This document shows positions 1 through 7,448 of a stretch of 7,448 bases of DNA, in pieces. Every line of letters begins with the position of its first letter. Positions within the stretch are counted from its first letter, which is position 1. This stretch comes from a virus (taxonomy: Duplodnaviria > Heunggongvirae > Uroviricota > Caudoviricetes), in the IMG/VR virus record IMGVR_UViG_2645728091_000018; one strand, written 5' to 3'. A program made the position numbers and the translations under genes. The notes beneath the pieces were generated by a model. It worked only from the letters and a program-made list of their open reading frames with translations. It did no database searches and was not told the origin of the DNA.

Positions 1-296
1 CTATTTATCGGAAGGTTTATCCTGCTGCGGTTTGTTGTTGACCATATCGCACAACATAGAGAGCAGCATTAACCGTACTTTAAAGGGAGAATGACTAAAC
101 ACGCGCATACACCTCTTGAACTCATTCATAAGACCTCCTGACTTGCTAATCCCATCGATCCTTGAGGGATGATTGCATTACATACAGATATAGCACAGGC
201 TATATTATAAAGCATCAACTATCTACGAAAAACAATAACTTACAGTGTTATCAATAAGTTACGTTAGTTAATATCTGTGAGTATTCGGCAGTATTT
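1..296. other. Putative att arm / prophage-host junction region downstream of int; AT-rich, contains an IHF-consensus site; exact core not identifiable
   Basis: Lies immediately 3' of the integrase gene, where P2/186-type phages carry attP/attL. Region about 160..296 is AT-rich. 249..261 TATCAATAAGTTA matches the IHF consensus WATCAANNNNTTR. No tRNA-like T-loop or CCA end seen. Confidence 0.3.
249..261 (+). promoter_or_regulatory. Candidate IHF binding site (TATCAATAAGTTA)
   Basis: Exact match to WATCAANNNNTTR read directly from the sequence; position is consistent with an integrase arm region. A single consensus hit in AT-rich DNA is weak evidence alone. Confidence 0.3.
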
Positions 297-1337
297 CTAA
301 GCTGTCGCGACATTTTTGCGACATTTTAAGGGGTTAAGTCGCACGGCATCTTCAAGGTGGCTTGGGGCGAAATGGGCATAACGCATTGTCATAGTGATGT
401 CAGCGTGGCCGAGAATTTTTTGCAGAACCAGAATGTTTCCGCCGTTCATCATAAAGTGGCTGGCAAATGTATGGCGCAGTACATGGGTAAGCTGGCCTGA
501 GGGGAGTTCAATGCCTGCGCGTTCCAGAGCAGAGCGGAAAGCGTTATAGCAGGGTTTGGGGAACAGAGCGCCTTTCGTATCAGGCAATTCGGATAAAAGT
601 TCATCATCAAGGGGGATTGTTCTGTTGCGCTTCCCTTTGGTTTTGACGAACGTGACTTTACCGCCCGCGATCTGAGAGCTTTTCAGCGTTGCCGCTTCAT
701 TCCATCTTGCGCCGGTCGCAAGACAGATTTTTACGACTAGCTCTAAGTATTTTACTTTGCTTCGTTTGCATTCCAGCAAAAGCCGCTCAATTTCTTCAGC
801 AGTGAGGAAAGCCATTTCGGTTTCATCAGTACGATACTGCCTGACGTTTTCCAGTGGGTTGGGGGCTGACCATTCACCGATTCGTTTCAGTTCGTTGAAC
901 ATAGCCAGAAAGTAAGCATGTTCAAGGTTCATTGTTTTCGGGGAAACCTTGGATACTCTGTTAGTGCGGGCATAATGCCCATCAAGCCGTTTTGCGCGGT
1001 AGGCCGTGAACAGCTGGGCATTAAACTCTGTAGCTAGCGGGAATCCCATGCATTCTGCCGCCCAGGTCATAGCGTCTTTACGCTTTTGACCATTGCGCAA
1101 AGCTACGCCGTGGCGTTCATACCACATTGTGATCAGGTCTATTAAAGTTCGTTTGTCCTTCCCTTCACCCAGCCAGGGCGCACTGTCTACTTTCTGAAGC
1201 GTATGGTTTTCAAATGCCAGGGCTTCCCCCTTTGTGGCAAATTTTTTACGTATGCGCTTCCCGTTCTTACCATTACTACGGTTGACGGTGTAGAAGTCGG
1301 CGATCCATTCGCCTGTCGGAAGTTTACGAACACTCAT
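297..1337 (-). CDS. int: Phage tyrosine integrase (P2/186 Int family)
   Basis: ORF-track 349-aa ORF 297..1346; I prefer the ATG at 1337 (MSVRKLPTGEW...), the track start at 1346 is TTG. C-terminal catalytic signatures HVLRHTFASHF and MTMRYAHF (active-site Tyr) are typical of tyrosine recombinases. Position adjacent to and co-directional with the repressor matches 186/P2. Confidence 0.93.
   Translation of the reverse strand: MSVRKLPTGEWIADFYTVNRSNGKNGKRIRKKFATKGEALAFENHTLQKVDSAPWLGEGKDKRTLIDLITMWYERHGVALRNGQKRKDAMTWAAECMGFPLATEFNAQLFTAYRAKRLDGHYARTNRVSKVSPKTMNLEHAYFLAMFNELKRIGEWSAPNPLENVRQYRTDETEMAFLTAEEIERLLLECKRSKVKYLELVVKICLATGARWNEAATLKSSQIAGGKVTFVKTKGKRNRTIPLDDELLSELPDTKGALFPKPCYNAFRSALERAGIELPSGQLTHVLRHTFASHFMMNGGNILVLQKILGHADITMTMRYAHFAPSHLEDAVRLNPLKCRKNVATA
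307..327. repeat. Tandem direct repeat GCGACATTTT (two copies, 11-bp period) at the 3' end of int
   Basis: GCGACATTTT at 307..316 and again at 318..327, read directly. Overlaps the last codons of int (KCRKNVATA). Confidence 0.5.
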
Positions 1338-1338
1338 T

Positions 1339-1917
1339 TCATTCAATCGTCAGAACAATGCGGCCGATGATTTTTATATCGTCAATACCGCAGTCAAAAG
1401 CCATACCTACGCCGCTTACTCTAACCTTTCCCACAGGGATGCGTGTTAGTGTTCTAACGCTGGTTTTACCTTCAACTTCGACAAGCCAAACATCGTCATA
1501 AACTTCAGTAAAGTGTTGATCAACAATGTATTGCATTGTGTTATCAATCACACAGATAGGATTCTGCGGTAAAGGTTTGCCAGGTAAAAAAGTAACCTTA
1601 TCAAGCATTAGGAAACCAGACTCATAAAGTTTTCCGTCCACAATCTTCTTGCGTGGCAGTTTCATGATGTCTAATTCGTCATCGTTAAACTTTCTACCTT
1701 GTCCAGTCGCAAGCCATTCCAGAGTAGCTCCTGTTTCAGCCATACATCTAACAACGATATCAGCTGGAAAAAAATCCCTCTTATACCGGTTAGCCAGACT
1801 GCTGCTTGCTATATCAAGATGCTCAGCTAGGGCTAGTTTTGTGTTGAATCCATACGCTTGGATAACTCTATCTAGTACCTCAGATCCGCCCTGGGAAAAC
1901 TCAATTTGTAGGTTCAC
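1339..1917 (-). CDS. cI: CI-type immunity repressor (186 CI-like; N-terminal HTH, C-terminal oligomerisation domain)
   Basis: 192-aa ORF immediately upstream of int with a 1-nt gap. N-terminus VLDRVIQAYGF...LAEHLDIASSSLANRYKR resembles the 186 CI HTH region as I remember it. GTG start at 1915..1917 with AGGT about 9 nt upstream. Confidence 0.8.
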   Translation of the reverse strand: MNLQIEFSQGGSEVLDRVIQAYGFNTKLALAEHLDIASSSLANRYKRDFFPADIVVRCMAETGATLEWLATGQGRKFNDDELDIMKLPRKKIVDGKLYESGFLMLDKVTFLPGKPLPQNPICVIDNTMQYIVDQHFTEVYDDVWLVEVEGKTSVRTLTRIPVGKVRVSGVGMAFDCGIDDIKIIGRIVLTIE

Positions 1918-2036
1918 GAAAGTATTACCTTGAAATATTGCGCAAAGTGAGTTTAAACTCCGCTTTGTAGGTTTAAGTGAATATTGACAGTTACAGCCCT
2001 GTATTGCCGTACAGGTTAACTTATGGAGTTTGCCTC
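1918..2036. promoter_or_regulatory. Lysis-lysogeny switch region (expected convergent pR/pL promoters and operators)
   Basis: Intergenic region between divergently oriented cI and apl. Contains TTGACA at 1984..1989 and an operator-like palindrome CCTGTA-N6-TACAGG (1998..2015) with an extra TACAG at 1992..1996. I could not pair a convincing -10 with any -35, so promoter positions are not called. Confidence 0.5.
1999..2014. promoter_or_regulatory. Palindromic operator candidate CTGTATTGCCGTACAG (fits LexA core CTGT-N8-ACAG; may instead be a CI/Apl operator)
   Basis: Read directly: CTGT at 1999..2002, ACAG at 2011..2014. Flanking AT/GT partly match the SOS-box consensus, but the GC-rich centre is atypical. 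Confidence 0.3.
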
Positions 2037-2258
2037 ATGCGTCCGAACATTACAATCATCATCCCTGAGCCATACCTGCCTTTAGACGAGTATTGCCGTC
2101 GTACTGGTACCAACAAAGAAACTGCTAGGAACCTGATCGAATACGGAAAATTACCAATTAAGCCGAAGGGTAAGCAGAAGAAAGGCCTGGTAGAAGTCAA
2201 CATGGCCGCGCTCACCATTCAGGCTTTAAGCGAATGTGACATTTCGCTTAACGCGTAA
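2037..2258 (+). CDS. apl: Apl/Cox-like excisionase and switch regulator (small HTH protein)
   Basis: First gene transcribed away from cI, as in 186 (apl) and P2 (cox). ATG at 2037 with GGAG 8 nt upstream; the ORF-track start at 1977 is a non-ATG extension. 73 aa; basic segment ETARNLIEYGKLPIKPKGKQKKG resembles Xis/AlpA-type DNA-binding proteins. Confidence 0.7.
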   Translation: MRPNITIIIPEPYLPLDEYCRRTGTNKETARNLIEYGKLPIKPKGKQKKGLVEVNMAALTIQALSECDISLNA

Positions 2259-2288
2259 TCCATCCTACGGATTAGGGAGAGGCAAACA

Positions 2289-2792
2289 ATGTTTGATTAC
2301 CAGACCTCTAAACATGCGCACTTTGATGCGGCTTGCCGAGCATTTGCAATTGAGCACAATCTGGAAGATGTGGCCGCTGCCGTTGGTATGAGGCCGCAGA
2401 TCCTGCGCAACAAACTGAACCCAGCGCAACCGCACCGCCTGACCTGTGATGAGCTTTTGGCTATCACGGATTACACAGAAGATGCGCGTTTACTTGATGG
2501 GATGTTAGGTCAGATTAACTGCCTTCCATCCGTGCCGGTAAACAATGCTACTGAAGCCAACATGCAACTGTGTGCACTTAGCGCCACTGCATGTGTGGGC
2601 GCGATTGCTGGGGAAGCCGTATCAACTGGTCATATGACCGCAGCCCGCCGTACTCAAATTCTGGATCGCGCCCGCGATGCAATCCGTAGCTTATCCGTGC
2701 TGGCTTATACAGTTGAAAGCCGTATTCACTCTGCGCCGGTTCTGGCTGCTGCGGTGGATCTGGTCACAACCAACGCTACCGGCCTGATGTGA
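2289..2792 (+). CDS. cII: CII-like lysogeny-establishment regulator (186 CII family)
   Basis: 167 aa; N-terminus MFDYQTSKHAHFDAACRAF...LRNKLNPAQPH closely resembles 186 CII as I remember it. GGGAGAGG RBS 8 nt upstream; position after apl matches 186 gene order. Confidence 0.85.
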   Translation: MFDYQTSKHAHFDAACRAFAIEHNLEDVAAAVGMRPQILRNKLNPAQPHRLTCDELLAITDYTEDARLLDGMLGQINCLPSVPVNNATEANMQLCALSATACVGAIAGEAVSTGHMTAARRTQILDRARDAIRSLSVLAYTVESRIHSAPVLAAAVDLVTTNATGLM

Positions 2793-2801
2793 GGGAACAC
2801 C

Positions 2802-2975
2802 ATGAAAGCGTTTGTCACTTACCTGAAAAAAGAATCACCAGCCATGCAGTTGCCGAGTGGTTCAACGGGCTGGATAGAACTGCCGAACGGTCAGCGCTGG
2901 AACCCTGGCCACATGTACAAATTCAATGGCCAGCAGCCGCGCCGCCCGTGGTGGTGTCGTCTGATGGGGTTATAG
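2802..2975 (+). CDS. Small hypothetical protein (57 aa), not in the ORF track; occupies the 186 fil-like position
   Basis: ATG at 2802 with GAGGGA RBS 5 nt upstream, overlapping the cII stop. Translation MKAFVTYLKKESPAMQLPSGSTGWIELPNGQRWNPGHMYKFNGQQPRRPWWCRLMGL, stop TAG 2973..2975. Codon usage is host-typical, whereas the overlapping track frame (2789..2983) has rare AGG/AGA/ATA codons and a GTG start with no SD. Confidence 0.5.
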   Translation: MKAFVTYLKKESPAMQLPSGSTGWIELPNGQRWNPGHMYKFNGQQPRRPWWCRLMGL

Positions 2976-2983
2976 GGGGCGTT

Positions 2984-3412
2984 ATGGCGATTAGCCAGGA
3001 ACAGCAAAAGCGCGGGCTGGAGCATTTAAAACAGATCCGCCGCAAATACTTCAGCGAAAGCAGTGAGGCCGCTGAATGGTGGGACAACTTAACACCAGAG
3101 TGGCGGGGTGTAGTGCTTCATGCTGCTGCGGTTACATCTGGTACTGGGGCATTTAAAGCCCACTTAAGCAAGTGCTGCTGGCGGGAGCTTTATGAACGCC
3201 TGGGCTATCGGGACATGATTCAACTGCGCCAGGGCATTTCACGGGCGCGGTTAACGTTTGAAGGTTTCGGCAGTTTACGTGACAGCGATTTTTCAAAGCG
3301 CACCGCGAACCGCCCGATCAAAAAGGCACATCCAATTTATAGCAGTAGCGGGGTGCAGATGGTGATCGCGCCTCATATCGTCCATAAGTTCCAGCAACAG
3401 GGGAATCACTAA
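2984..3412 (+). CDS. Hypothetical phage early protein (142 aa)
   Basis: ATG at 2984 (MAISQEQQKRGLEHL...) with a GGGGG run just upstream; same frame as the distal part of the track ORF 2789..3412. Stop TAA overlaps the next start (TAATG). No recognisable catalytic motif. Confidence 0.6.
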   Translation: MAISQEQQKRGLEHLKQIRRKYFSESSEAAEWWDNLTPEWRGVVLHAAAVTSGTGAFKAHLSKCCWRELYERLGYRDMIQLRQGISRARLTFEGFGSLRDSDFSKRTANRPIKKAHPIYSSSGVQMVIAPHIVHKFQQQGNH

Positions 3413-3813
3413 TGACCATTATTTCCGTTGAGGGTAAATCGTTGGGGGCTGAACTGGCTGTGTGGGGTGTCCCGCATAACTACGCTGTAGCGTTTGCAGC
3501 GAAAAGTACCAGTAAAAATGGCCGCATCGCTTTGCATCCGTTCTTCTTCAATGACACTGAACACATGACAAATCCGCGTCACTGGCTGGCTATCAATGCC
3601 GCTTTCTGGTGCTGCGTGTATCGCGAAGCGGAAAGCAAAGAAGCCCAGATAGAAGCGCTGGCGGGGATTCGTGCAATTTTCTATACAGCCGGGGCGCTGG
3701 GTGTTGGCGAGATAAAAGCGCTGATCCAGGAGTGGTGGCGGACAACCTATGAGCTTCACCTGATTCCGGCACCGAACTACTCAGCCGCCACAGTACAACC
3801 CACTTTTCACTAA
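3412..3813 (+). CDS. Hypothetical phage early protein (133 aa)
   Basis: ATG at 3412 overlapping the upstream stop, AGGGGAA 7 nt upstream; intact 133-aa ORF. No recognisable motif; function unknown. Confidence 0.6.
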   Translation: MTIISVEGKSLGAELAVWGVPHNYAVAFAAKSTSKNGRIALHPFFFNDTEHMTNPRHWLAINAAFWCCVYREAESKEAQIEALAGIRAIFYTAGALGVGEIKALIQEWWRTTYELHLIPAPNYSAATVQPTFH

Positions 3814-3830
3814 TTAACAGCCTGAATTTT

Positions 3831-3866
3831 TTGGCCACGGTTCAAGTGGCCGGGGATTCTTTTGCC
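3831..3866 (+). terminator. GC-rich hairpin followed by a U-rich tract; possible weak intra-operon terminator or attenuator
   Basis: GGCCAC (3833..3838), 7-nt loop, GTGGCC (3846..3851), then GGGGATTCTTTTG. Sits in the only sizeable intergenic gap (3814..3880) of the early operon. Stem is short and the T-run is interrupted. Confidence 0.25.
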
Positions 3867-3880
3867 TTAAGGAAACCAAA

Positions 3881-4114
3881 ATGCACATGACACGTCAGGA
3901 TTTACCCGCAACAAAATCAGGCACCGACCTGCTGGCCATGCTCACCAAAGCCACGCAGGAAGGTAAAGCCGCAGCTGCTGATCTGTGTTCCACCCGTCTG
4001 GATAAGTTAGCCACTCATGCGGCCAATGAAGGTTTAAGCGCAACGGAAATCGTTGAGTTAATCCGCGAAGAAGCCGCAGCGATTTGCAGCAAAGGAGGTG
4101 CGGCATGGAATTGA
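3881..4114 (+). CDS. Small hypothetical Ala-rich helical protein (77 aa); possibly like the small orf80-type proteins of P2-like phages
   Basis: ATG at 3881 with AAGGAAA upstream; stop overlaps the start of the exonuclease gene by 10 nt. Family assignment is memory-based and unverified. Confidence 0.5.
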   Translation: MHMTRQDLPATKSGTDLLAMLTKATQEGKAAAADLCSTRLDKLATHAANEGLSATEIVELIREEAAAICSKGGAAWN

Positions 4115-4701
4115 AAACTAAGAAATTGCAGTCTTCTATCAGTCAGCTAGCACAACAGTGGCTTGACGATGATCGCCTATTTATTGATACCGAAACCACG
4201 GGGTTGGGTGATGATGCAGAAATAGTAGAAATATGCATCATTGATAGCCATGGATTTATTCTGCTCAACACGCTTGTAAAACCCACTAAGCCTATTCCTG
4301 ATGAAGCAATTGCCATTCATGGGATCACAAATGAAATGGTCGCTTTTGCGCCGGCCTGGACTGATATATGCGGGGCAGCGGAGGAACTATTTCGGCGCTT
4401 TGGGTTTGTTATCTATAACGCCGATTTTGATCTCCGGTTAATTCGTCAGACCTACGCATTGAATGGAAGGCCTTCTGAAGGTGTGCCATGGATGCTTGCT
4501 GCTAATTCTGTTTGCGCAATGAAACTTTATGCAGAGTATCGCGGCGAGCCGGGAAAATATCACGGTTATAAATGGCATAAATTAGTTGACGCTGCTGCGC
4601 ATGAAGGAGTTGTGATCGAGGGGCAGGCACACCGTGCTTTAGCTGATTGCAAAATGACATTAGGTGTCATCAAAGCTTTAGCGCAAGGCGGTGCAAAATG
4701 A
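4105..4701 (+). CDS. DnaQ-like 3'-5' exonuclease (DEDDh family)
   Basis: Exo I motif FIDTETTGL, Exo II YNADFDL, Exo III HRALADC (H-x4-D) all present in the translation. ATG at 4105 with AAGGAGGTG RBS 5 nt upstream; the track start at 4084 is TTG. Stop overlaps the next start (ATGA). Confidence 0.88.
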
Positions 4702-5027
4702 CAATCAAAACCCACACGATAAAGATTGCGCCAAAATACCTTGATGCTGTGGTGGCTGGCCAGAAAAAGGCCGAGCTGCGTAAAAACGATCGCGGGTATA
4801 AAACCGGTGATGTTCTTTCACTGTGCGAGTGGAAGCACGGAAAATACACCGGGAGAGAGTGGGCGGCGGTTATCACCCATGTTTTGCCTGTAAATGAAAT
4901 TATCGCTGATACCGAAAACTGGGCGGTTTTGTCCATCCGTTCACTGTCGCCGCTTGAAGTGCTGGAATACATCATTTCAAACGGTGTCACTGAGGCGTTA
5001 GCAGGCGGAGGTCAATATGGCCGTTAA
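4698..5027 (+). CDS. ASCH / PUA-like domain protein (DUF3850-like), 109 aa
   Basis: [40 protein letters not shown]... matches the N-terminal pattern I recall for DUF3850/ASCH proteins. ATG at 4698 overlaps the exonuclease stop; the track start at 4647 would give a 55-nt overlap and is less likely. Confidence 0.7.
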
Positions 5028-5877
5028 AACTCCGCTTAAATGGGTGGGCAGCAAAGCCCGCCTTATGCCTAAGCTGCGTTCGCACCTTCCAGAAGGTAAA
5101 CGCCTGGTTGAACCGTTCGCAGGTTCCTGCGCCGTCATGATGAATACGGATTATGACGAGTATCTGATCGCAGATGTGAATCCTGATCTGGTTAATCTTT
5201 ATAAGGCGATGGCGTATCACACTGATGTGCTGCTGAATGAGGTGGAGATCCTGTTTTCTGCCGGTTCGTTAGGTGATGAAGAAAGCCGTGCCGTTTTCTA
5301 TTACGCAGTGCGTGATGCTTTCAATCTTTCTGGTGGTAAGGCTGGTTCTGAATCCGTTGAAAATGCTGCGCGTTTCCTGTACCTGAATCGCCACTGCTTC
5401 AATGGCCTGTGCCGGTATAACCGCCGAGGCCAGTTCAACGTCCCGTTCGGTAAGTACAAAAAGCCTTATTTCCCCGCTGATGAAATCCGCGCCTTTGCTG
5501 AAAAAGCGAAACGCGCAACGTTCATTACTGCCCACTATTCAGAAACACTCGATTTGGTTCGGGACGGGAATGACGTTGTTTACTGTGATCCGCCTTATCT
5601 GACTGATACCGCCAATTTCACCGCTTACCATGAACGTGGCTTTTCGCACATGGATCAGGGGCGGCTGGCGCGTAAGCTGCGCCGTCTGGCTGAACGTGGG
5701 ATTCCGGTTGTCGCGTCAAACAGCGATCTGGAAATGGTTCATTACCTGTACGCCGGATTTGAAGCCGTAAAGGTAAATGCGCCGCGTAGTGTTGGTGCGG
5801 CAGCTGCAAGCCCGAAAATGGCGGCGGAGCTGATTCTTAAATGGCCTTTACCGGCGACTCATGAGGCCAGCGCATGA
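5017..5877 (+). CDS. dam: Dam-family DNA N6-adenine methyltransferase (probably GATC-specific)
   Basis: Motif [10 protein letters not shown] and motif IV VYCDPPY, plus long colinear similarity to E. coli Dam as I recall it ([52 protein letters not shown]). GGAGGT RBS 5 nt upstream; start overlaps the ASCH gene by 11 nt. Confidence 0.93.
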
Positions 5878-7448
5878 CGCTGGCAATAAACGAACAATGC
5901 TATGCCGTTGATGCCTGGAGGCGGGAAACCTTCGCGCCAGGCACACCGGCAGACGCGACTATCACAGAACGCCGCCTGTGGGCTGTAAACCCGCAGGATT
6001 ATGAATGGCGATCCCGGTACCTGCATGAGATACCCGACTGGTTAGCCGGGTATTTTGGCCGTCGTTACGAAAAGCTTTTTTCTGGCCGTGACGGGCGTCG
6101 CCGTGCCAATACATTCCTGCGCAAAACAATCGGTGAGAATGTATTGCCACGTCTGCGCAAAGTGGCTGCGCGTTACTCGCTGGCCGCTGATGCTGCTGAT
6201 CTTCCTTTTGGTAAGTCGCTGGAGCACTTGCCGTCACTAGACCGTCCTGATCTTAAAAAACTGGCTGGCCAGGTATCTGGCTGGATTTCCCAGTCACTTT
6301 ATGACTTCACCGAACAGTTTGATTCCGGCACTGACGACGCCAGAGAGCTGCATCGCCGCACCCTGGAATCTTACCGCCATCTTTGTGCCTGTTGCCTGAT
6401 GCTGAATAACCAGCCGCCGTACTGGGCTGAACATGAGGCCAATGAAGGTCAACTGGAAATGCGTAAGGCGGAATCCGGGATACTGCGCATGATGGCGCCG
6501 GAATGGTGGTACCTGCGTCTTAAACGTGCGCGTGATACGCAGCGCGAGCACATGGCCATTGCGGTGGGACAGGTGCAAAAAGCGGCCAGCGCTTATGTAT
6601 CCCGCAAAACACTGGGCGAATGGATAGACCAGAAAAAGCGGAATCTGGAGTTCTTTAAAAAGTTTGATCTGCTGAATGATGAGGGGATGCGCATTGCACT
6701 GGACAGCATGGTGCACCGCAGCGTTGCAAATCCGGCGATCCGTCGCTGCGAACTAATGGTAAGAATGCGAGGGTTTGAAGATATGGCCAATGAAGAAGGG
6801 CTGGCCGGTGAGTTTTACACCATCACCGCGCCATCACGTTTCCACGCAGTACACAGCAAAGGTGGCTTTGTATCGCAATGGGATGGATGTACGCCGCAGG
6901 ATACCCAGCGCTATTTATGCGGCGTATGGGCAAAAGCACGCGCAGCGATCTCGCGTGCGGGTATTCATGTCTTTGGGTTTCGGGTTGTTGAGCCTCACCA
7001 TGACGGGACACCGCACTGGCATATGTTGCTTTTTATGCGTCCGCAGGACGTGGACACGGTACGCGATATTCTTTGCTATCACGCCAGAATTACCGATTCT
7101 GAAGAACTGCAATCTGAAAAGGCGCTGAAGGCGCGTTTTCATGTTGAAGCTATCGATCCCGCCAAAGGTTCGGCCACGGGCTACATCGCGAAATACATTT
7201 CAAAAAATATTGATGGTTTTGCGCTGGATGGTGAGCAGGACGAAGAAACCGGCGAAAACCTGCGTGATATGGCTAAGTCCGTTTCCGCGTGGGCTTCACG
7301 CTGGCGTATTCGCCAGTTTCAGCAGATTGGTGGTGCGCCGGTAACCGTCTGGCGTGAGCTGCGTCGGTTGCGGGATCAGGTACTGACAGATCGCAGAATG
7401 GATGCGGTTCTGGCCGCTGCTGATGTCGGGGACTGGGCTGCATATTGA
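5874..7448 (+). CDS. A: Rolling-circle replication initiator endonuclease (P2 gpA / 186 A family)
   Basis: HUH motif in EPHHDGTPHWHMLLF and paired active-site tyrosines in GYIAKYISKN (Y437, Y441; Y-x3-Y spacing as in P2 A). ATG overlaps the dam stop (ATGA). ORF ends with TGA exactly at the window edge (524 aa). Confidence 0.88.
   Translation: MTLAINEQCYAVDAWRRETFAPGTPADATITERRLWAVNPQDYEWRSRYLHEIPDWLAGYFGRRYEKLFSGRDGRRRANTFLRKTIGENVLPRLRKVAARYSLAADAADLPFGKSLEHLPSLDRPDLKKLAGQVSGWISQSLYDFTEQFDSGTDDARELHRRTLESYRHLCACCLMLNNQPPYWAEHEANEGQLEMRKAESGILRMMAPEWWYLRLKRARDTQREHMAIAVGQVQKAASAYVSRKTLGEWIDQKKRNLEFFKKFDLLNDEGMRIALDSMVHRSVANPAIRRCELMVRMRGFEDMANEEGLAGEFYTITAPSRFHAVHSKGGFVSQWDGCTPQDTQRYLCGVWAKARAAISRAGIHVFGFRVVEPHHDGTPHWHMLLFMRPQDVDTVRDILCYHARITDSEELQSEKALKARFHVEAIDPAKGSATGYIAKYISKNIDGFALDGEQDEETGENLRDMAKSVSAWASRWRIRQFQQIGGAPVTVWRELRRLRDQVLTDRRMDAVLAAADVGDWAAY

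Follow-up and report, generated by a model that had tools for sequence, protein, structure and literature searches.

The palindrome CCTGTA-TTGCCG-TACAGG lies between the cI and apl genes of a 186-like lysogeny switch and carries an exact match to the core of a LexA site. In our judgement it is likely to be a structure-selected stem-loop superimposed on the pL-proximal Apl box, within the overlap of pR, the promoter for the lytic genes, and pL, the one for lysogeny, with SOS induction reaching the switch indirectly. Comparison of orthologous sequences indicates that this element is most likely a small hairpin kept by compensatory mutations and not a site for LexA. The palindrome was found in a 7448-nt stretch of prophage DNA (hereafter the window), in which an initial annotation had proposed a LexA operator that would couple the switch directly to DNA damage.

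Position of the palindrome in the switch

The window, which is identical to IMG/VR contig 2648501498_000023, corresponds to one end of a prophage. From the host gene mntS (positions 1-129) it passes through int (297-1346, minus strand) and a 186-type cI repressor gene (1339-1917, minus strand) to an apl-like gene (2037-2258, plus strand), cII (2289-2792), fil and small ORFs, an exonuclease gene, DUF3850, dam and the start of a replication gene. The cI product (192 aa) matches Pfam families Phage_CI_repr and Phage_CI_C and is 41% identical to 186 CI. The 73-aa product of the apl-like gene, the first gene of the lytic operon, falls in PHROG 575 (E = 1.5e-27), whose annotation reads ‘Cox-like excisionase and repressor’. 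A weak, sub-threshold match to HTH_17 covers its residues 16-47, the same residues as in 186 Apl. BLAST detected no similarity between this protein and 186 Apl, and a PDB sequence search and Pfam gave no match above threshold.

The sequence CTGTATTGCCGTACAG at positions 1999-2014 is indeed the exact CTGT-N8-ACAG match that was originally reported. The dyad is longer than this core by one base on each side, forming CCTGTA-N6-TACAGG at 1998-2015 (no strand assigned), with arms at 1998-2003 and 2010-2015 and a loop at 2004-2009. The apl start codon begins at 2037, not 2038, and the palindrome ends 22 nt upstream of it.

By itself, such a sequence is not rare. CTGT-N8-ACAG occurs once in the window compared to an expectation of 0.07, at least one copy is present in 13 of 200 dinucleotide shuffles of the window, and about 8% of mononucleotide shuffles hold a CTG-N10-CAG site with an equal or better LexA-matrix score. 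Because shuffled sequences yield sites of this kind at such frequencies, a lone 6+6 palindrome is unremarkable, and its significance is derived from conservation and not from single-sequence rarity. A second copy of GTATTGCCGT was noted at 2090-2099, within conserved apl codons E-Y-C-R, where coding can account for it.

The predicted lytic promoter pR (1930-1959, plus strand) consists of TTGAAA (1930-1935), an 18-nt spacer and TAAACT (1954-1959). This is the sole sigma-70-like match in positions 1800-2150, and its offset from the cI start codon is that of the annotated 186 pR. The predicted lysogenic promoter pL (2027-2055, minus strand) has a −35 hexamer TTGTAA (2055 to 2050) inside apl codons 5-7 and, after 17 nt, a −10 hexamer CAAACT (2032 to 2027) that adjoins the apl Shine-Dalgarno sequence. 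This geometry relative to the apl ATG matches that of the annotated 186 pL, whose −10 hexamer lies 5-10 bp before the ATG and whose −35 hexamer lies 13-18 bp after it.

The placement of pL is supported by the conservation of synonymous sites. Across all 169 distinct sequences, positions +13 to +20 of apl (ATTACAAT) never change, and neither do the third codon positions +15 and +18 within them, whereas the other third codon positions of apl vary freely among these relatives. Positions −10 to −5 before apl (AGTTTG) are likewise nearly invariant in the same set. In phage 186, a mutation of the pL −10 element also harms the apl ribosome-binding site (PMC6593788), and the predicted pL shows the same overlap between these two elements.

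From the pR match, the 186-like geometry of pL and this pattern of conservation, transcription is predicted to start near 1966 from pR and near 2020 from pL, both promoters being placed by conservation and by analogy to 186. The two promoters would thus face each other with an overlap of about 54 bp that encloses the palindrome. On these coordinates, the palindrome would span approximately +32 to +49 of the pR transcript, without contact to the pR hexamers, and its near edge would lie about 5 nt downstream of the pL start, covering approximately +5 to +22 of that transcript. The palindrome and the predicted lytic promoter (1930-1959) thus do not overlap. A candidate CI operator region around pR (1905-1985, plus strand) ends short of the palindrome and agrees in position with the annotated CI sites at 186 pR. 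Its elements are TTTGTAGGTT(C/T)A, directly repeated at 1905 and again at 1964, and an inverted AAACTCA/TGAGTTT pair at 1897 and 1948.

Covariation of the arms and phased repeats

Homologues of the apl-like gene were collected with their flanks from 25 Enterobacterales species genomes, from IMG/VR contigs (four queries) and from metagenome contigs, giving 413 loci. Almost all of these loci have a dyad at an equal distance from the ATG, with a stem of 5-7 bp and a 6-nt loop. The arms differ widely in sequence and include CCTGTA/TACAGG, CCGATA/TATCGG, GTGGATA/TATCCAC, TGAACT/AGTTCA, TGAGCG/CGCTCA, TTGAATG/CATTCAA, GCCTATA/TATAGGC and CCGTGTA/TACACGG. Among the 91 distinct 20-nt cores from the 413 loci there are 22 distinct 5-bp stems, and at least four of the five core pairs are Watson-Crick in 83 cores and all five in 72. 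The loop is conserved as the 6-nt sequence TTG(C/G/A)C(G), and TTG(C/G/A)C is present in 111 of 141 distinct leaders.

Pair counting was conducted on 114 distinct 26-mers aligned blind to structure. Cells were paired in 86.7% of cases, compared to 59.8% after shuffling (none of 500 shuffles reached the observed value) and 19-44% with slid partners; the shuffle control is blind to phylogeny and can be inflated by kinship, a weakness that the slid partners and the variety of stems offset in part. The covariation score for the same set is 0.728 versus 0.27, and changes on both sides are observed in all seven pairs. Likewise, RNAalifold applied to a MAFFT alignment of 38 diverse 65-nt leaders predicted this hairpin alone, with compensatory changes in all seven pairs. 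An Rfam scan of positions 1850-2150 gave no relevant match.

The conserved centre of the palindrome belongs to a second pattern. Of about three direct repeats of (A/G)TATTG(C/A)C in 10-bp phase, the last is made up of the loop together with the inner 5′ arm. This pL-proximal box, GTATTGCC (2001-2008, plus strand), is a candidate operator (O3) for the Apl-like protein, a Cox-like RDF, and is preceded by ATATTGAC (1981-1988) and the degenerate TTACAGCC (1991-1998) in the segment 1981-1998 of the same strand. The triplet is clearer in relatives L071 (ACATTGCCC ATTATTGCCC TGTATTGCCG) and L013 (ACATTGACAC ATATTGCCCG ATATTGACCT). The word TATTGMC is found seven times in the window compared to 2.0 expected. 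More distant relatives lack the hairpin, yet keep three phased repeats (for example, AGTATTGAGT three times). Because some relatives do without it, the hairpin must be dispensable for the switch.

Another three-box array of the (A/G)TATTG(C/A)C word in 10-bp phase, AAATACTGCC GAATACTCAC AGATATTAAC, is located directly past the int stop codon in the attL arm (267-296, minus strand). Triple arrays at this position are found in the window and in many relatives. The boxes past the int stop are more distinct in relatives, of which L028 carries GTTTATTGCCC TATATTGCCT TATATTAACT and L108 carries AAATACTGCC GATTATTGCC GATTATTTGCC, and the array in L078 includes AATTATTGCCC TATATTGCCT. None of these att-side copies has a dyad.

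Phage 186 has seven Apl operators between pR and pL and five at attP, spaced 10-11 bp apart, of which at least three adjacent copies are needed, and RDF arrays are expected where a lytic and a lysogenic promoter face each other at a distance of 40-60 bp (PMC7498355). The repeats described here number at least three in phase, lie between predicted face-to-face promoters and recur as a second array beside int, and a small HTH protein of the RDF kind is the product of the gene that opens the lytic operon. With the 186 Apl operators and the P2-like Cox boxes they share direct repeats once per helical turn, at least three of them adjacent, between promoters about 50-60 bp apart, as well as a second array at att by int and a binder, putative in the present case, encoded by the first lytic gene. 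Since this repeat pattern at two sites matches those of 186 Apl and P2-like RDFs, the centre of the palindrome is a candidate Apl operator, in an interval equivalent to the one that the seven operators fill in 186. However, the systems differ in that 186 Apl recognizes a TGGCAA-like word instead of (A/G)TATTG(C/A)C, uses seven boxes where about three are present here, and has no detectable sequence similarity to the PHROG 575 protein. Furthermore, the last box of the present array is within a covarying hairpin.

An improbable alternative is that the dyad functions only as DNA, either bound by another dimeric protein or extruded as a cruciform, with no role for RNA. Palindromic sequences are equally palindromic on both strands, and the strand asymmetry of wobble pairs, which would betray selection on RNA, is not significant: plus-strand wobbles outnumber A.C mismatches by 8 to 2 distinct cores, or by about 6 to 2 independent events, a count that stood at 7 versus 0 with 141 leaders and fell to its present value after the addition of 150 loci. 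However, 22 different stems around an invariant asymmetric centre would be intolerable for a sequence-specific protein, and a 6-bp stem with a 6-nt loop is poorly suited to cruciform formation. Moreover, no dyad accompanies the same boxes at att, a hint that it belongs with the site that is transcribed.

LexA, CI and the route of SOS induction

To score the palindrome as a LexA site, the heterology-index matrix was reconstructed from Table S1 of PMC12527982, from which 140 sequence/index pairs were fitted by regression with an error of 2e-5. The recovered matrix returns 4.31 for recA and 1.49 for the 186 p95 box. The candidate site CCCTGTATTGCCGTACAGGT has an index of 14.26. Validated binders range from 1.5 to 12.6, the strongest non-binder has an index of 15.5, and the PSOSP thresholds are 13.2 and 14.8 (PMC12527982). 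The score is therefore poor, yet it falls in the gap between the weakest binder and the strongest non-binder, and the matrix by itself leaves the palindrome in a grey zone.

Conservation is more decisive. CTG-N10-CAG is missing from 115 of 141 distinct orthologous leaders, and the remaining 26 score 11.9-15.9. Among the sampled stems this motif arises only from the CCTGTA class. All hosts here are Enterobacterales, which, as far as is known, share one LexA motif. Because the arms vary and most leaders lack the motif in hosts of this single order, selection appears to preserve pairing and the centre rather than a site for LexA. The initial annotation rightly noted a GC-rich centre unusual for LexA, and this centre is precisely the conserved part, while the CTGT and ACAG arms whose conservation was in question are not maintained.

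Compared to the E. coli LexA operator (consensus TACTG(TA)5CAGTA), the palindrome shares the CTGT-N8-ACAG arms and the 16-bp dyad but differs in its index, its GC-rich centre, its location outside the core promoter and the lack of arm conservation at orthologous sites. In addition, these phages possess a genuine SOS box elsewhere. L002, an apparently intact E. coli prophage 97.7% identical to the window, carries the SOS box TACTGTATGTATATCCAGTT (index 2.93) at L002:19636-19655. It is located 42 nt before a 68-aa ORF (19678-19884) just past the replication gene, where 186 has its tum gene. Within the prophage portion of L002, the palindrome and this SOS box are the only sites with an index of 17 or less.

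The product of the 68-aa ORF aligns over 38 aa with the N-terminal region of 186 Tum (32% identity, pairwise E = 1e-5). It belongs to PHROG 698, a family without an assigned function, and lacks the DinI-like domain. The same SOS box and ORF are present in IMG/VR contigs, and four fetched loci hold both the box with its ORF and the palindrome. The copy belonging to the window itself lies outside the analysed stretch because the window stops inside repA. As with p95-tum of 186, the relatives have a canonical SOS box over the promoter of a small gene just past the replication gene. However, 186 Tum has 146 aa with a DinI-like C-terminal domain, whereas the Tum-like product has 68 aa and no such domain, and its function as a Tum is putative. 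Since near-identical prophages carry a canonical SOS box before a Tum-like gene, the input from DNA damage is most likely indirect, via a separate LexA-controlled Tum-like antirepressor as in 186. The originally proposed LexA operator within the switch is thus not supported, in view of its index between those of binders and non-binders, its unconserved arms, the lack of overlap with the pR hexamers and the SOS box found elsewhere.

It is very improbable that the CCTGTA/TACAGG sub-lineage nevertheless has a weak LexA operator that roadblocks pR transcripts or represses pL, as a direct SOS input beside Tum. The CTGT-N8-ACAG core is perfect, and an index between those of known binders and non-binders would be compatible with weak binding in vitro. 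The validated binder ACCTGTAGGATCGTACAGGT (12.6) has the same outer bases, and variants in the CCTGTA arm class reach 11.9-12.9. This arm pair is also the most frequent in the sample, but its frequency probably reflects the heavy sampling of E. coli-type prophages. Beyond the loss of the motif from most orthologous leaders and a conserved part that does not resemble LexA sites, the location of the palindrome is unfavourable. It touches no pR hexamer at approximately +32 to +49, and overlap with a promoter in the inducing direction was not found, only the first transcribed positions of the lysogenic pL being covered. Repression of pL by LexA would mean more CI upon SOS induction, which is the wrong direction, and the same phages already have a strong SOS box controlling the Tum-like gene.

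A CI operator, which had been offered as a fallback together with an Apl operator, is more doubtful still. On this reading, the palindrome would be a weak repressor site near pL through which cI is negatively autoregulated, comparable to the weak CI sites of 186 pL. CI of 186 does act at pL, the palindrome has dyad symmetry, and its 3′ arm and flank, TACAGGTTAAC, loosely resemble the TTTGTAGGTT(T/C)A repeats around pR. However, the conserved centre is asymmetric, and the arms do not follow the DNA-binding domain of CI. The CCTGTA/TACAGG arms accompany CI N-terminal domains of at least 95% identity in 13 loci, 85-95% in 4, 70-85% in 37 and less than 70% in 26. Conversely, relatives that have the same pR and operator pattern with its TTTGTAGGTT repeats carry CCGATA/TATCGG arms. 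In E. coli prophages whose cI is 76% identical and whose pR region is unrelated, the palindrome is unchanged, and homology to the window restarts at 1997. Apl fares no differently with regard to the arms, as Apl proteins 93-100% identical to that of the window are found behind at least eight different stems. By these comparisons, the arms are not the recognition sequence of either protein. The Apl half of the fallback is retained for the centre, (G)TATTGCC, in its 10-bp-phased array, and the CI half is not. Finally, a functionless chance palindrome has a negligible probability. Taken one at a time, sequences with a 6+6 dyad in a spacer of 120 bp are not uncommon, but pairing kept by many compensatory changes across genera contradicts chance.

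Possible roles of the hairpin

In the RNA transcribed from pR, the hairpin would be located at approximately +32 to +49, 10 nt before the apl Shine-Dalgarno sequence GGAG, with the loop UUGCCG. In the RNA from pL, which would encode cI, the complement of the hairpin begins about 5 nt from the predicted 5′ end. Single-sequence folding of the plus-strand leader leaves the hairpin outside the minimum-energy and centroid structures, whereas the pL-strand RNA has it in both. Because the evidence on the strand is mixed, our claim goes no further than a structural element that acts in cis within the overlapping leaders, most likely on their fate, and we slightly favour the apl leader as the selected strand.

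Several specific mechanisms were considered and rejected. An alternative fold of the plus-strand leader, considered as a conserved switch, would pair the 3′ arm with the Shine-Dalgarno sequence and AUG, but the variable 3′ arm contrasts with an invariant ribosome-binding region, and RNAalifold does not recover this fold. The pL-RNA loop CGGCAA could in principle kiss the apl spacer UUUGCC, but the two show no covariation, as families with a TTGGC loop have a TTGCA spacer. An intrinsic terminator would require a U-run after the hairpin, which is missing on both strands. A hairpin-dependent pause over pL was suggested by a G-10/Y-1/G+1 motif that fits the window but not its relatives.

Stem-loops in leaders or close to the 5′ end are known to stabilize bacterial mRNAs, as in the ompA 5′ UTR, and RNA-IN and RNA-OUT of IS10 are a stem-loop antisense pair produced by convergent promoters. 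The present element resembles the former as a small stable hairpin near the predicted 5′ end of pL RNA and upstream of the ribosome-binding site of apl, and the latter in the complementary, overlapping transcripts of convergent promoters. It differs from both in having no Rfam family and in a loop that is probably constrained by a DNA-bound protein and not by an RNA partner.

For Apl binding, the transcription starts, the role and strand of the RNA and the function of the Tum-like product, the model that we propose draws on analogy and conservation. Apl would read the conserved DNA centre, (A/G)TATTG(C/A)C, and its binding to about three boxes in 10-bp phase is predicted to be cooperative. It would also bind the second array beside int at att and, as does 186 Apl, repress pR and pL and direct excision. 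The variable flanks of the centre would pair in the transcript to form a hairpin of 5-7 bp in the apl leader, with its complement forming near the 5′ end of the cI-int RNA made from pL. Such a hairpin may affect how stable the mRNA is, how accessible the apl ribosome-binding site is or how sense and antisense RNAs pair. The CTGT-N8-ACAG match would then be a by-product of one among many equivalent stem sequences, and SOS signals would enter through the LexA-repressed gene for the Tum-like antirepressor downstream of the replication gene.

A comparable repeat was noticed in 186-type switches, whose Apl is unrelated in sequence. The pR-pL overlap of these switches contains an inverted repeat, GCAATTGAT-N25-ATCAATTGC, and the arms in 186-type relatives vary as GCAATTAAT/ATTAATTGC, CATTGAT/ATCAATG, ATGTTGGC/GCCAACAT and CAGTGAG/CTCACTG. 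In 19 leaders, 81.9% of cells are paired compared to 69.5% after shuffling and at most 50% with slid partners. Explicit pair counting on these leaders gives a covariation score of 0.424 versus 0.198, which provides moderate support, and the plus strand has 17 G.U cells versus 5 A.C cells. RNAalifold did not predict the long-range stem from the 186-type leaders. Because of this result, and because the structure was taken from one of the sequences, we treat the 186-type stem as a lead and not as a result.

A literature search found no paper describing a stem of this kind in a promoter overlap, and two papers on 186 (PMC7498355, PMC6593788) contain no relevant mention of a hairpin, stem-loop or inverted repeat. 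We tentatively raise the possibility, to which we give somewhat less than even chances, that a covarying stem around one or more Apl operators in the pR/pL overlap is an undescribed cis-acting RNA element of 186-type switches, with a 6-nt loop here and a 9-bp stem and 25-nt loop in the 186 family. If so, such stems could tune transcriptional interference, pairing between sense and antisense transcripts, or the stability and translation of the apl and cI leaders.

Had LexA controlled a 186-like switch directly, the circuit would have differed markedly from the one known. The evidence speaks against such control, and SOS signals in this phage family most likely travel by the known indirect path from LexA through a Tum-like antirepressor to CI. 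A perfect CTGT-N8-ACAG sequence can arise as one of many stems, which calls for caution with predictions of SOS control in prophages that are made from motifs only. The analysis also supplies a putative operator word and both of its putative arrays for a widespread, unstudied family of Cox/Apl-type excisionases, and places the predicted pR and pL. Finally, it points to a hairpin that compensatory changes have kept where the promoters overlap, in a switch that serves as a model of transcriptional interference, and apparently 186 itself has one as well.

Prophage end and gene content

The first 129 nucleotides of the window belong to the host gene mntS, and the stretch therefore comes from an integrated prophage, at its attL end. 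E. coli strain 573 carries a remnant of this prophage in which a truncated replication gene is fused to tail genes. Mechanical listing places a 207-aa ORF at 2789-3412, an interval for which the annotation of RefSeq relatives gives a Fil-family gene of 57 aa (window 2802-2975) and, separately, a hypothetical gene; the longer frame is probably not a real gene.

Promoter and operator elements of the switch

A direct repeat, TTTGTAGGTT(C/T)A, flanks the predicted lytic promoter pR at 1905 and 1964, and inverted AAACTCA/TGAGTTT elements occupy positions 1897 and 1948; GGAGTTT is found at 2025. The repeats across 1897-1985, together with the element at 2025, are candidates for the sites that CI binds in this immunity type. 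On the other side of the palindrome, the synonymous sites of apl codons 5-7 are invariant across 169 distinct relatives, and the spacer from the Shine-Dalgarno sequence to the apl ATG is almost so. This conservation is consistent with the start region of apl containing the predicted −35 (2050-2055) and −10 (2027-2032) hexamers of the lysogenic promoter pL.

In the 186-type switch, examined in phage 186 (L004:1570-1612) and loci L268-L347, a 9-bp inverted repeat (GCAATTGAT-N25-ATCAATTGC in 186) lies in the pR-pL overlap and encloses the central Apl operators. Its arms covary among relatives, with 81.9% of cells paired versus 69.5% in shuffles, and on the plus strand G.U cells number 17 versus 5 A.C cells. 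No description of this repeat was found in the literature searched.

Three boxes in 10-bp phase on the minus strand (AAATACTGCC, GAATACTCAC and AGATATTAAC; window 267-296) follow immediately on the int stop codon, and relatives show clearer copies here of the word that recurs in the pR-pL leader. We presume this to be an att-side Apl operator array. A second exact copy of GTATTGCCGT is present inside apl at 2090-2099, on the downstream side of the palindrome and 89 bp from its centre, where coding may account for it because the span covers the conserved codons E-Y-C-R; Apl binding to such a lone box would not be expected.

An SOS box in related prophages

The E. coli AHB29 prophage, which is 97.7% identical to the window, carries at L002:19636-19884 both a 68-aa ORF, directly behind the replication gene, and, 42 nt upstream of this ORF, the canonical SOS box TACTGTATGTATATCCAGTT, whose heterology index is 2.93. 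The same arrangement is found in loci L352, L354, L355 and L362. The ORF product belongs to PHROG 698, a family without assigned function, and its similarity to 186 Tum is confined to the N-terminal, non-DinI part. It is likely to be a minimal antirepressor under LexA control.

A mosaic junction at the palindrome

A mosaic junction falls at window 1997, the left edge of the palindrome. Among 30 E. coli genomes matching 1339-2300, 24 match only rightwards from this position, with identities of 94.7-97.0% among the 13 such matches listed, and these genomes carry a different cI/pR module whose cI is 76% identical. Judged from these sequence matches, the operator array is the point at which immunity modules are exchanged.

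Follow-up and report, generated by a model that had tools for sequence, protein, structure and literature searches.

A Fil-family gene overlapped by a longer, probably accidental, open reading frame in the early region of a 186-like prophage

Two overlapping reading frames follow cII in a 7,448-nucleotide stretch of DNA from a Caudoviricetes record (IMGVR_UViG_2645728091_000018; hereafter the window), raising the question of which of them encodes a protein and what that protein might do. The ORF list of the window contains a plus-strand frame of 207 codons that runs from a GTG at 2789 to 3412. A second plus-strand frame, of 57 codons from an ATG at 2802 to 2975, enters that list once the length threshold is dropped under the default of 60 amino acids, and its absence from the ORF track is thus explained by its size. 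A sequence-only reading of the window had argued that the long frame is probably two genes and that the smaller one, a missed gene, lies where phage 186 carries fil.

The window covers the left end of a 186/P2-like prophage (Peduoviridae) together with its early region. A close phage relative is Escherichia phage ESSI2_ev015 (Peduoviridae, Quadragintavirus), to which it shows 97.8% DNA identity across 1.7 kb, and of 5,426 complete E. coli genomes 23 contain prophages that match the 701 bases around 2802-2975 at 90-97% identity. The gene order (int, cI, apl-like, cII, fil, ..., DUF2732, exonuclease, Dam, A) is identical to that of phage 186. The genes lying behind the DUF2732 gene encode the exonuclease, a DUF3850 protein, the Dam methylase and the replication endonuclease A, while the counterparts of cII in homologous prophages are annotated as 'phage regulatory CII family protein'. 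The features on which the argument turns are these.

297-1346, minus strand: integrase gene
1339-1917, minus strand: CI repressor gene
1930-1959, plus strand: candidate sigma-70-like promoter upstream of the apl-like gene (consensus scan, 9/12 matches)
ending at 2258, plus strand: apl/cox-like gene
2289-2792, plus strand: cII, 167 aa (Pfam PF06892, Phage_CP76, 159.6 bits)
2789-2983, plus strand: probable non-coding extension in the frame of the 142-aa gene, overlapping fil (stops in relatives, pN/pS 2.0)
2791-2795, plus strand: Shine-Dalgarno sequence GAGGG of fil, read from the sequence, 6-7 nt 5' of ATG 2802
2802-2975, plus strand: fil-family gene, 57 aa, ATG start and TAG stop (PF10893, PHROG, frame tests, RefSeq boundaries)
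2974-2979, plus strand: ribosome-binding site AGGGGG of the 142-aa gene, read from the sequence, 4 nt 5' of ATG 2984
2984-3412, plus strand: 142-aa gene (PHROG 33841)
3412-3813, plus strand: 133-aa gene (PHROG 3935, 3.4e-52)
3828-3856, plus strand: terminator-like hairpin with a T-run, just 5' of the DUF2732 gene (scan; consensus match only)
3881-4114: DUF2732 gene

The candidate promoter at 1930-1959 occupies the position of pR in phage 186 and is likely to be the promoter of the early lytic operon that contains fil. By positional analogy, the hairpin at 3828-3856 matches the annotated tR1 of 186 and the terminator of P2. Tight translational packing continues further into the operon, where the 142-aa gene's TAA stop and the ATG of the 133-aa gene (3412-3813) share bases (TAATG). 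At the other end of the window a minus-strand ORF of 42 aa at 1-129, MNEFKRCMRVFSHSPFKVRL..., corresponds to mntS. In the homologous E. coli prophage of NZ_CP063503, mntS lies ~170 nt from the integrase gene, and the end of the window prophage with its attachment site is therefore expected at ~130-296. The 186-like prophage is inserted beside mntS.

The start of the 57-codon frame is preceded by a Shine-Dalgarno sequence (GAGGG, 2791-2795) that is interlaced with the end of cII, the TGA stop of which (2790-2792) falls inside the Shine-Dalgarno region. The motif TGAGG(G/A) is present 5' of the fil start in all homologues, the phage 186 version being TGAGGTG. Indeed the whole junction of cII stop, Shine-Dalgarno sequence and ATG, which reads TGAGGTGcgtATG in phage 186 and TGAGGGAACACCATG in the window, has the Shine-Dalgarno sequence overlapping the cII TGA in both, a layout that suits translational coupling. 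The 186 fil start has been used as a working translational lacZ fusion (PMC7708051), indicating that this start is active in 186. The GTG at 2789 also overlaps the cII stop, and the sequence upstream of it, CCGGCCTGAT, contains no purine-rich stretch. Codon usage separates the frames as well. The first 65 codons of the 2789 frame include AGG once, AGA twice, ATA once, CGG once, CCC twice and TCG once; in the 2802 frame a single codon of the rare set (ATA) occurs. Log-odds trained on the window's own long genes were highest for the 2802 frame of the fil region (+12.4); the 2789 frame reached +3.1, and the third frame fell to -5.7. The TAG stop of fil (2973-2975) is followed by an 8-nt spacer (2976-2983) and then by ATG 2984, the start of the 142-aa gene. 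In all these respects (the rare AGG, AGA and ATA codons, a GTG without a Shine-Dalgarno sequence, a strong ribosome-binding site and host-typical codons in the small frame, and a second ATG gene 8 nt beyond it) the sequence-only reading had described the locus accurately.

That reading had placed the small protein in the position of 186 fil, which also proves correct, and the likeness extends from position to homology. The gene is the first after cII in the rightward early operon, as in phage 186, and its product scores 39.8 bits (E=3.5e-10) with the Pfam family PF10893 (Phage_186_Fil, formerly DUF2724), for which the cutoff is 25. The match covers residues 1-37 only of the protein and profile positions 1-34 of 56. 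For comparison, 186 Fil scores 84.1 bits, Yersinia phage Fil 77.8 bits and the Cronobacter ESSI-2 homologue 46.3 bits, and PF10893 is present in all 77 homologues found. The best PHROG match is phrog_7623 (3.8e-30), a family of unknown function, followed by phrog_816, 'cell division inhibitor', at 4.5e-8. No Pfam or PHROG family other than PF10893, phrog_7623 and phrog_816 was matched by the 57-aa protein, and NCBIfam and PADLOC contained no match for it or its two downstream neighbours. BLASTP aligned the protein with 186 Fil at 39% identity over 33 aa (residues 3-35; E=6e-7), and Yersinia phage Fil bridges the two, being 49% identical to the window protein and 48% identical to 186 Fil.

What is conserved in the family is a core that comprises residues 1-42 of the 57-aa protein and carries the motif GWIELPNGQRWNP. 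In 22 diverse members, including 186 Fil, three residues (G23, W24 and G30) do not vary at all, and conservation reaches at least 90% at L8 and P35. The N-terminal pattern F..LLK.QSP..QL...G-W-I....G.R.W.P of the 57-aa protein is common to 186 Fil (NP_052282); both proteins are small and basic and share an N-terminal core of the form ..QSP...GWI...G.RW.P, but the 186 protein is longer (75 versus 57 aa). When 1.84 billion cluster representatives were searched with a Fil profile, 32 matches were returned, almost all of them standalone proteins of 29-110 aa, the exceptions being two weak and probably spurious matches in long proteins. By this search the Fil family is small and narrow. Two further candidates were rejected. 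P2 Orf78 (56 aa), which occupies the same slot in P2, gave no BLASTP alignment and an hhalign probability of 1%. A Roseicella aquatilis locus from a genome scan was spurious, as it matched the pattern PRRPWWCR only, in a genome of 72% GC, and contained an internal stop. Cronobacter phage ESSI-2 (NC_047854.1) encodes a 63-aa Fil homologue with a PF10893 score of 46.3 bits (~25136-25327, reverse strand; L014 1501-1692) that is unannotated in its RefSeq record. Downstream of it are gp37, gp38 and gp39, three 'hypothetical protein' CDSs on both strands that all overlap one another and look like over-calls.

The 57-codon gene was missed by the ORF track, but it cannot be called a missed gene in any wider sense. 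In all 23 matching complete E. coli genomes the RefSeq PGAP annotation lists this 174-nt CDS under the name 'phage filamentation protein Fil family protein', and in the E. coli loci inspected this CDS is followed by a 429-nt hypothetical CDS. The record of phage ESSI2_ev015 has fil annotated at the same boundaries (YP_009877600.1), and the exact 57-aa sequence of the window is already in NCBI under the Fil family name. The fil gene of the window is thus already known, annotated and named in public databases. The Fil proteins of E. coli and Citrobacter prophages and of Quadragintavirus (WP_047657784.1, YP_009877600.1) are 96-98% identical to it, with the same boundaries and the same neighbours on both sides, and the window allele differs from these RefSeq relatives in having Cys52 where they have Arg.

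Beyond the core, the members of the family diverge. Residues 43-57 of the window protein form a basic, Arg/Trp-rich tail, PRRPWWCRLMGL, whereas the C-terminal half of 186 Fil is hydrophobic, GFLIIRIVHFVIKGVKHVTR, and unrelated to it in sequence; nothing beyond residue 35 was aligned between the two proteins by BLASTP. As tails differ widely among accepted Fil members, we read the missing C-terminal likeness to 186 Fil as a difference between subfamilies. The gene occurs in forms of 57, 64 and 75 aa, of which that of the window is the shortest. Comparison of window 2930-2990 with the homologous tails of five further loci (L004, L005 and L011-L013) indicated that the 57- and 64-aa forms differ by a 2-nt indel just 5' of the ribosome-binding site of the next gene, which brings a TAG into frame. 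The 64- and 75-aa forms read through the G-run of that ribosome-binding site, overlap the next gene by 11 nt and end in ..GGRYG(H/D/N/Y). All Fil tails are cationic, with a charge of +3 to +8. The possibility that the tail forms an amphipathic, membrane-targeting helix was not supported, as in seven of seven members the best 11-residue hydrophobic moment did not exceed that of shuffled sequences (fraction at or above the observed value 0.10-0.84).

Two gene products that join the Fil N-terminus, in frame, with the beginning of the 142-aa protein, P0097 (110 aa) and P0072 (79 aa), were found at L017 1501-1833 and at 1501-1740 of both L018 and L019. They were rejected as Rosetta-stone evidence: cI and cII are also fragmented in L017, and the 142-aa gene is split in L018 and L019, such that these calls seem to reflect assembly errors, or prophages that are decaying or frameshifted, and not true fusions. 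In a collection of ~15 billion proteins the 57-aa Fil and the 142-aa protein fall in one 90%-identity cluster ('cluster 1'; 195 members of 57, 60 and 142 aa), which may be a database artefact produced by fused or frameshifted gene calls that bridge two unrelated proteins.

We consider it nearly certain that the two-gene model is right and that the 57-aa protein belongs to the Fil family, and highly probable that 2802-2975 is a genuine Fil-family gene, third in the early lytic operon (apl/cox-like, cII, fil), whose product is expected by homology to inhibit division. For the short-tailed 57-aa subfamily taken by itself, division inhibition is somewhat probable. The phage 186 record states of Fil that 'overexpression blocks cell division', and this was the sole basis found for the 186 phenotype. 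It could therefore be argued that the window encodes a real member of the family that does not inhibit division but has another early-lytic role, for example in modulating some other host process or the 142-aa protein. The 39% identity to 186 Fil covers just 33 residues and leaves the C-terminal halves unaligned, phrog_7623 ranks ahead of the division-inhibitor family phrog_816, and fil is tightly linked to the 142-aa gene, with an 11-nt overlap in the loci that encode 64- and 75-aa forms. It should be emphasized, however, that the conserved part is the core common to the whole family and that the tails vary freely, so that a common function is most likely to be carried by the core, which the window protein retains. 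Moreover, the gene shares both its genomic slot and its translational junction with 186 fil. We view a role other than division inhibition as rather unlikely.

The remaining alternatives concern the 2789 frame and were addressed by comparing 14 loci: the window and 13 homologous loci, which derive from E. coli, ESSI2-type phages, a Salmonella phage, Buttiauxella, one further bacterium and two Kluyvera species, and from Cronobacter phage ESSI-2 and Yersinia phage vB_YenM_324. Such a comparison with homologous prophages had been set beforehand as the test of which frame is coding, and it found the 2802 frame conserved and the 2789 frame not. In nine of 12 homologous loci a stop within the fil region interrupts the frame of the 142-aa gene; only the window and ESSI2_ev015 have this frame open as far back as a GTG at the cII stop. 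E. coli prophages ~97% identical to the window have just 25 or 3 open codons 5' of the ATG of the 142-aa gene, and a Kluyvera georgiana locus has an open extension of 68 codons with a TTG start. Across the ungapped first 42 codons of fil, the variable columns are distributed 5/3/27 over positions 1/2/3 of the 2802 frame in the ten closer sequences (chi-square p=2.5e-7), and 16/15/33 in thirteen sequences. The pooled Nei-Gojobori pN/pS is lowest for the 2802 frame, at 0.19, as against 1.65 for the frame next to it and 2.0 for the 2789 frame. On these measures the 57-aa ORF is under purifying selection. Searches of Pfam and PHROG gave no family match for the 65-aa extension of the 207-aa ORF, and the exact 207-aa product is absent from the collection of ~15 billion proteins, in which the exact 57- and 142-aa products are both present. 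Consistent with a shorter downstream gene, the 107 listed homologues of the 142-aa protein measure 82-158 aa, the full-length ones 136-146 aa, and none is near 207 aa.

Both frames could in principle be used, the 2789 frame specifying an N-terminally extended isoform of the 142-aa protein as a young overprint on fil in the window and ESSI2_ev015. These two are the most closely related of the sequences and exactly the ones in which the extension is open, and a third locus, Kluyvera georgiana L007, also has the open extension noted above. This proposal is very improbable, however, as the GTG overlaps the cII stop and has no Shine-Dalgarno sequence before it, the extension is rich in rare codons and is not conserved in near-identical prophages, and the extended protein does not occur in the ~15 billion-protein collection. 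That the 207-aa ORF is instead a true single gene, with the 57-codon frame a chance ORF within it, draws on its being open over 207 codons in the window and ESSI2_ev015 and on a weakly positive codon score (+3.1) over the fil region, but is scarcely credible and is already refuted by the comparative data, given the stops in nine of 12 loci, including the ~97% identical E. coli prophages, the pN/pS of 2.0 as against 0.19, a GTG start without a Shine-Dalgarno sequence, an extension that carries AGG, two AGA and ATA and matches no family, a product missing from ~15 billion proteins and downstream homologues that do not exceed 158 aa among the 107 listed.

The stops in relatives, the pN/pS values, the codon-position pattern, the lengths of the downstream homologues and the absence of the long product from the protein collection together argue for the two-gene model that the sequence-only reading had put forward. 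The 207-codon ORF is, judging from these comparisons, an accidental open frame of this particular sequence, and the true downstream gene starts at ATG 2984. In this window the longest-ORF track wrongly joins fil to the gene that follows it, and the correction agrees with curated annotation; in itself it reveals no new biology.

The start of that downstream gene is itself well conserved, a G-run followed by CG(T/C)(T/A) and ATG being present in 12 loci. Its 142-aa product matches PHROG 33841 at 7.9e-40, a family whose function is unknown, and has no Pfam family, as is true of nearly all its listed homologues, almost none of which contains a Pfam domain. The exact sequence is in NCBI as a MULTISPECIES hypothetical protein, and the protein is conserved in Enterobacteriaceae prophages. 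An AlphaFold2 model is helical, with a pLDDT of 67 that rises to ~80 in the core (residues 30-90); no fold in the PDB matched it with E<1, and no PDB sequence was matched by profile. The slot is that of dhr in phage 186 and of B in P2. In 186, fil overlaps dhr, whereas in the window fil is followed by this unrelated gene. Candidate identities as P2 gpB or 186 Dhr were rejected, as neither gave a significant BLASTP alignment and the hhalign probabilities were 0.2% (gpB) and 0.4% (Dhr). In Yersinia phage vB_YenM_324 (NC_070917.1; L015 1707-2081) the gene that follows fil carries the annotation 'replication protein GpB'. That protein shows no BLASTP similarity to P2 gpB; it is related, though distantly, to the 142-aa protein of the window, at 27% identity (tblastn E=9e-7). 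Its annotation looks positional, not homology-based.

How might the Fil protein of this prophage act? The rightward early transcript most probably serves as the mRNA of the gene and, because the Shine-Dalgarno sequence of fil overlaps the cII stop codon, ribosomes finishing cII could re-initiate at fil. By homology with 186 Fil, the protein is predicted to halt division of the host cell, whether infected or induced, through a block of septation during lytic development. In this scheme the 42-residue N-terminal core, with G23, W24 and G30 in the motif GWIELPNGQRWNP, would make contact with some component of host division, the cationic Arg/Trp tail playing an assisting part. An AlphaFold2 model of the 57-aa protein, built on a 45-sequence alignment, had a pLDDT of 61 and a pTM of 0.23 and contained a two-strand hairpin only, at approximately residues 25-33. 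A search of PDB sequences with the Fil alignment profile returned nothing meaningful (best E=0.21). Mechanistic studies of a Fil protein were not found in the open-access literature, and the literature searched reported no host target for the family.

Small early or prophage-encoded proteins whose expression leads to filamentation include lambda Kil (PMC3961180), T7 Gp0.4, Qin DicB and Rac KilR; Kil and Gp0.4 are reported to act on FtsZ and DicB through MinC. The likeness of the window protein to these is a functional analogy only, in that it matches no solved structure and no other Pfam or PHROG family. It has to be considered whether the short-tailed Fil subfamily works by a route unlike that of the other small division inhibitors of phages: its target might lie in the divisome or the envelope without being FtsZ, or it might work jointly with the tightly linked 142-aa protein. 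The core is predicted to form little beyond a beta-hairpin, and the Arg/Trp tail is unrelated to that of 186 Fil. On present sequence and model evidence a distinct mode of action appears unlikely; if true, it would constitute a new inhibitory mechanism, as no target has been reported for the Fil family. That the window protein serves in host takeover is inferred from a homology to 186 Fil that is only partial, with 39% identity over 33 residues. Members of the Fil family are candidates for such a role, and the fil gene of this prophage may be regarded as a reasonable, if unsurprising, candidate for causing filamentation of its host.

Follow-up and report, generated by a model that had tools for sequence, protein, structure and literature searches.

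A predicted one-domain member of the gpB-like superfamily and a conserved neighbouring gene in the dhr/B slot of an ESSI-2-like P2/186-type prophage

Introduction

What is encoded by two small early genes that lie where phage 186 carries the host-directed gene dhr and phage P2 the essential replication gene B? This question is raised by positions 2984-3813 of a stretch of caudoviral DNA of 7,448 nucleotides (IMG/VR record IMGVR_UViG_2645728091_000018), which was analysed as a whole and will be denoted as the window. A preliminary description, made from the letters and a list of open reading frames, had noted here two coupled genes for proteins of 142 aa and 133 aa, termed orf142 and orf133 in the following, had regarded the locus as the equivalent of fil and dhr in 186, and had pointed out that host-takeover or anti-defence factors are often found in variable early-operon slots of this kind.

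According to the annotation of the 186 record, fil blocks cell division, dhr inhibits host DNA replication, and anti-termination acts early on the terminators of this region. In the P2 record gene B is annotated as essential and as required for lagging-strand synthesis. Its product gpB is counted among the bacterial and phage helicase loaders (PMC12661323, which cites Odegrip et al. 2000), and phage-encoded loaders are diverse and have repeatedly been swapped into bacterial genomes by viruses (PMC11087808). The annotated gpB family is narrow, and a profile search with it returned no relative among solved structures. To our knowledge, none of the other classical loaders is as poorly understood as gpB, which reportedly binds E. 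coli DnaB and to which P2 is said to owe its independence of DnaC.

Layout of the early operon

The window represents the region for early control and replication in an ESSI-2-like prophage of the P2/186 type (Peduoviridae). It is identical to a second IMG/VR contig (IMGVR_UViG_2648501498_000023), and Escherichia phage ESSI2_ev015 (Peduoviridae, Quadragintavirus) matches it with 98.8% identity over 1.4 kb. The genes int (297-1346) and cI (1339-1917) are located on the minus strand, apl/cox (about 2037-2258) is situated between cI and cII, and cII itself (2289-2792) carries PF06892. Downstream of cII the plus strand harbors fil (2802-2975), orf142 (2984-3412), orf133 (3412-3813), a terminator-like hairpin (3828-3866) and a gene for a DUF2732 protein (3881-4114). 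Genes for a 3'-5' exonuclease, a DUF3850/ASCH protein and Dam lie 3' of the latter, together with gene A, which extends from 5874 onward. Orf142 and orf133 thus have the same orientation and lie downstream of cII and upstream of gene A in the early operon, as had been proposed from the sequence before.

The upstream boundary of the slot is a 57-aa ORF which the preliminary description had overlooked. It matches PF10893 (Phage_186_Fil) with an E-value of 3.5e-10, is called at the same position in RefSeq as 'phage filamentation protein Fil family protein' and has a median dN/dS of 0.125; by family assignment it is a bona fide gene for a Fil-family cell-division inhibitor. The downstream boundary is formed by the hairpin, which was located by a consensus scan and consists of a GGCCACGGTTCAAGTGGCC core and then TTCTTTTG. 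Its position equals that of tR1 in the 186 annotation and that of the putative terminator after gene B in the P2 annotation. The DUF2732 gene (PF10809, E 2.8e-12) corresponds to orf80 of P2 and to the gene after tR1 in 186, and it was used as a synteny marker.

Both genes are coding and constrained

Orf142 and orf133 are genuine, coupled coding genes under strong purifying selection. Orf142 starts with ATG, with AGGGGG 4 nt upstream, and orf133 starts with ATG as well, preceded by a Shine-Dalgarno-like AGGGGA (3399-3404) inside the end of orf142. As read from the sequence, the stop codon of the former and the start codon of the latter overlap in TAATG (3410-3414) with one base in common, which makes translational coupling plausible. 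RefSeq/PGAP and the ESSI2_ev015 record both call exactly these two ORFs, each as 'hypothetical protein'. Homologues were found in 107 protein clusters for orf142 and in 93 for orf133, all of them from Enterobacterales, and the two family alignments contain almost no indels. Relative to related IMG/VR loci, orf142 has a median dN/dS of 0.07 (n=74) and orf133 one of 0.077 (n=68). Annotation, homologues and dN/dS therefore agree in confirming both ORFs as originally delimited.

Three other frames were considered and rejected. A 207-aa version of orf142 with a GTG start (2789-3412) would have an N-terminus overlapping fil in another frame, all homologues begin with MAIS or MAIN, and RefSeq gives 142 aa. 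Neither an antisense ORF of 116 aa (3409-3759) nor an antisense CDS annotated in ESSI-2 is taken as coding, since conservation and low dN/dS reside in the plus-strand frames.

The slot in 186, P2 and the window

Comparison of the gene orders defines what the pair replaces. The order is cII-fil-dhr-tR1-DUF2732 in 186, cox-orf78-B-putative terminator-DUF2732 (orf80) in P2, and cII-fil-orf142-orf133-hairpin-DUF2732 in the window. The pair fills the slot between fil and the hairpin with its adjoining DUF2732 gene, the same slot that is taken by dhr in 186 and by the essential replication gene B in P2. The content of this slot differs by genus, and the notion of a variable early-operon slot is well founded. 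At the same time the position and order of orf142- and orf133-type genes are fixed across P2-like phages of Enterobacterales and Vibrio; relatives from metagenomes, from Yersinia and of the Hafnia type have the cassette as well, and even in distant ones it is flanked by fil on the 5' side and by DUF2732 on the 3' side. A proposal that orf78 of P2 is a Fil homologue, which would tighten the synteny, found no Pfam support.

The equation of the locus with fil and dhr consequently has to be divided. With respect to position it is correct for dhr: the 66-aa Dhr of 186, which depresses host replication, is encoded directly 3' of fil and 5' of tR1 and the DUF2732 gene. As fil is present as a separate gene in the window (the homologue of 186 Fil being the ORF 2802-2975), the pair is not an equivalent of fil and occupies the post-fil position only. 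Nor is it related to Dhr, than which both proteins are two to three times larger: in hhalign comparisons with Dhr the orf142 family gave an E-value of 0.14 and the orf133 family one of 0.35, both with a probability below 1%, and homology to Fil was likewise rejected, neither protein matching PF10893. The local annotation is thereby corrected, with fil present and the pair in the dhr/B slot.

Relation of orf142 to P2 gpB

The preliminary description had recognised no motifs in either protein. At the level of curated families this stands, as no Pfam, NCBIfam or PADLOC family is matched by orf142 or orf133; for orf142, however, a remote relation to P2 gpB emerges from profile comparisons. Orf142 matches phrog_33841 ('unknown function') with an E-value of 7.9e-40. 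An exhaustive HMM search of 1.84 billion representatives returned just 39 orf142-like proteins at E<=1e-3, a set which includes shorter 117-158 aa forms from Yersinia, Hafnia and Pantoea. Two entries of odd length among the orf142 homologues (P0100, P0102) have unrelated families. The conserved core comprises approximately residues 16-107, with the motif W..Lt.ewRGVVLHAA...C.W.EL....m.QLR.GI.RaR..F.gFG.L...DF, and is followed by a variable C-terminal tail.

Public annotation describes the relatives of both proteins as hypothetical. One phage record alone names an orf142 homologue GpB: gp07 of Yersinia phage vB_YenM_324 was designated 'replication protein GpB' by its depositor, the basis of the name being unstated in the record. 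This protein matches the orf142 profile with an hhalign probability of 98.4% and an E-value of 8e-15. A literature search yielded no paper on the orf142 or orf133 families and none mentioning this phage.

Direct tests between orf142 and gpB are weak, with E-values of 0.57 for the P2 gpB sequence against the orf142 profile (A1) and of 0.069 for the gpB family (A4) against A1. When distant members were added, the broadened orf142 profile (A5) aligned with the gpB family A4 over 71 columns at an E-value of 2.9e-4. A bridge is provided by Vibrio phage PV94, whose gp08, encoded directly after cII, matches gpB with an E-value of 1e-4 and the orf142 family with one of 2e-6; the family of this Vibrio protein (19 sequences) matches A5 with a probability of 97.2% and an E-value of 2.8e-11. 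Combining the orf142 and Vibrio families in one profile gave an hhalign probability of 87.7% against the gpB family, with an E-value of 3.4e-6 over 81 columns. In this alignment residues 16-107 of orf142 correspond to residues 14-101 of gpB, and gpB 76-151 is covered by a second alignment, which is weaker.

The same link is seen in bridging PHROGs (14551, 5349 and 602), which are common to gpB and members of the orf142 family and are hit in the same profile regions. The E-values for phrog_14551 are 1.2e-11 for gpB, in two stretches, 6.7e-6 for the orf142-family member P0335 and 1.4e-5 for Yersinia gp07, and those for phrog_5349 are 1.7e-5 for gpB, 1.4e-8 for P0335 and 3.2e-8 for P0330. In a search of 1155 six-frame ORFs from 14 loci with the combined HMM, the P2 gpB ORF was the sole extra match (E 1.9e-6), and no match was obtained in 186. 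With the combined profile, real gpB sequences reached a median of 18.1 bits and a maximum of 27.8 bits, compared to 13.7 bits for the best of 9000 shuffles and at most 3 bits for reversed sequences.

From these comparisons we infer that orf142 is very likely related by descent to P2 gpB, as a distant homologue with one domain. The element in common is a helical domain of about 80 residues, for which profile homology runs in a consistent register across the families of a gpB-like superfamily (phrog_235, 14551, 602, 5349 and 33841), and profile evidence places orf142 in this superfamily as a one-domain member. It also has the position characteristic of the group, lying in the early operon 5' of a terminator, the DUF2732 gene and gene A. 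The operon place of gpB itself (PF26815, phrog_235) matches that of orf142, as gene B follows a small gene after cox/cII and precedes the terminator and the DUF2732 gene. At the motif level, ...YN.M.ERERLTVCFHAQL...(F/W)EE(M/L)...ER..(L/V)..AI.ELR.AF of gpB resembles ...WD.LTPEWRGVVLHAAAV...WREL...M.QLRQGISRAR.TF of orf142. Judging from the two stretches, the domain is probably present twice in tandem within the 166 aa of gpB, whereas orf142 has one copy and differs in its poorly conserved C-terminal tail.

Orf142 does not fall within the gpB family proper. The orf142 of the window was itself compared with that family through the A4 HMM (built from 45 gpB sequences), and its PF26815 status was read on its homologues. 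PF26815 is carried by none of the 107 orf142 homologues and by every gpB homologue listed, and 90 orf142 loci searched with the A4 HMM contained no match at E<=1e-3; in addition, a single-domain protein of 142 aa stands against one of about 166 aa with what appear to be two copies. Within the loci examined the two genes are mutually exclusive, gpB being found in 0 of 90 orf142 loci and orf142 or orf133 in 0 of 80 gpB loci, the latter all near-identical to P2 and hence a sample of limited diversity.

Structural comparison spoke neither for nor against the link to gpB. The AF2 model of orf142 is all-helical with a pLDDT of 70.8. Searched with Foldseek against BFVD, it gave chance-level matches (best E 3.9) with gpB absent from them, in a database which may hold no gpB model. 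PDB sequence searches with four profiles (A1, A3, A4 and A5) produced nothing significant.

orf133 and its association with orf142

Orf133 constitutes a separate conserved family which has no informative relative in sequence or fold. It matches phrog_3935 ('unknown function') with an E-value of 3.4e-52, and its homologues show 68% identity in ESSI-2 and 50% in Yersinia phage vB_YenM_324 (gp08); gp10 of Vibrio phage PV94 is related with an hhalign probability of 96.4%. None of 47 family members matches Pfam, a PDB sequence search with the orf133 profile found no relative, and a Foldseek search of the model against BFVD gave nothing at E<=1e-3. The possibility that orf133 is a diverged copy of the gpB/orf142 domain or of the C-terminal half of gpB found no support, with E-values of 0.15-0.33.

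In the AlphaFold model of orf133, which is confident (pLDDT 91.2, pTM 0.86), a small alpha/beta unit at the N-terminus (residues 1-40) is followed by the conserved loop HPFFFNDTEH (41-54) and, C-terminally, by a bundle of helices (55-116). The aromatic and cysteine-rich patch FWCCVYRE, to which attention had been drawn earlier, is indeed present at residues 65-72 (nt 3604-3627), within the modelled helix 55-72. Its conserved columns are W66, Y70, R71 and E72, while C67 and C68 vary to S, I, V, T or A. A cysteine motif is therefore not seen here, and a metal or redox site formed by the pair was rejected for the same reason.

An orf133-like gene lies directly 3' of the orf142-like gene in 87 of 90 orf142 loci. 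Loci L011 and L012 have the order apl-fil-orf142-like-gene A, and locus L013 contains fil, the orf142-like gene and DUF2732, with no orf133-like gene detected in any of them. A 141-aa ORF after the orf142-like gene in L011 was judged non-coding, since it overlaps in another frame, has low complexity and does not match the orf133 profile. In Yersinia phage vB_YenM_324, gp07 and gp08 are true homologues of orf142 and orf133 in the same early operon. The Vibrio P2-like phage PV94 likewise encodes homologues of both between cII and gene A, namely gp08 (phrog_5349) and gp10 (phrog_3935); contrary to the window, they are separated by an unrelated gene, gp09. Most Vibrio relatives of orf133 differ further from the window in that a gpB-like protein is missing: 37 of 59 orf133-like loci have no protein with a gpB-like domain within 4 kb. 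Proteins of 97 aa and 136 aa encoded 5' of orf133-like genes in Vibrio were considered as hidden gpB-like proteins, and no link was found.

Discussion

New in this locus is that a phage regulated in the manner of 186 carries, in its gpB/dhr slot, a one-domain protein of the gpB superfamily together with a conserved neighbour. The finding neither introduces a new kind of system nor speaks for a role in anti-defence. By its relatives, the orf142 gene looks like replication machinery rather than anti-defence cargo. P2 gpB is a helicase loader that binds DnaB and is required for lagging-strand synthesis, and a counterpart role of orf142 is predicted from its sequence. Through the domain common to both proteins, orf142 would bind the host replicative helicase DnaB and would help to place it on the strand displaced after gpA has nicked the origin; lagging-strand synthesis could then start without sole reliance on the host loader. 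Strong binding of DnaB could depress host replication as a by-product. For an action of orf142 on DnaB we see the chances as evenly balanced. The proposed role, in which the replicative helicase of the host is captured for replication of the phage, is the one also filled by other helicase loaders such as lambda P, SPP1 G39P, T4 gp59 and the DnaC-like proteins (PMC12661323; PMC11087808). The likeness to these is one of analogy, as orf142 has no ATPase domain and matched no solved structure in the searches. A loader is not obligatory for this type of replicon, given that 186 replicates without orf142 and gpB.

The contribution of orf133 is the weakest step. It would assist in the same early step of DNA replication, a role suggested by its translational coupling to orf142, which is found in almost all relatives. 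Each gene also occurs without the other, which weakens the idea of a joint function; that orf133 works with orf142 is thus a tentative suggestion, and a somewhat doubtful one. P2 has no counterpart of this second gene that nearly always follows orf142. A more specific and unlikely version is a split loader, in which the single gpB-like domain of orf142 captures DnaB and orf133, as a structurally new partner, takes the place of the second domain of gpB. Were it true, a previously unrecognised and widespread type of loader would exist in P2-like prophages of Enterobacterales and Vibrio, and gpB itself would have arisen by duplication of this domain. DnaB binding and loading by orf142 for gpA-driven replication, with orf133 as an accessory, is overall the best explanation that we can offer, and it stands about an equal chance of being right or wrong.

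A different reading regards the pair as accessory cargo, that is as dispensable 'moron-like' early genes for host takeover or anti-defence, and the likeness to gpB as reflecting only the common ancestry of a protein-binding helical domain. It draws on the genus-dependent content of the slot (dhr, B, or orf142 with orf133), on the host-directed annotation of the 186 occupants fil and dhr, on the missing match of either protein to a curated family, and on orf133, for which the fold search gave no informative match and which can occur apart from orf142. We nevertheless hold this reading to be improbable, as the remote homology of orf142 indicates a replication protein, the dN/dS is about 0.07, position and order are kept from Enterobacterales to Vibrio, and an orf142-like gene is retained even in the shortest early operon seen (L011). 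An anti-defence factor in particular, as envisaged in the preliminary description, is not borne out: fil, orf142, orf133 and the DUF2732 protein have no PADLOC matches at E<=1, in a collection which models defence and omits anti-defence proteins, and the strong purifying selection and fixed position speak against it as well. Clear homology to a characterised housekeeping phage protein, which had been named beforehand as the finding that would contradict a host-takeover role, is approached by the orf142-gpB link, although this homology is remote and not clear.

The location of orf142 in the dhr slot, directly after fil, could also mean that it is an analogue of Dhr which sequesters DnaB by its gpB-like domain and thereby depresses host chromosome replication instead of loading the helicase, with orf133 as modulating or neutralising partner. 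The B protein of P2 is said to be able, like lambda P, to bind and inactivate DnaB, and the tight coupling of the two genes would suit an inhibitor and its modulator. As described above, neither protein has a sequence relation to Dhr, and we rate a purely Dhr-like function as distinctly unlikely; inhibition and loading are compatible in such proteins, so that this explanation overlaps with DnaB loading by orf142. Finally, two small overlapping genes directly 5' of a terminator-like hairpin, in a region for which the 186 record notes early anti-termination, might form a regulatory or toxin-antitoxin-like pair that has nothing to do with replication. Examples would be an addiction module, or a transcription or antitermination factor whose target is the downstream hairpin. 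This is most improbable, considering that no HTH, toxin-antitoxin or defence family was matched, that each gene occurs alone, which is unusual for toxin-antitoxin pairs, and that the homology signal indicates gpB.

Provided that the link to gpB is true, a one-domain relative of gpB is present, under the annotation 'hypothetical protein', across a whole branch of P2/186-like prophages whose hosts comprise Salmonella, E. coli, Citrobacter, Enterobacter, Klebsiella, Cronobacter, Yersinia, Hafnia, Pantoea and Vibrio. The gpB family would be widened accordingly, a domain architecture arising by tandem duplication would be suggested, and there would be a testable reason for a possible difference between 186 and other phages of its regulatory type in how far they depend on the host loader. 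Orf133, well conserved and well folded according to its model, is a reasonable target for structural and interaction work.

Possible domain duplication and C-terminal residues

Judging from its sequence, the P2 replication protein B (gpB; gene B, 1959-2459 of the P2 locus L007) looks like an internal duplication of an orf142-like domain. It matches phrog_14551, one of the families bridging gpB and the orf142 family, in two stretches, and the combined profile of the orf142 and Vibrio gp08 families aligns to both gpB residues 14-101 and residues 76-151. The motifs ERERLTVCFHAQL and SQRRTLFMHAGL are counterparts of each other.

Several of these families end in a histidine residue. In orf133 this C-terminal histidine (..FH, window 3808-3810) is nearly invariant, and in the orf142 family it is present (..NH and similar) in 13 of the 31 aligned members, the codon in orf142 itself being located at window 3407-3409. 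P2 gpB terminates in ..YLH and gp08 of Vibrio phage PV94 (L005, 2311-2730) in ..DFH.

Genomic surroundings of the gene pair

Among the 59 Vibrio loci of P2-like contigs with an orf133-like gene (L174-L232), a gpB-like domain protein was undetectable within 4 kb in 37. There an ASCH-domain gene lies ahead of the orf133-like gene, as do two small genes unrelated to it, namely a 97-aa ORF and the gene of a 136-aa phrog_16078 protein, an arrangement exemplified by L209 (2750-4402).

In the window, a Fil-family gene of 57 aa (PF10893; 2802-2975, plus strand) is located between cII and orf142 and overlaps, in a different frame, the long GTG-started form of the orf142 ORF. This gene was missing from the listing of the preliminary description. 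The RefSeq annotation of Cronobacter phage ESSI-2 (NC_047854; L006, 2386-3402) depicts overlapping and antisense CDS calls (gp37, gp38, gp39) over the homologues of orf142 and orf133, and leaves a gap at 2386-2611 without a fil call; both these calls and the absent fil call are probably annotation artefacts.

Directly 3' of orf133 the plus strand harbors a hairpin that resembles a terminator and precedes a T-rich tract (window 3828-3866); it matches in position tR1 of 186 as well as the putative terminator 3' of gene B in P2. Terminators of this kind are annotated in the 186 record as anti-terminated early.

In the early operon of the window, the DUF2732 gene and gene A flank plus-strand genes for a DnaQ-like 3'-5' exonuclease (PF00929), a protein of the DUF3850/ASCH type and a Dam methylase (4084-5877), a set unlike those of P2 and 186. 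The operon edges of related prophages, which differ in cargo, are more typical variable 'moron' positions: in E. coli LH13-b a P-loop NTPase gene separates int from cI (L001, 256-2040), a serine acetyltransferase gene adjoins int in ESSI2_ev015 (L002, 92-718), and a putAbiC-domain gene is situated 3' of gene A in L013 (9032-9853).

Follow-up and report, generated by a model that had tools for sequence, protein, structure and literature searches.

Do the three genes that precede replication gene A in this prophage, coding for an exonuclease, an ASCH-domain protein and a Dam-family methyltransferase, constitute one dedicated cassette, or are they ordinary accessory genes that came to lie side by side? 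The preliminary description favoured the former and considered an anti-restriction or self-marking module or a replication-fidelity accessory. The DNA stretch analysed (IMG/VR record IMGVR_UViG_2645728091_000018, 7,448 nucleotides, hereafter the window) corresponds to the early arm of a Peduoviridae prophage that resembles 186 and adjoins E. coli mntS. In our assessment, with a probability of roughly three in four for the explanation as a whole, positions 4105-5877 lie in the distal portion of an early lytic operon under CI repression, in a 186-like E. coli prophage near Quadragintavirus, and the three genes are ordinary accessory genes of 186/Fels-2-like prophages, independently gained and lost, and no novel fixed cassette. 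It should be added that the arrangement itself is already known. RefSeq phages and E. coli genomes list the three products under the names exonuclease, DUF3850 or ‘RNA-binding protein’ and DNA adenine methylase, and none of the gene families is new.

Membership of the window in the early lytic operon of 186-like Peduoviridae follows from its synteny, int-cI / apl-cII-fil-...-DUF2732-...-A, with structural genes beyond (Table 1); in IMG/VR the window was also identified as UViG 2648501498_000023. The pR-like promoter is placed between cI and the apl/cox-like gene and would head the operon. The terminator-like hairpin sits in the 67-nt gap ahead of the DUF2732 gene, at the same place as tR1 of phage 186, which according to the 186 GenBank record lies between dhr and orf79 and is anti-terminated in lytic growth. 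The DUF2732 gene opens a chain of overlapping genes and ends with the TGA at 4112-4114; Orf79 of 186 matches the same family (PF10809). At the far end of the chain, gene A corresponds to genes annotated in relatives as ‘replication endonuclease’. A terminator inside the 5' end of A similar to tM1 of 186 was not found by scanning, and no RNA families were found in the window. Across 3800-6000, internal repeats were limited to short matches at chance level, except for the 3' tails of the exonuclease and ASCH genes, which resemble each other.

Table 1. Features of the early operon in the window, with coordinates, strand and supporting evidence.
Feature	Coordinates	Strand	Evidence
pR-like sigma-70 promoter, TTGAAA-18-TAAACT	1930..1959	+	Consensus scan; position matches pR in the 186 record; putative function
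Terminator-like GC hairpin, then TTCTTTTG	3828..3856	+	Scan; putative function
DUF2732 gene, homologue of 186 Orf79	3881..4114	+	PF10809, 46.9 bits
DEDDh (DnaQ/ExoX-like) 3'-5' exonuclease, 198 aa, orthologue of 186 Orf81	4105..4701	+	PF00929, 67 bits
DUF3850/ASCH (PUA-like) protein, 109 aa	4698..5027	+	PF12961, 81 bits; PF04266, 25 bits
Dam-family (D12 class) N6-adenine DNA methyltransferase, 286 aa, orphan, predicted GATC-specific	5017..5877	+	PF02086, 229 bits
Replication gene A, rolling-circle initiator, 5' part	5874..7448, runs off the window	+	PF05840 (Phage_GPA), 353 bits

Rechecking of the ORF coordinates reproduced the previously described pattern of overlaps. The exonuclease start (ATG 4105) overlaps the DUF2732 gene by 10 nt, the ASCH start (ATG 4698) overlaps the exonuclease end (4701) as ATGA, the Dam start (ATG 5017) lies 11 nt inside the ASCH gene with its stop TAA at 5025-5027, and the start of gene A (ATG 5874) again forms ATGA with the Dam end (5877). 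Every start is preceded by a Shine-Dalgarno-like run located in the 3' tail of the gene before it (GGAGG 4094-4098, AAGGCGG 4685-4691, GGAGG 5007-5011 and TGAGG 5862-5866), and identical starts were called by the RefSeq annotators in a 95%-identical E. coli prophage. Furthermore, the design of the junctions is conserved, with GGnGGTGCnnn directly followed by ATG at the starts of the exonuclease, ASCH, Dam and DUF5405 genes. Co-translation, which had been regarded as almost certain, is plausible as translational coupling: the 186 GenBank record (U32222) notes that orf84 is coupled to A and that translation of A requires translation of the preceding gene to its end. At every junction between modules an overlapping stop/start is combined with a Shine-Dalgarno run in the upstream tail, so ribosomes would move along the chain as far as gene A, and module swaps would leave expression of A intact.

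The three domain assignments made from the letters were borne out by Pfam matches above the cut-offs. The exonuclease matched RNase_T (PF00929) at 67.2 bits (cut-off 24) along positions 1-162 of the 164-position profile, and retains the catalytic residues of Exo I (DxE), Exo II (D) and Exo III (Hx4D), namely D28 and E30 (DTETTG), D109 (NADFD) and H176 and D181 (HRALAD). It shares 71.4% amino acid identity with 186 Orf81. Its best solved relatives in the PDB sequence search were ExoX (4fzx, E 2e-9) and Pol III epsilon; T4 DexA, considered as a further relative, did not appear in that search and serves as a precedent for phage exonuclease roles only. The GC content of the gene is 45%, versus 52-54% in the flanks. 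The protein appears to be a stand-alone enzyme of the DnaQ/ExoX type, which probably trims DNA 3' ends in phage replication or recombination, or scavenges DNA.

The second protein scored 81.3 bits against DUF3850 (PF12961; cut-off 22.9) and 25.3 bits against ASCH (PF04266; cut-off 21.2). The GxKxxExR octapeptide is present as G21-Q-K23-K-A-E26-L-R28; among 22 homologues E26 and R28 are invariant, and G21 and K23 are at least 90% conserved. Its sequence matched 3iuw (E 2e-8), and the AF2 model (mean pLDDT 74) displays a PUA-like beta-barrel fold for which Foldseek returned 3iuw as the top match (E 2e-7, target-normalised TM-score 0.89), followed by PH0355, YqfB, ZmASCH and TRIP4. With the ASCH superfamily (3iuw, YqfB, TthASCH, TRIP4) the protein thus shares the barrel and the GxKxxExR (‘GKER’) octapeptide, whereas it differs in being a DUF3850-type member made up of a minimal core (~80 residues) plus a C-terminal helix. 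In other GKER-type ASCH proteins, the Lys and Glu are essential for tRNA ac4C deacetylation. This minimal GKER-type domain may be described as a putative binder of modified bases or N4-acylcytidine hydrolase. Fusions of DUF3850 to ParB-CTPase domains are common in other phages.

The third protein gave 229.4 bits against MethyltransfD12 (PF02086; cut-off 22) and 273.3 against the ‘dam’ model TIGR00571 (cut-off 114.85), and aligned with EcoDam (PDB 2g1p) at E 1e-62 and 45% identity over 257 residues. As in EcoDam, it has the alpha-class D12 fold, the catalytic DPPY (D191-P-P-Y194) and the GATC-recognition residues K9, N120, L122, R124, P134 and Y138 (roles in PMC4417163). In contrast to EcoDam it is phage-borne and encoded in a lytic operon, Y119 is replaced by the still aromatic F, and the SAM-binding FxGxG reads F34-A-G36-S-C38, with the F and first G kept and the second G changed to C. 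The cut-off of the host Dam equivalog (NCBIfam PRK10904) was not reached (266.4 bits vs 441). Since DPPY and the GATC-contact residues of EcoDam are kept, we predict from the sequence an orphan GATC methylase made during lytic growth.

A restriction partner or membership in a defence system was considered for this methyltransferase and rejected. The cognate endonuclease gene expected of a type II restriction-modification system does not adjoin it, its neighbours being the ASCH gene and gene A, and PADLOC returned only ‘orphan methyltransferase’ as the best match for Dam and a generic CRISPR-associated DEDDh model. Avoidance of GATC as a sign of restriction pressure was likewise discarded, as the window holds 35 sites versus 22.5 +/- 4.4 expected, a mild enrichment. 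Produced in lytic growth only, the enzyme would most likely keep the rapidly replicating rolling-circle phage DNA fully GATC-methylated, which could be protective against restriction enzymes that cut at GATC (in non-Dam hosts) and also against host MutH and SeqA, which act on under-methylated DNA. Its selective benefit is conjectural because the host already has Dam, and according to PMC7556043 it is still poorly understood what Dam enzymes do for phages.

To place the trio among related phages, 211 gene-A-anchored IMG/VR loci were surveyed; the frequencies are approximate because the best 80 loci per query, out of >580, were kept. Within this sample, Dam was present in 111 loci (53%), ASCH in 39 (18%), Exo in 28 (13%), DUF5405 in 40 and the PAPS-reductase-like gene in 17, and by lineage Dam was found in 0/75 loci of the 186 lineage versus 74/75 of the Fels-2 lineage. 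Most loci of the Fels-2 and window lineages have a Dam gene directly 5' of A. As regards conservation of the trio in 186/P2-like loci, which bears on its status as a unit, all three genes were found together in only 5 of the 211 loci (2.4%; best 80 per query), and the single genes vary separately. Gene order is also variable, with Exo-ASCH-Dam, ASCH-Exo-Dam, Exo-Dam-ASCH and Exo-DUF5405-ASCH all occurring. Among complete E. coli genomes the trio was detected in ~7 of 5426, and a DUF2732 gene abutting Dam in ~20.

Near-isogenic relatives, with CII at least 98% and gpA 93-99% identical, differ in slot content alone. One of them (L106) has Dam only, two (L110 and L113) have ASCH and Dam, one (L115) has Exo and Dam, and one (L151) has Dam and the PAPS-reductase-like gene, while L105 carries different alleles of Exo (51%) and ASCH (71%). 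The genes are therefore best regarded as independently assorting modules of a variable slot. Such a slot would be bounded by the conserved DUF2732 gene on one side and replication gene A on the other, and small non-essential accessory genes are probably exchanged there one gene at a time: TraR zinc finger, DEDDh exonuclease, DUF5405, DUF3850/ASCH, Dam and the PAPS-reductase-like gene. The phage of the window would simply happen to hold Exo, ASCH and Dam in it.

One alternative is that the trio is a single writer/reader/nuclease unit, in which Dam would act as writer on phage DNA, ASCH as reader of m6A or some other modified base, and the exonuclease would be steered to or from marked DNA, in the manner of an anti-restriction or self/non-self module. 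The tight overlaps fit such a unit, as does recurrence of the trio in three gpA lineages (L105; L170/L171; L274/L275), and Exo and ASCH co-occur above expectation (Mantel-Haenszel odds ratio 3.9, pooled Fisher p = 0.001, a statistic that ignores phylogeny). ASCH domains have moreover been predicted to be m6A readers, being fused to or co-operonic with N6A methyltransferases (PMC4738411), but this role is experimentally unconfirmed (PMC11037411). Dam and ASCH show no co-occurrence signal (Mantel-Haenszel odds ratio 1.03, 211 loci), and ASCH occurs without any phage Dam in 19 of 75 loci of the 186 lineage. Together with the variable gene order, the occurrence of every single and pairwise combination in near-isogenic phages and the existing annotation of the trio, these data speak against the unit suggested in the preliminary description, and we consider it quite unlikely. 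A replication-fidelity accessory, with Exo replacing or supplementing Pol III epsilon or ExoX in gene-A-driven rolling-circle replication and Dam providing strand marks for methyl-directed mismatch repair, would agree with the closest solved relatives of the exonuclease and with the location of the genes immediately 5' of A in the same operon. It is nevertheless very unlikely: only the N-terminal half of the exonuclease aligns to epsilon and ExoX, and its scores fall far below the NCBIfam equivalog cut-offs (epsilon PRK06309, 52.5 vs 245; ExoX PRK07983, 51.9 vs 202; TIGR01406, 43.6 vs 222.7). Moreover, 186 Orf81 is annotated as ‘not essential’ in the GenBank record, Exo is present in only 13% of the related loci, and the association of Dam with Exo is not significant (211 loci, best 80 per query).

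Phage and prophage methyltransferases are in general able to change host methylomes, and the prophage Dam, with its partners, might accordingly be expressed in the lysogen and re-programme host methylation or gene expression. Such lysogenic conversion is highly improbable here, as the genes follow the CI-controlled pR-like promoter and the terminator-like hairpin in a rightward operon, a consensus scan found no promoter-like sites within 3800-6300, GATC is already methylated by the E. coli host, and the homologous region of 186 is annotated as an early lytic operon. The excess of Exo-ASCH co-occurrence leaves room for a functional link. The slot ahead of A in 186/Fels-2-like phages could be a hotspot devoted to genes for nucleic-acid modification or counter-defence, in which Exo and DUF3850/ASCH (plus DUF5405 in the 186 lineage) would act as a pair on modified nucleic acid; for example, a modified base might be recognised or de-acylated by ASCH and the product processed by the exonuclease. 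This extension is speculative and unlikely, although, if true, the pairing would give DUF3850 its first biological role.

Returning to the reading of independently exchanged accessory genes, near-isogenic prophages that differ by Exo, ASCH, Dam or the PAPS-reductase-like gene represent a natural experiment. Comparison of such sets could clarify why a phage should encode a Dam of its own when the host is already Dam-positive, and which functions DUF3850 and exonucleases of the 186 Orf81 type serve. Literature searches found no functional study of the Exo-ASCH-Dam trio, in agreement with the earlier statement that it lacks functional characterisation; nothing specific was found on 186 orf81/orf84 or the Fels-2 Dam either, and statements on the 186 genes rest on the GenBank notes.

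Comparison with known phages completes the picture. Phage 186 (U32222) shares the layout int, cI, apl, cII, fil, terminator, DUF2732, accessory genes and A, with overlapping genes, annotated coupling into A and the orthologous DEDDh exonuclease (Orf81) in the same position. Its order is Orf79 (DUF2732), Orf80 (TraR), Orf81 (exonuclease), Orf83 (DUF5405), Orf84 (PAPS-reductase) and A; it thus differs from the window by the TraR zinc-finger gene, by DUF5405 in place of DUF3850/ASCH and by the PAPS-reductase-like gene in place of Dam, and its accessory genes Orf79-Orf84 are all annotated as ‘not essential’ in the GenBank record. In the P2-type phage L-413C, a DUF3850 gene (orf91) lies just 3' of A. 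The earlier remark that P2 and 186 do not carry the trio here is thus correct insofar as neither 186 nor L-413C has all three genes, but 186 does have the exonuclease in place, and with DUF3850 found downstream of A in L-413C, insertion as a single cassette does not hold. The closest counterparts are Escherichia phages ESSI2_ev040, ev015 and ev129 (Peduoviridae, Quadragintavirus) and the E. coli AHB29 prophage, which have DUF2732-Exo-DUF3850-Dam-A with the same overlaps and differ by alleles only. Nucleotide identity is 92.5% to ev040 over 3800-5846 and 95% to AHB29 over the whole window, and ev129 combines a divergent exonuclease allele (52% amino acid identity) with the same ASCH (97%) and Dam (94%). 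Peduoviridae of the Fels-2/SEN8/SopEPhi type also have an orphan Dam-family methyltransferase immediately 5' of gene A, but it is only ~52% identical, the TraR zinc-finger gene is present and ASCH is usually absent (10/75 loci); in SEN8, with the order DUF2732-TraR-Exo-Dam-A, a 71%-identical exonuclease lies just before Dam.

Three gene-A-anchored scans of IMG/VR were performed (with a window-type alignment, 186 gpA and SEN8 gpA), and the 4.5 kb upstream of A was scored with a tblastn panel in the 211 loci that had enough upstream sequence; these came from the best 80 loci per query of more than 580, so frequencies are approximate. Dam was detected in 111 loci, DUF5405 in 40, ASCH in 39, the exonuclease in 28 (13%) and a PAPS-reductase-like gene in 17. 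Conservation of the exonuclease-ASCH-Dam trio, checked on these loci, was that of a minority combination, with all three genes present jointly in five (2.4%). Dam tracked the gpA lineage (0/75 loci of the 186 type, 74/75 of the Fels-2 type), and the exonuclease and ASCH genes occurred sporadically across all three gpA lineages. No association was found between Dam and ASCH over the 211 loci (Mantel-Haenszel OR 1.03); a mild association was seen for exonuclease and ASCH (OR 3.9, pooled Fisher p = 0.001, a statistic that ignores shared ancestry).

The slot, i.e. the variable stretch between the DUF2732 gene and A, showed the orders Exo-ASCH-Dam, ASCH-Exo-Dam, Exo-Dam-ASCH and Exo-DUF5405-ASCH. 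In near-isogenic relatives of the window (CII at least 98% and gpA 93–99% identical), differences were confined to the slot, which read DUF2732-Dam-A in locus L106, DUF2732-ASCH-Dam-A in L110 and L113, DUF2732-Exo-Dam-A in L115 and DUF2732-Dam-PAPS-A in L151. L105, with CII and DUF2732 100% and gpA 99% identical, carries exonuclease and ASCH alleles of only 51% (amino acids) and 71% identity to those of the window, which points to allele replacement within an otherwise identical operon. Among 5426 complete E. coli genomes the trio occurred in about seven, and DUF2732 abutted Dam in about 20 close relatives. GC content of the exonuclease gene was 45% vs 52–54% in its flanks. Taken together, the slot-only differences, varied orders, survey counts and exonuclease GC fit an exchange of single-gene modules in a variable slot, rather than one inserted unit. 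The preliminary description had the trio as one cassette inserted into the early replication operon; the sub-combinations in near-isogenic phages, the varying order and the Dam-ASCH odds ratio argue against this. With about 2% of loci, the trio represents a minority gene set within a mosaic slot, and no distinct system.

It should be added that cI is likewise low in GC (42%), and that the slot ends 5' of A with Dam, the PAPS-reductase-like gene (186 Orf84, PF01507) or both. In the 186 lineage (L185–L264), DUF5405 accompanies the exonuclease in 14/14 cases and ASCH in 18/19; either shared lineage or a link in function may lie behind this.

Slot genes of different families start right after a conserved GGnGGTGCnnn in the tail of the upstream gene, with ATG-N6-AAAAC running across the upstream stop codon. 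The window starts are alike (ATGGAATTGAAAACT for the exonuclease, ATGACAATCAAAACC for ASCH, ATGGCCGTTAAAACT for Dam); Dam of L106 starts with ATGGCAGTAAAAACT behind the same DUF2732 tail, and ASCH of L110 with ATGGCAGTAAAAATT. The first 13–15 nt of unrelated exonuclease, ASCH and Dam genes in different relatives are nearly alike, part of this similarity being forced by the embedded stop codons. The exonuclease and ASCH 3' tails are also similar (repeat D7). Such joints would be portable, keeping translational coupling and offering possible microhomology for the gain, loss and swapping of modules.

Features of the window and of related loci
Sequence	Feature	Position	Strand or context
Window	mntS	1–129	minus
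Window	P2-type integrase	297–1346	minus
Window	CI repressor	1339–1917	minus
Window	pR-like promoter	1930–1959	upstream of Dam
Window	apl/cox-like gene		first in rightward operon, before cII
Window	cII	2289–2792	rightward operon
Window	fil-like gene	2802–2975	rightward operon; PHROG cell-division inhibitor in relatives
Window	unknown ORF	2984–3412	rightward operon; relatives annotate 142-aa gene starting 2984
Window	unknown ORF	3412–3813	rightward operon
Window	terminator-like GC-rich hairpin, then T-run	3828–3856	gap 5' of DUF2732 gene, position of 186 tR1
Window	DUF2732 gene	3881–4114	rightward operon, then trio
Window	exonuclease	4105–4701	trio
Window	ASCH	4698–5027	trio
Window	Dam	5017–5877	trio
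Window	gene A	5874 to window end	rightward operon
Window	joints	4091–4119, 4685–4712, 5004–5031
L106	joint	4436–4464
L110	joint	4422–4450
L105	replaced alleles	4120–4985	vs window 4105–5027
L003 (phage 186)	slot end	4244–5248	5' of A
L151	slot end	4979–5977	5' of A
L148	slot end	4997–5998	5' of A
L005 (L-413C, P2-type)	DUF3850/ASCH + DUF7415 gene (orf91)	4001–4453	ATGA overlap with gene A 3' end

IMG/VR contig UViG_2648501498_000023 has the same sequence as the window (7448 bp). The integrase-side flank of the window has a match in 5422 of the 5426 complete E. coli genomes, which identifies the host as E. coli or something very closely related. The prophage is integrated beside mntS (window 1–296); the order in E. 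coli AHB29 is ompX, opgE, mntS, prophage integrase. A long mechanical ORF at 2789–3412 is probably no gene, since relatives annotate the fil-like gene, in a different frame, and the 142-aa gene instead.

The coordinates and overlaps first described for the trio proved exact (10 nt at 4105–4114, ATGA at 4698–4701, 11 nt at 5017–5027, ATGA at 5874–5877), and a Shine-Dalgarno-like run precedes each start within the tail of the gene upstream. The domain assignments likewise hold: PF00929 (67 bits) with the complete DEDDh set D28, E30, D109, H176 and D181, PF12961 (81) with PF04266 (25), and PF02086 (229); PF05840 scored 353. By sequence the exonuclease is a stand-alone DEDDh enzyme, whose best solved relatives, ExoX and Pol III epsilon, match its N-terminal half only. 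A replication-fidelity role is possible but unsupported: the protein reaches no NCBIfam equivalog cut-off, the phage 186 record lists its orthologue as non-essential, and the gene occurs in just 13% of related loci.

The ASCH protein belongs to DUF3850; its AF2 model (pLDDT 74) superposes best on 3iuw (TM 0.89, normalised to target), followed by other ASCH structures, and the GxKxxExR motif is kept. ASCH domains beside N6A methyltransferases were predicted to read m6A (PMC4738411), which is still unconfirmed (PMC11037411). GKER-type ASCH proteins outside DUF3850 were recently shown to deacetylate tRNA ac4C, for which the Lys and Glu are indispensable (bioRxiv 10.64898/2026.02.27.708502). In other phages DUF3850 is often fused to ParB-CTPase folds. 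The independent assortment of modules and the missing Dam-ASCH association argue against the trio as a writer/reader/nuclease unit, although the exonuclease-ASCH association keeps a weaker version alive. Natural near-isogenic variants make the roles of these accessory genes, that of DUF3850 included, testable.

Dam shares 45% identity with E. coli Dam across 257 residues. DPPY is intact, and of the residues by which EcoDam reads GATC (PMC4417163), K9, N120, L122, R124, P134 and Y138 are kept and Y119 is replaced by F. The protein scores above the TIGR00571 'dam' cut-off and below the host-Dam equivalog cut-off, and no endonuclease partner was found in the window or by PADLOC; an orphan GATC methylase is predicted. 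Given the pR-like promoter and hairpin upstream, with no promoter-like site found nearer to Dam, its expression is probably confined to lytic growth; with the hairpin at the tR1 position, the Exo-ASCH-Dam-A chain would need read-through or anti-termination. Lysogenic conversion by these genes is unlikely from their position in the operon. GATC is mildly enriched in the window, not avoided (35 sites vs 22.5 ± 4.4 expected; 1 of 200 shuffles reached 35). Most likely, Dam would serve to keep rolling-circle DNA, which is made quickly, in a fully methylated state and thereby shielded both from GATC-cutting restriction in other hosts and from MutH and SeqA; what phage Dam enzymes do is still poorly understood (PMC7556043).

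In phage 186 (U32222) the order is Orf79 (DUF2732), Orf80 (TraR/DksA zinc finger), Orf81 (PF00929 exonuclease, 71% identical to that of the window), Orf83 (DUF5405), Orf84 (PAPS-reductase-like) and A. Its record labels Orf79 to Orf84 'not essential', places terminator tR1 immediately 5' of Orf79, and states that translation of A appears to need translation to the end of orf84. SEN8 (Felsduovirus) has DUF2732, TraR, Exo, Dam and A, and Dam lies immediately upstream of A in Fels-2, SopEPhi, RE2010, ESSI-2 and many Klebsiella P2-like phages. P2-type L-413C has none of the three genes upstream of A; in this lineage an ASCH gene is linked to A from the other side, an arrangement found in 0/240 loci of 186, Fels-2 or window type. 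That P2 and 186 lack the trio here is correct only in a narrow sense, as 186 has the exonuclease, the P2 type an ASCH gene beside A, and Dam is common at this position.

The AHB29 prophage is 95% identical across the whole window, and NCBI annotates it, with identical overlaps, as DUF2732, 3'-5' exonuclease, DUF3850 protein, DNA adenine methylase and replication endonuclease. Escherichia phages ESSI2_ev040 and ev015 (Peduoviridae, Quadragintavirus), 92.5% identical over window 3800–5846, are annotated alike, and the arrangement is thus already in curated public records. All parts of the finding are real, yet annotations in public genomes already cover each of them. The gene families are known ones, there is ample documentation of phage Dam enzymes, and the exonuclease orthologue of 186 went on record when the genome of that phage was deposited.

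Follow-up and report, generated by a model that had tools for sequence, protein, structure and literature searches.

The ASCH domain, a PUA-like module, was predicted by Iyer, Zhang and Aravind in 2016 to discriminate m6A because it recurs fused to, or in operons with, N6A methyltransferases (PMC4738411). With that work the idea that ASCH domains in general act as 6mA readers is already published, and it is experimentally unconfirmed (PMC11037411). The activities that have been demonstrated for ASCH domains in the literature are those of an ac4C amidohydrolase and of an RNase, not 6mA binding. In particular, YqfB, TthASCH and EOLA1 are N4-acetylcytidine amidohydrolases that belong to RNA metabolism and combine a beta-barrel with a characteristic octapeptide, defined as GxKxx[E/T/S]xR; in TthASCH, EOLA1 and TRIP4, which are of the GKER subtype, the K/E pair of this octapeptide is the catalytic dyad (bioRxiv 10.64898/2026.02.27.708502). 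ASCH proteins of the DUF3850 type have been recorded in several other settings. The structure 3IUW ("activating signal cointegrator" of Enterococcus faecalis V583) comes from structural genomics and has been assigned no function. DUF3850 is also found as the C-terminal domain of ParB_N proteins of ~420–540 aa, and these (pro)phage-borne ParB-CTPase-DUF3850 fusions with an adjacent ParA place the domain in a DNA-handling context (PMC12704722). A further homologue, P2 orf91 or the "ASCH domain protein" of Yersinia phage P37, abuts gene A, and in P37 a C5 methyltransferase gene lies two genes away from it.

Here we analyze a 7,448-nt stretch of a tailed-phage genome (IMG/VR record IMGVR_UViG_2645728091_000018), referred to as the window, which presents the same association as that described in PMC4738411, namely a PUA-like ASCH module beside a Dam-type methyltransferase, and which leads to the same m6A inference. 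It differs from the ASCH domains treated there in general, such as those in cyanobacterial Dam-ParB-HTH-ASCH fusions, in that the DUF3850 protein is stand-alone and resides in P2-like prophages. As a member of the DUF3850 family the locus is unexceptional and has already been annotated; what is new relative to the 2016 work is the quantification of a one-sided dependence on Dam and of both gene orders.

An ASCH gene in a P2/186-like early operon

The genes of the window make up the early operon of a P2/186-like prophage, comprising int, CI, cox, cII, three ORFs and the genes for a DEDDh exonuclease, ASCH, Dam and gpA. The ASCH gene occupies positions 4698–5027 on the + strand (ATG at 4698, TAA at 5025–5027) and encodes 109 aa. 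Its product, which the initial annotation had placed among ASCH/PUA-like proteins, is matched in Pfam by DUF3850 (PF12961; 81.3 bits, E = 5.8e-23, cutoff 22.9) and by ASCH (PF04266; 25.3 bits, E = 2.5e-5, cutoff 21.2), and also by PHROG 986 (3.5e-37), a family that PHROG labels "RNA-binding protein". The AF2 model (mean pLDDT 82.7) contains strands at residues 5–10, 25–29, 39–46, 49–64 and 75–83 and a helix at residues 12–19, and its best Foldseek match is 3IUW (E = 8e-9, target-normalised TM 0.92), followed by YqfB and then by PH0355, ZmASCH and TTHA0113. The HMM matches, the predicted structure and the GxKxxExR motif together bear out the proposed fold. The ORF is not a product of chance, because it has 70 close homologues (50–97% identity) and the DUF3850 family comprises 13,912 clusters at 50% identity.

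The octapeptide of the protein (G21-Q-K23-K-A-E26-L-R28; positions 4758–4781, + strand) is of the GKER subtype and aligns with the motif of YqfB and PF0469. The close homologues all share E26 and R28, and nearly all share G21 and K23; across 56 diverse DUF3850 members the Lys and Glu are invariant and the Arg is nearly invariant. The Pfam DUF3850 match stops at residue 80. In the AF2 model a C-terminal helix (residues 85–102; positions 4950–5003, + strand) is added to the 77-residue DUF3850 core; it is kept in close homologues, with varying sequence. It is followed by a disordered tail, residues 103–109 (the AGGGQYGR region, which with the stop codon spans positions 5004–5027, + strand), where pLDDT is below 50 and where both length and sequence differ among homologues. 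The DNA that encodes this tail is also the translation-initiation region of Dam.

Among the described systems, 3IUW is of the same family (phmmer 2.3e-8, rmsd 1.5 A over 83 columns) and has the motif K-x-x-E-x-R-K-N-D-R in common with the ASCH protein, which differs from it by the extra C-terminal helix and disordered tail (residues 85–109). The homologue in P2 and P37, which are of the same phage family, is 44% identical but longer (~150–160 aa) and located downstream of gene A, with no Dam in the fetched locus (clade c2), and the ParB-CTPase fusions carry the same domain with ParA as partner instead of Dam. The similarity to YqfB, TthASCH and EOLA1 is lower (~15% identity, TM ~0.5) and consists of the beta-barrel and the octapeptide with its conserved Lys and Arg, while the context of phage DNA replication contrasts with that of the RNA enzymes. 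Glu26 falls at the position of Thr24 of YqfB, and the protein does not show the YqfB-type combination of a Thr/Ser in GK[T/S]R with a C-terminal general-acid Glu74; the latter has no assignable counterpart because the YqfB and ASCH-model alignments cover only the N-terminal ~60–80 residues (positions 2–61 of 103 for the ASCH model, DUF3850 being shorter than the tested ASCH enzymes). Both dyad residues of the GKER-type deacetylases TthASCH and EOLA1 are present as K23 and E26, at a modest structural similarity (2DP9, E = 0.037, TM 0.44). With the YTH/EVE readers, for example YTH-McrB and the EVE-HNH protein VcaM4I, the protein has in common the PUA-like barrel and the idea of a pocket for a flipped modified base, but the similarity is at the level of the fold only (E 0.01–0.2, TM 0.44–0.52): Pfam gives no YTH or EVE match to the protein, and Foldseek relates the model to YTHDF2 at E 0.05–0.2 (TM ~0.46) and to the EVE structures 2GBS and 1ZCE at E 0.014–0.2. 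Unlike type IV YTH/EVE proteins, it has no fused nuclease or NTPase and is encoded by a phage beside a methyltransferase rather than by a host beside a nuclease. Searches of PADLOC and NCBIfam with the ASCH protein gave nothing meaningful (in PADLOC only PDC-M11B, E = 0.0025 over 23 residues), and the BFVD fold search matched only uncharacterised DUF3850/ASCH phage proteins. Matches to the N-terminus of MutL (E 0.7–1.8) were judged to be due to chance.

The next gene (5017–5877, + strand, 286 aa) encodes an orphan Dam-family (D12 class) N6-adenine DNA methyltransferase, matched by Pfam PF02086 (7.9e-68, 229 bits), by TIGR00571 "dam" (273 bits, cutoff 114.85) and by E. coli Dam 2G1P (1e-62). 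The translation contains EPFAGS (the FxGxG SAM motif) and CDPPY (the DPPY catalytic motif), and the best PADLOC match is "orphan methyltransferase"; no restriction endonuclease gene was found in the window, where Dam is flanked by ASCH and gpA. The enzyme is E. coli Dam-like and probably GATC-specific. The window contains 35 GATC sites compared to 35.1 expected, and consequently nothing suggests that the sites are avoided or clustered.

ASCH and Dam belong to a variable slot of the operon. Its conserved left border is the DUF2732 gene (3881–4114, + strand; Pfam PF10809, 2.8e-12), which adjoins Dam in relatives that have neither the exonuclease nor ASCH, and its conserved right border is the P2-type replication initiator gene A (HUH nickase; 5874–7448, + strand; Phage_GPA 1.9e-105, PHROG 91), here cut by the contig end. 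In relatives the slot holds varying sets of genes, including the DEDDh exonuclease, ASCH, Dam, a C5 methyltransferase and a PAPS-reductase-like gene. The 3'-5' exonuclease (DnaQ/RNase T-like; 4105–4701, + strand; Pfam RNase_T 3.3e-18, PHROG 192), whose ATG at 4105 is preceded by AAGGAGG, is likewise an accessory gene of the slot; in two loci (L299 and L332) it again accompanies Dam and ASCH, the order of the genes being permuted, and among relatives exonuclease and ASCH are present independently of each other.

The 11-nt overlap of the ASCH stop with the Dam start, from which a stoichiometric partnership had been suggested, was found at positions 5017–5027 (+ strand). It is nevertheless weak evidence of a partnership, as genes overlap at five or six of the seven operon junctions and Dam has its own Shine-Dalgarno sequence GGAGG (5007–5011, + strand), located inside the ASCH coding sequence 5 nt before the ATG at 5017. 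The other overlaps measure 4 nt (exonuclease/ASCH and Dam/gpA), 10 nt (DUF2732/exonuclease) and 1 nt (ORFs 2789–3412 and 3412–3813); cII and the next ORF overlap by 4 nt if that ORF starts at GTG 2789, a start that is doubtful given the coverage of phrog_33841. A stop/start overlap is kept in 105 of 106 loci with the order ASCH-Dam (4 nt in 72 and 11 nt in 31). With overlaps so common in the operon, the one between ASCH and Dam is no special mark of this pair; it is ordinary phage operon packing.

Contiguity of DUF3850 and Dam genes

The association was assessed in 330 DUF3850 loci, which form 114 clusters at 70% identity. The loci were gathered by two degenerate DNA motif scans, and the sample is accordingly pattern-restricted and dominated by IMG/VR; an alignment of 56 diverse DUF3850 sequences offered no stretch conserved enough for a scan of viral contigs. 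Neighbours were determined by a distance-based measure on shadow-filtered ORFs of at least 100 aa combined with family clustering, and neighbour ranks from a greedy gene caller were dropped because spurious small antisense ORFs were admitted. The HMM for D12 was made from the neighbours themselves, such that divergent D12 genes elsewhere could be undercounted in the comparisons that follow.

D12 adjoins DUF3850 more often than any other type of gene, in 15 of the 114 clusters, followed by gpA (7), ParA (4) and C5 methyltransferases (3). Of the large ORFs contiguous with DUF3850, 14 of 103 are D12; in the remainder of these loci the count is 4 of 1234 (OR 48, p = 3e-13). When the two large Dam-linked clades are reduced to one locus each, the counts become 5 of 89 and 4 of 1151 (OR 17, p = 2e-4). 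In the 17 clusters that have D12 within 2.5 kb of DUF3850 the two genes adjoin in 15, compared with 3 of 18 for C5 methyltransferases (p = 3e-5). Statistics on the co-occurrence of DUF3850 with methyltransferases, a check named in the initial annotation, thus give odds ratios of 17–48 for contiguity with D12. Nevertheless, ~87% of the clusters have no adjacent methyltransferase and 99 of 114 have no contiguous D12.

Contiguity of DUF3850 and D12 extends over at least five family groups and both gene orders. The order ASCH-Dam is found in the clade of the window and in a distant cluster (c37), and the order Dam-ASCH in another P2-like clade, in cluster c40 and in Bacillota prophages (Rep-Dam-ASCH). 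In two loci (L279 and L298) ASCH lies between Dam and gpA, and L011 is a Bacillota locus in which ASCH adjoins Dam. Among ~90 relatives of the ASCH protein at no less than 59% identity, all but one have Dam directly downstream, and the adjacency persists with Dam at ~50% and gpA at ~37% identity and amid different flanking genes. Since Dam-linked DUF3850 genes are found mainly in two clades, the independent events are few, and the Dam associations that arose independently may number only ~3–5.

The reciprocal check concerned 80 Dam-centred loci, in which flanks of 8 kb on either side were searched in six frames with the DUF3850 HMM. DUF3850 is absent within ±8 kb in 65 of these 80 close Dam relatives, and in all 15 loci that contain it, it is contiguous with Dam. 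The possibility that Dam phages keep DUF3850 elsewhere, for example after gene A as in P2, is thereby rejected for these 65 of the 80 loci. Loci free of DUF3850 include some with a Dam 93–94% identical to that of the window and with the same gpA and DUF2732, and ESSI-2 likewise has Dam-A without ASCH. At the level of alleles, ASCH genes that are at least 90% identical always occur with Dam genes that are at least 70% identical, while Dam genes at 90% identity or more pair with ASCH alleles of only 45–72% identity. The reciprocal co-occurrence expected of an obligate two-subunit methyltransferase was therefore not found in these loci, and the one-sided link suggests that ASCH is probably an optional accessory that acts downstream of Dam rather than a subunit of Dam. 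A functional tie between the two is thus supported by comparative genomics, through the D12 contiguity statistics, and not by the overlap. The stoichiometric pairing proposed initially is not supported, given the common overlaps, Dam's own Shine-Dalgarno sequence and the Dam loci that are free of ASCH.

Candidate roles of the ASCH protein

The reading that we favour, and which we consider evenly balanced between right and wrong, is that ASCH is an optional accessory tied to Dam that acts downstream of it, through the ASCH pocket, on adenine-methylated (GATC) DNA. The gene, which encodes a minimal beta-barrel protein of the ASCH superfamily (DUF3850), is an optional accessory of the early (replication) operon of a P2/186-like enterobacterial prophage; the region between DUF2732 and gene A constitutes a variable DNA-modification/processing slot, and within it ASCH is tied specifically to Dam. 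The conserved pocket with K23, E26 and R28 would hold the flipped base of methylated GATC DNA, so that the protein might read 6mA, for example shielding or marking methylated sites, or process it chemically. The fold, the motif, the operon setting, the statistically enriched and phylogenetically repeated contiguity with D12 and its one-sidedness are observations, and from them we infer DNA as the substrate, 6mA as the base, and binding or catalysis as the mode of action. Besides the contiguity with D12, the reading draws on the occurrence of the family in replication modules and ParB_N fusions and on the 2016 prediction. Against it stand the ~87% of clusters without a contiguous methyltransferase, a resemblance to the YTH m6A readers at fold level only, demonstrated ASCH activities other than 6mA binding, and the small number of independent Dam associations; nor is there any methyltransferase-DUF3850 fusion among 20 long family members, whose extensions are ParB_N, DUF551 or unannotated. 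The 6mA-reader role is plausible, and with the catalytic-type Lys/Glu motif intact an enzymatic role is equally open. If the protein does bind or process 6mA, a function would be provided for a very large phage family (~14,000 clusters at 50% identity) and a new layer would be added to the use of orphan Dam methylation by temperate phages; if it does not, the case would call for caution regarding guilt-by-association inference for PUA-like domains. A catalytic version, to which we give very little credence, would make DUF3850 a Lys/Glu-dyad enzyme acting on the DNA product or substrate of Dam. Dam and ASCH would then form a two-step adenine-modification/erasure cassette in which N6-methyladenine is converted, removed or added to, with a use against restriction or mismatch-repair surveillance, and this would be the first DNA-directed catalytic activity of an ASCH domain. 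A different enzymatic explanation, which we regard as rather unlikely, dispenses with Dam: the K23/E26 dyad would serve an amidohydrolase or "eraser" (or a nuclease) acting on RNA, tRNA or free nucleosides, for example on N4-acetylcytidine. The adjacency to Dam would result only from both accessory genes sharing the variable slot, a part of the explanation that we find just as hard to credit. It would account for the intact, invariant GKER octapeptide, for the rank of YqfB right behind 3IUW and for the PHROG label, and GKER-type enzymes, including TthASCH and EOLA1, do deacetylate ac4C in tRNA by means of the Lys/Glu dyad. Moreover, most DUF3850 genes have no methyltransferase neighbour and occur in phages of Dam-less hosts; some family members are flanked by T7-like tail genes, others are carried by T1-like phages or by phages of Enterococcus and Listeria, and therefore the basic activity of the family cannot depend on a phage Dam. 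On the other hand, D12 shows a specific enrichment in contiguity that is absent for C5 methyltransferases, while adjacency to Dam persists in both orders and through changes of flanking genes and is seen in every Dam-centred locus that has DUF3850. The short DUF3850 domain, with no clear counterpart of the Glu74 region of YqfB, also speaks against this explanation, as does a context of DNA replication and partition rather than translation: replication-module neighbours of DUF3850 include SSB, DnaB, VRR-NUC, RdgC and NinB, and ParB_N fusions with a ParA partner were recovered in our sample.

Two further explanations concern the pairing itself. A stoichiometric complex, in which translational coupling sets a 1:1 ratio and ASCH is a targeting or specificity subunit of Dam, would agree with the overlap of 4 or 11 nt in nearly all ASCH-Dam loci, with the retention of the pair as a unit through divergent P2-like phages and with the constant presence of a Dam of at least 70% identity beside ASCH alleles of at least 90%. 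We nevertheless find it very unlikely, as closely similar Dam genes lack ASCH or pair with divergent ASCH alleles, Dam is a member of a monomeric family, that of E. coli Dam, with a ribosome-binding site of its own, overlaps are generic in the operon, the reversed order exists, and the part of ASCH that lies in the overlap is a disordered tail that varies. At the opposite extreme, there would be no functional link at all, the pair being inherited synteny or hitch-hiking in a recombination-prone slot with Dam-gpA as its right border; this we consider improbable, as we do its extension to the other Dam-adjacent cases, which would arise because both gene types reside in phage replication modules. 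The slot is indeed mosaic, with exonuclease and ASCH coming and going independently and with a C5 methyltransferase or PAPS-reductase gene inserted, Dam-linked DUF3850 is mainly a matter of two clades, and C5 methyltransferases too lie within 2.5 kb of DUF3850 in 18 clusters. Yet the enrichment remains after the clades are collapsed, at equal proximity D12 adjoins DUF3850 far more frequently than C5 methyltransferases do, and a single slot to the left of Dam cannot explain the loci where ASCH is found on either side of Dam. The favoured reading, that of a Dam-linked accessory acting on methylated DNA, can be addressed in a compact natural test bed for 6mA reading by ASCH, namely the P2-like prophages of Salmonella and E. 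coli, where a stand-alone ASCH protein of 109 aa is encoded beside a well-understood GATC Dam and where isogenic-like variants with and without ASCH, as well as both gene orders, occur.

The ASCH gene and its early region

The window (7448 bp) has an exact match in IMG/VR contig IMGVR_UViG_2648501498_000023 and shares ~90% nucleotide identity with Escherichia phages ESSI2_ev040 and ev015 (Peduoviridae). Profile searches of the window delineate a P2/186-like lysogeny and early region in the classical layout, namely an integrase (297-1346, minus strand), a CI repressor (1339-1917, minus strand), a Cox/Apl-like gene (1977-2258, plus strand), CII (CP76; 2289-2792), two ORFs reaching 3813 that matched only PHROG families of unknown function, DUF2732 (3881-4114), a DEDDh (RNase T/DnaQ-like) exonuclease (4105-4701), the ASCH gene (DUF3850; 4698-5027, plus strand), a D12-class Dam methyltransferase (5017-5877) and the P2-type replication initiator gene A (gpA), which starts at 5874 and is ended by the contig edge. 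ORFs were called heuristically. For the exonuclease the likeliest start is ATG 4105, with AAGGAGG 6 nt upstream of it, and not TTG 4084 of the mechanical ORF list. The start of the 207-aa ORF 2789-3412 is uncertain and probably internal, because its phrog_33841 match is confined to residues 76-204. A 57-aa ORF at 2802-2975, with no NCBIfam match, occupies the position of the DUF2724 gene after cII in phage ESSI2_ev129. GATC is neither depleted nor enriched in the window (35 observed, 35.1 expected by the maximal-order Markov estimate), with one site in the ASCH gene, six in Dam and nine in the partial gene A.

The ASCH gene is real; its reading frame opens at ATG 4698, closes with TAA 5025-5027 and specifies 109 aa. 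The protein covers all 77 model positions of Pfam DUF3850 (PF12961; 5.8e-23) and also matches Pfam ASCH (PF04266; 2.5e-5) and PHROG 986 ('RNA-binding protein'; 3.5e-37). We collected 70 close homologues (50-97% identity), the nearest from Salmonella enterica, and an exhaustive profile search returned 13,912 family clusters (50% identity) at E <=1e-3. An AlphaFold2 model built from 36 homologues (mean pLDDT 82.7) contains a beta-barrel (strands 5-10, 25-29, 39-46, 49-64 and 75-83, helix 12-19), an extra C-terminal helix (85-102) and a disordered tail (103-109). Foldseek aligns it to 3IUW, the sole solved DUF3850 structure (E 8e-9, target-normalised TM 0.92, rmsd 1.5 A), and to the ASCH proteins YqfB (an ac4C amidohydrolase), PH0355, ZmASCH and TTHA0113, while EVE and YTH domains reach just E 0.01-0.2. 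The octapeptide GxKxxExR is present as G21-Q-K23-K-A-E26-L-R28 (4758-4781). Among close homologues E26 and R28 never vary, and G21 and K23 hardly do; in 56 diverse family members the Lys and Glu are invariant and the Arg nearly so. Alignment to YqfB places Glu26 at the position of Thr24; the motif is of the GKER subtype. The initial annotation had assigned an ASCH/PUA-like fold, and the assignment holds: the profile searches do place the protein there, in agreement with the structural model and the motif. A phmmer search against PDB sequences also paired residues 5-65 with several MutL N-terminal domains (E 0.7-1.8); these non-significant matches are probably due to chance and are of note only given the Dam-MutHLS connection.

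The 11-nt overlap between the ASCH gene and Dam, whose ATG is at 5017, is as initially described, where it was taken as a sign of partnership. On its own it carries no such meaning, since overlaps are common in this operon (exonuclease/ASCH 4 nt, as ATGA; Dam/gpA 4 nt; DUF2732/exonuclease 10 nt; 2789-3412/3412-3813 1 nt; and cII/next ORF 4 nt only if the doubtful GTG 2789 is a real start) and Dam is served by a strong Shine-Dalgarno sequence of its own (GGAGG, 5007-5011), placed 5 nt upstream of the Dam start codon. The Dam initiation region encodes the last seven ASCH residues, which are disordered in the model and variable in length and sequence among homologues. Some overlap is present in all 106 loci with the order ASCH-Dam (4 nt in 72 and 11 nt in 31); it is the usual packing of phage early operons.

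Contiguity of DUF3850 and Dam

Two scans, one of representative genomes and one of IMG/VR, together gave 93 loci with ASCH identity >=59%. Dam lies directly downstream of the ASCH gene in all but one, including many phages in which identity to the window falls to ~50% for Dam and ~37% for gpA. Within this clade the contiguity is kept while the flanking genes differ, with DUF2732, the exonuclease or others upstream, and gpA, a C5 methyltransferase, a PAPS-reductase-like gene or others downstream of Dam. In the exception, L096 (3980-7170), baseplate genes (HP1_ORF34, Phage_base_V) follow the DUF3850 gene and Dam-gpA is missing, probably as a result of a deletion or an assembly join.

For a wider sample, IMG/VR was scanned with two degenerate motif patterns and the hits were joined to the earlier loci, giving 330 DUF3850 loci in 114 single-linkage clusters at 70% identity; the sample thus represents IMG/VR members that carry the two motifs. 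Neighbours were shadow-filtered ORFs of >=100 aa within 2.5 kb, clustered into families. The most recurrent co-directional contiguous neighbour is the D12 methyltransferase family (15 DUF3850 clusters), followed by gpA (7), ParA (4), and C5 methyltransferase and YopX (3 each). A Pfam scan of one representative for each of the 117 contiguous-neighbour families matched 59, and among the 25 of these matches that were listed there are one D12 and one C5 methyltransferase family, the others being mixed DNA-metabolism genes. Counting one locus per cluster, D12 accounts for 14/103 contiguous large ORFs against 4/1234 elsewhere in the same loci (OR 48, p 3e-13), although the D12 HMM was derived from the neighbours themselves and may undercount divergent D12 genes elsewhere. 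With the two big Dam-linked clades collapsed to one locus each, the counts are 5/89 against 4/1151 (OR 17, p 2e-4). When present within 2.5 kb, D12 is contiguous in 15/17 cases and C5 methyltransferase in 3/18 (OR 37.5, p 3e-5). Independent associations with Dam are few, about 3-5, and the neighbour-joining tree of DUF3850, based on ~80 residues, is poorly resolved.

The order ASCH-Dam is found in the clade of the window and in a distant cluster (c37). The reverse order occurs in clusters c6, c53, c83 and c86, in arrangements that include exonuclease-Dam-ASCH, Dam-ASCH-C5 methyltransferase and Dam-ASCH-PAPS reductase-gpA, as well as in c40 (Dam-ASCH-gpA) and in Bacillota prophages (Rep-Dam-ASCH). 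ASCH thus occurs on both sides of Dam, for which a single insertion slot left of Dam cannot account. In the Bacillota MAG prophages, L011 and L013 1968-4252, the genes are Rep (REP_ORF2-G2P, HUH-like), D12 methyltransferase and DUF3850, then HNH and TerL. In this compact group a rolling-circle-type initiator, Dam and ASCH parallel the P2-like layout in hosts of an unrelated phylum.

The association was also viewed from Dam, which is of the E. coli type (TIGR00571; 1e-62 to 2G1P; DNA-contact and DPPY regions conserved). Of the 80 loci whose Dam comes closest to that of the window in IMG/VR (50-94% identity), 65 lack a DUF3850 gene within 2.5 kb, and a six-frame HMM search found none within +-8 kb of the same 65 (the median left flank is 4.9 kb, up to the end of the prophage, and the median right flank 8 kb). 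Among them are Dam genes 93-94% identical to that of the window and accompanied by the same gpA and DUF2732. Cronobacter phage ESSI-2, too, carries DUF2732-Dam-A and no ASCH. Where DUF3850 is present it is contiguous with Dam in 15/15 loci. Dependence is therefore one-sided: the ASCH clade of the window goes with Dam, and Dam does not need ASCH.

Possible roles of the ASCH protein

The protein is a PUA-like/ASCH barrel that keeps the Lys/Glu/Arg pocket motif intact, its gene is an optional accessory in a mosaic slot, and its contiguity with an E. coli-type Dam is specific, repeated and one-sided. We see about an even chance that it is a Dam-dependent accessory acting on methylated DNA. The protein would act downstream of Dam, on adenine-methylated DNA, and its pocket would hold a flipped base; as a binder it might protect 6mA sites or flag them, with 6mA-dependent nucleases, MutH or SeqA as examples of what would be kept off, and with its invariant catalytic-type dyad it may instead be an enzyme. 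Discrimination of m6A by ASCH domains linked to N6A methyltransferases has already been proposed by Iyer, Zhang and Aravind (2016, PMC4738411). An ASCH enzyme working on RNA or nucleosides independently of Dam is a less probable alternative. Public annotation of the gene reads 'DUF3850 domain-containing protein' or 'RNA-binding protein'; in TthASCH, EOLA1 and TRIP4 the Lys and Glu of the motif are needed to deacetylate N4-acetylcytidine in tRNA (bioRxiv 10.64898/2026.02.27.708502); and in ~87% of DUF3850 clusters the gene has no methyltransferase directly beside it. The typical neighbours of the family are SSB, DnaB, VRR-NUC, RdgC, NinB, Rep and ParA, which place DUF3850 in DNA replication/partition modules rather than in RNA metabolism.

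Mere synteny would fit an optional gene in a mosaic slot, set against the contiguity statistics and the persistence of the pair among changing flanks; we regard it as improbable. Least probable of all is the stoichiometric Dam subunit originally proposed from the overlap: Dam often occurs without ASCH, and in 67 pairs Dam alleles >=90% identical accompany ASCH alleles only 45-72% identical, which argues against a co-adapted protein-protein interface. For the DUF3850 subfamily, the present analysis adds a quantified link to Dam, both gene orders and the asymmetric dependence. We do not regard the locus as a new system; it is chiefly valuable as a convenient model for experiments on a standing prediction.

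The slot around gene A and other DUF3850 contexts

The exonuclease is an optional gene of the same slot and its order is permuted (exonuclease-ASCH-Dam in the window, exonuclease-Dam-ASCH in L299 and L332). C5 cytosine methyltransferases or PAPS-reductase-like genes also occur upstream of or around gene A in relatives: L001 (ESSI2_ev129) 4474-5484, L224 6140-7057, L279 6114-7211, and L003 (P37) 209-1216 and 4448-5476. The slot behaves like a small island of DNA-modification genes. In P2-type phages, orf91 and the P37 'ASCH domain protein' are DUF3850 homologues encoded downstream of gene A.

Homologues are also carried by Enterococcus and Listeria phages and, at 35-38% identity, by T7-like podoviruses (e.g., Kayfunavirus, LS2, Vec13, EPr2), where the gene lies between tail-tubular and tail genes, a late-gene context with no obvious tie to DNA modification. 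A methyltransferase domain was found in none of 20 long DUF3850 members. DUF3850 also makes up the C-terminal domain in ParB_N proteins that have a ParA partner, and such fusions have been reported previously (PMC12704722). Our loci include ParB_N (CTPase-fold)-DUF3850 fusions of 415-540 aa (L099 3542-4870; L132 1198-2814; L142 4020-5306; L182, L199 and L201), several with a ParA-type ATPase gene upstream. In T1-like phages DUF3850 adjoins an unannotated 267-aa protein; in L004 (Tunavirus SH2, 2995-4082) it overlaps this downstream gene, which matches no Pfam family and is a conserved partner in six loci.
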